Assembly: GCA_963847445.1 (NCBI GenBank)
Contig: CAWJZV010000016.1
Span: 1 to 64,000, forward strand
Length of the DNA: 64,000 bases
Direction: 5' to 3'
From: an uncultured delta proteobacterium
Lineage (GTDB): Bacteria > Desulfobacterota > Binatia > UBA9968
The translations under genes were made by a program, and so were the position numbers. The stretch's first letter is position 1; every line of letters starts with the position of its first letter. This document shows positions 1 through 64,000 of the stretch, one piece after another. The notes beneath the pieces are model-generated. The model saw only the letters and a list, made by a program, of their open reading frames with translations, ran no database searches and was not told the origin of the DNA.

Positions 1-973
1 GCTCCAAGTCGCGTTAGAAGCCGAAGCGTTGGGCTTCGATTCGGTCTGGGTGCATGATCACTTGACCTGGTCCGACGAGATTCATCGCACGCATATTTCA
101 TCGGGTTCCGACGACTCGCATACCGGCAACCCAAGCCCCGATTTCTTTGAGGCCATGACCTCGCTGGCGTTCATCGCCGGACAGGTACACAAGGTTCGCC
201 TCGGCATTGCTTGCGTCGTCGTTCCCTGCCGCAATCCGCTCCTCGCCGCCAAACAAATCGCCACCCTCGATGTCCTGTGCGGCGGCCGCCTGACATCGGC
301 GTCCTGGCATCGGCTCACCGTCGACGATCAAGTCGCGCGAGTACGAAGTGCTCGGCGTGGGGGACCGTGAACAGCGCGGCAAGATCGCCGATGACGTCAC
401 CCTGCGCGCGATGAAAACGATCTGGACCAATCATCCGGCGAAGGCTACGACGGCCAGTTCGTCAAATTGACAAACGCCGGCATCGTTCCGAAACCGTTAC
501 AGGAAACCCAATCCGCCACTGTGGGTGGCGGCTGGACTCGAAGCCGCGATGAGGAAGGACAGTGGCGCGGCAGGTGCGACGGCTCAGCTGCCGGCATGGC
601 TGCTGCCGGAAGACATCGGCAAACGCTTCGGCGAAGTAAAAGTAATGGCCGAAAGCCACGGCAGAGATCCAGAACAAATCCACCTCGGCATCGAAGTCTA
701 CGGCTGCATCGACCAAGACGGCGCCAAAGCCCGCCAGGACGGCTACGGCACCCTCGCCATCGGTCCAGAGCACGATTCGAAGAATGATGAGCGTCGAGAC
801 AACTGGCCGCGGTAAGTCTGATCGGTTCACCGGAGGAGATTCGCCAACAGGTCAAAGCCTACAGCGAAGCCGGCGTATCGCACTTTGAGATTAAGTTTAT
901 TTATCCGAGTCTCGAACGGCACTCGGAGATGCTGCAACTATTCGCGCGGGAAGTTTTGCCGGCATTTCGTTAA
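1..973 (+). CDS. LLM-class flavin-dependent oxidoreductase (5' partial, several frameshifts)
   Basis: AEALGFDSVWVHDH, VRLGIAC..P.RNPLLAAKQIATLDVL.GGRL; C-terminus LQLFAREVLPAFR* ends at TAA 971-973; pieces lie in different frames. Confidence 0.85.
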
Positions 974-1667
974 TGGAACGATGTGAATAACCAGCGCGGG
1001 TGCAGGTTCGGTTTCGGCCTGTCGAATAGTTCACGTCATCGTTCGATCGACGTCCCTATCTGACGGCCGCTAACTCTATTAACTCAAGCGACGGTCAGTG
1101 GTTGTAGCTTTCCGAAAACTGGAAAACTAATCGGCGCGCTGGTTCTTGAACTAGCGCTCGCCTTTCGAGACTTTCCTTTGGCCATCTCTCGGACGCTTTG
1201 TAGTACTCGGCCACAGCTGGCACATCGGGCGGCAGGAGCACCCACGGTTGCTTTGAAGCGGTGTAAATATGAATGTCGGGAGAGAGAAGGTCCGGTAAGT
1301 CGAGTGTGCCGACACGAATGAAGCGCAGGGCGTCACCGGCTCAGGCGTAGTTGCTCCAAAGCGCGATGTGACATCTGGGACACCTGGAGATCCTTTGACC
1401 TTTGCCGCTGTTCGATGGCGTGTTGATAACCGCAACCTCTCCTTGGAGCAGACTGCACATGATCGGCCTCGATCAGCTCGTTCAGGGCAAAGATGCGCCG
1501 GTTTCGCGCTGACACCAGCGGCAGTGACAGCAATGGACGAACAGTGGTTTCGTCGTCATGCGAAAGCGCACGAAGCTGCATGTGCAACCGCCATCGGCGA
1601 AACCGGACTCGGCGCTCATCGAGTGATGCTCCTTGCGAACTTAATTTGATTGGAGAAGTTTCGCCGC

Positions 1668-2345
1668 TTACTTCACCGCGAAGCAATAAAAACGTCCCGC
1701 CCCTCCGCGCGGAGAGGTATCGGCGCAGCTTTGATTTTCATGGGCGGAGTTCCACGACGCCGAGCTTCCCGCCGTATTGCCGCCCAGTCCGACCCCGTCC
1801 AGGTGACCTATTTGCGCCTGCATGTCGGGAGATTCCGACGTCCACCCATTGCAGGTCTTTCCGGTCATAACCGTCCCTTCGGCAGTCGAGCCAGTTAGAA
1901 CGTCGTGCTCGGTGGGCTTGGGTGAGTTTGGCCAGTTTCCCGGGACCATCTGGCCACGCTCGTCGACAAGGAGGATAGAATTCCCCCGGCGTGCATGAAG
2001 GTCGGCAAGATCGTTGCCGACCATTAGGCCGTTGGCGTTGAACCAGGGGCCGTTGCCGATCCGGTCGCGGGCATTGGTCGGATTATTGTTGTTGGCAGGG
2101 TCCCGCTCCGCGCTTAAGTAGGCTCGCCACGTTTTATCTCCCTGCCCCGCAGCAGCGGCCAAGGTTTGACAGATGCGGTCGGCGCCAACCAGGCCCCCAA
2201 GGTTTCCGGTCTTGCTCTTCGCGCTCGTGACAAAGAAGCCCATGCTCGGTGGCGGGGCGCTGGCCGCACCCACCTTGCTGTCGTTGCGCTCGACAGCGAC
2301 TATAATGAGCGCCCCAATCACGAGCAGAGATAGCCAAAGCTTCAT
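1668..2345 (-). CDS. Secreted lectin/endostatin-like domain protein
   Basis: Signal peptide MKLWLSLLVIGALIIVA; FFVTS...GNLGGLVGADRICQTLA...TWRAYLS...ARDRIGNGPW...FYCFA. Confidence 0.75.
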   Translation of the reverse strand: MKLWLSLLVIGALIIVAVERNDSKVGAASAPPPSMGFFVTSAKSKTGNLGGLVGADRICQTLAAAAGQGDKTWRAYLSAERDPANNNNPTNARDRIGNGPWFNANGLMVGNDLADLHARRGNSILLVDERGQMVPGNWPNSPKPTEHDVLTGSTAEGTVMTGKTCNGWTSESPDMQAQIGHLDGVGLGGNTAGSSASWNSAHENQSCADTSPRGGAGRFYCFAVK

Positions 2346-2570
2346 AACTATCCTCCTGATTATTTTATCGGTTTTATGCGTCACTTGCGGCGCGTCGAGC
2401 TAACGAATCGCTTTTTATCGCCAAACCGTAAAGGCAATCAAGGTGGAAAAATAGCTGTAGTAGCGATGGCGGTGGTACGAGATGAAGTGACTCATAAATA
2501 ATTGATCCAACTGTTCCGGACGGCGATTGACTGAGTCGACATGGCCGTGGAAGCGAAAACTTTTTCACCT

Positions 2571-4978
2571 CTACGGCACCGGCCGGACGCGGCACAGAAA
2601 GGACCGATGCGGCAATGAACCGCTGATCGGATCGGCGATATCTGAACCGATCAGAAGACTCGGATTGGCTGAACCCGCGCCGTAGGAATCGTAACCCGGC
2701 AGCTCCAACGCCTTGCACTCTTGCCACCAGCCGTGCTGGCAGCACACTACACCCGGTGCAATCGCATCGGTGACCCGCGCCTTGGCGCGAATCGAGTCGC
2801 GCGGGCTTTCGATGACCATCCAGCTTTTGTCAGTGATGCCAAAACGGCTGCGGTTCGGATGAATATCGGCGCTCGGATGGGGCGACACTTTGCGCAAACT
2901 CGTCAAGCCGCGCAACTGGCTGTGAATGTAAGTGGTAAACTTCGGCGTTGGTCAGCACCAGCGGATATTCCTTGGCAACGTCGGGACGGCTGACGGGGCT
3001 GACCATCGGTTCGATATATTCCGGCAGCGCCGCAAATCCATGCGCGGCGAAAGTGTGCGAGTAAACCGCGACTTTTTTATCCGGCGTATTGAAACCGCGC
3101 GGCGTGGCGGACTTGTCCGGCGTGGCAAATTTCTGATAGCGCGGCGTGGCCGAAATCGTGATACCGCCGGGCGAAGCCTTGAGTTGACTTAACGTGACAC
3201 CGGCGGGCGCCAATTCCTGTTCATACGCCGCGTCGATATCCCCCTGCCAAAAATCATCGGCGAACCCCAGTCGTTTCGCCAACTCAAAAACCATCCAGGT
3301 ATCGGACCGCCGTTCGGCCAGCGGCGCAACCACCGCCGAGCGATACTGCACGTGCCGCCTGCCCTGCTCGCGATGCTTGAAATCATTGGACACCGTGGCC
3401 ATCTCGAGAAAACTCGTCGCCGGCAAAACGTAATCGCACAGCTCCGCGGTGGGCGTCATGAATAACTCCGCGGCGACGGCGAAATCCACCGCGCAAAATG
3501 CTTCGCGCGCTCTTTGCGAGTTTCCCGTCGACATGATCGTGTTCGAACCAAAATTGAGCAGTGCTTTCACCGGATAGGGCCGGCCTTCGAGCACCGCGGT
3601 AAAAATATCGTAGGCCGCGCAGTTGCCGGGTTTGGCCGGCGGGCCGAGCGGTTTGCGTTCGCGGCCGATCCGTTGAAGCGCCGTTTCCTTGGCAAGAAAC
3701 TCTTTTCCCGACATCGCGTTGAGCGGCGCTTTGGGAAACACCACGTTGCCGCCTTGCCGATCGATGTCACCGAAGAGGGCATAGAACGTCGCGATCGCCC
3801 GGCTCGTTTGCGTCGCGTTGGTGTGCTGGCCGACGCCGTTGTGCATAAACATACTGACCGGCCGATTCACCGCCAGCACGCGCACCGCTTGTCTAACTTT
3901 GTCCGGCGACACCCAGGTGATCGATGAAGACTTCTCTGGTGTAAATTCGGCCGCCAGTGCGGCCAGGCGGGCAAACGCGGGCTCGCAGGTAATCGCGCTG
4001 CCGTCTTTGCCGACAACCGTGCGCGCGCCGGCAATTGACAGTCGGCCAGGCTTGCCTTCAAAATCGCCGGTCAACGAATCGTAGAGAATCGGCGCATTGG
4101 CGATTTCATCCCAAGCAACGAATCTATTTGTCGATCCGCTCGCGGTCAATTCGGCTTCAGTCAATGCCGCGCCAGTATCCAAACGAATCAAAAAAGTTCC
4201 GTTGGTCCATTGGCGCACGAAGCTGTCATCGAAAAGCTTTTCTGTGATCGCCACATCGATCATCGCCAACGCCAGCGCGCCGTCGGTGCCCGGCCGCACT
4301 TGCAGCAGCACGTCGGCCTGTGCCGCGATGCCGACGCGCCGCGGGTCCACCGCGACGATCTTCATGCCGCGTTTGCGCGCCGCGACGATGTCATGGGCGA
4401 GAGATCAAGGAGGTCGAGCTCGGATTGTGGCCCCAGAGTAAAAAGGCGCCGCTGTGCGCGACATCCGGCGTCGGGATTTCCACTCCGAACGTGTAGGTGA
4501 AGCCGGTATCCTTGTGCCAATTGCAGACGTGCGTCGTCGACGTCCAGTTGGGACTGCCGAAGCGATTGAGCAAGCGCGCCAGCCAGCGCTCGGCATCGGA
4601 AACCGAAGTGCCGCCGCCGGTGCCTTTGGCGAGGGCCACCGCGCGCGCGCCGTCTTGTTCGCGAATGGCAATCAATCGCTGCGCGATGTCATCGAGCGCT
4701 TCATCCCAGCTTACCCGTTGCCAGCCCGGATCGCTGTCGCCTTTCGGCCGGGTTCGTTTGAGCGGGTAATTGAGCCGGTCTGGATGGTAAACTAGTTCCG
4801 GCGCGGCTTTACCCTTGAGGCAGAACACCCCGCCGTTGGGATGATCGGCATCGGCTTCGAGCCGGATGACTTTGCCATCCGTCACAGTCGCAATCGTCGC
4901 GCAATGGGCCGTGCACAGGGCACAGAAACCGCGCACGGTGTGCGTGGACGCGTCAGGCGGGATGACAGTGTTTAGCAT
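2571..4978 (-). CDS. Molybdopterin-dependent oxidoreductase, DMSO reductase superfamily (frameshifts near 4395 and 2935)
   Basis: N-terminal CALCTAHC..C [4Fe-4S] motif, DRLNYPLKR, WQRVSWDEALD, VAVDPR/RPGTDGALALA, TPTAELCDYVLPA, C-terminal dinucleotide-binding domain; three ORF pieces join. Confidence 0.9.
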
Positions 4979-5009
4979 ATGAATCCCGTTGCGTTTCGGT
5001 GGATCCGGT

Positions 5010-5030
5010 CGAAAAATCTTTCGCCCCTAC
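5010..5030. repeat. Partial GTAG-type REP downstream of RAYT
   Basis: CGAAAAATCTTTCGCCCCTAC, matching the copies at 5337 and 5648. Confidence 0.8.
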
Positions 5031-5058
5031 AACCGCACAACTGCTCCGACGACCTACA

Positions 5059-5643
5059 TCACTCATGCAAAGCATCCTCGGCTTCCCTTGTGGCTGCCGC
5101 TGGGTTCTCGCGGTCGAATGCCCAGCTCGCCGGGTTATCTTGAATGTATTGCCGGATTCGAATGAGAGACTGCTCGCTGCGAATGACATGTTCATAGTAG
5201 TTGCGTTGCCACACGGCGTGCGTATCCGTCTTTTCCCGAAACCATTTAGTCACGCCAATTTTGAATCCGCGAATAATCGAACCGATTGATTTGGACGGCG
5301 TGCCTAGGGGTCGTTGCACGGGTCTATTGGTGTTGGGTAGGGGCGAAAGATTTTTCGCCCCTACGGGGCTGTCGTCTATGATTACGATTCCATGCGCATG
5401 ATTTGGCATCACCACAAACGCATCCAAGTCGACATGCGGGAAATGATGTGGGATTGCCAACCAACACTGCTCTAGCATCCTCCCGGCCTCATTCACCTGC
5501 ATCGCACCGTCAACGATCTCACCAAACAGACATGCGCGTCTCTGCGTGCAGACGGTGACAAAATACGCCCCGCTCTGCGAATAATCATAATCCTGCAACC
5601 GAACACTGCGGCGATGGCGTTTATTTTGATTCGTTTCCATCAT
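5059..5643 (-). mobile_element. REP-associated tyrosine transposase (RAYT/TnpA-REP, IS200-like HUH)
   Basis: RRSVRLQDYDYS..GAYFVTVCT, FVVMPNHAHGI (HUH), WQRNYYEHVIR, YIQDNP; flanked by REPs. Confidence 0.92.
5337..5364. repeat. Complete GTAG REP palindrome inside the RAYT ORF
   Basis: GTAGGGGCGAA-AGATTT-TTCGCCCCTAC; translated in frame as VGAKNLSPL. Confidence 0.85.
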
Positions 5644-5647
5644 TACT

Positions 5648-5671
5648 GTAGGGGCGAAAAATCTTTCGCCC
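5648..5671. repeat. GTAG REP upstream of RAYT
   Basis: GTAGGGGCGAAAAATCTTTCGCCC; a degenerate copy lies at 6691-6716. Confidence 0.8.
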
Positions 5672-5682
5672 ATCCGGTCAGT

Positions 5683-6684
5683 TCAAATTAAATACCCCTG
5701 CCCGCGCCAGAATTTTTCCGCCGCCGGGTGAAGCGGGATCACCAACGGCCCGTCGGCGGTGTCACGGCAACCGTTTTCAAGCGGCAGTGGCCCCGGTTCC
5801 TGCCAGCCGATGCGCTCCTTGCGCGCTTCCAAAGCGGCGCAGATCGACGCGATCACTTCGTCCGACACATCGGCATGGGTGTACACAGCGAAGCCGCTGA
5901 AATCCAACGTCGGCAGATCCTTGCCCAACTTGGGATAGCGCGCCACCGGCATGATACCGCGCCGCAAGCCGATGGCTTCCATCTTGGTTATCACCGTTTC
6001 ATCGAGCGGCAGGATGCGCATGCCGGCGTCGAGGGCCGCGGTGGCCCAGCCGCGCACCGCTTCGTCGACAATCATGTCGACCTCGCCGCGCTGCATGGCG
6101 CCGAAGCGGTTGCTCTTCATCGGCAGGCCGTCGTCATAGCGCACCTGCCCGCCCCAAGAAACGATATCGTCGAGGCTGAAACCCACCGCCTTCAGGACTT
6201 CATGGGTGATCGGATGGAGCGCGTGATCGCGTTGGCCGCGCACCGACACGCGCAATGGCATGCGGCGCTCGCGAATCTCGTGCAGCGACTTCACGCCGGT
6301 CTTTTCGGTCACGGCGAAAGCGAGCTGGTCCGGCGATGGAATAATCGTAATCGCGCGCAGTGGGATCGGCTTTTTGTACGGCCCGGTGCCGCGCACCGCC
6401 AGCGCCAGATACATCGCCGGATTGCTGATCGCCAGCTGCATCTCGCCGCGCGCCACCATATCGAGTGCTGCCGGCCCGTCGCTGGCGATCATGTTAATCG
6501 CCCACTCTTCAGCGCCCTGGGGCCGCAAGCTCACCCGCGCCTGGCGATTGCGCCAGTCCTCCTGCTCGATCATTTCAGATGCCACTTCGAGCACCAGACG
6601 CGAACGAATGGTATCGCGGGCAACCGAACGGGCGGCGTTGTTATCAGCAGCTTTTGTCGTCATGGGTTGTTCCAGTTTCGCCAT
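5683..6684 (-). CDS. TAXI-family/PBP2-fold solute-binding-like protein
   Basis: 333 aa; GVKSLHEI, C-terminal IPLHPAAEKFWR typical of TAXI receptors; no obvious signal peptide. Confidence 0.65.
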   Translation of the reverse strand: MAKLEQPMTTKAADNNAARSVARDTIRSRLVLEVASEMIEQEDWRNRQARVSLRPQGAEEWAINMIASDGPAALDMVARGEMQLAISNPAMYLALAVRGTGPYKKPIPLRAITIIPSPDQLAFAVTEKTGVKSLHEIRERRMPLRVSVRGQRDHALHPITHEVLKAVGFSLDDIVSWGGQVRYDDGLPMKSNRFGAMQRGEVDMIVDEAVRGWATAALDAGMRILPLDETVITKMEAIGLRRGIMPVARYPKLGKDLPTLDFSGFAVYTHADVSDEVIASICAALEARKERIGWQEPGPLPLENGCRDTADGPLVIPLHPAAEKFWRGQGYLI

Positions 6685-6780
6685 GAATCACTAGGGACGA
6701 AATTTTTCACCCCTAGATGCGAAATTTCTCCTGAGAATTTTTTGTGCCATTTGCGTTCTTTGCGGCCAATTCTTCGTCGA

Positions 6781-7876
6781 TCAATCGAAGGTCAAAATGG
6801 CTCGCCCTAATATTCGACCATGTTCCAGGTCGTCGACCGCTTGGTTGATCTGCTCCAGTTTGTAACGGTTGGTAATCAGCTCGTTCAATTTCAGTTTACC
6901 GTCGCGGAACCAGCGCAGGAAGATCGGGAAATCGCGCTCCGGTTTGCAATCGCCGCCGCTGGTGCGTTTGAACGAGCGATTGCCGATAAACAGGCTGGTG
7001 TCGATGAGCGCCTTCGCATCGGGCGGCGTGATGCCGACGAGCAGAGCGATACCGCCTTGATTAAGCCCGGAAAATCCTGGCCGGACCGAGCGCAGGATTT
7101 GCTCCTGAGTCAGCGGCAAGCCGATGGCGTCGATCGCATAGTCGGCGCCGCCGCCGGTGAGGTCCTTGATCGCTTGCACGGCGTCGACTTCCTTCGCGTT
7201 GACGCCATGGCTCGCGCCCATGCGCTGAGCGAAGGCTAATTTTTGTGAATCGATGTCGACGGCGATAATCGGATACGCATCGACCACCGCCGCCGCCGAG
7301 ATTGCGCAAAGGCCGATGCCGCCGGCGCCGAATACGGCGACCGATTGTCCGGGCCGCGTTTGCAGCGTGTTGACGATCGCGCCGGCGCCGGTCATGACGG
7401 CGCAACCGACGATCGAGGTGACATCGGTCGGCAAATCCTTCGGCATCGGCAGGACGACCCGCTCCTGGGCGATGGCATACTCGGCCCAGGTGGCCGCCGA
7501 ATGCATGACATTCCTGCCTTTCCAGACGGCGTTGTACTGCGTGCGGTCGTTGAGCGCGTGCGCCACCATCGGCTGGTTGGTGGTCGCACTATCGCGATCG
7601 ACCCAGGTGGTGATCACATGATCGCCTTCCTTGACATGGGTAACATCCCGCCCCTTGGCGACGACAACGCCAGTGGACTCATGGCCCAGCAAGGCCGGCA
7701 GACTTTGCCCCTTGCGCGCCGGCCGCTGCATCGTGTGCAGTTGCGAGTGGCAGACGCCGCTGGCAAAGAGCTTGACTAAAACCTGATCCGCTCCGGGATC
7801 GGCAAATTCAACCTCATCGACCACCAATGGTTTCTTTCGCCTCTACATAGATCGCCGCCCGTCCCTTTGTGCTCAT
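6781..7876 (-). CDS. Zn-dependent alcohol dehydrogenase (MDR family; frameshift near 7830)
   Basis: SGVCHS, LLGHES, GCAVMTG, VAVFGAGGIG; likely start MSTKGRAAIY at 7876 behind a GGAGGGAG RBS. Confidence 0.88.
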
Positions 7877-8259
7877 GCTCCCTCCGATCCGACAAACGAA
7901 ATCCCCGCATCGAGAAAAATTCGCGGCGGCCATTCTCGTTCCTTGAACGGATATCTATGGTGAATGACCGAGATTGTCTAGAGCTTTTGATGTTGCATGG
8001 CGAGCCGCGACCGAGAAAGGCCGGAAAGATTCACCACAGAGGGCTCAGAGATCACAGAGAAAAAAGATTGATTCGGACAATAGCCGCAGAGAAGCAAAAG
8101 GTCGCAAGAAAGATCCGAAATTGTCAGGGCAATCCCCTGTGGTTGCCGATCCGAATCAGTCATGGTCACCGGCGACGATCACCAGGAGAATTTGCCAATA
8201 CTACGAAGATTGCAACGTTAGTAGCCCACGCAAAATAAATCCCAAGAAGAATTCCGATC

Positions 8260-8282
8260 GTAGGGGCGTATGGCATACGCCC
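8260..8282. repeat. Second GTAG REP family (also at 13401-13423, 46453-46475, 59923-59945)
   Basis: GTAGGGGCGTATGGCATACGCCC palindrome, four intergenic copies. Confidence 0.8.
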
Positions 8283-8413
8283 GGTGGCGGCGGCGCGGCG
8301 GTCTCGATTATCGCACCGAGAAGCGCTGCTCGCGCTGCCGTGATTATGGCGGGATTGCTACGAAATCGACGCGGTACCGATTCGGCGCACCCAAGACTTT
8401 ATCTAACGCGCAC

Positions 8414-8650
8414 TCAAAGCAGCATCTTGAACGGCCGCAACCAAGAATTGCCCTTCTCGAGATCGCGCAGTTCATCGGCCTGGAGCTTGCTCATTACCAG
8501 TTTCATCTCCAACAGCTCCGTAGTGAGGATCTGCTTGTCCGCGGTTAACTTTTGGTTTTCGGCGCGGAGCTTATTCACGTCCGCGGTTAAACTGGCCAGC
8601 TGAGCTTTAAGGCGCTCGATCTCGGCCTCTGGACCCATCCTAACGATCAT
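8414..8650 (-). CDS. Small coiled-coil hypothetical protein (may extend upstream to ~8770 through a frameshift)
   Basis: Heptad-like EIERLKAQLASLTADVNKLRAENQKL. Confidence 0.5.
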   Translation of the reverse strand: MIVRMGPEAEIERLKAQLASLTADVNKLRAENQKLTADKQILTTELLEMKLVMSKLQADELRDLEKGNSWLRPFKMLL

Positions 8651-9061
8651 CCAACGCTATGACCGGCCTCGCGTGCTGCCCCGTGCCCCATCGACCTTGG
8701 GCGCCGACTGCTGCCGCAGCCGCTCCCGTACCTGCGTTTTTCGATCCATCATAACGTTGAATCCCCCCAGCGTCTTTATCAGCAAGGTGCCGGCCAATGG
8801 CAGTGCCAAATTTTGTCCATCGCGCCAAGGCACTTTGCGGTGGTTTTTCGGAACATTTAAGACTCTGCTGCGCGCCATCCATCGCCAATCGGCGCCGCAT
8901 AAGTGAGTCTGCCGGTAGGCTTTTAGAGGCGTACTAAAATTGTACGGTGACCGCCAGAGCCCCTTGGCCGCCTAAACGAGATCGCTGGCGCGATATTTGC
9001 CGTCGCCCGAGTACCGGAAAGTGCCTCGGCTTTTCCTTAAAATTGGGTTAAGAAGGTAGCT

Positions 9062-9931
9062 ATGATCCCCTATCGCGACGAGAATGAAACCCAGCGCCGC
9101 GCCCTGGCCACCGGCGCGATCTTGGTCTTGAACATCGCCAGTTGGCTGGTCGTGCAAGGCGCCGGTTCGGATCTACCTCTGGCCACGTCGGTCTGCAACC
9201 TCGGGCTCATTCCCGGCGAACTGACCGGCTTGCTCCCGCCGGGCCGAAGTTTTCCCTTGGCGCCTGGCCTCGCCTGCGTGACCGATCCCGGCCGTCAAGT
9301 ATCTCATCTAATCACGTCGATGTTTCTCCATGGCGGCTGGATGCACCTGATCGGCAACATGTGGTTCCTGTGGCTCTTCGGCAACAATGTCGAGGACTCC
9401 ATGGGACGGCTGCGCTTCATCGCATTTTACCTGCTCACCGGCCTGGCGGCGGCGCTGGGCCAGGTGATGGCCAACCCCGACTCGATCATCCCCATGGTCG
9501 GCGCCTCAGGAGCGATCAGCGGAGTCATGGGCGCCTACCTGGTGCTCTATCCGCGTGTGAAAGTCTACACGCTGGTGCCGATCTTTATTTTCTTCACATC
9601 GATCGCGCTGCCGGCCTGGGCCATGCTCGGCTATTGGTTCGTCATCCAGCTCGTCAGCAGTCTATTTTCTCCCGGCGACATGGGCGGCGTCGCCTTCTGG
9701 GCGCATATCGGCGGTTTCGTTGCTGGCGTCGTGCTGATCAAACTATTCGCCCGCACGGATTACATCGCAGCCCACCGCGCCCATCACTGGCGGCCGCAGC
9801 GGCTCATGCGGGACTATGATAACTCGCATCCGCTTTATAGTATCGTTCGACTGGCCTGGAGCACAGATGATTTGCCGAGCGGTAGACGGCGTATCAGCGG
9901 CGGCGTCATCTCTTATAAACTTTGTCGATGA
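9062..9931 (+). CDS. Rhomboid-family intramembrane serine protease (true stop may be near 9820)
   Basis: SMFLHGGWMHLIGNMWFL, VGASGAISG (catalytic Ser), AHIGGF (catalytic His). Confidence 0.93.
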   Translation: MIPYRDENETQRRALATGAILVLNIASWLVVQGAGSDLPLATSVCNLGLIPGELTGLLPPGRSFPLAPGLACVTDPGRQVSHLITSMFLHGGWMHLIGNMWFLWLFGNNVEDSMGRLRFIAFYLLTGLAAALGQVMANPDSIIPMVGASGAISGVMGAYLVLYPRVKVYTLVPIFIFFTSIALPAWAMLGYWFVIQLVSSLFSPGDMGGVAFWAHIGGFVAGVVLIKLFARTDYIAAHRAHHWRPQRLMRDYDNSHPLYSIVRLAWSTDDLPSGRRRISGGVISYKLCR

Positions 9932-10922
9932 ATCCGCTTTTGTCCAACTCCCGGACGATGCTCTCGTCGACCATGTCTTCGAAGCGCAGTGGCGCACCGG
10001 ACTTGCGCGCGGTCGCTATCGCCTCGCGAATCTGAATATCGACACCGGGCCGCGTCACCAAAGGCACGACATCGTAAAGTTTCGCGCTCGCGCTGTAGGC
10101 GGCCTCCAAGTAGTCCTCGTTGTTGGTCCTGGCGTACTTCGCCATGATTTTCTTGCTCTCGTCTTTACGGGTTTTGACAAAATGCACCGCTTCGATATGC
10201 GCCATGATAACTTTCTTAACGGTTTCTCGGTTCTTCTGCAAAAAAGCTTTCGTTGTCGCCGCGCAAATATACGGGAACTCGAAGCGCTGCTTGAAGTCCG
10301 CCGTGCTGATCAATATTCGATGCGGCATCCCTTTGGTCAGGTGAATGACTCCCGGCGGCGACGGGAATCCGGCGATGCGCCCGGCGCGAAAGGCCGCGGC
10401 ACGTTCCGACGAACCGCCGACTTGCATGATCGGCACCTGCTTGTCAGGTTCCAAGTTCAAACCGCGCAATAGCGCCCGCGCCGCCACATCCGATGCGCTG
10501 CCGAGACGGCTGATGCCGATACTTTTGCCTTTGAGTTCTTCCGCCGATTTGATCGATTCATGGACGATCAACTCGTAAGGTAGTGAGTTGAGATAGCACG
10601 CGACCAAGGCGATCTGCGCGCCGGCCAACACCGCGCTCGCCACCGCGCCGCCCGACACGTTGGCGACATGCATGTCCCCCGCCAGCAGACTCGTCAAACT
10701 GGTCGTCGTGCTGGGAATGAAAAGCAGTTCAGAGTCCAAGCCATGTTTTTTGTAATAGCCTAAATCCTGCGCGATAAACCACACCGCATTGCTGGTTTCC
10801 AAGGCACTATGCGACAGGCGAATCTTTTCCTGAGCCGAAGCCGCACCGAAATAAATGGCCAGGACAAAAAATAAACTGCCGAGAACAGAGCAACGCCGCG
10901 ACACTTTCATGCGACCTCCCAT
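9906..10922 (-). CDS. ABC-type solute-binding protein, NMT1/THI5/SsuA-like
   Basis: Signal peptide; GYYKKHGLD, IKSAEELKGKSIG, DESIVRELDKSGFIDKVY. Confidence 0.85.
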   Translation of the reverse strand: MGGRMKVSRRCSVLGSLFFVLAIYFGAASAQEKIRLSHSALETSNAVWFIAQDLGYYKKHGLDSELLFIPSTTTSLTSLLAGDMHVANVSGGAVASAVLAGAQIALVACYLNSLPYELIVHESIKSAEELKGKSIGISRLGSASDVAARALLRGLNLEPDKQVPIMQVGGSSERAAAFRAGRIAGFPSPPGVIHLTKGMPHRILISTADFKQRFEFPYICAATTKAFLQKNRETVKKVIMAHIEAVHFVKTRKDESKKIMAKYARTNNEDYLEAAYSASAKLYDVVPLVTRPGVDIQIREAIATARKSGAPLRFEDMVDESIVRELDKSGFIDKVYKR

Positions 10923-10992
10923 TGGACTGTGACGTTACGAGCCGTAACAAAGTTGACCTAAAGTTCCGCCTGCATCGCTGAGAAATAATCCG

Positions 10993-11304
10993 CTAACGCC
11001 ATGCCGCGTCAGCCGGAATCAAATTCTTGCCGAAGCGGCGCTCCGGCGGCGCGGCCAGCCAAGGCTGCGTCTTCTCGGCGTAATACTTGAAGTGCGGCGT
11101 CTCGCGGTGCGCCGCCAGCGCCGCCTCATCGCGATAAACTTCATAGAAATAGAATCGATTGGCATCGTCGCGGTCTTGAATCACGTCGAAGCGCAGGCAG
11201 CCGGCCTCATCCTTTTCCGAATGCTCGGCATCGTAGCGGACCACTTCCAAGAACTCGGCAACATGCTCCGGCTTCACTTGAATCGTCACATGCAAAATAA
11301 TCAT
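10993..11304 (-). CDS. ABM-family monooxygenase (LsrG-like)
   Basis: EAGCLRFDVIQD..RFYFYEVYRDEAALAAHRETPHF. Confidence 0.88.
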   Translation of the reverse strand: MIILHVTIQVKPEHVAEFLEVVRYDAEHSEKDEAGCLRFDVIQDRDDANRFYFYEVYRDEAALAAHRETPHFKYYAEKTQPWLAAPPERRFGKNLIPADAAWR

Positions 11305-11497
11305 CGGAACCTCCCGTTACAATGAAGTAAGGAGTTAGGAGTAAAGAGTAAGGAGGCCAAACTCCCGACTCCTCGCCTTCCGCTTGAGCCTTTGCTATCT
11401 CAGCCGCTCGATCTTGTCCAGTATCGCGGCGTTTGTTTAACCGACTGGACAACCACCCGCGACATGGAGTAAATGACAAGCGAAAGCGGGTTTCCCA

Positions 11498-11756
11498 TGA
11501 TCGTACTGCTGATAATCCACGGTCTTTTCGCCGTCGCCCTACTCGGCGCCATCACGCGGCGATGGGGTCCGGCTGCTGGCTCGCCCAGGCCCCGTCTTTC
11601 ATCCGGCGCATGCGTGCGGTGTCGACCGCATCCCACGTCCCGTCGCGCACGGATCACCGGGCGCTGTCAGCGCGCATCGGGCCGCTGTGGTCGTGGTTGA
11701 TCCCGTCGCTCGTCATGATAGATTTCGCCTATCTATTCAGGAAACTTTTCCTGTGA
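11498..11756 (+). pseudogene. Remnant of a membrane-protein gene
   Basis: Hydrophobic start MIVLLIIHGLFAVALLGAIT, then a frame break and hydrophobic tail PLWSWLIPSLVMIDFAYLF. Confidence 0.3.
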
Positions 11757-11778
11757 TGAAAACTACCGGGACTGCCGA

Positions 11779-12207
11779 TTGAAAATGGGGACGTTTATGA
11801 AATCACCTACCGTCCGCGCCCATCTTGCCGCGACTCTTTTCGCATACTTGCTTTTGGCTCTTTCCAGCTCGGCGTGGGCCGGCGGCGAAGCCGGCGTGGA
11901 CGATCACGACCACGACGACGGGCCCAATTATTTTGGCTTCGTCAAGGATACCTCGGGCAAGACCATCCGCGACGCTAAAGTCACCGCCGATATCAAAGGC
12001 CGGCCTTCCATAGTCGCCCGTACCAACGCCGCCGGCGCTTATCGCATCCCCGGCTTCGGCAAAGATATCTCGCCTAGCAACGTAACCATCTCCTGCGCCA
12101 AAGAAGGCTATAAACAAGCCAGAACGCTGCTCAAGACGCGCCCGAGCAAAACCCCGCCCACCGCCGTCGAGATCGAATGCACCATGCAGCGGCTCGCCGC
12201 GAAATAG
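11779..12207 (+). CDS. Secreted carboxypeptidase-regulatory-like (transthyretin-like) domain protein
   Basis: Signal peptide; FGFVKDTSGKTIRDAKVT...RTNAAGAYRI; His/Asp tract DDHDHDD. Confidence 0.75.
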   Translation: MKMGTFMKSPTVRAHLAATLFAYLLLALSSSAWAGGEAGVDDHDHDDGPNYFGFVKDTSGKTIRDAKVTADIKGRPSIVARTNAAGAYRIPGFGKDISPSNVTISCAKEGYKQARTLLKTRPSKTPPTAVEIECTMQRLAAK

Positions 12208-12317
12208 CCGCGATCACGATCCGACGCCGCGCTGAAACTCCGCCATGCCCCGGCTGCCATCCGTCATTTTTACGGGAGCGGGAATCCAGATTCGCCGTCA
12301 TTGGCAGTACGGGTTGA

Positions 12318-13295
12318 TTGTCGCGACTCGTCTTGCTTCTACGGCTCAGTGTTCAGTCCGAAGCTGCCGCGCAATCCATTCCACTGCGCTACGGCCAGGC
12401 GATTTCCGCGGCTAAGAGCATCTTCTCCCTGCCGATCTTCGTCGGCGAACGGGAAGGTTTCTTTCGCCGCGCAGGTTTGAATTTTAAAATCATCATTCCG
12501 ATTCCCGGCGGTTCGGACAAAATGATCGACGCGCTGCATGACGACACCGTCGATGTCACCCATGTCGCCGTGCCGTTTTTGATTCGCGCCGCGCTCAATG
12601 GCTCCGACGCGGTCGCGGTCGCCGCCGAGTTCACCAATCCGATCTACAGTCTGGTGGTCAAACCGGAAATCAAAAACTTCGCCGATCTCAAGGGCAAATT
12701 GATCGGCCTGGCCGACGAGGCTGGGACGATTTCAATCTCGACACGCAGATTGCTGGCGCTGCATGGCGTCAACAAGGGCGACTTTCGCGTCAAAATTATC
12801 GAAGGCACACCGACGCGCTGGAACTGTCTCAAACGCGGCGAGTGCGACGCCGTGCCGCTCGGCCAGCCGCAGGACTTGATCGCCGAGAAAGAAGGATTCC
12901 GCGTCCTGGGAATTTCCAACGACGCCGTGCCCGACTTTCTCTACACCGTGACGGCCGTGCGCCGCTCCTGGGCGGAGAAAAATCGCGACACCGTGGTGCG
13001 CTACATCCGCGGCCTCAGCGCCACGTTCAAGTTCATCCGCGATCCGGCCAACCGTAAATCGGTCGTGAAAACCATCGTCGAAACCACCGACACCCCCGCC
13101 GACATCGCCCAGCAAACCCTCGCGCTATTTTTCGAACCTGAGCGACATGTCCTGCCGGTGCAAGGCGAGATCAACGTCAATGGCCTCGGCCAAGTGATCG
13201 CCTTCATGGCTGAAGCCGGACTGTTGAAACAGCCCTTGCCCACTGCCGACCGTTTCGTCGAACTCAAGTATCTTCAGGCCGCCGGCGTAAAATAA
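12318..13295 (+). CDS. ABC-type solute-binding protein, NMT1/THI5-like
   Basis: EGFFRRAGL, KPEIKNFADLKGKLIG, SWAEKNRDTVVRYIRG. Confidence 0.85.
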   Translation: MSRLVLLLRLSVQSEAAAQSIPLRYGQAISAAKSIFSLPIFVGEREGFFRRAGLNFKIIIPIPGGSDKMIDALHDDTVDVTHVAVPFLIRAALNGSDAVAVAAEFTNPIYSLVVKPEIKNFADLKGKLIGLADEAGTISISTRRLLALHGVNKGDFRVKIIEGTPTRWNCLKRGECDAVPLGQPQDLIAEKEGFRVLGISNDAVPDFLYTVTAVRRSWAEKNRDTVVRYIRGLSATFKFIRDPANRKSVVKTIVETTDTPADIAQQTLALFFEPERHVLPVQGEINVNGLGQVIAFMAEAGLLKQPLPTADRFVELKYLQAAGVK

Positions 13296-13771
13296 TTTCT
13301 GTTCGGCGGACTTTGCGCGCTCTGCGCTACTACGCATAATAATTATTCGCGTCGCCTGCGCAAACTTCGCAATCATGCGATTGCCGCGCCGCCACCCCCA
13401 GGGCGTATGCAATACGCCCACACAGAAATCCGACTTTGCGCCCTTTGCGTTCTTTGCGGCCATTCTTCTTTTGGTTGCGCCTGTGCCGCGCTAGGCTTTG
13501 ACGCGGATAATTCGTGTCGAATCTTGCAGCGTTGCCGGAATACGCGACTCCAGTTCGCAATTTTCGGTTGCGCGAAGCGAAGCAGCTGTAGTAGACCTAC
13601 GGCCAATCAGGGTCGCCATGATCATGCGGGAAATTTCCAAAAAGCGATCGTCGCACTGCGAAGAGCCACCCCCGAACGTTAGCAAATACTGCGGCGACCC
13701 TCGGTTCGCTGCGCGGTATTCGAAGTACCGTCCGATTCTTAGCTGCAGGAAACCGCTGGCCTATCCATCTG

Positions 13772-14713
13772 ATGGTTTGCGCCGCAATGATTGGCGCTAC
13801 CTGGCCGACGATCGTGGCAGCGGCGGCAAGCCGCCCGCTGCGCATCACCTACTTGAGCAATTCGGTAACCATGGCGCCGCTCTGGATGGCCAAGGAAACC
13901 GGCGCCATCGCTAGGGAAGGGCTCGATGTCGAGATCTTGTCGATGACCGCTAGCGTGGCGGTACCGGCGCTGCTCGCCAACGAACTCGACGCCGTGCAGA
14001 TGTCCGCCGCGCCGGTGCTGACCGCGGCGCTGCGTGGCCATGATCTGGTGTTCGTCTGTGGTTTGCTCAATACCATGATTTGGAATTTTTACGGCCGGCC
14101 CGGCATCGCCAACGCCGAGGCGCTGCGCGGCAAAATTGTCGGCACCGACAGACCGGCGACGCCTGGCGGTTATGCCACCCTGGTTTCCTTGAAGAAGATC
14201 GGCCTCAGCGCCAAAGATGTCCAGCTGTTTCCGGTGGGCAGCAGCGTTTATGTTATCGCCGCGCTCCATGCCGGCCAGGTCATGGCCGGCATCGCCAGCC
14301 CGCCGGCGAGTTTCCAATTGGAAAAAATGGGCTATCACCAGCTGACCAGCCTATTGGATGTGCCCTATCAAAACGTCGGCATCGTCATCCGCCGCAGCCG
14401 CTTCGACGAGTTGCGGGGCCGGCTACTGCCGCTGTTGCGCAGCTTGCGCAGCGGTATCGATCGCTACAACAGCGACAAAAACTTCACCCTCAAAGTGATC
14501 GCCAAATACAACAGGGAAACCGACCCCGATGCCCTGGACCGATCCTATGAATTTTACCGCCGCGCCGGCTTTCGCCGCGAGCTGACGATCTCCGAGCCCG
14601 GCGTCCAGGGCATGCTCGATTTTTTGTCCGAGACCATTCCCGAAGCGAAGAAAGCCAAACCGGCGCAGTTTTTCGACGACCGCTTGGTCAAGCAACTGGA
14701 CGCGGGAAAATGA
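13772..14713 (+). CDS. ABC-type solute-binding protein, NMT1/THI5-like
   Basis: APLWMAKETG..REGLDVE, LRGKIVG, FFDDRLVKQL. Confidence 0.85.
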   Translation: MVCAAMIGATWPTIVAAAASRPLRITYLSNSVTMAPLWMAKETGAIAREGLDVEILSMTASVAVPALLANELDAVQMSAAPVLTAALRGHDLVFVCGLLNTMIWNFYGRPGIANAEALRGKIVGTDRPATPGGYATLVSLKKIGLSAKDVQLFPVGSSVYVIAALHAGQVMAGIASPPASFQLEKMGYHQLTSLLDVPYQNVGIVIRRSRFDELRGRLLPLLRSLRSGIDRYNSDKNFTLKVIAKYNRETDPDALDRSYEFYRRAGFRRELTISEPGVQGMLDFLSETIPEAKKAKPAQFFDDRLVKQLDAGK

Positions 14714-14739
14714 GAAAGAATCGATTCACCACGAAGAGC

Positions 14740-14875
14740 CTAGCGCGGCGAAGCCGCAACCAAAAAGAAGAATGGCCGCAAAGGACGCACAAAAGAATCG
14801 GGAGTCGTGGGGCGGGTTTGAAACCCGGCCCTCTTGGCTTTGGCGCATCGAGAAATTTGCGAAAGCCACGCAAAT
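14740..14875 (+). repeat. ~140-bp composite intergenic repeat containing a third REP family
   Basis: CTAGCGCGGCGAAGCCGCAACC..GAAGAATGGCCGCAAAG..GGGGCGGGTTTGAAACCC..CTCTTGGCTTTGGCGCATCGAG; near copy at 59665-59807, partial inverted copy at ~13434-13495. Confidence 0.8.
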
Positions 14876-14940
14876 TATCTCGGAAAGTAGCACGAAGGGT
14901 TCGGATAATATGGCAAGGCAAATCATCGGAGGATGAAGCC

Positions 14941-16146
14941 ATGGACAATTTCGACAATGTGCTGGTGATCGACGCCGACGGCCATGTGTCTGAGGGCGAC
15001 ATCGATTTCGCCAAACGATTGCCCGACAAGTGGCGTTCTCAAGCGCCGATCAAAGTCAAAGACAACCTCGGCTACACGCGCAATCTTATCGAAGGGCGGA
15101 TCTGGTCGCCCTCTCAAGGACCGGCGCCGGGAGTCACCGGGCCATTCACCGAGAAAGCCCGCAAGTCGCGCCCCGGCATGACGGATCCGCTCGCCCGGTT
15201 GAAAGACATGGACTTGGAAGGCATCGACGTGGCGATTTTATTCGGCACGCCGATCGCGCTCACCGTCAACGGTCTGATGAATGGCGAGTTCGCTGCGGCG
15301 TTGTGCCGAGTGGTGAACGATTGGTTGCTGGAGTATTGCTCGGCGGATCCCCAGCGGCTGCGCGCCGTCGGCTTGATTCCTTGCCAAGCACCGGAGCTGG
15401 CGGTTAAGGAATTGCACTATCTCGCCAGGGGCGGCGCCATCTCCGCCATGTTGCCGACCAACGTCTATGGTTGGAACCTGGGGGATCCGATGTTCATGCC
15501 GATCTATGAAGCGGCGGAAACACTCGGCATGACTCTGAGCGTCCATCCGCAGACGGGCCATGAAGGCATACCGGGCGTCTCCGGCGTGATGGCCGCCGGC
15601 AGCCCGCGCTTTTTCAAGTACCCTTACGTGCACATGACCGCGTTCGTTTTCGAGCTGATGATCGCCATGATGCATATGATCGGTGAAGGGGTTTTCGATC
15701 GCTTCCCTAAACTCAGAGTCGGCTTCATGGAAGGCGGCGCCGGCTGGCTGCCGTTCTGGATGGAGCGTTTCGACGAACATCTGGAAAAGCTCGCGCCGCA
15801 GATGCCCGACTTGAAGCGCCGGCCGAGCGAGATCATCAGGAGCGAGCAGCTGATCGTTACCTGTGAATCGGAAGAGAGCGGCCTCGACCGCGTGCTCCAA
15901 GCCAGCGGCGCCGGCACGGTGTGCTACGCTTCCGATTATTGCCATTGGGATTGCAACTTCCCCGACTCGGTGAAGGATATCGTTGAAGCGCGCGATCTGA
16001 GCTTTGAACAGAAAGAAAGCATTCTCGGCGGCAACGCCAGCGATTTTTTTCAAATGAAAAACCTCCCCCAACCGAGCGCCATAAAGATCGCCCGGCGGAC
16101 CTGGGAGACGGCAGTCGACAAAAGCGCGGCCTACGGCGGGCGTTAA
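14941..16146 (+). CDS. Amidohydrolase family 2 protein
   Basis: IDADGH, RLKDMDLEGID, SVHP, GVFDRFPKLRVGFMEGGAGWLP, YASDYCHWD; RBS GGAGG upstream. Confidence 0.9.
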   Translation: MDNFDNVLVIDADGHVSEGDIDFAKRLPDKWRSQAPIKVKDNLGYTRNLIEGRIWSPSQGPAPGVTGPFTEKARKSRPGMTDPLARLKDMDLEGIDVAILFGTPIALTVNGLMNGEFAAALCRVVNDWLLEYCSADPQRLRAVGLIPCQAPELAVKELHYLARGGAISAMLPTNVYGWNLGDPMFMPIYEAAETLGMTLSVHPQTGHEGIPGVSGVMAAGSPRFFKYPYVHMTAFVFELMIAMMHMIGEGVFDRFPKLRVGFMEGGAGWLPFWMERFDEHLEKLAPQMPDLKRRPSEIIRSEQLIVTCESEESGLDRVLQASGAGTVCYASDYCHWDCNFPDSVKDIVEARDLSFEQKESILGGNASDFFQMKNLPQPSAIKIARRTWETAVDKSAAYGGR

Positions 16147-16242
16147 GGCCTGCGCCCTAGCGCGCCAAAGCCTCCGAACTTCGCGTCTTTGCGCCTTTGC
16201 GAGAAAAATATCCGAATCCGAAATTCCTTAAGGAGTGAAACC

Positions 16243-17286
16243 ATGAGCAAGATAACCGCCATCGACGCTGACGGCCATGTCATCGAGAGAGAAAGCGAAA
16301 TCCGCAAACACTTAAAAGCGCCGTGGAATCTGCGCACGACGGCGCTGCGGCCGGGCGACCAGCCCTGGGATAATTATATGTTCGGCCGCTTCGTCACCGA
16401 GCTGACCTGGAGCAAGCTGTCGGCGCGCGAGCAGGTCGGTAAGTGGCACGACATTCTCGACGAGCATGGCATCGAGACCGCGGTCTGTTTTCCCACCGGC
16501 TCGGGCAGCGTCGTCCGTCTCCAGGAGCTCCAGTTCCAGATCGCCGTGGCGCGCGCCTGCAACGATCACTTCGCCGCCGACTACAATGCGCTGTCCAAGC
16601 GCGTCAAATGCGTCGGCGTGTTACCGCTGCGCTCGCCGCAGGCGGCCGCGGAAGAATTAGAACGCGCGGTAAAAGTATTGGGCATCACCGCCTTCGAGAT
16701 ACTGCCGGTCGGTTTGCCGCTGGCGCTGGGCGATTCCTTCTACGACCCGGTCTACGCGGCGGCGGAACGCTGCGGCGCGGTGCTCGGCATTCACGGCACC
16801 CGCAGTTGGTCGCGCGAGCTCGGCGCCGAAGGGTTGAACACGTTCGCTGAAGTGCATGCCTACGCGTTTACCGCCGGCATCCTGCTCCAGTTCACCAGCA
16901 TGATCTGCCAAGGCGTGCCGGTGCGTTTTCCCAAGCTGCGCTTCGCCTTCCTGGAGATCGGCGCCACCTGGCTGCCCTACTATCTGGACCGTCTCGACGA
17001 GCACTGGGAGAAACGCGCCGAAGTCGAGATGCCGCTGCTGAAAGAAAAACCCAGCGAGTTAGTGAGAAAGTCGGAAGTCTATTTCAGCATCGAGCCCGGC
17101 GAGTCGCAATTGCCCCAGACCATCGACTACGTCGGCGCCGATCATTTTGTCTGGGCGTCGGATATTCCCCACTGGGACTGCGAGTTCCCCGGCAACTTGG
17201 ACCATCTGCGCAACCACGCGGTGCTGTCCGAAGATGTGAAGGAGAAGATCCTCTACAAAAACGCCAAGCGGCTGTTCAATCTGTAA
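16243..17286 (+). CDS. Amidohydrolase family 2 protein
   Basis: IDADGH, LGIHG, RFPKLRFAFLEIGATWLP, WASDIPHWD, ILYKNAKRLF. Confidence 0.9.
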   Translation: MSKITAIDADGHVIERESEIRKHLKAPWNLRTTALRPGDQPWDNYMFGRFVTELTWSKLSAREQVGKWHDILDEHGIETAVCFPTGSGSVVRLQELQFQIAVARACNDHFAADYNALSKRVKCVGVLPLRSPQAAAEELERAVKVLGITAFEILPVGLPLALGDSFYDPVYAAAERCGAVLGIHGTRSWSRELGAEGLNTFAEVHAYAFTAGILLQFTSMICQGVPVRFPKLRFAFLEIGATWLPYYLDRLDEHWEKRAEVEMPLLKEKPSELVRKSEVYFSIEPGESQLPQTIDYVGADHFVWASDIPHWDCEFPGNLDHLRNHAVLSEDVKEKILYKNAKRLFNL

Positions 17287-17440
17287 GGATTGAGACGCGC
17301 TGGAAAACGACGCGACAAGAAACTACCTTGCGCTTAATTGACGCGCACACAACTCCAATGCGTTCTCGATCGACGTGACGACGCCGAAGGACGGCGTGAA
17401 TTTATGGAGCGATGCCGGCTAAAGCCAACCCGGCGTCAAA

Positions 17441-18495
17441 TTATTGTGCCAGCAGTTTCTTCGCGCGCTCGATGACCTCCGGCGGAGAATCGAAGATTTC
17501 TTTGACCAGCGTTCAAGTTCTTCGCCGGATGTTGTACTCGACATCCATGCGGCCTTTTTTCGCCTCGGCCATCACCTCGGGATCGCTCATGGTCTTGAGA
17601 AAGGCCTCGCGCAAAATTTTCACTCGCTCCGCTGGCGTTCCCGGCGTCACCATGATCGGACGGCCAAAATCTCCCGAGGCCAGTAGAATTTGCGATACCC
17701 GGCGGCTATTGGCCGGGACTTTATACTGGTCGAAGAGTCTCGTTAAGCGTCGGCGTATCCGCTGCGTTTGAATCTCGCTTGCGCGCGGTCTGGACCAGAT
17801 GGCGGTCAAAATTCTTCTTATGCCACGAGTCGAACGGCTCGCGGCCAAAATGCGCCGAAAGACTATGGGCGCGGCAAATCACCTCGCCCTTTTCCACCGC
17901 GATATCGATCTCGCTGCCGCCGGCGTAGCCCAGACACGCTGTTGAACTTCGCGCCTACCGTGTCTTCGAGAATTTTCGATAGAATGTAATCGGTGCTGGC
18001 CGTCCCGGTGCTGCCGCATTTGGGCGCTTCCTTCGCCTTGATCACATCCGCGATGGATTTGTACGGCGCATCGGCGCGCATGTAAAAGATATTCGATTCG
18101 ACCGCCGGAGAACCGATGAAATGGAATTTGCGCAGATCATACTGCGCCTCGGCGCGACCGACGAATTGGTCGACGTAGATACCGTTGAGAGGCATGCCCA
18201 GGGTGAGACCGTCCGGTTTGGCCACTTTGTACACGTGGTTGGCGGCGATCACCGAGCCGGCACCCGCCATGATCTGAACGATCATCTCCGGCTGTCCGGG
18301 AATATGCTTGACCATATGCCGGGAAAGGAGACGAGCCCACCGGTCATAAAATCCGCCGGCCGTCGAGCCGACCACGATGCGAATCGTTTTGCCCTTGTAG
18401 AACGGTTCGGCTTGCGCGCGGAGTTCTGGCGCGAAGGCGGGAAGAAAACTGGCCAGAGATAGAATCAAGATTAGCCCAATTCTAAGTTTTTTCAT
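17441..18495 (-). CDS. Bug/TctC tripartite tricarboxylate transporter substrate-binding protein (frameshifted)
   Basis: FYKGKTIRIVVGSTAGGFYD..ARL, KPDGLTL, PGTPAERVKILREAF; continues across frames. Confidence 0.85.
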
Positions 18496-18625
18496 GACGG
18501 TCTCCTTTCGCTGGCCCGATCATTAAAGTGGTTAACGTCAGCCGACCTCGAGAGCAATCGTCAATCGAATTGGCACCTTAGTATCGCAGCCAATCTGGTT
18601 TGTCCATGATCAAGTCTTGCGCAAA

Positions 18626-19082
18626 TCAGGACTCCCCAGTGAACGCGATCGTCGTCGCGCCGGTGGGATCGGAGAGACTGGCGATGATTTCCGCCGGCAC
18701 GGCTTGAGCTTTGATTTCTCCCGCGCGCTCGGGATGGGGCGCGACCCAAACCCGCTTTTCAAAGCCATCGAGAGCGAGCTCGCCTGCTTTGACAATCCGA
18801 TGGCGCACCGTGAAGCTCGAGCGGCCCCACTCGCCCACTTCGCTTTCGACGACGATCTCGTCGTCGAAGCGGCAAGGCATGACGAAACGCGCTCCAACCT
18901 CGACCACCGGCATGCCGACGATGCGGTATTTTTTCCGCATTGCCGAAGGCGTCAAGCCGGTGCGCTCGAAGAGCCAGCCGGTGCTGCTGTCGAAGATGAT
19001 CAAATACTGCGGATAAAAAACGATGCCCGGCTGGATCGCACTGGCCCCACTCGATGCGCAGGGTGCGGCGGTTGGTCAACAT
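18626..19082 (-). CDS. 4HBT-like acyl-CoA thioesterase (frameshift near 19020)
   Basis: IEWGQCDPAG(I)VFYPQY, PVVEVGARF..PCRFDD, GRSSFTVRH. Confidence 0.85.
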
Positions 19083-19099
19083 AGCTTGGTCTAATTTGC

Positions 19100-19462
19100 C
19101 TACAGAGCAATGGGCACGAGCTTGGAGCGCCGCATCTTTCGGTCACGCGTCACCAGTGGCAAACGATGCACGATACTGGTAGCAGCGATGATCTCGTCCG
19201 CGGGATCGCTGTCGAAGTCGAGGGTCTTAATCGTGCGGCAAACATCGAGAGTCAACGGCCAAGTTTGGATGCGCGCCAAGGTCCGCGCTAACTCCGGATG
19301 GTCGAGATCGATTTCGATGCGGTTCAATTCCGATAGTTTGGCGATCTCCCACAGCACGATCGCCGAAATGCTCCAGGTTTGGTTCACCAGCAGGGCGCGC
19401 TCTCGAGGCCTCAATTCGTCGGTTAAGGCGTGGAGCAGAATGTGAGTATCAAGATTCAGCAT
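19100..19462 (-). CDS. vapC: VapC PIN-domain toxin
   Basis: LNLDTHILL, SAIVLWEIA, DPADEIIAAT, LVTRD; overlaps the upstream antitoxin. Confidence 0.9.
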   Translation of the reverse strand: MLNLDTHILLHALTDELRPRERALLVNQTWSISAIVLWEIAKLSELNRIEIDLDHPELARTLARIQTWPLTLDVCRTIKTLDFDSDPADEIIAATSIVHRLPLVTRDRKMRRSKLVPIAL

Positions 19463-19667
19463 CCCACTTTGAACCTGTCGCCATGATGTTGCCTTTGATT
19501 TTGATCTTGCCCTTGAAGCTGCCGATCAGATTTTCGTTATCGGTTTGCACCGGCACGAGCTTGGCCACAGGCTTGCCATGTTTGGTAATGATGATGCCGT
19601 CTTGGTCCACTCGATCGAGCAGCGCCAGGCATTGTTCCTTGAATTTTGCCGCAGGTACCGTTTTCAT
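19449..19667 (-). CDS. Phd/YefM-family antitoxin
   Basis: AAKFKEQCLALLDRV..IIITKHGKPVAKLVP; TATAGT 6 nt before the ATG suggests a leaderless mRNA. Confidence 0.9.
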   Translation of the reverse strand: MKTVPAAKFKEQCLALLDRVDQDGIIITKHGKPVAKLVPVQTDNENLIGSFKGKIKIKGNIMATGSKWDAES

Positions 19668-19742
19668 AGGAAAACTATAGTCGAAGCCTAGTTTGTTTTC
19701 TAGTCACAAAAAATGGCCATTAATCGTGACATCTCGGGCAGC

Positions 19743-21459
19743 TTACGCCGAACAAATAATATTGATCACCGCCTGGCGTTTTTCGACATTCACCGCTTTG
19801 AGGCCGCGCTCGAGGGCCGGTATCACGTCGCTCGCCTCGGTGACTTTTTCGCCGTAACCGTCGGCGACCTCCACCGCTTTTTGGTAATTCGAGATACTGT
19901 CTAGGAAAGTGATCGGCTGCTTTTGGCTCTTGGCGGCGTAGCCCTCCTTGGTCATGTCGACGGTGGCGCGGCGCACCGCTTGCCAGCGCTGGTTGTTGAA
20001 CAGCACGGTCAACACCGGCAGTTCCTGCTCGGCGCCGACATAGTGGGCCGAGATCGGATTGCCGAACATGTACGAGCCGTCGCCGTGGGTGCCGATCACC
20101 AACCGGTCGCGGGCGGCGAGCTTGGCGCCGAGCGCGCAGCCCAAGCCGTGGCCGAGCCCGGAGGCGGCGCCGGCGTTGAACATGGTCGCTGGCTGGGAGA
20201 AGTCAATATACTCCGGCGCCAGAGGCGACTCTTTGATGACGATGGTGTCTTTGGTTTTGATCTTATCGATGCAGTGAGTGATCCAGGCGGGGTGGATCGG
20301 CGACTGGCCTTTGACCTCGGCGAGTTTTTTGCTCCAGCCATCGCGCAACGCTTGCCAGCTCACCGCCAGCGCCGCCCGCCGCTTGTCGATGCGCAGCTTC
20401 GCCCGCGCTTCATGCTCGGCCATGGTTTCGTTGAGCACGCGCAATCCCTCGGCGGTGGCGCAGGCGAGCGCGATGTCGCAGGGATGGCCGCGCACCGGCA
20501 CATAGCCGTGCAGCGGATCGGCACCCATGTGAATCACTTTCGCGTCATCGCGCACTTTGTCAGTCGCCGGCAACCAGGGCACGGCGATATCGATGGCGAG
20601 GATTACGTCGGCGCTTTGCAATAACGGTTTCAGCTCGTAGCCCAAATTCATCGGATGGTTGCTGGCTATCGACATGTAACGGTTGCGGTACTGGATCACC
20701 GGGATCGCGTAACGTTCGGCGAACTCGCCGAGCGCGGTCCATGCCTTGGGATCCCGGCCGGCGCAATTGGTGATGATCAGGGGATTTTCCGCGGCGGCCA
20801 AGCAGCGCCGCCACTTCCTCGACGGCATCGCCATTGGGGGAAGCCGGCGCCGCCGCATGTTGGCGCGACGGCGTCGTATAGGTGAACTCGCTCATCTTAT
20901 GCGCCAGCACCTCGCGCGGCAGCGAGAGATAGACCGGCCCCATGGGCTCGCTCTTGGCGATGCTCAGCGCCCGGTCGACCACGGTTTCCAATTGCTGGCC
21001 GTTGCGCAGTTCGTAGTCCCACTTCACCGACTCGCGCAGCATGCCGGCCTGATCGAACATCTCCTGGGTCCAGTGGATGTCCAGGCTGCGGTGTCCGTCC
21101 AAGCCGTCTTCGTTGGTCGGCGTGCGCCCGGCGGTAAACAGCATCGGCACATGGCCGCGGGCGGCGTTGAGCAAGCCGTTCATGCCGTTGGCGGTGCCGA
21201 CGTTGACGTGGACCATGACCGCCTGGGGTTTGCCGGTGACGAGATAATAACCGATGGCCATGTGCATGGCGGTATTCTCGTGGGGACAGGTGATCGCCGT
21301 CGGCACCCGGGTCTCCAACACCTGCGCCTTGGCCAGCGATTCGACCACCGGCGCGAAATCGGTTCCGGCGTTGGCGAACCAGTAATCGATGCCGCGGTCG
21401 GCGAGCAACGCCAAATAGGCGTCGGAGACGGTAACGTTGTTGAGCGTAATCTTTGCCAT
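19743..21459 (-). CDS. Thiamine pyrophosphate-dependent enzyme (acetolactate synthase-like; frameshift near 20800)
   Basis: FANAGTDFAP, PHENTA, VHVNVGTAN, GPVYLSLPRE, TPP motif GDGSYMFG...NN. Confidence 0.92.
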
Positions 21460-21578
21460 GAGCCAAGCCCCTTTCTGGGAAACTCGCTAATTCATACGGC
21501 AGGTGGCGGTCGATTTGCAAAAGCTTTTTTTGCCACGCAGACGGTTTAGCGAAAACAATAGCGCCGATGGCAGACCAC

Positions 21579-21620
21579 AAAAAAGCGACGGAGCCTTCAC
21601 CGCGTAAAGACTCCGTCGCT
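21579..21620 (-). terminator. Intrinsic terminator
   Basis: AGCGACGGAG...CTCCGTCGCT stem followed by a T-run on the minus strand, downstream of the 21664 gene. Confidence 0.65.
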
Positions 21621-21663
21621 CAGCTGTCCGCGGTCTACTTCGCGGAGATTTAATGCCGACTGG

Positions 21664-23826
21664 TTATTTCGCCAGCGGATCGGGCCGCAACTGAAAATGC
21701 ACCGCCAGCGGTTTGGAGCCCTTGCCGTTCTCCATCAGCCAGGGCGCGCGGTCGCCGCTCGAACTCCACAATCCGCGCCCCTTCCAGCCGGCTTTGGGAT
21801 CGTCGATGCGTCCGTCGAAACCTTTGGCGTAGAAGCCGATCGGATAAGGCACGCGCAACAGGATCATCTTGCCGTCTTTCAACGCGACCAGGCCATCGTG
21901 CAAGTTGCCGGTGGACATCGGCACGTCCTCGCCTAGGCCGAAGGTGTTGTGCTGATCGACCCAGGAGTAGTAGCTCGACTCAGCGCTGTTCTCGCCGATG
22001 CCCTTGAAAGCCGGGACCGGGATATTGATAAAACGCCCAGCCCTCGGGGCAATGATCGCCCGTGGCCTTCGGTCCATTGAGCGGACCCTTGCATTTTCTC
22101 CGGTCGAAGCTCGCCAGATGACCGCTCGCGAGCGATGCCCAGACGACGCCTTGCTTGTCGATGTCGGCGCCGCGAATGCCGAAGCCGGGTAACGGCATGT
22201 TGTAGATCTCCGCAAGCGCGGTCTCCGACGGATTCGGCCCCGGGCATGAGCCGCACGACAGCACCCGGGAAACACGTTCGACCGAACCCCAGACCGAACC
22301 GTCCGCCGGACTCGGCATCACGGCGTAAAAGCCCGCGATGATGCGCTTGTCCTTGGTCGGATCCACCGGCTGGTTGGGCTCGACATATTCGTCGCGCTTG
22401 CCGTTGCCGTTGGTATCGAGAATCATCGGCGTCCAGCCCTGCGACTTTCGCCGCATCGCCGGTTTCGTCGAATATTTTCATGTCGAGCCAACCGACCACC
22501 TGGCCGCCGCCGCTGGTCCACAGGGTTTCGTTGGCGTCCGAACTGCAAATGATGCGTGCCGAAAGCAGGTGTCGATGAAGGTGTACTGCATCGGTCTTGG
22601 GATCGAGCATCGTCAGATGGCGGTTCGTGCGCTCGATCGGAAAGGCTTTGGCCGAGGGATGGTCCGAGCCTTTCTTACAAAAGTCCGGATTGTTCGGACC
22701 GCGCACCGTCGCGGCGAACCACACCCGTCCTTTGCGGTCGAACATGCCGTTGTGATTGTTCGCCTTGCTATCCCACACCTTTTCGTTGCCCCAGTAGGGC
22801 GACGGCTGCATCGGTTTTCGCTCGCCGCATCCGGACCTGGGCGTATCGGCGTCGCGCACCGGGGCTAGGAAGTTCTTCGCGGTATGCGTTTTCGGATCGA
22901 GGATCGGAATGATATCGACGCTTAACTCAGTGGAGCCATAAACCGGACCGTAGGCATTGACCGTCGGATAAGCGCCGGTCGGAAGCGATCAGGTCGTGCA
23001 AGATAATGCTTGTCGTCGAGCCAATCCCACGTCGTCACGACGATGTTGCGCTCGACCCCTTGCGGCCGTAGCGGCTTGGTATGGGGCAACTCGCCCTTGG
23101 CGATGCGGTCGGTCCAGTCAGCGAAATATTCGATCGGAACGCGCGCCGAGATCTTTGATCAGCGATGTCGAACATCGACTACGCCGCCCTGTCCCGACTG
23201 GATGCGGCGGAACCACGCTTCCTCGGAATTGGTGAACTTGCCCATCGGGATACGGCACATTCTGGGGAAGGTGCGCGTGGCGACGCGTGCCCATCGATGG
23301 CAGTTGGCACAACCGTTAGACTTCATCGAGTTCAGATATTCGATTCTGCGTCAGCTTCTCGGGAATGTTCCCTCGCCGCCAAACTCGCTTTTGTCCGGAA
23401 TCTTCATCATCGAGTACCAGTGAATCGCCGGATAATATCTGCGCCGCCGCGGCATCGTTGGGCGCCACGACCGCTTTCAAATTGAGAATCTTGCCGGGCG
23501 CGCTTTTGACCTTGGGCGAATCGACCAAGCCGTAGCCGCGCACCCAAATGTTGTAATTGGCCTTGGGCAAGTCCGGCAGCACATAGCGCCCGCCATCGTC
23601 GGTCACCACCATGCGGGCGAATCGCGTCGGCAGCTCGGTGGTTTCCGCGATCACCCACACCCCCGCTTCCGGCCCCTTGGCGCTGGTCACCACGCCGCCG
23701 ATGTCGTCATTGTCGATCTGCACGGTGACGCTTTGTTGGCTGCTCAATTCGACAGGCGACACAGCCAACCAGGCGACGATCAGCTATCGCCAATCCGCCT
23801 AGGCACCCGAAGAGTTTTGTCCTCAT
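21664..23826 (-). CDS. Secreted carboxypeptidase-regulatory-domain protein with a CxxCH heme-c motif and propeller-like C-terminus (many frameshifts)
   Basis: DIGGVVTSAKGPEAGVWVIAET, WVRGYGLVDS, SNGCANCH at ~23297-23311, ends HFQLRPDPLAK*. Confidence 0.75.
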
Positions 23827-24055
23827 GGTCTTACTTCCCCCCTATTTAGCTCGCATAGGTCTGGAGCGACCTAAACAATAACGAATGGCACCGCGATGTG
23901 TCAACTAACAATTAGCGCGCTTGAATTTGACCTGCGAGTATCAAATTGTCGCTCAACTCTCAGCTCTCCACGAGCCGCCCGAGAACACCGTTCGGGACGA
24001 CCGAGTAAACCGCGCGGACTCCACGATCAAGCTAGGTTTCGCCGTTTTCCTCAGG

Positions 24056-24421
24056 TTAGCTGGGTTCGCAATAGTTGAGATCGGCGAAGCTTTTAATCTC
24101 GGGCCGGACGATCAGGCTGTAAACCGGATTAGTCGTCTGCGCGACGATGGCTACGGCGTCGGAACCCTTGAGCACGGCTTGAATCAGATAAGGCGTGGCG
24201 TTCTTGCCGGCGTCGATCTCTCCCTTGTCGAGGGCCGCGACGATCCGGTCCGTGCCGCCGGGAATTGGCACCACTTCGAGAGTTAAGCCTTCGCGAACAA
24301 AGAACCCCTTGCGCTCAGCGACCGTGAGTGGAAGCGAGGACAAGCTGCCGGCCGGAGTGGCGTTCTGGCCGTAGCGCAGCGTGATCAGCTCGGCGGCGGT
24401 GGCAGCGGTCACTACATACAT
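24056..24421 (-). pseudogene. Truncated NMT1-like solute-binding protein
   Basis: Parallels 12318-13295 up to RPEIKSFADL, then unrelated sequence. Confidence 0.7.
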
Positions 24422-24477
24422 GCAGAGAAGCGCCGCAATAAGAACGACCCGTCCGAAAATTTATCAAGACGCCTCTC

Positions 24478-24883
24478 TCACTTCGCCAACGGATCGGGCC
24501 GCAATTGGAACTTCACTACCTTCGGGCGTGTTCCCTTGCCGCCTTCCATGTGGAAGGGCGTGCGTGTTCCCGTCGTCGCCCATAGCCCATTGCCCTTCCA
24601 GCCGGTCTTGGGATTGTCGATGCGGCCGTCCATACATTTGGCGTAGAAACCGAGCGGAAAAGGGCACGCGCAAATTGACCATCTTGCCATCCACCAACGC
24701 GATCAGCGAATCGTTCAAGTTGCCGGTGGCGATGGGCACGTCCTTGCCCAAGCCGAAGGTGTCGAACTGATCGACCCAAGTATAGTAACTCGACTCGGCG
24801 CTGCCCGTGGGTTCGTTCAAGCTCTCGAAGTTCGGTCCCGGCAGAGTGTGCAGCGTCCAGCCTTCGGCGCAGTGCTTGCCCAA
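24478..24883 (-). pseudogene. C-terminal fragment of a paralog of the 21664-23826 protein
   Basis: HCAEGW..AESSYYTWVDQ..DGRIDNPKTGWKG..KFQLRPDPLAK; no N-terminal part. Confidence 0.75.
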
Positions 24884-25184
24884 ATAACCTTGAACCCTTC
24901 ATAAATGCTCCTTTAGAATGAACGGGTACGGCAAGCGAATGGAGAGTAACCGAAATCGAAATCGCACGTCAATCGAAACTGAACAACATTGAACATTGGA
25001 GCACAGCAACTAGCCCAGTCCGTTCCCTCCCTTTCGTAACTTTCGTAAAGGGAGGTTAGGAGGGATTTTTCAAACTACAAAAACAAAATCCCCCTCAGTC
25101 GCCCTTTTTTAAACGGCAATGAATTCGTGACCTCAGTCGCTGTTCGTACATGACCTGCGACGCGGCGCGGCAGTATCACGTCGA

Positions 25185-25472
25185 TCAAATCGTCTCCGCG
25201 ACGTAAAATCCGCCGTGGCTCTTCTTGGTTTGCAGTCCCTCCACCGCGGCGCGAAAGGACTTGTAAGACTCAGTGCCGCGCCAGCGTGCCAGGTGTTCTT
25301 TGCTCTCCCACACCAAAATGACGATCACCGCCGACGGATCGTCTTCGCTGCATAAGATATGTCCACCGGTCGAACCTGCCGACTTACAGCCCTGGACCGC
25401 TTCGCGATAAATCTTGACGTACTCGGCCCGCTTGGCCGGGTCCACCGTCTGAAAGCGCATTTCGTAAACCAT
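25185..25472 (-). CDS. ABM-family (dimeric alpha-beta barrel) protein
   Basis: 95 aa; EDDPSAVIVILVWESKEHLARW; AGGAGG RBS. Confidence 0.75.
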   Translation of the reverse strand: MVYEMRFQTVDPAKRAEYVKIYREAVQGCKSAGSTGGHILCSEDDPSAVIVILVWESKEHLARWRGTESYKSFRAAVEGLQTKKSHGGFYVAETI

Positions 25473-25574
25473 GAGTATCCTCCTGCAAAATCGACATAAA
25501 ATCCCGTGCGACTTTGGCGCAGCGCTACAAATGTTTGGGAGAGCAGCGTCATGCTGCGATAACGACTGTCGCTG

Positions 25575-25901
25575 CTATTCCTCGAACATCCGTGCGTCCA
25601 GCAGCCTAGCACCGTGGATCATCCGCATGACAAGAACTGTTTTCCCCGTGACACGGTAGATCACTCGATGAATGGCCGCGCAGGAGCAAGTGGCGATAGC
25701 GAGTACCTAGCAACTCGTTCTCGGCAATGAGAGGACAGCGTTCAGGAAAGCAGATCTGCTCAGCGTACCGATGTCGAGTTTCGATGACGGCGGATAAATC
25801 TGTCGGCTTCTGCGGGACTGTCGGCAGGCAATAAAACCCCAAATCTCTTCGATATCGCGCTCCGCCGTTCGCGCGATTCTAACGCGAAACTTTGCGGGCA
25901 T
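25575..25901 (-). CDS. RelE/ParE-family toxin (frameshifted)
   Basis: FRVRIARTAERDIEEIW, FPERCPLIAEN, HRVIYRV..VLVMRMIHGARLLD. Confidence 0.75.
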
Positions 25902-26163
25902 GCTTGAACTCTTTAAGAAAACTGCGGATCGGCCGAGTGCGGCCAGCGGCAACATCTTCCTCTGCCTCGGCAAGTAGCCTCGCCATATTGCTCGCCTTCA
26001 AATGTTTCTCGTAAGTAGTGGTATCCATCAGGACCGCATCGGCTTTGCCGTTTACCGTTAAAACGACCGGCCTCTTGGTACGATGCACTTGGCTCAAGAT
26101 CGCTTTGGTATTTCGCTTTAAGTCAGTGACTGAGCGGATATCTTCAGACGGACTGAGTGACAT
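25879..26163 (-). CDS. Phd/YefM-family antitoxin
   Basis: DIRSVTDLKRNT..RPVVLTVNGKADAVLMD. Confidence 0.9.
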   Translation of the reverse strand: MSLSPSEDIRSVTDLKRNTKAILSQVHRTKRPVVLTVNGKADAVLMDTTTYEKHLKASNMARLLAEAEEDVAAGRTRPIRSFLKEFKHARKVSR

Positions 26164-26199
26164 GAAGACACCTCGTTTGGTCGACTATGGATGGCGCTG

Positions 26200-26228
26200 A
26201 ATATAGCACCTAATTTGATGCTCAACAA
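26200..26228 (-). promoter_or_regulatory. Sigma70-like promoter with putative TA autorepression operator
   Basis: Minus strand TTGTTG-17 nt-TATATT; imperfect palindrome AGCACC-N6-GATGCT (26205-26222) in the spacer. Confidence 0.5.
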
Positions 26229-26264
26229 TAAACCCTGGTCAAGCTGGACTGACGCGGAACCAGC

Positions 26265-27723
26265 TTACGAGCCCTGCTCCAACCGCAGCGTCAAGCCGTT
26301 TTTCTCTATGTAAACCTGCCGGTATTGTTTGCGCTTGGCGAGCTCGGAGATCAGCAGCGCCAGCGGCTGCGAGATCGCGCTATAATCCTTCGGCGCGCCG
26401 GCGGCGAGCATGGCATCGACGGCGGGATCGCCGGCGATGACGCGCAGGACCAGTTCTTCGTCAGAAACATTCGAGCCGCCGACTTTGCGCCGCACTTCTG
26501 GCAGCGACATTTCCGGCACCGACCAGTTCGCCCAATCCTTGGCGCGCGGCCGGCTGAGAATCTTGTCTTTGACGCCGGCGTCCATCACCGTCGGCGCTTC
26601 CTTGCCCCAGTGGCCCAGGGCGTACTGAATCGCCTGGTCGGTAACCTCTTTGTAGCGCTCGCCGGTGATGATATTAATCGCCGCCTGGCTGCCGACGAAT
26701 TGCGCCAGCGGCGTCACCATGATCGGATAACCGAACTCGGCCCGCACCCGGCCGCATTCCTCCAGCGTTTCCTCGATCCGGTGCGCCATTCCCATCTTGC
26801 CCAACTGAAAGCGCAAGTTGGAAATCATGCCCCCCGGCACTTGATGCAGGTACTGCGCATGATCGTACTCGCGCTGCGCGCCCACCGGATGGCCCTCCAG
26901 TTTGGCGATGGTCGTGAAATGTTTCTCGACCGGCTTGACCGCTTCCAAGTCAACTTGCGGTTGGTAACCCAACGCTTGAGCATTGCGCGCAACGTTAAAA
27001 ATCGATGGCTGCCCTGAGCCGTTGGCCAGCGGCGGGATACCGGTGTGAAACGTCTCGACGCCGAGCTTCATCGCTTCTAAATAATTGAAAGGCGCCATGC
27101 CGTTGTTGCAGTGGGCGTGGAACTCCAATGGGATATCGCCGATGTTTTGCTGGATCAATGGAATCAACGCGCGCGTGCGATCCGGCGTCAGCAAGCCGCC
27201 AACGTCTTTGAAACAGATCCGATAAGGTTTGATCGCCGCCGCCTGACGCGCCCGCGTGGCAAAGTACTCGTCGGTGTGGCGCGGCGAAACCGAATAAATG
27301 ATGTTGACGATCACCTCCATGCCAAGTTGCTTGCAGCGCGGCGATCTCGACGGCGGCCGCGTCGTAGTCATTCCACGGATCGGACGAACGCGTCAGTGTG
27401 ATGCCGTGGGCCGCGACGCGCTCGATCATCAACAGCCGAACCGAACGTGGAATTTTTTCGAACCCCGATGCCAGTCCGCCGTGGTAACGCAGTCGCGTGC
27501 GGCGAAATCTCTTGGCGCCCTCGCCCATCCATACCCATGGATTTTCTTTGTGCTCTTTGACGTACTTGATGTAGCCGGCAAAGCCGAAGAATTCCATCGA
27601 TTCAAAACCGCACTGGTCCATCCGCTCGGCAATTGCCAGCATCGCGCCGGTGCGCATGCCCAACGCCCACAAGCTCAACGACCCATCGCGCACGGTGGTA
27701 TCGACAAATTTGATTTGCTTCAT
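26265..27723 (-). CDS. Pyruvate carboxylase subunit B / oxaloacetate decarboxylase alpha-like carboxyltransferase (frameshift near 27330)
   Basis: DTTVRDG, CFKDVGGLL, EFHAHCNNG, HQVPGGMISN, GYPIMVTPLAQ; no biotinyl domain. Confidence 0.88.
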
Positions 27724-28018
27724 CTCTGTTATCGCTTAGTTCCAATCGGTGAGTATCCTTTAGAACGGCGAAATTCTAACTCGACTCTATAGCGGTATAT
27801 CGATTAGCACAGGTCTAACTTTTTAGTCGAGCATGTTTTGCCGATTGCGAATGTCCACCCGTCGGCTTCTGTCTAGGAATTGCGAATAATTTTCCTGAGA
27901 CTGTCCCGCCTGTGGGACTTTAACCTCACCAGCGCCAGCGACAGGATGGCATAGTCGTTGCTCCTCAAGTGATCATGAGAATTTCTTGTATTTTATTAAC
28001 GCTAAAAGGAGAGACTGT

Positions 28019-28585
28019 ATGAAGAAAACTATCATAACGGCAATCGTCGTATCAGGGTCTTTGATCGGCGGCGCTTTATCTGCGCAGCAAACCGCGCCCA
28101 ATAATAGGAATATGCCCAATGCCAATCCAGCCACGGAGGTGCCCCGTGAAATAAATCCCAGCAACCCCGGCCAGGTTGCCCCCAAAGGACCGGGTCTGGA
28201 CCAAAAAATTCCCGGCCAAGAGGGCACCATTCCGGAAATTATCCAGCGCCCCGGCGGTGTGACTCCGCAAGCGCAGACTCCCCAACAGCAAGCTCCGCAA
28301 GCGCAAATGACCGTTTCCCCCGAAGAAATTCGCCGGGCGCAAGAAGCTCTCAAGACAAAAGGTTACGATCCGGGAGCGGCCAGTGGCAATTTGCACGCGG
28401 GCACTCAAGAAGCCTTGCGTAAGTATCAAAAAGCTAACAATTTGCCGGTCACCGGAGTTCTGGATCAACGGACGGCGGAGACACTCGGAGTAGAAATTCG
28501 CAAAAGCGATAGCAAGCCTTCTGATACTAAATCTTTTGATAGCAAGTCGTCTACAGAACCGAACAAATCGCTACCCGCGAAGTAA
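28019..28585 (+). CDS. Secreted Q/P-rich peptidoglycan-binding domain protein (copy 1)
   Basis: Signal peptide; IRRAQEALKTKGYDPG..GTQEALRKYQKANNLPVTGVLD. Confidence 0.85.
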   Translation: MKKTIITAIVVSGSLIGGALSAQQTAPNNRNMPNANPATEVPREINPSNPGQVAPKGPGLDQKIPGQEGTIPEIIQRPGGVTPQAQTPQQQAPQAQMTVSPEEIRRAQEALKTKGYDPGAASGNLHAGTQEALRKYQKANNLPVTGVLDQRTAETLGVEIRKSDSKPSDTKSFDSKSSTEPNKSLPAK

Positions 28586-28623
28586 ACGCGTGTGTAAACT
28601 TAAGCGGCGGGTAGCGAAAGTCG

Positions 28624-29761
28624 CTACCCGCCGACGTGGCCGGCGACTATTGATTTTACGATCGCTGTTATCTGTTCGAGATCTTCAAATGCGACGCTGG
28701 GGTCACAGGGTAATTCGATTAGCTGGGGCCAAACTCGCTCGCAGTAGGGTAAACGATCCCACACGCATTGCGGGAATTGACTTAACAAATGAATCGGCAT
28801 GTAACTGCCCTGCACTTCGTAACCGGCTTCGCCTAGCGCCGCTATAATCCTTGCCGCAAGGTCTTCGCCTCGCTCTTTCCCCACGATCCGAACGACCTGC
28901 GTCAAGCAGGCCGAGCCAGGGCCGTGGCGAATCAACTCGATAGCCAACTCGTTTCCGAGCAATTGCTGATAGGCTTCGACTCTGGCGCGGCGCGCTTGCA
29001 GATTCTCCGGTAGCGAATGAATGAGACTGCGCGCCACCGCGGCATTTAAGTTCGCCATGATTTCCTGTCGATAGCGCTCCGGCGGAGCCTCAGGATTTTT
29101 TTCATGGCTGCGCGAGAGCATGTGTTGAAACGGCAAAGTCCACCCGCGCCAACGGCGGAGCACCAGAGTTGAAGCCAATCTCGCGAGCGTGTGACTGGCG
29201 CTCGGATGGCCAAGAACAACTTCCCGCGCGGCCTCGAGCACGCCGCGGCTGTGGGAAATCAAAGCCCCGCCGCCGAGGCCGAAGCAGATTTTCTCGGCGC
29301 CGAAGCTGACGACACCCATATCGCCGAAGGTCGCCATCGGCTGATCGTCGATCGTCGCACCGAATGCCTGGGCGGCATCGTCGATGACAACGATATTGTT
29401 CGAGTTAGCCAACTCCACGATCGCTCCCATATCGGCCGGATTGCCGAACAAATGGGGCACGATGATCGCGCGGGTCCTGCCCGTAAGCGCCGCGTCAACC
29501 GTTTCCAGCGTGAGATTGAGTTCACTACCAACATCGGCCAATACCGGCGTTGCGCCCACGGCTAAGATCGGCCTCACCACGGTGCTGCAACAAAAGCTCG
29601 GGATAATCACTTCGTCGTCTCGACCGAGGCGACAGGTGCGCAAGGCCAGCTCCAACGCCAAACTGCCAGAGCCGCAAAGGATGACGTCGTCGACGCCGAA
29701 GTGGTCGAGCAGCTGCGATCGCAATGCCACGACATCCGTTCCGCGGACCACTGACCGGAAA
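28624..29761 (-). pseudogene. DegT/DnrJ/EryC1/StrS aminotransferase, 5'-truncated copy
   Basis: Matches 31841-33088 but lacks the first ~36 codons at the duplication junction. Confidence 0.8.
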
Positions 29762-29762
29762 A

Positions 29763-30940
29763 GCGCGGCCGACTGAGAATCTTGTCTTTGATGCCGGGGT
29801 CCATCACCGTCGGCGCTTCCTTGCCCCAGTAGCCCAGGGCGTACTGAATCGCCTGGTCGGTAACCTCTTTGTAGCGCTCGCCGGTGATGGTATTAATCGC
29901 CGCCTGGCTGCCGACGAATTGCGCCAGCGGCGTCACCATGATCGGATAACCGAAATCGGCCCGCACCCGGCCGCATTCCTCCAGCGTTTCCTCGATCCGG
30001 TGCGCCATTCCCATCTTGCCCAACTGAAAGCGCAAGTTGGAAATCATGCCGCCCGGCACCTGATGCAGGTACTGCGCATGATCGTACTCGCGCTGCGCGC
30101 CCACGGGATGGCCCTCCAGTTTGGCGATGGTCGTGAAATGTTTCTCGACCGGCTTGACCGCTTCCAAGTCAACTTGCGGTTGGTAACCCAACGCTTGAGC
30201 ATTGCGTGCAACGTTAACAATCGATGGCTGCCCTGAGCCGTTGGCCAGCGGCGGGATACCGGTGTGAAACGTCTCGACGCCGAGCTTCATCGCTGCTAAA
30301 GATTGAAAGGCGCCATGCCGTTGTTGCAGTGGGCGTGGAACTCCAATGGGGTATCGCCGATGTTTTGCTGGATCAATGGAATCAAAGTGCGCGTGCGATC
30401 CGGTGTCAGCAAGCCGCCAACGTCTTTGAAACAGATCCGGTAAGGTTTGATCGCCGCCGCCTGGCGCGCCCGCGTGGCAAAGTACTCGTCGGTGTGGCGC
30501 GGCGAAACCGAATAAATGATGTTGACGATCACTTCCATACCGAGCTGCTGCAGCGCGGCGATCTCGACGGCGGCCGCGTCATAGTCATTCCAAGGATCGG
30601 ACGAACGCGTCAGTGTGATGCCGTGGGCCGCGACGCGCTCGATCATCAACAGCCGAACCGAACGTGGGATTTTTTCGAACCCCGATGCCAGTCCGCCGTG
30701 GTAACGCAGTCGCGTGCGGCGAAACCTTTTAGCGCCCTCGCCCATCCAGACCCACGGGTTTTCCTTATGCTCTTTGACGTACTTGATGTAGCCGGCAAAG
30801 CCGAAGAATTCCATCGATTCAAAACCGCACTGGTCCATCCGCTCGGCAATCGCCAGCATCGCGCCGGTGCGCATGCCCAATGCCCACAAGCTCAACGACC
30901 CATCGCGCACGGTGGTATCGACAAATTTGATTTGCTTCAT
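29763..30940 (-). pseudogene. Carboxyltransferase, 3'-truncated copy
   Basis: Matches 26265-27723 up to KILSRPR, then runs into DegT sequence. Confidence 0.8.
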
Positions 30941-31235
30941 CTTGTTATCGCTTAGTTCCAATTGGTGAGTATCCTTTAGAGCGGCAAAATTCTAACTCGA
31001 CGCTATAACGGTATATCGATTAGCACAGGTCTAACTTTTTAGTCGAGCTTGTTTTGCCGATTGCGAATGTCCACCCGTCGACTTCTGTCTAGGAATTGCG
31101 AATAATTTTCCTGAGATTGTCCCGCCCGTGGGACTTTAACCTCACCAGCGCCAGCGACAGGATGGCATAGTCGTTGCTCCTCCAGTAATCATGAGATTTT
31201 CTTGTTATTTTATTAACGCTAAAAGGAGAGACTGT

Positions 31236-31803
31236 ATGAAGAAAACTATCATAGCGACAATCGTCGTATCAGGGTCTTTGATCGGGCGGCGCTTTATCGG
31301 CGCAGCAAACCGCGCCCAATAATAGGAATATGCCCAATGCCAATCCAGCCACGGAGGTGCCACGTGAAATAAATCCCAGCAACCCCGGCCAAGTTGCCCC
31401 TAAAGGACCAGGTCTGGACCAAAAAATTCCCGGCCAAGAGGGCACCATTCCGGAAATTATCCAGCGCCCCGGCGGTGTGACTCCGCAAGCGCAGACTCCC
31501 CAACAGCAAGTTCCGCAAGAGCAAATGACCGTTTCCCCCGAAGAAATTCGCCGGGCGCAAGAAGCTCTCAAAACAAAAGGTTACGATCCGGGCGCGGCCA
31601 GTGGCAATTTGCACGCGGGCACTCAAGAAGCCTTGCGTAAGTATCAAAAAGCTAACAACTTGCCGGTCACCGGAGTTCTGGATGAACGGACGGCGGAGAC
31701 ACTCGGAGTAGAAATTCGCAAAAGCGATAGCAAGCCTTCTGATACTAAATCTTTTGATAGTAAGTCGTCTAGAGAATCGAACAAATCGGTACCCGCGAAG
31801 TAA
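31236..31803 (+). CDS. Peptidoglycan-binding domain protein (copy 2; frameshift near 31285)
   Basis: Near-identical to 28019-28585. Confidence 0.8.
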
Positions 31804-31840
31804 AGCGTGTGCAAACTTAAGCGGCGGGTAGCGAAAGTCG

Positions 31841-33088
31841 CTACCCGCCGACGTGGCCGGCGACTATTGATTTTACGATCGCTGTTATCTGTTCGAGATC
31901 TTCAAATGCGACGCTGGGTTCACAGGGCAATTCGATCAGCTGGGGCCAAACTCGCTCGCAGTAGGGTAAACGATCCCACACGCATTGCGGGAATTGAGTT
32001 AACAAATGAATCGGCATGTAACTGCCCTGTACTTCGTAACCGGCTTCGCCCAGCGCCGCTATGATCCTTGCCGGGAGGTCCTCGCCGCGCTCTTTCCCCA
32101 CGATCCGAACGACCTGCGTCAAGCAGGCCGAGCCAGGGCGGTGGCGAATCAACTCGATACCCAACTCGTTTCCGAGCAATTGCTGATAGGCTTCGACTCT
32201 GGCGCGGCGCGCTTGCAGATTTTCCGGTAGCGAATGAATGAGACTGCGCGCCACCGCGGCATTTAAGTTCGCCATGATTTCTTGTCGATAGCGCTCCGGT
32301 GGATCCTCAGGACTTCTTTCATGGCTGCGCGAGAGCATGTGTTGAAACGGCAAAGTCCACCCGCGCCAACGGCGCAGCACCAGAGTTGAAGCCAATCTCG
32401 CGAGCGTGTGACTAGCGCTTGGATGGCCAAGAACAACTTCCCGCGCGGCCTCGAGCACGCCGCGGCTGTGGGAAATCAAAACCCCGCCGCCGAGGCCGAA
32501 GCAGATTTTCTCGGCGCCGAAGCTGACGACACCCATATCGCCGAAGGTCGCCATCGGCTGATCGTCGATCGTCGCACCGAGTGCCTGGGCGGCATCGTCG
32601 ATGACGACGACATTGTTCGAGTTAGCCAATTCTACGATCGCTCCCATATCAGCCGGATTCCCGAACAAATGGGGCACGATGATCGCGCGGGTCTTGCCAG
32701 TTCGCGCCGCGTCAACCGTTTCCAGCGTGAGATTGAGTTCACTACCAACATCGGCCAATACCGGCGTCGCGCCCACGGCTAAAATCGCCGCCACCACAGT
32801 GCTGCAACAAAAGCTTGGAATGATCACTTCATCGTCTCGGCCCAGGTGACAGGTGCTTAAGGCCAGCTCCAACGCCAAACTGCCAGAGCCGCAAAGGACG
32901 ACGTCGTCGACGCCGAAGTGGTCGAGGAGCTGCGATCGCAATGCCACGACATCCGTTCCGCGGACCACTTGGCCGGAAACCAGACAGCGCAGTATGTCTC
33001 GCTGCGTCTTACGGTTCCAGAACGGCACAGCGAGTGGAACGCGGGGAAAAGAACGGCGGAGACGATCGTTCAAGGGTTCGAGGTTCAA
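31841..33088 (-). CDS. DegT/DnrJ/EryC1/StrS PLP-dependent aminotransferase
   Basis: SGSLALELAL, IIVPHLFGNPAD, IDDAAQALGA, SFGAEK (PLP lysine). Confidence 0.88.
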   Translation of the reverse strand: MNLEPLNDRLRRSFPRVPLAVPFWNRKTQRDILRCLVSGQVVRGTDVVALRSQLLDHFGVDDVVLCGSGSLALELALSTCHLGRDDEVIIPSFCCSTVVAAILAVGATPVLADVGSELNLTLETVDAARTGKTRAIIVPHLFGNPADMGAIVELANSNNVVVIDDAAQALGATIDDQPMATFGDMGVVSFGAEKICFGLGGGVLISHSRGVLEAAREVVLGHPSASHTLARLASTLVLRRWRGWTLPFQHMLSRSHERSPEDPPERYRQEIMANLNAAVARSLIHSLPENLQARRARVEAYQQLLGNELGIELIRHRPGSACLTQVVRIVGKERGEDLPARIIAALGEAGYEVQGSYMPIHLLTQFPQCVWDRLPYCERVWPQLIELPCEPSVAFEDLEQITAIVKSIVAGHVGG

Positions 33089-33564
33089 AAGTTCAATCGT
33101 TTTCGAAGTGGGTTGGGTCCGTGGGTAATTTTCGAGATAGACATTCTCAAACGGGGAGGTTCAAACCCGCCCCTTGTCTGTGAAATATTCTTGCGCCCCT
33201 TGCACTGCAATACCCAACCGTTTGCGCAGCTTGCGCAAATTTTCAGGACCGGTGTCCGTCAGTAGTCGCGCTCAATAAGAAAAATTCATCTCACCACGAA
33301 GAACACACGAAGAGCACGAAGTTCGGAGAAATAATTTTCCGAAACCTTCGTGTCCTTCGTGACCAAGGCGCAAAGACCGCATAATTCGGAAAATGAATGT
33401 GAAAACTGTTAGTCGGTCTTTCAATATTTCCCTTCCGAACTTGGCGCCTTTGCGGGAGATATTCCGAGACCGACCGGTGCGCCAGGCGCACCCGACGAAA
33501 ACCTTCGTGTACTTCGCGCCTTCGTGGTGAAAACAAACTACACAATAACTCCGAAAGAGCGGCC

Positions 33565-34707
33565 TCACTTCATCGCTAGATTGCTGACCGTCCCGAGCTC
33601 TTCGAGCTTGAAACCGCCATTGGAATTGGCCTGCTGAATGCGCCGCCATTCGTCATGATAGCCAGAAGTGTGGCCGCGGAAGTGCGGCATGACGTAGCGC
33701 GCAAACAGTTCGTAAGACCGGCGGACCTTCTCCGTGCCGGTCCATTCATGGGTGCTTAACAACAAACCGCCGAAGCCGCCGGTCTCTGCCTGCATGCGCT
33801 CGATCTGCTTGATGGCGTCATCCGGCGTGCCGATGATCCAATCGCGCCGGTCGGCGCCGGAGCGTGGGGTGATTTCGCTGAAGGGTTGACCCGGATAGGA
33901 CTCGTAGGGCGCTTTCAAGCCGATGGCGGCGAAGTATTCCATGTCGCGGCCGATGCTCGCCTCGACATCGCGCCACGCCTCTTCCTTGCTGTCGGCCAGA
34001 TAAACGCAGGTGGCGATGCGCCAGTTGTCGCGTGAAGTCGCGGTGCCATGTTTGGCCGCGATCGCTTCGACCTTGTTCCACTGCTCGGCTTTGGTCTGGT
34101 TGTTGCGGACGTTTTTTCCCGCCGGCGATAAAAATTGCATGCCGTACTTGCCCGCCAATTCGAGACTGATGGGATTGCCCGACGAGGCGATCGCCATCGG
34201 CAGGCGCGGCTGCTGATACGAGCGCAGCTGCAAGCGCATTTGTTTGAACTGCCAAAACTGGCCGTTGTAATCAATCGGCTCCGGCGACTCGAGCAAGCGC
34301 ACGATGATATCCACCGACTCGGCCATCATCGGATAGAGCTTTTCGTTGGGCAAACCGAAAAGCACTTTGTCCGTCACCAAGGCGCAAGGCCCGACGCCGA
34401 GGATCGCCCGCCCGCGCGTCAAATGATCGAGGAACGCCATGCGCTCGGCGACATAGTAAGGATGATGAAACGGCACGCTGATCACCGATGTGCCGAGACG
34501 AATGCGCTGGGCCTGCGCCGACGCTTTGGCCAACGCCATCTCCGGCGCCGGCATGGTCTCCCAACCGCCCGAGTGATGCTCGCCGATAAAGCACTCGTCA
34601 TAGCCGAGTTCGTCGGCGAGATGGATCAGCGAGATGTCGCGGTCGAAAGCTAGCGACGGGCTCTCGGTCGGATGATGCAGCGGCATCATGAAGAGTGAGA
34701 ATTTCAT
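33565..34707 (-). CDS. LLM-class flavin-dependent monooxygenase
   Basis: LGYDECFIGEHHS, IRLGTSVISVPFHHP, LDHLTRGR, ELFARYVMPHF. Confidence 0.92.
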   Translation of the reverse strand: MKFSLFMMPLHHPTESPSLAFDRDISLIHLADELGYDECFIGEHHSGGWETMPAPEMALAKASAQAQRIRLGTSVISVPFHHPYYVAERMAFLDHLTRGRAILGVGPCALVTDKVLFGLPNEKLYPMMAESVDIIVRLLESPEPIDYNGQFWQFKQMRLQLRSYQQPRLPMAIASSGNPISLELAGKYGMQFLSPAGKNVRNNQTKAEQWNKVEAIAAKHGTATSRDNWRIATCVYLADSKEEAWRDVEASIGRDMEYFAAIGLKAPYESYPGQPFSEITPRSGADRRDWIIGTPDDAIKQIERMQAETGGFGGLLLSTHEWTGTEKVRRSYELFARYVMPHFRGHTSGYHDEWRRIQQANSNGGFKLEELGTVSNLAMK

Positions 34708-34921
34708 AATTCGACTCCTTCTCAGTCAATCTCTACTGCGGAAACGGGATCGGGAGCAAGAGGATTGAAAGACGACACGGAAATTTCGTGACGCGATGGG
34801 AGCCGATATGACCCGCTGATCGTTAGCGTGCAAAACCACCGCCTGGATAGGCCGACCGGTAGTCGCCGATGCTTATGGCAGGTCACTTAACAGATTTCGC
34901 TTATTGTGCCAGAGGTACCGC

Positions 34922-34949
34922 TTGACGTTGTACGGCGTAGCCGTATAAT
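34922..34949 (+). promoter_or_regulatory. Sigma70 promoter with palindromic operator for the higBA-like pair
   Basis: TTGACG-16 nt-TATAAT; TACGGC-GTA-GCCGTA (34931-34945); ATG 7 nt after the -10 box. Confidence 0.8.
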
Positions 34950-34956
34950 CAATTCG

Positions 34957-35271
34957 ATGTACAGCTTCATCGAGACCAAGTTATTCACTCGCTTGGCGAA
35001 TGACCTTCTCTCGGATGACGAAATGCGGGAACTCCAATCTGCTCTTATCGACAATCCCGAGGCCGGAAACGTTGTTCCGGGTTCGGGAGGTGTGCGAAAG
35101 CTTCGCTGGCGAGCGCCTGGGCGAGGAAAGCGCGGCGGGTATCGCGTCATCTACTTTGCGAAGCTCGCTCAGGGCATTATTTGGATGCTGACAATTTATC
35201 CAAAGAACGTAGCGGAGAATATTCCTGCACACATCTTGCGCCAGATTCGTAAGGAGGTAGACGATGCCTAA
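34957..35271 (+). CDS. higB: RelE/HigB-family toxin
   Basis: FIETKLF..NPEAGNVVPGSGGVRKLRW..GRGKRGGYRVIY; toxin-first order. Confidence 0.88.
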   Translation: MYSFIETKLFTRLANDLLSDDEMRELQSALIDNPEAGNVVPGSGGVRKLRWRAPGRGKRGGYRVIYFAKLAQGIIWMLTIYPKNVAENIPAHILRQIRKEVDDA

Positions 35272-35536
35272 GAGCAAACGAAATATCGGTCTGGAAATTC
35301 TTCAAGGGCTGCGCGAACTCAAACGCGGAGAATATGGCCGCGTGACGACGGTTCCAAGTGTAGCAAGTATTCGAGAAAAGACTGGCTTGTCTCAGGCAAG
35401 ATTCGCTCAACTTCTGGGAGTGTCCGTCCGAACACTGCAGGACTGGGAGCAAGGTCGTCGAGCCCCCTCCGGCGCTGCAAAAACCCTGCTCATGGTTGCT
35501 CACAAGAATCCGCGCGCACTTCTTGAAGTTGCATGA
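35264..35536 (+). CDS. higA: HigA-like XRE HTH antitoxin
   Basis: IREKTGLSQARFAQLLGVSVRTLQDWEQGRRAPSGAA. Confidence 0.9.
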   Translation: MPKSKRNIGLEILQGLRELKRGEYGRVTTVPSVASIREKTGLSQARFAQLLGVSVRTLQDWEQGRRAPSGAAKTLLMVAHKNPRALLEVA

Positions 35537-36763
35537 CCGAAAATCCCTTGCGCCCGGGATAAGCCAACCGGCATTTGTCGCCGCCTACGATGGGTCACTT
35601 AATAGTTGGGTGGCACGAGAGACGCTTGACCTAATTGGAGACTAATCCGCAACGACCATGCAGCGCGGAAGGCGAGACCAAATCCTTGTTGATAGGTGTG
35701 CGGATTATTGACTCAGGTGCCGCGGATGTTTCGCTCGATTTTGGCCGGAGGCTGTTGGAGGTTGCCAATGTCCAGCCTGGCACGCTCGTCTGGACATCGC
35801 CTCCGGGGCGAGGCGCGGTTGAACGCTTTGCAGGCCGGTCCACAACGCTGAACCGGCAGGGACGGCTAGTCAGGGGTTGATCTGGCTCGTCTGCGACGGA
35901 CCGCCTGACCAGCCAGGAAGCGGCAAGTCGTGGACTCAAACGGCGCGTGTGACGTAATGGATGCGCGCAGAACTAGATCTCACCCCGCGATGCGGCTTTC
36001 GATTGCGATGACTTGCCGGTATCGGCATCACGTTCCTCACTGACCAGGCATCGCGGCCTCGCGCAATGCGGCGGCGTGCTCAAACCTGGCGGTTGTCTTG
36101 CCGATCTACTTGGAGGGTCACGCAAGGCGACGGCTGAGACCGGTTCCGAGTGCGAAGGAAGTCCTCCAGGTCGCAACGCCGGCTGGGATCGCTCGAACCG
36201 GAGATTCTCGAGGCCTAAGGTCGCGCCGAATGGGGTCACGGGAACTGGCGTAACGATCTCTTCCGATGGAATGTCTCGCCACGCTGATGCTGCAGGAAGT
36301 CTGGCACTTTACAGGGCACAACGACTGGCCCTCCTACGTCCCGAGACTCGTCGAATGCACGCCGACGGTCGCGAAGCTGGTTATACCCAGACGCATGTCG
36401 CTCGGCACAGCTATTACCATGTGGTGTGTAATATTCGGTCACCCCAAGGCGTCGACGCGGGTCGTGCGCTCACCAAGAATCTGCGCGGCTTACTAGAGAA
36501 AGCATGGAAGTCTTGGTTCGTCACAATCGAACGTAGACCAGATGACCTTACGATCGAGGTCTTTTAAGATGCCGCCTAGTCGTAGGACGTTAAACGGCTG
36601 AGCTATCTCGCCCCATAAACCCAACTGCCGTACTCTGACAGATCGCGCAGAGATTCGATTTGCCCCGCTTGATGAGTATTGCGATTGGTGACGCTAGCGC
36701 GTCGTAAGCTTAGCGTGGGCAGAGACGCCTTGTGGTTTGTCGAGGTCTGGAGCGCGGCTCTGC

Positions 36764-37550
36764 CTAGCCGACGATCGCTTTGACCTTGGCTTGCGCTTCC
36801 AGGCCCTTCTCTTTCATCAGCGGCAGATAATTCGCATTAAACCATTTCTCCAGCGCTTCGCTGTAGGCGCGGCGCTCGCGCAACCGGTCGTACCACTCGG
36901 GAATGTGCGGACGCTTGTCCCAGAGAAATTGCAATTGTAGGTGGTCGAGCCGGGTGACGTACGGGGCGAACCCAATGTCGGCCAGGGAAAATTCTGTGCC
37001 GGCCAGCCATGGCGAGTCCGCTAATGTCGTTTCCATGTCGCTGAGTAGTTTATCGAAGCGTTTTATCGCTTCCGGAAAAAATCGCGACTCAACTCCTTTG
37101 GTAACATTCTCCCAGCTTTTTTCTCGTTTCACCGGATCGGGCATCTTCTTGTGAAACTCTTCGAGCGCCTCCATGCCGATGGCGAGTTTTTGATAGCGAA
37201 AGGCGATCGCCGAGCTCACCACACTGGTCGCCGCGTGCACCCCTTCGTCGAGCTGCTTGGTCCACAGCCGCATGCGCGCGCGCCCGGCGGCGTCTTTCGG
37301 CTTTAGGCGTCGGTTCGGGATAGGCGTCGTCGAGATACTCGCAGATCACCGTCGACTCGATGATCACCGTGCCGTTGTCGACCAGCGTCGGCACCACCGC
37401 GTTGGGGTTGAGCTTTAGATACTCCGGCTGCTGCTGATCGCCGGCGCGCAGATTTAAATGATGACTCTCCCAGGCGAGCTTTTTCTCAGCCAGGACAAAG
37501 CGCACTTTCTGAGCGCACACCGACATATCGTTGTGATAAAGTTCGATCAT
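36764..37550 (-). CDS. Glutathione S-transferase family protein (frameshift near 37300)
   Basis: SVCAQKVR..LKLNPNAVVPTL..ESTVICEYLDD; WLAGTEFSLADI. Confidence 0.9.
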
Positions 37551-37940
37551 CGCCGCACCTTCCTTATTGTCTTAAGTTCGTTAGGCTTTCCTGTGGATAA
37601 TATGACCTAGAAGCCCGAGGAAAATTATTTTGGTCACATGTCACCTCATGGCTAACGAATCAATGGGATTACTTTGTGGGCGCAACTTGCCAATCTTGGA
37701 ATGGCTTCCCTATAGGCGCGACCGCTTGTTTACGACAAATTGGTCGATTGGACAAGTGTCGTTACCTGGATCTCACCTCAAGATTGATTGAGTGAAGTGT
37801 CAATACCTGTGTGTCGAAGCGGCGACCCAGCGTAAACACAACAATTGTCCCCCTTGGCTCGTTAGCGGAGATGAGCTATATGAAAACCGCCACGCTGTGG
37901 TCAAAGATGGCACCGGCCACTATGCTGAAGGAGGCGGAAA

Positions 37941-39017
37941 ATGGCACCACCCCAAACCGTCGACGGCTTTCGCTTTATGCAGTTTGCTTTATGCGGGCTG
38001 CTACTCGCAATTTTTTTTGCGGCTTGTCAAGTTCACGCTCAAACTCATTTCTATAAAGATAAAACGATTACGGTTCTCGCAGCCACCAATCCCGGCGGCA
38101 CCGCCGATATGCGCATCAGAACCGTCGTTTCGGTGCTGCAAAAGCATGTTCCCGGAAATCCGACCATCGTTGTCAAGTACATGGCTGGTGGAGGCGGGCG
38201 GATGGCGGCCAACCAGCTCTACAAATCGACGGCACCGGATGGCTTGACGATGGGCGCCATGCTTTCCTCTTACATACCCGCAGCGGTGATCGGGGATCCC
38301 GGCGCCCTCTACGACATCCAGAAAATGATCTTTCTTGGAACGCCGTATAGCGGCCACCCGCATATTTTTATCAGCCGGCGAGGCGCGGGAGCGGACACAC
38401 TGGAAAAATTGCGATCCATACCCAACCTGCGCTTGGGTGCCCAGTCGGTTGGACACACGATCTATTATACCGGCCGAATGTTCGCCTATCTGATCGGCCT
38501 CAAGGAGCCAAAGTCCGTCATCGGCTATAGCGGTCCGGAGCTCGATATAGCCTTTCAAAGCGGCGAGGTGGACGCCAGGTCCAATCACCCCGACAACCCG
38601 ATTCGGCAAGGGTTGCTGGAAAAAGGTATCGTCAATGTGCACGCGATGATCGAAGTTCCCAGGGGACACAAACATCCGCATCCACGATACGCACAGTTGC
38701 CGAGTCTCGAAAGCTTCGCAAAGTCGGAGACGGAACGGAAACTTGTGGCCTTGCATCGGACCTTTCAGCTATCCGGGGCTCCGTTCGTGCTGCCGCCAGG
38801 CACGCCGAATGATCAGGTGACGATTCTTCAGCAAGCCATGCGCCGCACGTTCAATGATTCCGAGTTTCTCAAAGAGTACGAAAAAGTCGGCGACGACTCG
38901 CCGCCGCTGATGCCGGAAACGCTGACCCAGCTCATCCGGGATTTGCCGCGCAATGATGAAGTCGTCGACCTGTTCAAAAAACTCTTCGGAGCCGACCCCC
39001 TGCCGCCTCGGCCGTAA
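37941..39017 (+). CDS. Bug/TctC-like solute-binding protein
   Basis: FYKDKTITVL..PGGTAD, APDGLT, LPPGTPNDQV. Confidence 0.82.
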   Translation: MAPPQTVDGFRFMQFALCGLLLAIFFAACQVHAQTHFYKDKTITVLAATNPGGTADMRIRTVVSVLQKHVPGNPTIVVKYMAGGGGRMAANQLYKSTAPDGLTMGAMLSSYIPAAVIGDPGALYDIQKMIFLGTPYSGHPHIFISRRGAGADTLEKLRSIPNLRLGAQSVGHTIYYTGRMFAYLIGLKEPKSVIGYSGPELDIAFQSGEVDARSNHPDNPIRQGLLEKGIVNVHAMIEVPRGHKHPHPRYAQLPSLESFAKSETERKLVALHRTFQLSGAPFVLPPGTPNDQVTILQQAMRRTFNDSEFLKEYEKVGDDSPPLMPETLTQLIRDLPRNDEVVDLFKKLFGADPLPPRP

Positions 39018-39102
39018 GGCATCTAGCGAAGCAGTCAAGCGCGCTTTAAGTATCTCCGCGTGACGAGTCAGCCGCGCTCGTCGCGATCGCGTCGCACAAG
39101 AC

Positions 39103-39651
39103 TCATGAAGGCCCGGCAATCTCCTGACCGTTGTGTATCAACTTGCCAGCAACCGGCACGGGATTTTTCAGCGAGTTGATTGTGTGGCAGCCCATCTCAA
39201 TCAATTGCAGCATTTCTTGCACCTTCTCAGACGGCGCCGGACTTTGGATTTTGAAAATGTACGTCAGCTCCTTGCAGCCCGGCGAAACATCCGCCAGCAA
39301 AAGTTTGCCGCGCGTATCGTAAGTCATGCGAATATCCATCTCGGCGTCCTCGATCTCGATGTCCAGCTGTGACGCGTACCGCGCCAATTGGCTGAACATT
39401 CAAAACCCCGTCGCCGCGACGAAGTACTGCAACGGCGATGGCGCCTGGCCGCCGCCCTTGCGCGACTTCGCCTCGTCGCACTGGATGGTGTATTCGCCGA
39501 TTCGCGCCTCTTTCAACTGGCCTTCGATAAGCCGAATCACTGCGCGGGTGGTCGTGGTATATCCTTCCGGCCCTTGCTTCGCGCGCTCTTGCTGCTCGCG
39601 ATGCACTTCGCGAAACGCGTCCCGGTCGATCTTACTTTCAGTCGTAGCCAT
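39103..39651 (-). CDS. OsmC-like selenoprotein (182 aa, predicted Sec84 at TGA 39400-39402)
   Basis: DEAKSRKGGGQAPSPLQYFVAATGF-TGA-MFSQ; TGA is at the conserved first Cys of OsmC/Ohr; second Cys retained in MGCHT; both halves in frame; hairpin follows. Confidence 0.88.
39359..39399 (-). promoter_or_regulatory. Putative SECIS element (OsmC-like gene)
   Basis: ATGTTCAGC/GCTGGACAT lower stem; TGGCGCG-GTA-CGCGTCA upper stem directly after the TGA. Confidence 0.75.
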
Positions 39652-39709
39652 AAAGTGCTTCCTCTATCAGTCCCTCTGGTTAAATTTCCACGAACAAAAA
39701 CTGAGTTGA

Positions 39710-40270
39710 TTAACCGCGCAGAAAATCATCGCCTTTGATCCCGGTGGCGTCGGCCATGCGGTCGTTAAAATTGTACAGACAGATCACGTAAACGATGTCT
39801 AAAATATCGCGGTCGTCGAAGCCGTGGGAGCGCAGCGCCTTGATATCGTCCTCGTTCGCCGTCGACGGTGCAACCGTCAGCTTGACCGCGTAATCCAACA
39901 TCGCCCGCTCTGCGGAAGATAAATTCAACTTTGTGTAATCGTGCTTAATTCCTTCGACCAAAGGATCGTCGTTCGATTCGGTACGGAGAGCCTCTCCGTG
40001 CGCGGTCATTCAATAGCTGCAGTGATTGGTCGCCGACACCACCGTTGCGATCATCTCGCGTTGGCGGCGCGTGATGCGCGATTCGCCGCGCATAATCGAC
40101 ACGTCGAGCGCGCGCCAGGCGGCGAGGTTGTCGGGATTGAGGCTTTGCACCTGGCGGATCATGGAAACTTTGCCGCGCTCCGCCGATGGGCCGGAGCCCG
40201 ACTCGTAAATCTCCTTGAGCTTGCCGGTCGCCTCGCCCGGCGGCACTGTTTTGATATAGGGCATGGTCAC
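39710..40270 (-). CDS. AhpD/CMD-like selenoprotein A (186 aa, CxxU; TGA 40010-40012)
   Basis: REMIATVVSATNHCSY-TGA-MTAH gives C-x-x-U-x3-H; the C-terminal half (AMLDYAVKLT..LRSHGFDD..YNFNDRMAD) is in frame. Confidence 0.9.
39983..39999 (-). promoter_or_regulatory. Putative SECIS element (AhpD-like A)
   Basis: ACGGAGA-GGC-TCTCCGT, starting 10 nt after the TGA. Confidence 0.75.
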
Positions 40271-40476
40271 TCCTTCTGCCCGGCCACGGCCCGACGCGCT
40301 TGCTTCTCCGACAAGACATGTCTGACCGCTTCGACGATTTCATACCGATAGCTGGCTCGGTCCGGATTGGCGCGCAGCATGTCGACAATCTTTTGCGCCT
40401 CGGCCTGCGAGTAAAACAAGCCGACGGTGCTGACAGCGCCACCGGGACCGATTTCGTTGACGTAAAGTTTTTCCAT
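40267..40476 (-). CDS. Small hypothetical protein (69 aa) in the selenoprotein operon
   Basis: AAAGGTGA RBS; overlaps the next gene by 4 nt (GTGA). Confidence 0.6.
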   Translation of the reverse strand: MEKLYVNEIGPGGAVSTVGLFYSQAEAQKIVDMLRANPDRASYRYEIVEAVRHVLSEKQARRAVAGQKE

Positions 40477-40546
40477 CGATCACCTTTCCGAACTTCGCGC
40501 CTTTGCGCCTTTGCGAGAGATATTCGTTTCTGGTGACCCATTCATG

Positions 40547-41453
40547 CTAATAGGTTTTCGGCGTTTTGTAGCCGACTTGCTTGCGCTCTTTCATGAACGC
40601 CTTATAGGTTTCGGGATGAGACTTCACGATATACGGACACGCGTCGACGCAGAGATGACAGTACTCTTCGCGCAGTCGCGAGTAGGGGTAGCACTTCTCC
40701 AGATCGATCAGCCAGCGCTTGATGCCCATGGGTCATGACGTGATCCTGTGGAATCGCGTCGCCCGGGCAGTTGCGCTGGCAGACGTTGCAGTTCATGCAG
40801 AAGTCCTGCACGCCGAACTCGCGCGGCTGATCTTCCAGCAGCGGCAAATCAGTGGTCACGAAACCTGGACGAAAGCTCGCGCCGTACTTTTCGTTGATCA
40901 AGCTACCGTGGCGACCGAGCTCGCCGAAACCGACTTGATAGAAAATCGGAATCGCCTGAACCTCGCTGGCGCCGTTATGGTGCGCGATCGCTGGATAGCC
41001 CATCTCGCGCACGTAGGCCGCTAGCGCCGTCGCGATCTCGGTGCACTTCGCGTAGGTTCGCATCGCTTCTTCCTCGACAGCGTCGGGCCCCTGAGTAACC
41101 TTTTCATAATCCTCCGCGACGCAACAAGCGATTACGAACTCATGCGGCACTTCCGAGCCGAGATCGATCATATGCGGCTGCAAGCGGCAGACACCGACCA
41201 TATTGGCGCCCAATTCCGTCGCCTTCGCTTTGATCTGCGCGGTCATCGCCGCCGGATCGCTGACCGTTACCCGCTGCGGATTAACGGGACCGTCGCGATA
41301 AGGCGCCAGTTTCACCCAACTGGCGCGATAAGCTTGAATGGTCGGCTTCACCGCCGCGTAGTGGCGCGACTCCGTCGCCCCCGTGGCATGAACCATTTCG
41401 GCTAATACCGGGTCAGCCATGCCCTGCTCTCTTCGAGGCGTTATCCCACGCAT
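40547..41453 (-). CDS. Short reductive dehalogenase/QueG-like cobalamin and 2x[4Fe-4S] protein (frameshift near 40728)
   Basis: IKAKATELGANMVGV, LAAYVREMGYPA, GFGELGRHGSLI..VTTDLPL, FCMNCNVCQRNCP and KC-x10-CHLCVDACP; no Tat signal and no rdhB anchor gene. Confidence 0.82.
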
Positions 41454-41501
41454 TACATCGTCCTCCTATTCAATCGGCTCCCCATGTTGCATTGATCCCG
41501 C

Positions 41502-41945
41502 TTAGCGCGGCGCTACGCCGAAAGCCGCCGCCATGCGAATCGCGTAATTGTGATAAGCGATCGTAGTGGCGACTAACAATACTTCACTGTCGCTAAAACC
41601 TACCGCTCGCAACTCGTCGACATCGCGCTTGCGCACCGAAGCCTCGTCGATAGTGCCTTTCTCCGTATAGGCCAGCACCGCCTGCTCCGCAGCCGTGAGC
41701 GAGAGCGCGCGCCAATCGCTTGCGGCCTGGGCGGCGAATGGTTGATCTAGCGGGCCGCGCAAGGCTTCGACGAAACCCTGGCAACGCAAGCAGCCGGCAA
41801 CCACAATGCCGATCAAGCTGTACAGGCGCGGCGTCAATTGTTCGACGAGCAGGCGGCGCATGGCAGTGTCCGCTTCGAGCGCGCCGGGCGCCGCGCTGAG
41901 CAGATCCTCAATCCCTTTACCTGCGACCATCCGCAGGCGGCTCAT
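41502..41945 (-). CDS. AhpD-like paralog without the Sec position
   Basis: C-terminal DWRALSLTAAEQAVLAYTEK..LRAVGFSD..YHNYAIRM matches its neighbours; motif region reads VVAGCLRCQGF. Confidence 0.75.
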   Translation of the reverse strand: MSRLRMVAGKGIEDLLSAAPGALEADTAMRRLLVEQLTPRLYSLIGIVVAGCLRCQGFVEALRGPLDQPFAAQAASDWRALSLTAAEQAVLAYTEKGTIDEASVRKRDVDELRAVGFSDSEVLLVATTIAYHNYAIRMAAAFGVAPR

Positions 41946-42011
41946 GGGTCATCCTCGTAGAGCGAAGTCTGCAGCTGTTCGCGAGTCACGCCGAAGGCTT
42001 GCAAAATTTCC

Positions 42012-42590
42012 TCAGGGAAAGTCGAACTTCTCTTCCTCGACGCCGAGCAAATCGGCGATGCGGTCTACCCAGTTTCGATAACCGGCGCCCAGACCGATGG
42101 AAAGAATTTGCTCGTCGCTAAAGCCCGCCTGGCGCAGCGCTTCGATATCGGCGTCGGTGATTTGGCTCGGCGTCACGGTAAACTTCTCGGTAAACGCCAG
42201 CATCGCTTTCTCCTGATCGTCCAATTCGGCGTCACGCCAGTTGGAGATCACCTTGGCGACTTCCTCCACCGCCATCTTGCCGTCGACACGGAGAAACTCC
42301 CCGTGACCGATGCCTCAAAACCGGCAACCGCTCAGCGCCGCAACCTGGGTGGCGATAAGCTCTTCCTTGCGCCGGCCCAAACCGGAATTACCGGGCCGAT
42401 AAATGCCCTTGTCGAAGCCGACCCGAGCCTCGAGCAGCTCCGGGCATAGGCTGAAGATGATCACGATGGGCGGCAGCTTGTCTCCTCGCCGCTGCCGCAC
42501 CGATGGGCTCAACCTGGCGAGGGTCCGATCATAAACATTTTTGAGTTCGCCCGTGGCTTCGTCTTCGGCGATAACTTTAATGAAACTCAT
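42012..42590 (-). CDS. AhpD/CMD-like selenoprotein B (192 aa, CxxU; TGA 42315-42317)
   Basis: KEELIATQVAALSGCRF-TGA-GIGHGEFLR continues in frame into the 42012-42275 ORF. Confidence 0.9.
42287..42305 (-). promoter_or_regulatory. Putative SECIS element (AhpD-like B)
   Basis: CACGGGGA-GTT-TCTCCGTG, starting 9 nt after the TGA. Confidence 0.72.
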
Positions 42591-42617
42591 AAGTTTTGCC
42601 CTGCCTGCAGATTTGAA

Positions 42618-42651
42618 TTGACCTCCTACTACTAATCGTATAAGCAGTCAA
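42618..42651. promoter_or_regulatory. 34-bp operator/promoter element, copy 1
   Basis: TTGACCTCCTACTACTAATCGTATAAGCAGTCAA in a divergent intergenic region; 31/34 identical to 45177-45210. Confidence 0.8.
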
Positions 42652-42731
42652 TCCTAATTACAGTAGCGACCCATTCGGAAACTCAAGTAAGCCGAAGCCG
42701 GGACAGTCAGCAAAAAATAAGAGGAGATCCA

Positions 42732-43223
42732 ATGGCAAAACAACTCAATGCGGGAGATTTGTTTCCGGCATACCAGGTTCAGACGACAGACGGCCGAACC
42801 CTTCATCTGCCGCGCGACCTTAGCGGTGAATATTCCGTACTGATCTTCTATCGCGGCATTTGGTGACCCTACTGCCTTCGGCAGTTAGCCGACTACCAAG
42901 CACACATCGACGCTTTTAAGAACGAAAAGATCGACATCGTTGCTCTATCGGTCGATCCTCTCGACAAGGCCAAAGAAACAGTTGACAAGCTGCAGCTTAC
43001 ATTCCCCGTGGCTTACGGCCTCGAAGTGCCACGGGACGCGGACAAAGTGGGCGCGTTCTGGGAAGAGCGCAGGAAAATCCTTCACGCGACAAACTTCATC
43101 CTGGACTCGGACAAGAAAGTTTGCGACGCATCGTACAGCATCGGCCCCATCGGGCGAATCGTTGCCGTGGATGCGTTGAGCCATATCCAGTTTTTCAAGA
43201 AGAGAAAAACACAGAAAACCTAG
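42732..43223 (+). CDS. Peroxiredoxin-like (AhpC/TSA) selenoprotein A (163 aa, UxxC; TGA 42864-42866)
   Basis: GAGGAG RBS; MAKQLNAGDLFP..VLIFYRGIW-TGA-PYCLRQL..VALSVD; the ORF track misses the N-terminal half. Confidence 0.9.
42878..42892 (+). promoter_or_regulatory. Putative SECIS element (Prx-like A)
   Basis: TCGGC-AGTTA-GCCGA, starting 11 nt after the TGA; a competing hairpin ACTGCC-TTC-GGCAGT is also possible. Confidence 0.6.
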
Positions 43224-43309
43224 TTCGGGGAACCTATCGGCGTGGATGATCGTTATTGCGCATACCGACTCGATATAGCGGATCGCCATATTTGACAGAA
43301 GGAGGGTTT

Positions 43310-43951
43310 ATGAAACGAAACCCACATTCCCGGTCCGGCACACGCTCGATTTCGAATCTGCGAATTCGCTACGCCGTAGTCGTCGTATGCGGCTTTCTTG
43401 GTCTGTTTGCCTCCCTCGCCAATGCTCAATTGGGTCCTAAAGACGGCGCAAACCTAACACCCACGGATCTAGAGCGAGTCAAGGTCGGCGACACGGCACC
43501 GGATTTTACGCTTGAGAATATGGATGGCCTGAAAATCACCCTATCGGACGTCTACCGTAGCAAAAAAGTGGTTCTGGTGTTCTATCGCGGTCAATGGTGA
43601 CCCTACTGCACACAACAGCTCGGCGAGCTGAAAGGCCTGTTAAGTCCAGACGAAAAGAATCTGGTTCAGCTACTTGCGGTGAGTGTCGACAGTCACGACG
43701 ATTCCAAAAAGTTTGTGCAAAAACTCAAGGAGCGATTTGCCGGCGATCTCGACTTTCCGCTTCTCGAGGACAGAGGCCACAAGGTGATCAACCGCTATGG
43801 CATTTTCAATCCGAGCAGCAAAGGCTGGCCCCACCCGGCGACTTATGTCATCGATACCAAGGGAGTCGTCCGTTGGCGCGTTGTCGAAACCGATTACAAG
43901 AAACGGCCCACCAACGCGCAAATTCTTGAGGCGATCAGAAGATTGCCGTAG
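43310..43951 (+). CDS. Peroxiredoxin-like selenoprotein B with signal peptide (213 aa, UxxC; TGA 43598-43600)
   Basis: GGAGG RBS; VGDTAPDFTL..VVLVFYRGQW-TGA-PYCTQQL..LAVSVD..PATYVID.KGVVRW. Confidence 0.92.
43616..43630 (+). promoter_or_regulatory. Putative SECIS element (Prx-like B)
   Basis: CAGCTC-GGC-GAGCTG, starting 15 nt after the TGA. Confidence 0.72.
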
Positions 43952-43983
43952 CCGCTTTCGACGAGCGGCAGCGATTGAACAGC

Positions 43984-44655
43984 TTAACGAACTTTCCACC
44001 GATCTGCGGGCATCGCGACACCGCGCTCCTCTGCCAACTTCGCGGCGCGCTCCGCACCGGCACGGGCGCGCTGAATCTGCCAATCGGCAACTTCCAAACC
44101 CAGCCCGTCGACCACCCGCACGCGAAAATTGAAATAGGCACAGACGTGCACGATATCGAGGATGTCGCGGTCATCCCAGCCCTTGTCACGTAGGCCCTGT
44201 ACGTCTTGCTCGCACATGTTGCTCGGCGTCAGCGTGAGTTTTTCGGCGAACTCCAACATGGCATATTCCGCAAGGGTCAAATTCATTTCGCGCCAAGCAT
44301 CTTTGACTTGCTCCACCGATAAATCATCGCCGCCTTCCTGACGCAGAAACTCTGCGTGAGCGACGGTTCAAAACCGGCAATGCAGCGTTGCTGCGGTCAC
44401 CGTGGCGATCATCTCGCGCTGCGCAGTCGTCAATCGCGACTCACCGCGCATAATCTCCCACATGAGCTCGGCGGTGTGCCACATCGCTTTGGGATTGAGA
44501 CTGTGCAGCATTGGCGGGCTAATCGGTGCGCCACCGTAACCGGCGTCGCGATCTTGGTTGATCTTTTCGCCTCGGCGCTGCTCGCGGATCTTTCGATATA
44601 CTTCTTTCAATTCCCCGTGCGCGTCATGTTCCGGAATAATCTTGATCCACGGCAT
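43984..44655 (-). CDS. AhpD/CMD-like selenoprotein C (223 aa, CxxU; TGA 44368-44370)
   Basis: MPWIKIIPE..REMIATVTAATLHCRF-TGA-TVAHAEFLR continues in frame into AMLEFAEKLT..YFNFRVRVVDGLG. Confidence 0.9.
44341..44357 (-). promoter_or_regulatory. Putative SECIS element (AhpD-like C)
   Basis: ACGCAGA-GTT-TCTGCGT, starting 10 nt after the TGA; lower stem CCGTC/GGCGG. Confidence 0.78.
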
Positions 44656-44722
44656 CGCCGTTCCTCCATATTCGCCGGTGGCGCCCCTGAATCGAGGGCC
44701 GGCATCGATGCGAGCGGTCGAC

Positions 44723-45150
44723 TTAGCGCCGCCCCTGGCCAAACAACAAGGCTTTTGACTCCTCGTTCACCGTCGGCTCGGGTGCCGAGATCGATCCGGT
44801 CAGCTCGATCTGGTAAATCATATCGGTGAACACCCGAGCGTCGCGGTCGTGTGCGCTCGCGCGACCATTTTGATGCTGTCGACCGGCATGGGTTTCTCTT
44901 TCAAGACGTTGGCATACTGCATCATCAGGCAGGAAGCCGCGCCGGTAACGAAATAACCGAGCGGAGTCGGCCCCGACCCTTTGCCGCCGCGGATCTCGGG
45001 CTCATCGATCATCAGCTGGAATGCTTTTTCCTCGGTCTTGTAAGTCGCCTCGAACGTTTTGTGCTCCTGGCGCGCGATGTCGACGCGCACCGTCCGATGG
45101 GCCGGCTCGCCAATTTGCTCGTTGGACCTTCTGCCATGATCACCTTCCAT
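44723..45150 (-). CDS. OsmC-like protein, Cys form (frameshifted, C-terminus apparently damaged)
   Basis: IDEPEIRGGKGSGPTPLGYFVTGAASCLMMQ; frame change near 44850 to RVFTDMIYQIELTG; second Cys not found. Confidence 0.7.
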
Positions 45151-45176
45151 TAGAATTATTCATCGCGTCCGCGAGT

Positions 45177-45210
45177 TTGACCTCCTACTACTAAACATAT
45201 AAGTAGTCAA
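45177..45210. promoter_or_regulatory. 34-bp operator/promoter element, copy 2
   Basis: TTGACCTCCTACTACTAAACATATAAGTAGTCAA, ending 1 nt before the gntR ATG. Confidence 0.8.
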
Positions 45211-45211
45211 C

Positions 45212-45955
45212 ATGCGCCTCGTTAAGCGATCCGGCTCTCCCCTACCGCTCTATTTCAAGATCATGACCGAGATCCGTGACAACATTCTTTCCGGCGCGTG
45301 GAATGACGGCTTTCAACTTCCCGGTGAAGCGGATCTCGCCCGCCGCCGCGGCGTCAGCGTCATCACCGTGCGCCAAGCGTTAGGCCAACTGGCTCACGAA
45401 GGGCTGGTCCGGCGCGAGCGAGCCAGGGGGACCTACGTCAGCTGGAGCGGACCGGTCAATCAGGCGATCAATTTAGAAATCGAAGCCGACAACCTGGTCA
45501 CACTGAATCCGGCGGGCACAAGCTTTAAGCTTCTCCGCACGGAACAGATCGACGCCCCGGCCAACCTTCGCGGCGACTTCAAGTTATTAGCTGGGGAACG
45601 CATAACCCGCATGACGCGCGTCCGTATGGCGCATCGCGAACCGCTTGCCTTCGTCTATTCCGACGTTCCGACCCGCATCGCGGCAACACTGCCACAAAAA
45701 AGCCTGCTTAAACTGCCGCTTTCCAGCGTCATCGAAAAGGCTTTGGCGATCCGCATCACGGACGTGAAACACCTCGTCGGAGCGAAGCTCGCCGACGAGG
45801 AAGTAGCAGCCAACCTGAACATACCGCCCGGCTCGCCGGTACTTTTCGTCGAGCGCAACTATTTCTACAAGAACGATCTGCTCTTGCGCACCGTGGGTTT
45901 CTACCGCAGCGATCTGTTCCGCTATGAAATCAAATTAAAAACCAGCCGCCGCTAG
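45212..45955 (+). CDS. GntR-family (HutC/UTRA) transcriptional regulator
   Basis: PLYFKI..LPGEADLARRRGVSVITVRQAL..GLVRRERARGTYV; C-terminal UTRA-like domain (YRSDLFRY). Confidence 0.92.
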   Translation: MRLVKRSGSPLPLYFKIMTEIRDNILSGAWNDGFQLPGEADLARRRGVSVITVRQALGQLAHEGLVRRERARGTYVSWSGPVNQAINLEIEADNLVTLNPAGTSFKLLRTEQIDAPANLRGDFKLLAGERITRMTRVRMAHREPLAFVYSDVPTRIAATLPQKSLLKLPLSSVIEKALAIRITDVKHLVGAKLADEEVAANLNIPPGSPVLFVERNYFYKNDLLLRTVGFYRSDLFRYEIKLKTSRR

Positions 45956-46014
45956 TTTTGGCTAAGCGTGGTAACTCGCGAGCCAGGTAACCTGTGACAG
46001 ATTTGGCCAGCCCG

Positions 46015-46389
46015 TTAATGCTTCGACGTACTCCCTGGCACCGTTACCGTGATATGCGACAGCGGCGAGTCCGCCGACGCGCCGTGCCAATGGCGTTCGC
46101 CGGATTTAATATGCACGATATCGCCGACGGTAATCTCGCGCTGTTCGGTTTCCGTTGCTGCGAAACCTTTGCCCGCCGTTACGACGAGAATCTGATCACA
46201 GTCATGGACATGCCAGCCGGTGGTCGCGCCGACGCGGAAGTTGACCACGTTGCAGCGAAAATTATCCGACTGCCCGTCGCCGATCACCGCCTGCCGCGTC
46301 CGGCTCACCGCCCCGCCGGTCCAACCGGCGATCGCCGTCGCCGTGTCCATTGGAGTTTCCTTGAGTTCGTTAATCTTAAGAACACGCAT
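46015..46389 (-). CDS. Cupin domain protein
   Basis: GWHVHDCDQILVVTAGKG..GDIVHIKSGERHWHGA. Confidence 0.9.
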   Translation of the reverse strand: MRVLKINELKETPMDTATAIAGWTGGAVSRTRQAVIGDGQSDNFRCNVVNFRVGATTGWHVHDCDQILVVTAGKGFAATETEQREITVGDIVHIKSGERHWHGASADSPLSHITVTVPGSTSKH

Positions 46390-46623
46390 AACTACCTCCT
46401 TAAATTCACAGCCGAACGCTCCGCCCCCAGAATTCAGTCATCCGAATCTGCCGTAGGGGCGTATTGCATACGCCCGTCTCCGTATCGCCACAACTACACT
46501 GGTCGCGGCGAACGGGTCAAGACCGTCTAGTCGTGATCGTGAGAGTCGCAAACTCTACAAGACGCGGAATCTACGGTTGACACTCCGACCTGCCAACGGC
46601 TATATCACTCGCGGAGATCGACC

Positions 46624-47577
46624 ATGCTATTCGTCCAAACCGTCTTGCTTTTTAGCATCTTCATCACGCCGCTAACCTTCGCCGCGGAGAAAATCCGCAT
46701 GTCGGTCTCCGGCAGCTACAATATGATCTTTCTCGCCGCCGGCGTGGCGCATCACAAAGGATTCTTCAAAGACGAAGGTCTGGAAACCGACATCGTCGTC
46801 ATGAGCGCGCCGGCGTCGATCGCCGCGCTATCGAACGGCGACATCGACTACACGCTGCTCACCGGCTCGGTGATCCGCGCCGCCATTCGTGGCCTGCCCG
46901 TCCGTATCGTCGCCGGCTTGATGAGCAGCTCCGCGCATGTTTTCCTGTCCCGGCCGGAAATAAAGACAATCAAAGAGCTCGCCGGTAAACGAATCGGACT
47001 CGCCGGCTTCGGCGACGCCACTCACGTCCTTGCGCGAATGATTCTTGCCAAACACGGCATCGACCCGGATAAAGACGTTCAGTTCATCGGACTCGGCTCC
47101 GACTCCGGCCGCTTCACCGCCCTGCAACAAAACCTCGCCGACATGGTCGTCACATCGCCACCCTGGGACTTCGAGGGGAAAAAGCTCGGCTACAACATCC
47201 TCGCCCGCGCCTACGAGCATGTGAACTATCCGCTCGCGGGCCTCGGCGTGAATCAAAAATCTTTGCAAACCAACCGCGGCCAAGTGAAACGAGTGGTCAA
47301 ATCGCTAGTGCGGGCCAACCGCTTCATGCGCGACAACCGCGAGGAGTCGGTGAAAATCTTGATCGTCTGGGGCAAAGGCAAACCCGAGCACGCCTCCGCC
47401 GCCTACGATTCCACAGTGAAAATCATCAGCCCCGACGGCGGAATCCCGGATGACGGACTAAGACTTTTGATCGATCAAGCCAAGCGCGACCTGAAAGTCA
47501 CACGCGACGTGCCGCTAAGTGAGATCACCGACTTTAGTATCTTGCGAGAAGTGCAGAAGGAGTTAGGGTTGCGCTAA
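46624..47577 (+). CDS. ABC-type solute-binding protein, NMT1/THI5-like
   Basis: Signal peptide; KGFFKDEGLE, RPEIKTIKELAGKRIG, DFSILREVQKEL. Confidence 0.87.
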   Translation: MLFVQTVLLFSIFITPLTFAAEKIRMSVSGSYNMIFLAAGVAHHKGFFKDEGLETDIVVMSAPASIAALSNGDIDYTLLTGSVIRAAIRGLPVRIVAGLMSSSAHVFLSRPEIKTIKELAGKRIGLAGFGDATHVLARMILAKHGIDPDKDVQFIGLGSDSGRFTALQQNLADMVVTSPPWDFEGKKLGYNILARAYEHVNYPLAGLGVNQKSLQTNRGQVKRVVKSLVRANRFMRDNREESVKILIVWGKGKPEHASAAYDSTVKIISPDGGIPDDGLRLLIDQAKRDLKVTRDVPLSEITDFSILREVQKELGLR

Positions 47578-47623
47578 TTGTATGATTGGATAGGCCAGGC
47601 AGGTCCCGGGCGCCAAACCTGAC

Positions 47624-49536
47624 ATGATCACCCACCCCATCCGCGTCCTATCGGTCATCCCGCCAATGACGCAGCTCAACACGCCTTATCCTTCGACGGC
47701 GTATCTCACAGGCTTCTTGCGCTCGCGCGGCGTCGATGCGGTGCAAGAAGATCTGGCACTCGCTCTAGTCTTAAAACTTTTTTCCGCCGACGGACTGTTA
47801 GCGATTCGTGAATGCATCGAGGCGATCCCGAAGCGCAAGCGCTCGCCGAACGTCAAGGGTTTTCACCGCGACTTTGACCGCTATCTCTCGACGATCACAC
47901 CGACCATTGCGTTCTTGCAGGGACGTGACCCGACCTTGGCGCACCGCATTTGCGGGCGACAATTTCTTCCCGAAGGGCCGCGCTTCAAGCCCATCGACTT
48001 CTATCTCCAAGACGGCAACGACGACCCGTTGGCTTGGGCGTTCGGCGCACTGGGAATCGAAGACCGCGCCAAACATTTGGCCACGCTGTACCTCGATGAT
48101 CATCGCCGACGTGCTGCGCGACGCGGTGGACCCGCGTTTTGAGTTTGTCCGCTACGCCGAATCGCTGGCGCAAAGCCAACCGACATTCGAGCCGCTCGCC
48201 GAAGCTTTGGCGGCACCGCTCAATCTGGTCGACAGCACACTGCGCGATCTGACTCTGGCCGCGCTGGCACGCCATTCACCGAACTGTGGTCTTACTCTCG
48301 GTGCCGTTCCCAGGATCGGTGTACGCCGCGTTTCGCATCGCCCAGACGATCAAGGCGCACGACTCGTCGATCATCACCGCGCTTGGCGGCGGCTATGTCA
48401 ACACCGAGCTGCGCGAACTGAGCGAACCGCGGGTGTTCGATTATTTCGACTACGTCACGTTAGATGACGGCGAGCGGCCGCTCCTCGCATTGCTCGAGCA
48501 CCTGCGCGGCGAGCGACCCGAGAGTGGTCTGGTTCGCGCTTTTGTGCGTGCCGGCAACAAATCCGCGGTCAACTACCTCGATAGCGGCGAACCCGACATC
48601 CCCTTCGCCGAAGTCGGCACCCCAACTTGGGACGGACTGCCGCTGGACGGCTATTTGTCGCTCCTCGACATGCTCAACCCGATGCACCGGCTGTGGTCCG
48701 ACGGCCGTTGGAACAAACTCACGGTTGCCCATGGTTGTTACTGGAAGAAGTGCAGCTTCTGCGACGTAAGCTTGGATTATATCTCGCGCTACGACGACAT
48801 CGCCGCGGCGACCCTGGCCGATCGTATCGAGACGGTCGTCGCCGAAACCCAACAGACGGGATTTCATTTCGTCGACGAAGCCGCGCCACCGAAGGCGTTG
48901 AAGGCGCTCGCCGCCGAGATCAAGAAACGCAAGCTGGCAATTTCATGGTGGGGCAATATTCGCTTTGAGAAATCTTTCAACCCTACGCTTTGCCAAGCAC
49001 TCGCCGACAGCGGCTGCATCGCGGTCTCCGGCGGGCTCGAGGTCGCTTCCGACCGCCTGCTCAATCTGATGAAAAAGGGCGTCACCGTCGAACAAGTCGC
49101 CAGAGTCACGCGGGCATTTTCCGACGCCGGCATTTTGGTCCACGCCTATTTGATGTATGGCTTCCCGACGCAGACAGTGCAAGACACGGTCGACGCGTTA
49201 GAATATGTCCGGCAATTGTTCGACGCCGGCTGCATTCAGTCAGGCTTCTTCCATCGGTTTACCTGCACGGTCCACTCGCCGGTCGGGAAACAGCCCGAAC
49301 AATACGGCGTCACGCTCATGCCCTTGCCGAAGATCTCCTTCGCGAAAAACGACGTCGGCTTCATCGATCCCACCGGCGTCGACCACGACGCTCTCGGCAT
49401 CGCCCTCAACAAAGCGCTCTACAACTACATGCACGGCATCGGCCTGGACGCCGACGTGCGCAGTTGGTTTAACGGCCGAGTGCCGCGCACCAAGGTGCCG
49501 CGCAGGTATATCGCGCGGGCACTCACGTCGGCTTAA
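47624..49536 (+). CDS. B12-binding-domain radical SAM protein (frameshifts near 48100 and 48285)
   Basis: PPMTQLNTPYPST, HGCYWKKCSFCD (CxxxCxxC), FHFVDEA, GLEVASDRLL..KG, YLMYGFP. Confidence 0.9.
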
Positions 49537-49608
49537 GATTATCTGTCCAGTCTATCTGGTGGCGGTATGTTATTTTCTGGGATGGTCGCAGATACAACCG
49601 AGACAAGG

Positions 49609-49634
49609 AGGGCGGGTTTAAAACCCGCCCCTAC
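49609..49634. repeat. Third REP family copy between convergent genes
   Basis: AGGGCGGGTTTAAAACCCGCCCCTAC; related copies near 14807, 33153 and 59740. Confidence 0.75.
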
Positions 49635-49664
49635 ACAAATTCATTTAGGTTCATTGGTCTGAGT

Positions 49665-50432
49665 TTAATTGCTCCAACCGCTCTCCGACACCACAACCCG
49701 ATTCCCTTCCGGATCGTTGAATTGAATCTGCCCTTGGGCGCCGTCCGATACCGCCACACCGCCGTCCTGCAAACGTTTCTTGAGACCGCCAAGATCGCTG
49801 ACCTGAATGCCGAAATATTGCACGCCGCCCTTGGGACGCACTTGCGATTTCGTCAACATCAGCGTCAGCGTGCCGTCGCTGAGGCGAATCGTCCCGTCAT
49901 CACTCCATCCCGCGATCTCCAGACCGAACTGCTGTTGGTAAAACTCACACGCCGCGGCCAAATCGGGCACCTGCACGGCGAGCAGACGTACGGCGGGAAG
50001 CTTTTTTTCTTCCCTGCCGAGATAGCCGCGCGACGACAGATCGACGTTGTTGCCCCAGGGATCGATGAAACGCACTTCCGCCGGCCGCGCCGCTTCTGGG
50101 CCGGAGACGCCGGCGGATATCTGTGGGTTTGCGCCGCGGGTCAAACCGGCGGGAAGTTTCGCCACGGCGGTATCCAAATTATCGACCATGAACCCGTAAT
50201 GATGAATGCCGACAGTCAACTCCGCCTCGCTGCCGTCGTCTCGATGGGTCCCGGAGATCGCCGCCGACACCGCCGCTTGCTGCAAGAAGGCAAGATTGAA
50301 CAGCGGATCGATCACCATGCGTGAGCCGCTGGGGAAGACTTTGCACTCCTCGAAGCCGAAATATTTCTGGTAAAAATCGCTGAGCACTTTTGGCTGCTGC
50401 GAAATAAACGCAATATGTCTGAGCTTGCCCAT
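49665..50432 (-). CDS. Two-domain VOC/glyoxalase family protein
   Basis: LRHIAF..FYQKYFG, GIHHYGFMVD, DPWGN, DPEGN. Confidence 0.85.
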   Translation of the reverse strand: MGKLRHIAFISQQPKVLSDFYQKYFGFEECKVFPSGSRMVIDPLFNLAFLQQAAVSAAISGTHRDDGSEAELTVGIHHYGFMVDNLDTAVAKLPAGLTRGANPQISAGVSGPEAARPAEVRFIDPWGNNVDLSSRGYLGREEKKLPAVRLLAVQVPDLAAACEFYQQQFGLEIAGWSDDGTIRLSDGTLTLMLTKSQVRPKGGVQYFGIQVSDLGGLKKRLQDGGVAVSDGAQGQIQFNDPEGNRVVVSESGWSN

Positions 50433-50489
50433 GGGTCACCTCCGCAATTGTTAATTCGTTTATATTTCCGGAATAAAAGGTGGAGCATG

Positions 50490-50563
50490 CTTCGACAGGC
50501 TCAGCATGAACGCTTATATTCCATCATTTCAGCTCATCTCCGTTCGTCCTGAGCTTGTCGAAG
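50490..50563. repeat. Inverted-repeat intergenic element (TTCGACAGGCTCAG type)
   Basis: CTTCGACAGGCTCAGCATGAACG ... CGTTCGTCCTGAGCTTGTCGAAG. Confidence 0.7.
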
Positions 50564-50609
50564 GACTCCGGGAGGATATTTCAGCAACCTGATATGAACA
50601 TTATGCGCC

Positions 50610-51671
50610 CTAACGAATCCTCGCCGCCACCTGTTCCATAAACCGGCACATTGACGCGCGCGCTTGTTGGTCGCTTAGTCCGCCCAATGCGAAGTTGCCA
50701 GCCAGGTCGGTTAAATAAAGCCGCTCACGGACGTATTCCACTTTTTCGCGAACTTCTTGTGCGTTGCCAACCAGGACGCGGTTTTGATCCACTAATTCAT
50801 CGAACGTCAGCCGCTTCATTGCCGCCCGATGTTTATCGTGACTGCGGTAGGACTCGGGATCGGCCATCCCTGGTGTCAAACTATGCGCCGCCTGCGCCGC
50901 CGAGTGATATTCATGCAACCCATGCGCAGCCGCCGCGCGCGCCTCAGCTGTGCTCTCGCCAACATAGGCGTGATACACGCCGAGTACCCGCGCGCTCGCC
51001 GGATCATGTCCCGCCGCGCGTCGCGCGTTGAAATAAGTCTGCATCTTCTCGCGCAGCTCTTCGATCTCGTTCAAGAACGGGATCAACATCATGTGGAAGC
51101 CTTGAGCGCCCGAGTATTCGAAAGACTCCACCGAAGTCGTCGCCGCCATCCACACCGTCGGATACGGCTCCTGCACCGGGCGCGGCAGCACTTCGACGCC
51201 GTGATATTCGTGAAAGCGCCCTTTGTGTTCGAGCTTCGCGTCGCGCCACGCCTTGAGAATCACCTCGAGATTTTCCTTGAAACGATCGCGCAAGTCGTCG
51301 AGCGGAATGCCGAAGGTCAGCGCTTCCCACTTGACAAAGCCATGACCGACGCCGAATTCCACCCGGCCGTTGCTCAAGCAATCGAGGGTCGCGTAATCTT
51401 CCGCGACACGCAGCGGATTGTGATAAGGCAACAGCAATACCGCGGTGCCGAGGCGCATCTTTTCCGTCCGCTGCGCGATCGCCGCGCCGATCACGGCCGG
51501 CGCGGAGAAAACGCCGGCAAACGGATGAAAGTGATGCTCGGCGAGCCAGACGGATTCAAAACCGATTTTTTCGCCGTAGGCGATTTGCTCGACGACCGTG
51601 CGAAAACGTTCGGCGCCTTCGGCGCGCGTTGCCGGAAGCGACGACGGTAAATAAAAGAGTCCGTAACCCAT
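50610..51671 (-). CDS. LLM-class flavin-dependent oxidoreductase
   Basis: GFESVWLAEHHF, MRLGTAVLLLPYHNPLRVAEDYATLD.LSNGRVEFGVG, PRPVQ. Confidence 0.92.
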   Translation of the reverse strand: MGYGLFYLPSSLPATRAEGAERFRTVVEQIAYGEKIGFESVWLAEHHFHPFAGVFSAPAVIGAAIAQRTEKMRLGTAVLLLPYHNPLRVAEDYATLDCLSNGRVEFGVGHGFVKWEALTFGIPLDDLRDRFKENLEVILKAWRDAKLEHKGRFHEYHGVEVLPRPVQEPYPTVWMAATTSVESFEYSGAQGFHMMLIPFLNEIEELREKMQTYFNARRAAGHDPASARVLGVYHAYVGESTAEARAAAAHGLHEYHSAAQAAHSLTPGMADPESYRSHDKHRAAMKRLTFDELVDQNRVLVGNAQEVREKVEYVRERLYLTDLAGNFALGGLSDQQARASMCRFMEQVAARIR

Positions 51672-51822
51672 GGCCGGACCATATGCCAGCGCGGCGAATT
51701 TGACAAGTTTTTCCGAGCGCGACGTGAGCGCACGCCCTGCCGGCAATCTTTCCCTCGACTTTCGCATCCTCGTGGGATAATGGGGTTGTCAAAACTCATT
51801 TGGCGAAAGAAGAATTGCGCTT

Positions 51823-53535
51823 ATGTTTACCACCCGGTGGGCCACTTCGGAACGAAAGTACGATGTCATCGTCGAACGCGACGTTAAAGTCCCCATGCCC
51901 GACGGCACATTGCTCGACGGCGATATTTACCGCCCGGCGTCGGATGAGAAATTTCCTGTGCTTCTCGGCGCGCACGGCTACAACAAGGATCTTCAGTCGC
52001 CGCCAATGCGTCCGGTGGGTTTCACGCCGATGCGCGGTTACATGGAAAGCGGCGATTCGACTTTTTTCGCCCGCCGCGGTTACGTTCACGCGGTTTTCAA
52101 CTCCCGCGGCACGGGCAAGTCCACGGGTTTCTACCAGCTCATGGGGCCATTGGAAGTCGAGGATGGCGGCCATCTCATCGACTGGTTGTCGGCGCAACCG
52201 TGGAGCAACGGCGCGGTTGGCATGTTCGGCGTGTCCTACTATGCGCGTCTGGCCAAAGCGGTGGCCGCCACGGGACCGAAATCGCTAAAGGCGATTTTCT
52301 CGCCATTCGCCGGCACCGACGACTATCGCCATCGCTGTTACCACGGCGGGATTCTCGCCCATGGCTTCATAACGCATTGGCGCAACAGCTTGCACAAGCC
52401 CAACTATCGGAGCCTCTATAAAGAGCGGCATGGCGAAACTGCGTACCAAGAAGCCATCGCTCAGGCGCTGCGCGACGATGAAATTGTCGCGGTGCCGGCA
52501 CTGCGCGAGGCGCTGCAAAATCCCGGCGCTGGCACCAATGCGCTGATCGTCGACATGCTGCTGCATCCCTTCGACGGCCCGTTCTGGCGCGAGCGCAGCG
52601 CTAAAGATTCCAATGGAAAAATTCCCGCGTACCTGGGCGCTTGCTGGGGCAACTACGGACTGCATTTGCCGGGCGCTTTCACGGCGTGGCGGGAGTGGCA
52701 AGGTCCGAAGAAGATGGTCATCGGTCCGCCGGTCTATCTCGACCGTCCGGTGTATCAGTATCAAGATGAGGCGCTGCGCTGGTTCGATCACTGGCTCAAG
52801 GGCATCGACAACGGCATCATGAATGAGCCGCCGATCCGCTGCTTCATTCCGCCCACCGGCGAGTGGAAAAATCTAAGTGATTGGCCGCCTGCCGAAGCGC
52901 GCTGGACGACCTTCTATCTGCATAAAGACGGCATCTTGAGCGAGCACGAGCTCTGGCCCGCTGAGGGATCAGATTCTTTCGACGAATCGAACTTCGAGCA
53001 TGGCGCTGTCACCTACACAACGCCGCCGCTGGTGGAAAATACCGAAGTGCTCGGTCCGAGCGTGGTGACGCTGTACGTCTCCGCAACCGATAGCGATGCG
53101 CTGTTGTTCGCGACGCTGCTCTTGATCGACAAGGAAGGCAAGGAGCATGAGCTCACGCGCGGTTGGCTGCGCGCGTCGCAACGGCGATTGCGCGCGGACA
53201 GTCAACCGTGGGAGCCGATGCAGGCGCATGAATCGAGGGAGGCCCTGGAGCCGGGGAAAATCTACCAGTTGCAATTCACTATCGTCGCCACGGCGCGTTT
53301 GTTCCAGGCCGGCGAGCGCATCGCGCTGCGCATCAAGGGGTCGGATGACGAGCCGGCGGTAAACTCGTTGCAAGCGCTGGCGCGCAATCATTTACGCCGG
53401 CCGCGGCCGCTGCGCATCACGGTGCACCACGACGAGTCGCACCCGTCGCATCTCGATCTGCCGATCACACGCGGCAATATCATTGGAACGTTTTTCTCGG
53501 GCGGAGACATCAGCTCCTTTGGGCTGTCGCACTGA
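51823..53535 (+). CDS. CocE/NonD-family serine hydrolase
   Basis: VPMPDGTLLDGDIYRP, FARRGY, QPWSNGAVGMFGVSY, RWFDHWLKG, LTRGWLRAS. Confidence 0.92.
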   Translation: MFTTRWATSERKYDVIVERDVKVPMPDGTLLDGDIYRPASDEKFPVLLGAHGYNKDLQSPPMRPVGFTPMRGYMESGDSTFFARRGYVHAVFNSRGTGKSTGFYQLMGPLEVEDGGHLIDWLSAQPWSNGAVGMFGVSYYARLAKAVAATGPKSLKAIFSPFAGTDDYRHRCYHGGILAHGFITHWRNSLHKPNYRSLYKERHGETAYQEAIAQALRDDEIVAVPALREALQNPGAGTNALIVDMLLHPFDGPFWRERSAKDSNGKIPAYLGACWGNYGLHLPGAFTAWREWQGPKKMVIGPPVYLDRPVYQYQDEALRWFDHWLKGIDNGIMNEPPIRCFIPPTGEWKNLSDWPPAEARWTTFYLHKDGILSEHELWPAEGSDSFDESNFEHGAVTYTTPPLVENTEVLGPSVVTLYVSATDSDALLFATLLLIDKEGKEHELTRGWLRASQRRLRADSQPWEPMQAHESREALEPGKIYQLQFTIVATARLFQAGERIALRIKGSDDEPAVNSLQALARNHLRRPRPLRITVHHDESHPSHLDLPITRGNIIGTFFSGGDISSFGLSH

Positions 53536-53802
53536 CTTCCTCGCGCTCCACGGCGAGCGATGGAAATTCATTGACTCGAAGGTTATTTCATGCCTGTTTC
53601 GGCGAAGCCGGAAACCAAGCTGCATCGTTGGGTGAGTAACTCACGTGAAAAGACGTTTGGCTGCCGGCGGGTTGGCATGACGAATCCTGAGTTTCGACAG
53701 CGCGAGGGATTTCAACCAACCCGGAGGCGGGACGCTAAGCCTTCAAAACCGTTCATCCGAGCTTGGCGTGCAGCGCTTGCAATCGTTGATTGAGCAACCC
53801 GC

Positions 53803-54822
53803 TCAGAGCTTGAGCAGCTTCCTGGCATTGCCCTCGAGAATCAATTGCTTGTCTGTTTCGCTGCAAGGCAATCCCTCGACCTTGTCGACGCACTGCCAAT
53901 CGCCGAGCTCGTAAGGAAAGTCGGTGCCGAGCAGCAAACGTTCCGCGCCGACTTTGTTTCTGAGAAAATCGAGGGTTTCCACGTCATAAACTAATGTGTC
54001 GAAGTAGAGATTTTTGAAATACCCGCTCGGCTTCGCCAAACAAGTTGGCGCAGCAGGCCGGCCGGTGCGCCGAGTTGCCCGTTGACCCGTGGTGAACTCC
54101 TGGTCGAAACGGCTCGCATGATACGGAAAAAATCCGCCACCGTGGCAGGTGCAAAGCTTTAGATTGGGAAATCGATCGAACACTCCGCTGTAAATGAGCA
54201 GACCGAGGGAAAGCGTCGTATCGGCCGGATTGCCGCAAACCAGACGCAGACCGAAAGAGCTCATCAGCTCCGTGCCAGCCGGATTGTCCGGATGCATGAA
54301 GACCAGCACATCTAGCTCCTGCGCTTTTGCCCAAAACGGATCGAATTCATCGCTGTCGTAGTAGCGATGGTTAACATTGGTCGCGATGTAGGCGCCGCGA
54401 AAGTCGAGTTCGGCAACCGCGTGCTCCAACACTCGCGCCGCGCGCGCCGGTTCTTGAATCGGCACCGCGGCCATTGCGGTAAAGCGCTCGGGATATTTCC
54501 TGAGAAACTCTTTGACGCATTCATTGTAGACGCGGCACCAGCTCTCCGCCTGTTCGCCTTTGAGGTCGTAGCCAAGAAACTGCGTGCTCGGATCGAGGGC
54601 CGCGATCGCGATCTTGCCGTCCGTCATCATCTGCAAACGCCGATCAACATCCGTCAAGCCATCGAGCAGCGGAAAGCTTGGCCCGCCGGCGAAGGAAACT
54701 CGGATGGTGCCATCCTTTGCTTCGGCCACTTCGACGCCAAGCGCTTGACTATGCCGCTTCGCCTCGCCGATCACTTCGCCGGGAACGTAGTGATGATGAA
54801 TATCGACAGCGCCTGCTTGCAT
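53803..54822 (-). CDS. Amidohydrolase family 2 (ACMSD-like decarboxylase)
   Basis: VDIHHH, VFMHP, GVFDRFPNLKLCTCHGGG, LYFDT, LLGTDFP. Confidence 0.9.
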   Translation of the reverse strand: MQAGAVDIHHHYVPGEVIGEAKRHSQALGVEVAEAKDGTIRVSFAGGPSFPLLDGLTDVDRRLQMMTDGKIAIAALDPSTQFLGYDLKGEQAESWCRVYNECVKEFLRKYPERFTAMAAVPIQEPARAARVLEHAVAELDFRGAYIATNVNHRYYDSDEFDPFWAKAQELDVLVFMHPDNPAGTELMSSFGLRLVCGNPADTTLSLGLLIYSGVFDRFPNLKLCTCHGGGFFPYHASRFDQEFTTGQRATRRTGRPAAPTCLAKPSGYFKNLYFDTLVYDVETLDFLRNKVGAERLLLGTDFPYELGDWQCVDKVEGLPCSETDKQLILEGNARKLLKL

Positions 54823-54939
54823 GTGTCTCCTCCTTCAGTTCGCGTAAAATTGACTCGTTCGCTAGATGCTGACCGTAAACATTAAGCCAATGACCACGAA
54901 ACCAAGATTCCTCGCAGACATGCCAAACTCCCGCACCGA

Positions 54940-56145
54940 TCATTTGTATAATTCGCTCGATCGCCGCTCATCGATCCACGACTTCTCGTCGACGATCGCG
55001 AGTGCATCCAAATCCGCCGCCACCGCACCGGGGTCGTCCACCCACTGCCGCAGCAACTCACCGCCATTGATCAGATCGATGGCCAGCCGGTTCTTTTCAT
55101 ATTCATACTCAAAGTCACGCCAAAGATCATATTCCGGCTGCAACAAGCGCAGCGCTTTGAACGCCAGCGCCATCAAACGCCACGGCTTGAAAGCATTATG
55201 GTCGTAGCTCGGATCGTCGACGTGGATCTGAATGCCGGCGCAGAGTCGTCCTGCGTGTTTGTGGAAGGTCGGCTCGAACCGGCACTCGCGCAGGCGGCAA
55301 CCGCGCAGCCAGTCGGGCGCGAGGGCTGCCATTTTCTTTAATAGCGCACGCGGGTCGATATCCGGAGCACCGAATAATTCGAGCGGCCGGGTCGTGCCGC
55401 GCCCTTCCGAGAGTGTCGTGCCTTCGAGCATGACCGTGCCGGCGTAGCAGCGCGCCATCGATAAATTAGGCGCGTTGGGACTGGGATTGATCCAACTTCG
55501 TTCGCCCAGCGGCCAGCCGTAGCCTGGAGGCACTGTCGGACTCCAGCCCTCCATCTTTACCACTTGGCAATCGACATCGAGCTTCAAAGTTTGAACGAAC
55601 CAGCGCGCCAATTCGCCGAGCGTCAGCCCATGGCGCATGGGCAATGGACCCGCGCCGACAAAACTCTCCCAGTCGGGGCGGAGCCGCAATCCTTCCACCG
55701 GCCGTCCCACCGGATTGGGCCGGTCGAGAACCCAGACCGATTTCTTGTGCTGCGCAGCAGCTTCGAGAACATAGCGCAGCGTGGTGATGAAAGTATAAAT
55801 GCGGCAACCTACATCCTGGAGATCCACCAGCAGCACATCGAAGCTAGCCATCATCGCCGCCGTCGGCCGGCGCACTGCGCCGTACAAACTGAAGACCGGA
55901 ATGCCATGTACCGGATCGAGAAAATCCGCCGACTCGACCATGTTGTCCTGCTTGTCGCCGCGCAGACCATGCTGAGGGCCGAACGCAGCGCTAAGCTTGA
56001 TGTCCGGCAGCGCCGCCAATGCGTCAAGCGAGTGAACCAACTCGCGCGTCACCGACGCCGGATGCGCCAGCAATGCCACGCGCTTACCGGCAAGCGGTTT
56101 GCGCAGCGCTGGTTCCTCCAGCAGTCGGTCAATGCCAAATTTCAT
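54940..56145 (-). CDS. DUF1343 / NamZ-like exo-beta-N-acetylmuramidase
   Basis: FGPQHGLRG, DLQDVGCRIYTF, VLDRPNP, PMRHGLTLGELA, PSPN, SEGRGTTRP. Confidence 0.9.
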   Translation of the reverse strand: MKFGIDRLLEEPALRKPLAGKRVALLAHPASVTRELVHSLDALAALPDIKLSAAFGPQHGLRGDKQDNMVESADFLDPVHGIPVFSLYGAVRRPTAAMMASFDVLLVDLQDVGCRIYTFITTLRYVLEAAAQHKKSVWVLDRPNPVGRPVEGLRLRPDWESFVGAGPLPMRHGLTLGELARWFVQTLKLDVDCQVVKMEGWSPTVPPGYGWPLGERSWINPSPNAPNLSMARCYAGTVMLEGTTLSEGRGTTRPLELFGAPDIDPRALLKKMAALAPDWLRGCRLRECRFEPTFHKHAGRLCAGIQIHVDDPSYDHNAFKPWRLMALAFKALRLLQPEYDLWRDFEYEYEKNRLAIDLINGGELLRQWVDDPGAVAADLDALAIVDEKSWIDERRSSELYK

Positions 56146-56152
56146 TGTAAGT

Positions 56153-56740
56153 CTATTTTAAGCGCTCTGAATAGGAAGTGCGAGTTCGAGGGCGAAAGAA
56201 TCGGCATGATGAAAGTCGGGTTCGCCCGCCGGATGCCGCAACGCCCAATACGATAGCGTGCCCTCGTTGCCTTCGATCACCGCGGTCAATCCGATCCGAA
56301 GCGTCGTGCCGGGGTGAATCAGGGACAAGCGATCTAATCGAATCGTTGTCGCAAGCGTCGAGCCGATCGGCTACCTGCTCAACAGAAATTTTGGGAGCGA
56401 ACGCATCATCGTCGAGCGGCCAGCCGTCACGATACGCTCGAAATTGATAAGCCGCCCATTCGCTCGACGGCGAGAAATTAAATTCGTAGTAGGCGGGACC
56501 GTCTTTCATACCGATAAACGCCTCAAAACAGGTGTGCTGCCACAGACCATCGATACGCCGTGATGTTGCGACGGGCGGGATGATGAACTGATTAATGTCC
56601 GCTATCAAGGTGTACGACAAGGCCAGTGCATGGGATTCACTATTATTAACTTTCGCTTCAATCCCATGGATTGGCTGGCGGTGCGATGCCGGGCCCAAGA
56701 TAAGGGCCGCGGCCGCTGAACTAGAGCGCGTCACAGGCAT
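56153..56740 (-). CDS. DOMON-like domain protein (frameshifted near the 3' end)
   Basis: DGLWQHTCFEAF..YYEFNFSPSSEWAAYQFRAYR; alternative frame SYWALRHPAGEPDFHH. Confidence 0.8.
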   Translation of the reverse strand: MPVTRSSSAAAALILGPASHRQPIHGIEAKVNNSESHALALSYTLIADINQFIIPPVATSRRIDGLWQHTCFEAFIGMKDGPAYYEFNFSPSSEWAAYQFRAYRDGWPLDDDAFAPKISVEQVADRLDACDNDSIRSLVPDSPRHDASDRIDRGDRRQRGHAIVLGVAASGGRTRLSSCRFFRPRTRTSYSERLK

Positions 56741-56826
56741 AAAAGACAGGCTGTAAATTCAGCCGCGCGTATAAATGATTGCGATGGCCGCATCAGAACA
56801 ACGAGACAGCGCCGTCAATCCAGGAC

Positions 56827-57142
56827 TTAAATCGTCCGAATGTCCTGAGCGATGATCAGGACATCGATCTGTTTGAGCAGACGCTTGAGCCGTTCTTTGA
56901 ACAGCCTGAAGAATTTTTGCGTCTTGCGGTCCGCGCGCGCGATAATTTCAATCTTGATAATATCTTCGATAAAATCGATGCCGCTGATAGTTCCAAGCTC
57001 CTTGATACGGCGCGGCTTGAGAGCTAATCGTTCGCGCGCCGAACACGTCGACCAATTCTTGGCGAATTCGCGTGATTTTTTGCGCTTCGATCTTGGAGCC
57101 GTCGTTATACTTCAGTGGCAGATATATCTCGTACTTTTTCAT
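56827..57142 (-). CDS. Conserved-looking small hypothetical protein (frameshifted)
   Basis: MKKYEIYLPLKYNDG..ELVDVFGA; C-terminus ..RLKRLLKQIDVLIIAQDIRTI*. Confidence 0.6.
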
Positions 57143-57304
57143 AGGGCGAGTGACGCTATCGCACAAGCGTATGAGAAAACGATAAAGGCTCGCTATTTTG
57201 ATGTCAAGAAAATGTTTTCGTTGGTTTTTCGTGCAGCACCTTGACAGTTTCCTTGTCGGCCACTAGAACCGACTCATGGATTTTTCAATTTATGAGGAGC
57301 GCTC

Positions 57305-58027
57305 ATGGCTGTCACGGACTACAAAGGACCAGCAATCGATTCCAGCGAGCTGAAAGAACTCAAAGAGAAAGTCGTCAATGGGTGTCTGATTCTTGACCGC
57401 GAAGGTATTACCGACGGCTTCGGCCATGTCAGCTTGCGGATTCCGGAACAGGCGGCATTTCTCACCATCGCCCAGGTCAGCCCCGGCTGCGCGGCTTTCG
57501 ACAAACTGGTTCTGCTTGACCTCGACGGCAACTATCTCGGCGGCGCTAAACCGGCGCCCTACGAGTGGCCGATTCATGCGTGCATCATGCGCGCGCGCCC
57601 GGATGTCATGAGCGTGTGCCACACTCACTCCAAATGGAGCGCGCTGTTCAGCGTGCTAAAAATAGGTCTCCGTCCGGCGCATATGTACGGCCGATTTCTT
57701 CCTGTTGGCGGCGCGCCCATCTATCCCAAAGCCGGCCTGATCACTTCCGTTGAGCGAGGCCAGGCGCTGGCTGACACATTGAAAGACGGCGCAGCCACTT
57801 TGTTGCGCGCTCACGGCGACGCCGTCGTCGGCGCCAGCGTCGAGCAAGCGATCCTGCGCACGGTGCAGCTCGCGTTTCTCGGCGAGCTGTCGCACTTGGC
57901 GGCGGTTCACGGCGGGCCGGACTACTTGACCGAAGAGGAATTGGCCACTTTCGCCGGTGACCGGTCCTTTCCAGCGCGCCCATGGGAATATTTCTTGAGC
58001 CGCTTGGGTGAACGACGCGTTGCTTGA
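57305..58027 (+). CDS. Class II aldolase/adducin family protein
   Basis: DGFGHVSLR, EWPIHACI..RPDV.SVCHTHS, LLRAHG. Confidence 0.9.
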   Translation: MAVTDYKGPAIDSSELKELKEKVVNGCLILDREGITDGFGHVSLRIPEQAAFLTIAQVSPGCAAFDKLVLLDLDGNYLGGAKPAPYEWPIHACIMRARPDVMSVCHTHSKWSALFSVLKIGLRPAHMYGRFLPVGGAPIYPKAGLITSVERGQALADTLKDGAATLLRAHGDAVVGASVEQAILRTVQLAFLGELSHLAAVHGGPDYLTEEELATFAGDRSFPARPWEYFLSRLGERRVA

Positions 58028-58099
58028 CAGACAGATGACTGGAAACTATTGTCGCGACAACACATCGATTCAACGCGCAATCAGTCTGAAGGAGCATGC

Positions 58100-58828
58100 A
58101 TGGCTGCCAGTCTCAGGGACATTCCCACCATCGATTCCGCCGAGCTTAAGGAGCTCACCGACAAGCTGATTACCGCCTGTCATATTCTCGACCATGAAGG
58201 GGTTACTGACGGTTACGGCCACGTCGGCGCGCGCGTGCCCGGCGCCGACGCGTTTATCACCATCGCCAATATCAGTCCGGGCGCGGTGACGCGCGAGCGC
58301 TTGATCATGCAGGATTTTGCCGGCAACCATCTCGACGGCGCCGCGACTCCGCCCAACGAATGGCCGATCCACGCCTGCATTTTCAAAGCCCGGCCGGAAA
58401 TTGTCAGCGTGGCGCATACCCATTCCAAATGGAGCACGATCTTCAGCGTGCTGCCGATCAAGCTCAAGCCGCTGCATCATTATGGCAAGTTTCTCTCCGC
58501 CGACGGCCCGCCAGTCTATCAAGGAGTCGGCTTGGTGCGCACGCTCGAACGGGGCGACGACTTGGCAGCCGCGTTGGGCAACGGACCGGCGGTGTTGATG
58601 CGCGCCCACGGCGACGCCGTAGTCGGCGAAAGCATCGAGCAGATGATCGAGCGCACCACCCGGCTGGCGATGTTGGGCGAGTGGAATCACTTGGCCCTGC
58701 TGCACGGCCAACCGAAATATCTCAGCGCTGAAGAGTTGGAAGTGTACAACGCCGATCAACGTTTTCCCTTGCGCGGCTGGGAATATTTCGTCGGGCGGCT
58801 GAGCCGAACCAGAAATCAATTGGAGTGA
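58100..58828 (+). CDS. Class II aldolase/adducin family protein (paralog)
   Basis: DGYGHVGAR, EWPIHACI..RPEI.SVAHTHS, LMRAHG. Confidence 0.9.
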   Translation: MAASLRDIPTIDSAELKELTDKLITACHILDHEGVTDGYGHVGARVPGADAFITIANISPGAVTRERLIMQDFAGNHLDGAATPPNEWPIHACIFKARPEIVSVAHTHSKWSTIFSVLPIKLKPLHHYGKFLSADGPPVYQGVGLVRTLERGDDLAAALGNGPAVLMRAHGDAVVGESIEQMIERTTRLAMLGEWNHLALLHGQPKYLSAEELEVYNADQRFPLRGWEYFVGRLSRTRNQLE

Positions 58829-58893
58829 TGGAGTATTGGAGGAATGGAATACTGGGCATCTCCCCCCATCACTCCATTACTCCATCACTCCAA
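58820..58893. repeat. Inverted array of 8-mer repeats (TGGAGTRA) forming a long hairpin
   Basis: TTGGAGTGATGGAGTATTGGAG ... CCATCACTCCATTACTCCATCACTCCAA. Confidence 0.7.
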
Positions 58894-58923
58894 TGACCAT
58901 AAATCGTTGAGGAGGATAGCATC

Positions 58924-59610
58924 ATGGCCACATCCGCAGAATTTGTCGCAAAATTAAAAAAGGATATCCAGACGTTTCCCAAGATTCGCATCAAGCATCC
59001 GTTCTTGAAAGCGGTCTGCGACGGCAGCGCCACTATGGAGCAAATTCGCGCCTGGGCGATTCAGGACTATCAATTTCGCGCCGCCGTGCCGCGCATCTGT
59101 ATGCTGCGCTACCTCGCCTGCACCGATCCGGAGATCGCGCAAAAGCTCTGGGGCGTGGTCGAGGAAGAGATCCACGGCATGGACACCGGCACCGCAGGCC
59201 ATAACGAGCTGGCGATTCGGTTTGCCAACGCGATCGGCCTAAGCCAAGAACAATTGGAGAACGCCGTATTGCGCCCGTCGACCGCGGCGCATCTTTATTA
59301 CGTCGAGCTGATCATTCACACATTGCCATGGTTCGTCGTCATGTCGATCCAGATTGGCGCGGAAGGGACCTTCGGACCGGCGGCTGCGGCGATCGGCAAC
59401 GGCCTGCTGAAAAACTACAAGATGAATCCCGATGACGTTCGTTTCTTTACCGTCCATTCGGAAGCCGACGAAGATCACAGCAGCCTGGCCGAAGAGATCG
59501 CCGTGCGTTATCTCCACTCGCCCGCGCTCCAGGAGCAAACCTACAAAGCGACGTTTCGCCGCATGGAACTGCTCTACGACATCTGGTCCATCGACGGCTA
59601 CGATAAATAA
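58924..59610 (+). CDS. TenA/PqqC/CADD-like heme-oxygenase-fold protein
   Basis: KHPFL..G, WAIQDY, EEE..GH, E, FFTVHSEADEDH metal ligand pattern. Confidence 0.85.
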   Translation: MATSAEFVAKLKKDIQTFPKIRIKHPFLKAVCDGSATMEQIRAWAIQDYQFRAAVPRICMLRYLACTDPEIAQKLWGVVEEEIHGMDTGTAGHNELAIRFANAIGLSQEQLENAVLRPSTAAHLYYVELIIHTLPWFVVMSIQIGAEGTFGPAAAAIGNGLLKNYKMNPDDVRFFTVHSEADEDHSSLAEEIAVRYLHSPALQEQTYKATFRRMELLYDIWSIDGYDK

Positions 59611-59664
59611 GCAAAAACCGGCAGCGCTATACCGAAACGGAGAAGAATATTCACCACAAAGGGA

Positions 59665-59945
59665 CTAGCGCAGCGAAGCCGCAACCGAAAAGAAGAATGG
59701 CCGCAAAGAACGCAAAAAGCGCAAAAAGAATCGGGAGTCGTAGGGGCGGGTTTGAAACCCGCCCTCTTGGCTTTGGCGCATCGAGAGATTTGCGCAAGCC
59801 GCGCAAAGTATCACGGATAGTAGTACAAGGGTCACAAAGCAGGGGCCGGTCGTGACCGGCCCTACTCGGAAACGGATCATTAAACGCAGAGAACGCAAAG
59901 GGCGCAAAGTTCGGACATCTTTGTAGGGGCGTATGGCATACGCCC
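59665..59945. repeat. Cluster of composite repeat and REPs
   Basis: Copy of the 14740 element, GGGCCGGTC-GT-GACCGGCCCTAC, and REP family 2. Confidence 0.75.
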
Positions 59946-60016
59946 TGGGGTGGCGGCACGGCGCTGGTCCGGCGACACAGCTGACACAACCAACGTAGAT
60001 TTAAACAGTATTGAAA

Positions 60017-61027
60017 ATGGAACAACTCACCTTAGGATTCATTTCCGCCTTTAACGAACGGGTCGAGCCGCTGATGAACGGCACCATCGAGGTTGAGGGA
60101 GTCGAATTGATTCCCACTTACTCTCATCCGGCCGAGACCTTTTGGCGCCAGTTGAAGTTCGGCGAGTTCGAAGTGGCGGAGATGTCGATGTCGTCGTTTC
60201 TGATCGCCCGCTCCCAGGGCGCCGACATGATCGCGCTGCCGGCGTTTCCGAGCCGCCGCTTGTTTCAAACCGAGCTGTCCTACCATGTCGATGCGGGCAT
60301 CACGAAACCGCAAGACCTCGTGGGCAAACGTTTGGGCGTGGCCGAATATCAGCAAACCGCGGCGTTGTGGCTGCGCGGCATTCTCGAACATGACTTCGGC
60401 GTGTCGCAGTACCAGATTCACTGGTACATGGAGCGGAGCGAGGAGATGAGCCACGGTGGCGCCACCGGTTTCAAGCCGCCGCCGGGAATATCGTTTCAGC
60501 GCATCGCCGGCAACAAGAGCCTGGCGTCGACAATTCTCGCAAACGAATTAGACGTCGCCCATGTCTCAAGCCCGTGGGTGCTGCAAGCCAACACGCTGGA
60601 CCGCTCGAGCCGCATCGCCGGCAAAGGCGATTGGAGCCAAATCAAACCGCTCTTTCCCGACCGCATGGCGGAAGGCGCGCGCTTTTACCGGCAGCACGGT
60701 TTTCTCCCGGTCAATCACGCCTATATCATCCGCGGCGACATTCACCGCAAACATCCCTGGCTCGCCGGCAAATTATATGACGGCTTTGTCCGCGCCAAGG
60801 CCTGCGCCCAAGATAAACTAGCGGCACAGATTCCGACGGCGCTGATCTTCGGCCAGGAGTATCTCGCCACGACCCGCGAGCTGATCGGCGACGATCCGTT
60901 CCCCTTCGGTATCGAAGCCAATCGCGCCATGCTCGACACCATCACCCGCTATTCCCATGAGCAGGGCTTGACGCCGCGCCAGATGAAGGTCGAAGAACTC
61001 TTCGCCGAGAGCACGCTCGACACGTAA
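60017..61027 (+). CDS. 4,5-dihydroxyphthalate decarboxylase-like protein (PBP2 fold)
   Basis: ETFWRQLKFGEFEVAEMSMSS, ALPAFPSR, GVAEYQQTAALWLRGIL, GFLPVNH, DPFPFG..NR. Confidence 0.85.
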   Translation: MEQLTLGFISAFNERVEPLMNGTIEVEGVELIPTYSHPAETFWRQLKFGEFEVAEMSMSSFLIARSQGADMIALPAFPSRRLFQTELSYHVDAGITKPQDLVGKRLGVAEYQQTAALWLRGILEHDFGVSQYQIHWYMERSEEMSHGGATGFKPPPGISFQRIAGNKSLASTILANELDVAHVSSPWVLQANTLDRSSRIAGKGDWSQIKPLFPDRMAEGARFYRQHGFLPVNHAYIIRGDIHRKHPWLAGKLYDGFVRAKACAQDKLAAQIPTALIFGQEYLATTRELIGDDPFPFGIEANRAMLDTITRYSHEQGLTPRQMKVEELFAESTLDT

Positions 61028-61161
61028 TTAAGCACGAACGTTGTTTCAGCCGGGAGGGAAATCATGAAACTGATGAGCCGCGTCGCCGTCATCGCTGATC
61101 TACAACGACATTTTCAAGCTGCGTTGACTAAGGCCCGGCGAAGTAACCCGGAGGAGATGTA

Positions 61162-62175
61162 ATGGCGAAGTTGCGTCTAAACTTTATTTCCGCCTTCAAC
61201 GAGCGCGTCGAGCCGCTAATGCAAGGCATAGTTCAAGCGGAAGCGATCGAGATCGTGCCGACCTATTCGCACCCATCGGAGACCTTCTTGCGCCAACTGC
61301 GAGACATGGAATTCCCGGTCGGCGAAATGTCGATGTCGTCTTATCTGATCGCCCGCGAGCGCGGTCTCGACATGATCGCGTTGCCGGTGTTTCCCAGCCG
61401 CCGGCTGTTTCACACCGAGCTTTCCTACCACATCGACTCTGGAATCAAAAAGCCCAAAGATATCATCGGCAAACGCATCGGCGTCAGCGAGTATCAGCAA
61501 ACCGCCGCCCTCTGGCAGCGCGGCATCCTCGACCACGACTTCGGCGTGTCGCAGTACAAAGTCCACTGGTACATGGAGCGCACCGAGGACATGAGCCATG
61601 GCGGCGTCACCGGCTTTACTCCGCCCGAAGGGATCTCGTTCCAGCGCGTGCCGCCGGACAAGAGCTTGGCATCCATGCTGGTCAATCATGAATTGGACGT
61701 GGCGGCGATCAACAGTCCCTGGAAAAACGCGCCGAGCCAGCTCGGCCGCTCGCACCAGATCACCGGGGCGGGTGGCGACTGGAGCAAAGTGAAGCTGCTC
61801 TTTCCCGACCGCATCGCCGAAGGCAAACGGTTTTTCGACAAGTGGGGATTTCTCCCGGTGAACCATGCCTACACGATTCGCGGCGATATCTATCGAAAAC
61901 ACCCATGGGTCGCTTTCAACTTGTACAGCGGCTTTGTCAAAGCCAAGGAACACTTCAACGCCAAGTTGGTCGATAGCATTCCGTCCGGGCTCTTCTTCGG
62001 CAAAGAATATTTGACCAAGACTCAAGAAATATTCGGCAGCGATCCGTTCCCCTACGGCGTCAAAGCCAATCGAAAGTTGCTGGAAACGCTCGTCGACTTT
62101 TCGCACGAACAAGGACTGATAACGAAAAAACCCAGGATCGAAGAACTATTTGCCGCGAGCACGCTAGATTTGTGA
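61162..62175 (+). CDS. 4,5-dihydroxyphthalate decarboxylase-like protein (paralog)
   Basis: Same motifs: GEMSMSS, LPVFPSR, EYQQTAALWQRGIL, DPFPYGVKANR. Confidence 0.85.
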   Translation: MAKLRLNFISAFNERVEPLMQGIVQAEAIEIVPTYSHPSETFLRQLRDMEFPVGEMSMSSYLIARERGLDMIALPVFPSRRLFHTELSYHIDSGIKKPKDIIGKRIGVSEYQQTAALWQRGILDHDFGVSQYKVHWYMERTEDMSHGGVTGFTPPEGISFQRVPPDKSLASMLVNHELDVAAINSPWKNAPSQLGRSHQITGAGGDWSKVKLLFPDRIAEGKRFFDKWGFLPVNHAYTIRGDIYRKHPWVAFNLYSGFVKAKEHFNAKLVDSIPSGLFFGKEYLTKTQEIFGSDPFPYGVKANRKLLETLVDFSHEQGLITKKPRIEELFAASTLDL

Positions 62176-62572
62176 CGCTTAAAGCGATGCTGTTGTCGAG
62201 GAATGCGTCGACAACTCGTCGGTCAACGGTTCCAGCGCGAGCGCCGGCGCAGGTTATACTCAAGACCTCCTACGCCTCCGCCGGTGCCACCAACGCGATC
62301 TGGAACCTTGCCAAGGAGCGCGGCAGCGACAAAAAGCGTGGCCTCGATGTCGAAGTTGTTTACATCGGCGTGCTAATTTGGATGAAGCCTACCGCGCCAG
62401 CGCAAAGATTCTCGAGCGAAGTCAATATAAAACCCGCGCGGGGATGAGACTCAAACTGGAGCAAGCGCGGGCGGCCAATCCGGCAAGCACACTCAGCGTC
62501 GACGATCTCGTTGACGACAGCATCGTGCGCGAGATAGAAAAGGAAGGCTTCATCGACCGGCTCTATCGCTGA
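62172..62572 (+). pseudogene. Internally deleted NMT1-like solute-binding protein
   Basis: N-terminal AKERG..KRGLDVEVVYI joined to C-terminal DDSIVREIEKEGFIDRLYR. Confidence 0.6.
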
Positions 62573-62580
62573 GAGGAACC

Positions 62581-63576
62581 ATGAAAACTATCCTAAAGGA
62601 CAACCGAGATCTCGCAGCGCGAGCTATCTTAATATTGGTCCTAGCGGTCCTATCCGTCCGATTCTCCAATGCCCACGCCCAAGAACTAAAAAAAGTCCGC
62701 ATGGGCTATCCCGGCTTTCAGTCTGACCTTTCTGACTTTCTTCGTCGCCAAGGATGCCGGCATCTTCAAAAAGCACGGCCTCGATGTCGATCTGGTCCAG
62801 CTCGCCGGCGCGGTGCAGACTTCGGCGTTGGTCTCCGGCGAGATCGACTACCTGACCGGCATCACCGGCCCGCTGGTCGCCGCCGCGCGCGGCCTGCCGT
62901 TCAAGGGCATCATGGTCACCCATGACCGCACGCTGTTCTGGCTAATCGGCAATCCCGACATCCGCCGCGCCGAAGACCTCGTCGGCAAGACTGTCGCCGT
63001 CGATCGCTTGGCGACGTTGCAAGACATCGTCGCCCGCGATTTGATCAAACGCAAAGGCGTCAATCCCGATCAAGTGACCTACATTCAAACCGGCTCGGTG
63101 TCGAATAGCGTCCAGTCGCTCAGCCAGGGCAGCGTCGCCGCCGCCGTGCTGTCGCTGCCGCACAACGTCGTCATGGTGCAAAAGGGCTATCGCGAGATCG
63201 CCTCGGCGCCGGAGTTCAACCTGCGCTCCGCCTCCGGCGGCATGGCCACCCATGAAACGAAATTGAAGAAAGGACCCCGCTGGTGTGAAGACGGTGATCC
63301 GCGCGGTCTTCGAAGCGATGGATTTCAACCGCAAAGAAAAAACCTGGATGGTGAATTACATTCCAGAACAAATGGAAGATCCCAGCGAAGGTCGCCGAGG
63401 AGTCTTATAAATCCTGGCTCAACGGTTTCACCACGGACGGCAAGATCCCGATCAAAGAGTTGCAGGACATTTACGATCAGGCGTTCGCGGCAAAATTGAT
63501 TCCGACTCCCGTGCCGGCGGCGCAGGTCATGGACTATTCACTGACCGATGAAGTATTCAAGGAAAAGAGGAATTAA
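62581..63576 (+). CDS. ABC-type solute-binding protein, NMT1-like (frameshifted)
   Basis: Signal peptide; AKDAGIFKKHGLDVD, DLVGKTVAV; ends FKEKRN*. Confidence 0.8.
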
Positions 63577-63577
63577 G

Positions 63578-64000
63578 ATGGCGACTCAAGCATTTGTCGA
63601 TTCATTGATCAAAGAGATCATCCAGCCCGGCGTCGACCAGTTGGTCGAACTGCCCTACTTCACCGAGCTGCGCACCGGCAAGTTGTCGACGAAACGATTG
63701 CAGGGCTGGGCGTTGCAGCATTACTTGCACAATCATGCGCTGCTCAAAGGCTTCGCGCTCTGCATGGTCAAGAACAGCCACGATCCCGACCTGTTCAAAT
63801 ATTTTCTCTATCAGATGAACGAGGAACAGTATCACCCCGATCTGGCGAAAAAGTTCGGCCTGGAGATCGGCCTGCAAGAAGCAGATTTTCACACCGCGAC
63901 GCCGATCTTCGAGTGCCTGGCGCACACCAGCAAGACCATCCACGGCATGCTGCTCGGCTCGGCGCCGGAGAACCGCGCCTCGGCGCTGGTTAACGAAACC
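63578..64000 (+). CDS. TenA/PqqC-like heme-oxygenase-fold protein (3' partial)
   Basis: MATQAFVDSL..PYFTELRTGKL..WALQHY..NEEQYH; open to the window end and absent from the ORF track. Confidence 0.75.
   Translation, partial: MATQAFVDSLIKEIIQPGVDQLVELPYFTELRTGKLSTKRLQGWALQHYLHNHALLKGFALCMVKNSHDPDLFKYFLYQMNEEQYHPDLAKKFGLEIGLQEADFHTATPIFECLAHTSKTIHGMLLGSAPENRASALVNET

What the first reader, a model, noticed from the sequence alone, without database searches (positions are those of the whole stretch)
39103..45955. Hidden six-selenoprotein redox island with a B12/Fe-S reductase and its own regulator
Seen: six genes that look split have one in-frame TGA exactly at a catalytic Cys position. They are OsmC-like (GF-U, 39400), three AhpD-like (CSY-U 40010, CRF-U 42315, CRF-U 44368, each with His four residues after U) and two peroxiredoxin-like (W-U-PYC at 42864 and 43598). 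All six stops are TGA and all keep the frame, unlike the frameshift errors elsewhere in the window. Established: Sec forms of AhpD-like, OsmC-like and Prx-like proteins are individually known. Inference: six of them in <6 kb, in four transcription units with an RdhA-like enzyme, Sec-less paralogs and a GntR regulator, look like one dedicated selenium-based redox or detoxification system. I know of no description of it, and standard gene callers would fragment it.
Basis: partly seen in the sequence, partly recalled or inferred. Interest (0 to 1): 0.93.

Follow-up and report, generated by a model that had tools for sequence, protein, structure and literature searches.

The report
Six-selenoprotein redox gene cluster in Binatia
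Six neighbouring genes that look broken by a stop codon are almost certainly genuine selenium-containing antioxidant-type enzymes that share one regulator, a rare but not unprecedented kind of gene cluster found in one group of uncultured soil and sediment bacteria.

Summary
Six genes in window 39103-44655 each carry one in-frame TGA at a catalytic Cys position: one OsmC-like, three AhpD-like (TIGR01926) and two Prx-like (UxxC). The TGA is kept in 69 of 71 homolog hits in related loci. dN/dS is 0.03-0.11 on both sides of it. A hairpin with suppressed synonymous change follows each one. Full-length homologs have Cys there. These are real selenoprotein genes of families already known to have Sec forms.

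A 34-nt palindromic promoter-like element occurs only twice in the 7.19-Mb genome, both times in this cluster. It recurs with the GntR gene in nine related loci, which argues for one regulon. Clusters with 5-7 TGA genes occur in four other loci of the same Binatia genus.

The RdhA-like gene belongs to an older two-gene module with a 69-aa predicted partner. Other Binatia carry that module without selenoprotein neighbours. The Sec-less OsmC copy is a remnant.

Caveat: selA, selB and selD are present, but this assembly holds no intact tRNA-Sec. The ancestral locus is split, with an integrase gene beside its 3' piece.

I found no description of this cluster. It is a new variant of a known kind, of moderate interest.

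The parts
39103..39651 (-). OsmC-like selenoprotein gene (U84 at 39400-39402; second Cys C154)
   Evidence: NF041052 146.4 bits against cut-off 95. U aligns with the conserved Cys of PDB 3cje. TGA kept in 11 of 11 unique orthologs.
39357..39402 (-). UGA plus SECIS-like hairpin of the OsmC-like gene
   Evidence: Fold -23.1 kcal/mol, z -2.19. Synonymous diversity 0.219 against 0.378 in the rest of the gene; 9 of 144 other windows are as low.
39710..40264 (-). AhpD-like (TIGR01926) selenoprotein 1, motif CSY-U-MTAH (U at 40010-40012)
   Evidence: TIGR01926 142.5 bits against 81.8. TGA in 20 of 20 unique orthologs. Cys in 10 of 11 database homologs aligned. ATG lies 2 nt after the stop of the small ORF, with AAGGAG upstream.
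39979..40012 (-). UGA plus SECIS-like hairpin of AhpD-like 1
   Evidence: Core CACGGAGAGGCTCTCCGT is nearly invariant: 18 of 20 unique orthologs are identical and 2 differ at one base. 0 of 148 other 12-codon windows have synonymous diversity as low.
40267..40476 (-). 69-aa conserved ORF, predicted partner of the RdhA-like protein
   Evidence: Follows the RdhA-like gene in 59 of 64 loci. 48 intact adjacent pairs. Complex model ipSAE 0.87 against best control 0.00. No Pfam or NCBIfam hit.
40485..40525 (.). REP-like intergenic repeat (not part of the system)
   Evidence: 77 further short matches in the genome; many copies in genomes of the genus.
40547..41453 (-). RdhA/NpRdhA-like Fe-S protein, presumably B12-binding; +1 G within the GGG run at 40725-40727 in this assembly
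   Evidence: Intact ortholog P0007 matches NpRdhA 4ras at E 2.9e-51. TIGR02486 119.4 bits, below cut-off 160.35. Both Fe-S motifs are invariant. Frameshift seen.
41502..41945 (-). Sec-less AhpD/CMD-like paralog with CLRC (CxxC)
   Evidence: TIGR01926 48.3 bits, below cut-off. Conserved at 60-82% identity in 10 related loci.
42012..42590 (-). AhpD-like selenoprotein 2, motif CRF-U-GIGH (U at 42315-42317)
   Evidence: TIGR01926 97.1 bits against 81.8. TGA in 9 of 9 unique orthologs.
42279..42317 (-). UGA plus SECIS-like hairpin of AhpD-like 2
   Evidence: -24.7 kcal/mol, z -2.27. 0 of 154 other windows as low in synonymous diversity.
42618..42651 (+). [quoted passage not shown]
   Evidence: 91% identical to copy 2. 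Only these 2 copies in the 7.19-Mb genome at up to 8 mismatches; 1 copy in each of 9 related loci.
42732..43223 (+). Prx-like (UxxC) selenoprotein 1, W-U-PYC (U at 42864-42866)
   Evidence: PF00578 72.1 bits against 26. TGA in 7 of 7 unique orthologs.
42864..42888 (+). UGA plus hairpin of Prx-like 1
   Evidence: Weak fold on its own (z -0.77), but 0 of 94 other windows have synonymous diversity as low.
43310..43951 (+). Prx-like (UxxC) selenoprotein 2 with N-terminal signal-peptide-like stretch (U at 43598-43600)
   Evidence: PF00578 120.8 bits. U aligns with the Ser/Thr and C100 with the peroxidatic Cys of BCP 2cx3. TGA in 7 of 7. The signal peptide is read from the sequence by eye.
43598..43630 (+). 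UGA plus hairpin of Prx-like 2
   Evidence: Hairpin CAGCTC-GGC-GAGCTG. 0 of 121 other windows as low.
43984..44655 (-). AhpD-like selenoprotein 3, motif CRF-U-TVAH (U at 44368-44370)
   Evidence: TIGR01926 118.3 bits. TGA in 12 of 12 true orthologs.
44330..44370 (-). UGA plus SECIS-like hairpin of AhpD-like 3
   Evidence: Hairpin. 0 of 184 other windows as low.
44723..45150 (-). Remnant: N-terminal part of a Cys-type OsmC-like gene, shifted in frame and fused to a GST tail
   Evidence: NF041052 positions 3-81 of 144 only. Three-frame reading.
45177..45210 (+). 34-nt promoter/operator-like element, copy 2, ending 1 nt before the GntR ATG
45212..45955 (+). GntR/HutC-type regulator (HTH plus UTRA effector domain)
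   Evidence: PF00392 61.1 bits and PF07702 71.2 bits. A homolog is present in 8 of 64 related loci; all 8 also carry the element.

Best explanation
The region encodes six genuine selenocysteine proteins in which UGA replaces the nucleophilic Cys. They are one OsmC-type hydroperoxide reductase (U84 paired with C154), three AhpD-type CxxU-xxx-H redox proteins, and two peroxiredoxin-fold UxxC oxidoreductases, one of which is probably exported. They sit in four transcription units around two copies of a cluster-specific palindromic promoter/operator element. A HutC-type GntR regulator is probably what controls them. The inferred mechanism has three steps. Sec in the OsmC-like protein (and perhaps in the Prx-like ones) attacks a hydroperoxide, a disulfide or another electrophile. 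The resulting selenenylsulfide is resolved by the neighbouring Cys. The AhpD-like selenoproteins then pass reducing equivalents on, as AhpD does for AhpC in mycobacteria. A two-subunit RdhA-like Fe-S (presumably corrinoid) reductase lies inside the largest operon and is translationally coupled to AhpD-like 1, but it is an older module whose link to the Sec proteins is unproven. Shown here: the Sec nature of the genes, the conservation, the shared element and the synteny. Inferred: the substrates, the electron path and the role of the regulator.
For: Family membership above curated cut-offs. TGA at the U column in 69 of 71 homolog hits in 64 related loci, and in 28 of 28 high-identity hits in 10 same-genus loci. 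dN/dS is 0.03-0.11 on both sides of each TGA. A hairpin follows each UGA. Synonymous diversity in the 12 codons after U is lower than in every other 12-codon window of the gene for 5 genes (0 of 94 to 0 of 184) and lower than all but 9 of 144 for the OsmC gene. Cys stands at the U column in 10 of 11 database homologs aligned; the eleventh, P0009, is scrambled there and looks like a frame-shifted gene call. U aligns with the catalytic Cys of PDB OsmC-like 3cje, and C100 of Prx2 aligns with the peroxidatic Cys of 2cx3. A selA-selB-selD operon with Sec-type selD is present. Its frameshifts match the background of +1 insertions on that contig. tRNA-Sec scores about 75-78 bits in 10 of 13 related genomes. 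The 34-nt element has exactly 2 copies in the genome, both in divergent intergenic regions of the cluster, and 1 copy in each of 9 related loci. Clusters with 5, 6, 6 and 7 TGA genes occur in L051, L053, L061 and L067. The AhpD1 ATG lies 2 nt after the stop of the small ORF, with AAGGAG upstream.
Against: No intact tRNA-Sec is in this assembly. The ancestral locus is split, and the 5' junction is bridged by an independent contig from another run, so this strain may not decode Sec at all. No expression, proteomic or selenium data exist. Operator and promoter function are inferred from sequence only; the generic promoter scan did not pick the element and its spacer is 15 nt. The hairpins of Prx1, Prx2, AhpD1 and AhpD3 are not significantly more stable than shuffles on their own (z -0.77 to +0.17). 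The RdhA-like module occurs without Sec neighbours in 0 of 25 more distant loci. The cluster is not universal even in the genus: G007 and G034 had no AhpD1 match at E 1e-20.
Confidence: 0.6

Rival explanations
1. The genes form a loose co-regulated neighbourhood. They are real selenoproteins, but each acts alone as a general antioxidant. They accreted by duplication in a detoxification locus that also holds GST and nitroreductase genes. There is no common pathway, and the RdhA-like pair is a passenger.
For: The RdhA-like/small-ORF pair stands alone in other Binatia, for example beside tmk and holB in L086. Gene order differs between G000 and its relatives. GST genes or remnants and a nitroreductase flank the cluster. 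At least 8 further Sec genes of the same families are scattered over the genome.
Against: The element is shared and cluster-specific. Spacing is tight and genes are translationally coupled. The whole set is conserved together in 4 other loci with 5-7 TGA genes.
Confidence: 0.3
2. In this particular strain Sec decoding was lost very recently, because tRNA-Sec was destroyed by an integrating element. The six genes would then be freshly dead, although they are functional in sister species.
For: Only a 23-nt 5' piece (C4:239463-239486) and a 28-nt 3' piece (C12:77575-77602) of tRNA-Sec are found. A tyrosine integrase gene lies next to the 3' piece. The 5' junction is bridged by contig record 9 of run X2.
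Against: All six genes, at least 8 more Sec genes and Sec-type selD keep open frames. The assembly is 91.8% complete with 6.9% contamination. From general knowledge, elements that integrate into tRNA genes usually restore the gene at the other att site, and that site is not in the assembly.
Confidence: 0.12
3. The TGAs are plain stops: the genes are split or are pseudogenes, or the TGAs are sequencing errors.
For: The assembly does contain many +1 insertion errors.
Against: The TGA is kept in independent assemblies. Purifying selection acts on both halves in one frame. Homologs have Cys at that position. Hairpins with suppressed synonymous change follow each TGA. All six interruptions are TGA, none is TAA or TAG, and none shifts the frame.
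Confidence: 0.02

Closest known systems
AhpD-like 1/2, OsmC-like and Prx-like 1 (UxxC) selenoprotein families of the Sargasso Sea and GOS selenoproteomes
   Same: Same Pfam/TIGR families and same Sec motifs: CxxU, UxxC and U-x-x-S/T (Table 2 of PMC2398784 and the table in PMC13188914; passages seen). The GOS paper also noted one read with adjacent Prx-like 1 and AhpD-like 2 selenoprotein genes.
   Different: Here six such genes lie together, with a regulator, a shared control element and an RdhA-like pair, in a terrestrial Binatia genus. The GOS observation was a single two-gene read with no context.
[quoted passage not shown]
   Same: They are multi-selenoprotein operons, taken as pathway-level use of Sec (section 9 of PMC13188914, read whole).
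   Different: The protein families are quite different. None of the SaoL/B/C/P/T/X or TsoA/B/C/X/Y NCBIfam accessions named in the review's table appears among the hits, apart from the weak generic HgcB ferredoxin match of the RdhA-like protein. The primary papers were not readable here: one was not held, and for the other only a preprint listing and the start of its abstract were seen.
Mycobacterial AhpC/AhpD peroxidase relay, and Ohr/OsmC organic hydroperoxide reductases
   Same: AhpD-type CxxCxxxH spacing, with Sec at the second Cys. OsmC two-Cys architecture. A peroxiredoxin fold encoded next to AhpD-type genes.
   Different: Sec replaces Cys. The Prx-like proteins have Sec at the Thr/Ser position of the TxxC motif, so they look more like CxxC oxidoreductases than classical peroxidases. 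The roles of the catalytic residues in MtAhpD and OsmC are recalled, not tested.
NpRdhA (catabolic reductive dehalogenase, PDB 4ras/6zxu), PceA and QueG
   Same: Homologous core and two 4Fe-4S motifs (E 2.9e-51 to 4ras). The Tyr aligned with NpRdhA Y426 is conserved. Foldseek top hits are PceA and NpRdhA, then QueG (the model has a mean pLDDT of only 58).
   Different: It has 301 aa and a single domain, with no TAT signal and no RdhB. It is below the TIGR02486 cut-off (119.4 against 160.35) and far below the QueG cut-off (40.3 against 200). K488 aligns with Arg. It has a 69-aa predicted partner protein with no known family.

Membership tests
Bacterial selenoprotein gene (Sec-decoded UGA) | In-frame UGA at a position where homologs have a redox Cys | tested here: met
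   Cys-type paralogs in the cluster (CLRC; ASC) seen.
Bacterial selenoprotein gene (Sec-decoded UGA) | UGA and both flanking halves conserved in orthologs under purifying selection | tested here: met
   69 of 71 hits have TGA. dN/dS 0.03-0.11 upstream and downstream (the Prx2 upstream half was not computable, with 1 ortholog).
Bacterial selenoprotein gene (Sec-decoded UGA) | SECIS stem-loop immediately downstream of the UGA | tested here: met
   Hairpins in all six. Synonymous change is suppressed in the 12 codons after U. No curated bacterial SECIS model was run, and the distance and loop criteria are recalled.
Bacterial selenoprotein gene (Sec-decoded UGA) | selA, selB and selD in the genome | tested here: met
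   C14:191492-195726. The genes are interrupted by +1 insertions at the background rate of that contig. They are intact in G004, G032 and G026.
Bacterial selenoprotein gene (Sec-decoded UGA) | tRNA-Sec (selC) in the genome | tested here: not met
   Only two fragments are present. The ARAGORN call at C2:139122 has no Rfam support. tRNA-Sec is present in 10 of 13 related genomes. The assembly is 91.8% complete.
Bacterial selenoprotein gene (Sec-decoded UGA) | Selenium detected in the protein | not testable with these tools
   Needs 75Se labelling or mass spectrometry.
TIGR01926 peroxidase-related (AhpD-like) family | Score above the curated cut-off, and the C-x-x-C/U-x-x-x-H motif | tested here: met
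   142.5, 97.1 and 118.3 bits against 81.8. Motif. PDB 2pfx at E 1e-30.
NF041052 OsmC-related (seleno)protein | Score above the cut-off, and two conserved Cys positions | tested here: met
   146.4 bits against 95. U84 and C154 align with the two Cys of 3cje.
Classical peroxiredoxin (PxxxT/SxxC) | Thr/Ser three residues before the peroxidatic Cys | tested here: not met
   Sec occupies the Thr/Ser position and the Cys is kept (tested for Prx2). They therefore fit 'Prx-like 1, UxxC' rather than Prx proper. No equivalog cut-off is reached.
Reductive dehalogenase RdhA (TIGR02486) | Curated cut-off; TAT signal and RdhB anchor for the respiratory type | tested here: not met
   119.4 bits against 160.35. 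No RRxFLK-type N-terminus is seen in P0007. No anchor gene is adjacent.
RdhA/QueG superfamily (corrinoid/Fe-S reductases) | Homologous corrinoid-binding core plus two 4Fe-4S motifs | tested here: met
   E 2.9e-51 to NpRdhA. CxxCxxCxxxCP and C...CxxCxxxCP are invariant in 26 sequences. Corrinoid binding itself was not tested.
GntR/HutC regulators | N-terminal GntR HTH plus C-terminal UTRA domain | tested here: met
   PF00392 61.1 bits and PF07702 71.2 bits.
SAO / Tso selenoprotein operons | Their defining NCBIfam families (Sao*, Tso*) | tested here: not met
   None of the Sao* or Tso* accessions named appears among the NCBIfam hits of the ten cluster proteins.

The most novel reading that the evidence does not exclude
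The cluster is one GntR-controlled pathway. In it a two-subunit, RdhA-like corrinoid/Fe-S reductase works together with a relay of six selenoproteins (AhpD-type, OsmC-type and Prx-fold, one of them periplasmic). The pathway would reductively detoxify a specific organic electrophile, such as a halogenated or peroxidised aromatic compound. That would link B12-dependent reduction to selenol chemistry, which is not known for any RdhA-family enzyme. With 6-7 Sec genes it would equal or exceed the largest selenoprotein operon named in the review I read.
Probability: 0.15. Interest if true: 0.8.

Novelty: new variant of a known kind. Interest (0 to 1): 0.55.

Why it matters
Multi-selenoprotein operons are a recent topic. 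The 2026 review I read names six genes in the SAO system as the large case. This cluster has six Sec genes, and seven in one relative. All belong to thiol-peroxidase-type families whose Sec forms have no assigned function, and they come with a candidate regulator and operator. That gives a concrete handle for asking what AhpD-like, OsmC-like and UxxC Prx-like selenoproteins do and why cells pay for Sec in them. It also shows that Binatia, a widespread uncultured soil and sediment class, is Sec-rich. Its annotation will systematically truncate these genes. The embedded RdhA-like/small-protein pair is an uncharacterised conserved module in its own right. The split selC locus is a natural test of what happens to a large selenoproteome when an element lands in tRNA-Sec.

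Tried and rejected
ARAGORN called a tRNA-SeC at C2:139122-139203. Rfam found nothing there, the fold is no better than shuffles (z -0.34) and the sequence lacks tRNA features, so I rejected it.

A regex scan for an anticodon stem-loop plus T-loop gave 2 hits, neither of them tRNA-like. The RF01852 search of the genome scored only 150 of 964 candidates, and its best hits are tRNA-Ser and tRNA-Leu. The Rfam scan around the sel operon found nothing.

A crude genome-wide scan for coding-flanked in-frame TGAs was not discriminating: 306 TGA sites passed against 1076 TAA/TAG sites, and it missed three of the six known sites. I use its motif-bearing hits only as leads.

The generic promoter and terminator scan found no more sites than shuffles do. 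The composition profile shows no foreign island. There are no Rfam families or tRNAs in the window.

The AlphaFold model of the RdhA-like protein is poor (mean pLDDT 58). Its Foldseek hits only echo the sequence homology.

Read laying covered the tRNA junction only in part. Three of the four runs have holes or loose ends there, and these prove nothing. No run held half or more of the words, so the source sample was not identified and I did not look for it.

The L081 'TGC' and L055 'GCC' codons at the U column are shifted or secondary alignments, not Cys orthologs.

The Binatia-plus-selenoprotein literature searches returned nothing relevant.

I therefore have no test of binding between the AhpD-like, OsmC-like and Prx-like proteins.

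Full report
**What is there.** Reading TGA as U joins six apparently split genes into full-length proteins.
- An OsmC-like protein on the minus strand, 39103-39651, with U84.
- Three AhpD/CMD-type proteins on the minus strand: 39710-40264, 42012-42590 and 43984-44655. Their motifs are CSY-U-MTAH, CRF-U-GIGH and CRF-U-TVAH.
- Two AhpC/TSA-fold proteins on the plus strand, 42732-43223 and 43310-43951, both with W-U-PYC.

The read-through proteins pass curated thresholds. NF041052, named 'OsmC-related (seleno)protein', scores 146.4 bits against 95. TIGR01926 scores 142.5, 97.1 and 118.3 against 81.8. PF00578 scores 72.1 and 120.8 against 26.

Between these genes lie several others.
- A Cys-type AhpD-like paralog with CLRC (41502-41945).
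- An RdhA-like Fe-S gene (40547-41453).
- A 69-aa ORF (40267-40476).
- A truncated Cys-type OsmC remnant fused to a GST tail (44723-45150).
- A GntR/HutC regulator gene (45212-45955).

**Are the TGAs real Sec codons?** The window is contig C16 of a 7.19-Mb, 48-contig MAG that is 91.8% complete with 6.9% contamination. The record titles of related loci place the lineage in the class Binatia. Five lines of evidence agree.
- In 10 same-genus loci, every high-identity ortholog hit that covers the U column has TGA (28 of 28).
- In the 64 loci fetched through the RdhA-like protein, 69 of 71 hits covering the column have TGA. The other two are shifted or secondary alignments.
- Synonymous sites are near saturation (pS 0.5-0.8), yet dN/dS is 0.03-0.11 both upstream and downstream of each TGA. 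The Prx2 upstream half could not be computed, with only one ortholog. Both halves are therefore translated in one frame.
- Each UGA is followed by a hairpin. Its sequence is almost frozen among orthologs: the AhpD1 core is identical in 18 of 20 unique sequences and differs at one base in the other 2. Synonymous diversity in the 12 codons after U is lower than in any other 12-codon window of the gene for five genes (0 of 94, 121, 148, 154 and 184). For the OsmC gene, 9 of 144 windows are as low. This is the signature expected of a bacterial SECIS overlapping the coding sequence. The SECIS distance and loop rules themselves are recalled, not tested.
- Database homologs of 40-51% identity have Cys at the U column in 10 of the 11 aligned. 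The eleventh, P0009, is scrambled there and looks like a frame-shifted call. The closest database entries, at 75-86% identity, cover only 45-81% of the query, as expected if gene callers stop at the TGA.

U84 of the OsmC-like protein aligns with the conserved Cys of PDB 3cje, and C154 aligns with its second Cys. In Prx2 the Sec aligns with the Ser/Thr of the TxxC motif of BCP 2cx3, and C100 aligns with the peroxidatic Cys. The Prx-like proteins are therefore the 'Prx-like 1, UxxC' type of the GOS survey and not classical peroxiredoxins.

Across the class, 26 of 101 sampled genomes have an AhpD1 homolog at E 1e-20. Of the 33 match rows, 24 carry one TGA and 9 carry none.

**Sec machinery.** A selA-selB-selD operon lies at C14:191492-195726, and selD itself has an in-frame TGA. 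In G000 these genes are broken by six single-base insertions, while they are intact in G004, G032 and G026. The same isolated +1 insertions litter the flanks of that contig, about a dozen or more in each of the two aligned flanks of roughly 16 kb and 8 kb. In contrast, rpoB and rpoC on another contig are open over 1373 and 1390 codons. I read the breaks as uneven assembly noise and not as decay of the operon. The +1 G in the RdhA-like gene is of the same kind.

tRNA-Sec is the weak point.
- It scores about 75-78 bits in 10 of 13 related genomes, but G000 has no intact copy.
- The ARAGORN call is false.
- An HMM built from six Binatia tRNA-Sec genes finds only two fragments. One is the first 23 nt, after the conserved upstream flank, at C4:239463-239486. 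The other is the last 28 nt, before the conserved downstream flank, at C12:77575-77602.
- Next to the 3' fragment lies a tyrosine integrase gene with Arm-DNA-binding and Phage_integrase domains, followed by a DUF6094 methyltransferase/helicase gene.
- The 5' junction is bridged by a 392-nt contig from an unrelated run, with 4 mismatches and 1 gap (X2 record 9). It is therefore real DNA and not a misjoin peculiar to this assembly.

Two readings remain open. An intact copy may lie in the unassembled part, for instance at the element's other att site. Alternatively, this strain lost Sec decoding very recently.

The genome still holds at least 8 further TGA-bearing genes of the same three families. 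Four are Prx genes with TxxU, two are UxxC Prx-like genes and two are OsmC-like genes.

**One system?** Two observations go beyond mere proximity.

The first is a 34-nt element, with -35-like TTGACC and -10-like TATAAG hexamers 15 nt apart and with inverted ends TTGAC/GTCAA. It occurs at 42618-42651, between the divergent AhpD2 and Prx1 genes. It occurs again at 45177-45210, between the OsmC-remnant/AhpD3 unit and GntR, where it ends one base before the GntR ATG. At up to 8 mismatches these are the only two copies in the whole genome. One copy is present in each of 9 related loci: the 8 that carry the GntR homolog plus L055. In G026 and G030 the element lies in the single divergent region between the Prx1-GntR unit and the long GST/OsmC-remnant-AhpD3-AhpD2-CMD-RdhA-small-AhpD1-OsmC unit. 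All four transcription units of the window thus adjoin a copy. I take it as a shared promoter with a GntR operator. This is inference from sequence, and the generic promoter scan did not list it.

The second is that the set travels together. Loci L051, L053, L061 and L067 carry 5, 6, 6 and 7 TGA genes of these families.

Against a single pathway, gene order differs between species. The cluster was not found in at least two genomes of the genus with the AhpD1 query (G007 and G034). The flanks hold other detoxification genes.

**The RdhA-like gene.** The intact ortholog (P0007, 301 aa) matches the cobalamin-binding C-terminal half of NpRdhA at E 2.9e-51 and PceA at about 1e-23 to 1e-24. It has both Fe-S motifs, invariant in 26 sequences, and the Tyr aligned with NpRdhA Y426. 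K488 aligns with Arg. The roles of these residues are recalled, though a K488Q entry appears. The protein falls below the RdhA and QueG cut-offs, and I see no TAT signal and no anchor gene. Language-model neighbours are widespread proteins of about 320 aa labelled 'putative QueG' or ferredoxin-domain proteins.

A small ORF follows it in 59 of 64 loci, mostly 5-10 nt downstream. A complex model supports binding: ipSAE 0.87 against a best control of 0.00. That mark was reached by 58 of 80 solved complexes and 2 of 110 mismatched pairs. The runs agree in at least 87% of contacts and the partner's pLDDT is at least 77. My own alignments were used, so these counts hold only roughly.

The pair is older than the cluster. 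Of 35 loci whose RdhA-like protein is at least 76% identical, 26 have at least one TGA neighbour. Of 25 more distant loci, none has one. In L086 the pair sits beside thymidylate kinase and DNA polymerase III delta-prime. G000 has only this one close copy. In the window the AhpD1 ATG follows the stop of the small ORF by 2 nt, with AAGGAG upstream, so co-expression is likely. A biochemical link is open.

**Mechanism proposed.** Shown: Sec sits at the nucleophilic position of OsmC-type, AhpD-type and Prx-fold redox proteins. Inferred from what is known of Ohr/OsmC and of the mycobacterial AhpC/AhpD relay (recalled):
- the OsmC-like selenolate reduces an organic hydroperoxide and is resolved by C154;
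- the UxxC proteins act as selenol-thiol oxidoreductases, one of them outside the cytoplasm (its signal peptide is read by eye);
- the CxxU AhpD-like proteins recycle them;
- GntR releases the shared promoter when its UTRA domain binds an unknown ligand.

**Comparison and novelty.** Sec forms of all three families have been known since the Sargasso Sea and GOS surveys, and one GOS read held adjacent Prx-like 1 and AhpD-like 2 selenoprotein genes (passages seen). The 2026 review's section on selenoprotein operons, read whole, lists these cases:
- grdAB, prdBC and frhA-frhD-hdrA (plus glpC);
- the Prx/SelW pair and the Prx-like/AhpD-like pair;
- the six-gene SAO operon;
- the Tso operon.

It mentions nothing like the present cluster. 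My searches found no description of it and nothing linking Binatia to selenoproteins. I could not read Haft and Tolstoy 2025 or any supplements.

I file the cluster as a new variant of a known kind: a multi-selenoprotein regulon made of known Sec families, with a candidate operator. Every component family is known, the organism is generally Sec-rich, the RdhA link is weak, and Sec decoding in this very strain is not secured.

Noticed in passing
G000 C4:239463-239486 and C12:77575-77602 (loci L124, L125): The ancestral tRNA-Sec gene is split into a 23-nt 5' piece and a 28-nt 3' piece on two contigs. A tyrosine integrase gene and a DUF6094 methyltransferase/helicase gene lie next to the 3' piece. 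The 5' junction is bridged by an independent contig from another run.
   Followed up: partly
window 40267-41453; loci L051-L114: The RdhA-like Fe-S protein and a 52-84-aa ORF of no known family form a conserved adjacent pair in Binatia and in one Tectomicrobia-labelled MAG (59 of 64 loci). A complex model supports binding (0.87 against 0.00).
   Followed up: yes
G000 C15:16307-16795, C17:138722-139171, C27:94626-95015, C30:181578-182030, C4:51712-52005, C15:235774-236256, C9:70548-70949, C46:220519-220923: Eight further TGA-bearing genes of the same families: four Prx with TxxU, two UxxC Prx-like and two OsmC-like. A crude scan hints at more Sec genes with UxxC or CxxU contexts. This suggests a large selenoproteome.
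   Followed up: partly
window 40485-40525: A REP-like repeat of 35-40 nt lies between the RdhA-like gene and the small ORF. It has 77 further short matches in the genome and many copies in other genomes of the genus.
   Followed up: partly
G000 C14:170000-217000 compared with C34:332962-341139: Isolated single-base insertions relative to a relative are frequent on C14, roughly one per 0.6-1.4 kb, whereas rpoB and rpoC on C34 are uninterrupted. Assembly error appears to be very uneven across contigs.
   Followed up: partly
window 44723-45150: The Cys-type OsmC paralog is truncated, changes frame and ends in the last residues of a GST gene. The same OsmC fragment is conserved at 82-91% identity in L053, L055 and L061.
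   Followed up: partly
window 37089-37550 (-): This is a GST gene whose ortholog in G026 reads on for more than 250 aa, while here the frame breaks after about 90 residues. It is probably another +1 error or a pseudogene.
   Followed up: no
L042 1845-2381, L047 3948-4481, L048 5134-5670, L067: Relatives carry a fourth AhpD-like TGA gene (LKCSY-U-TVAHG) between AhpD-like 1 and the OsmC-like gene. It is absent from the window.
   Followed up: no
window 37941-39017 (+): A TctC-like periplasmic binding-protein gene (weak Pfam match) sits between the GST and OsmC-like genes here, but not in G026.
   Followed up: no
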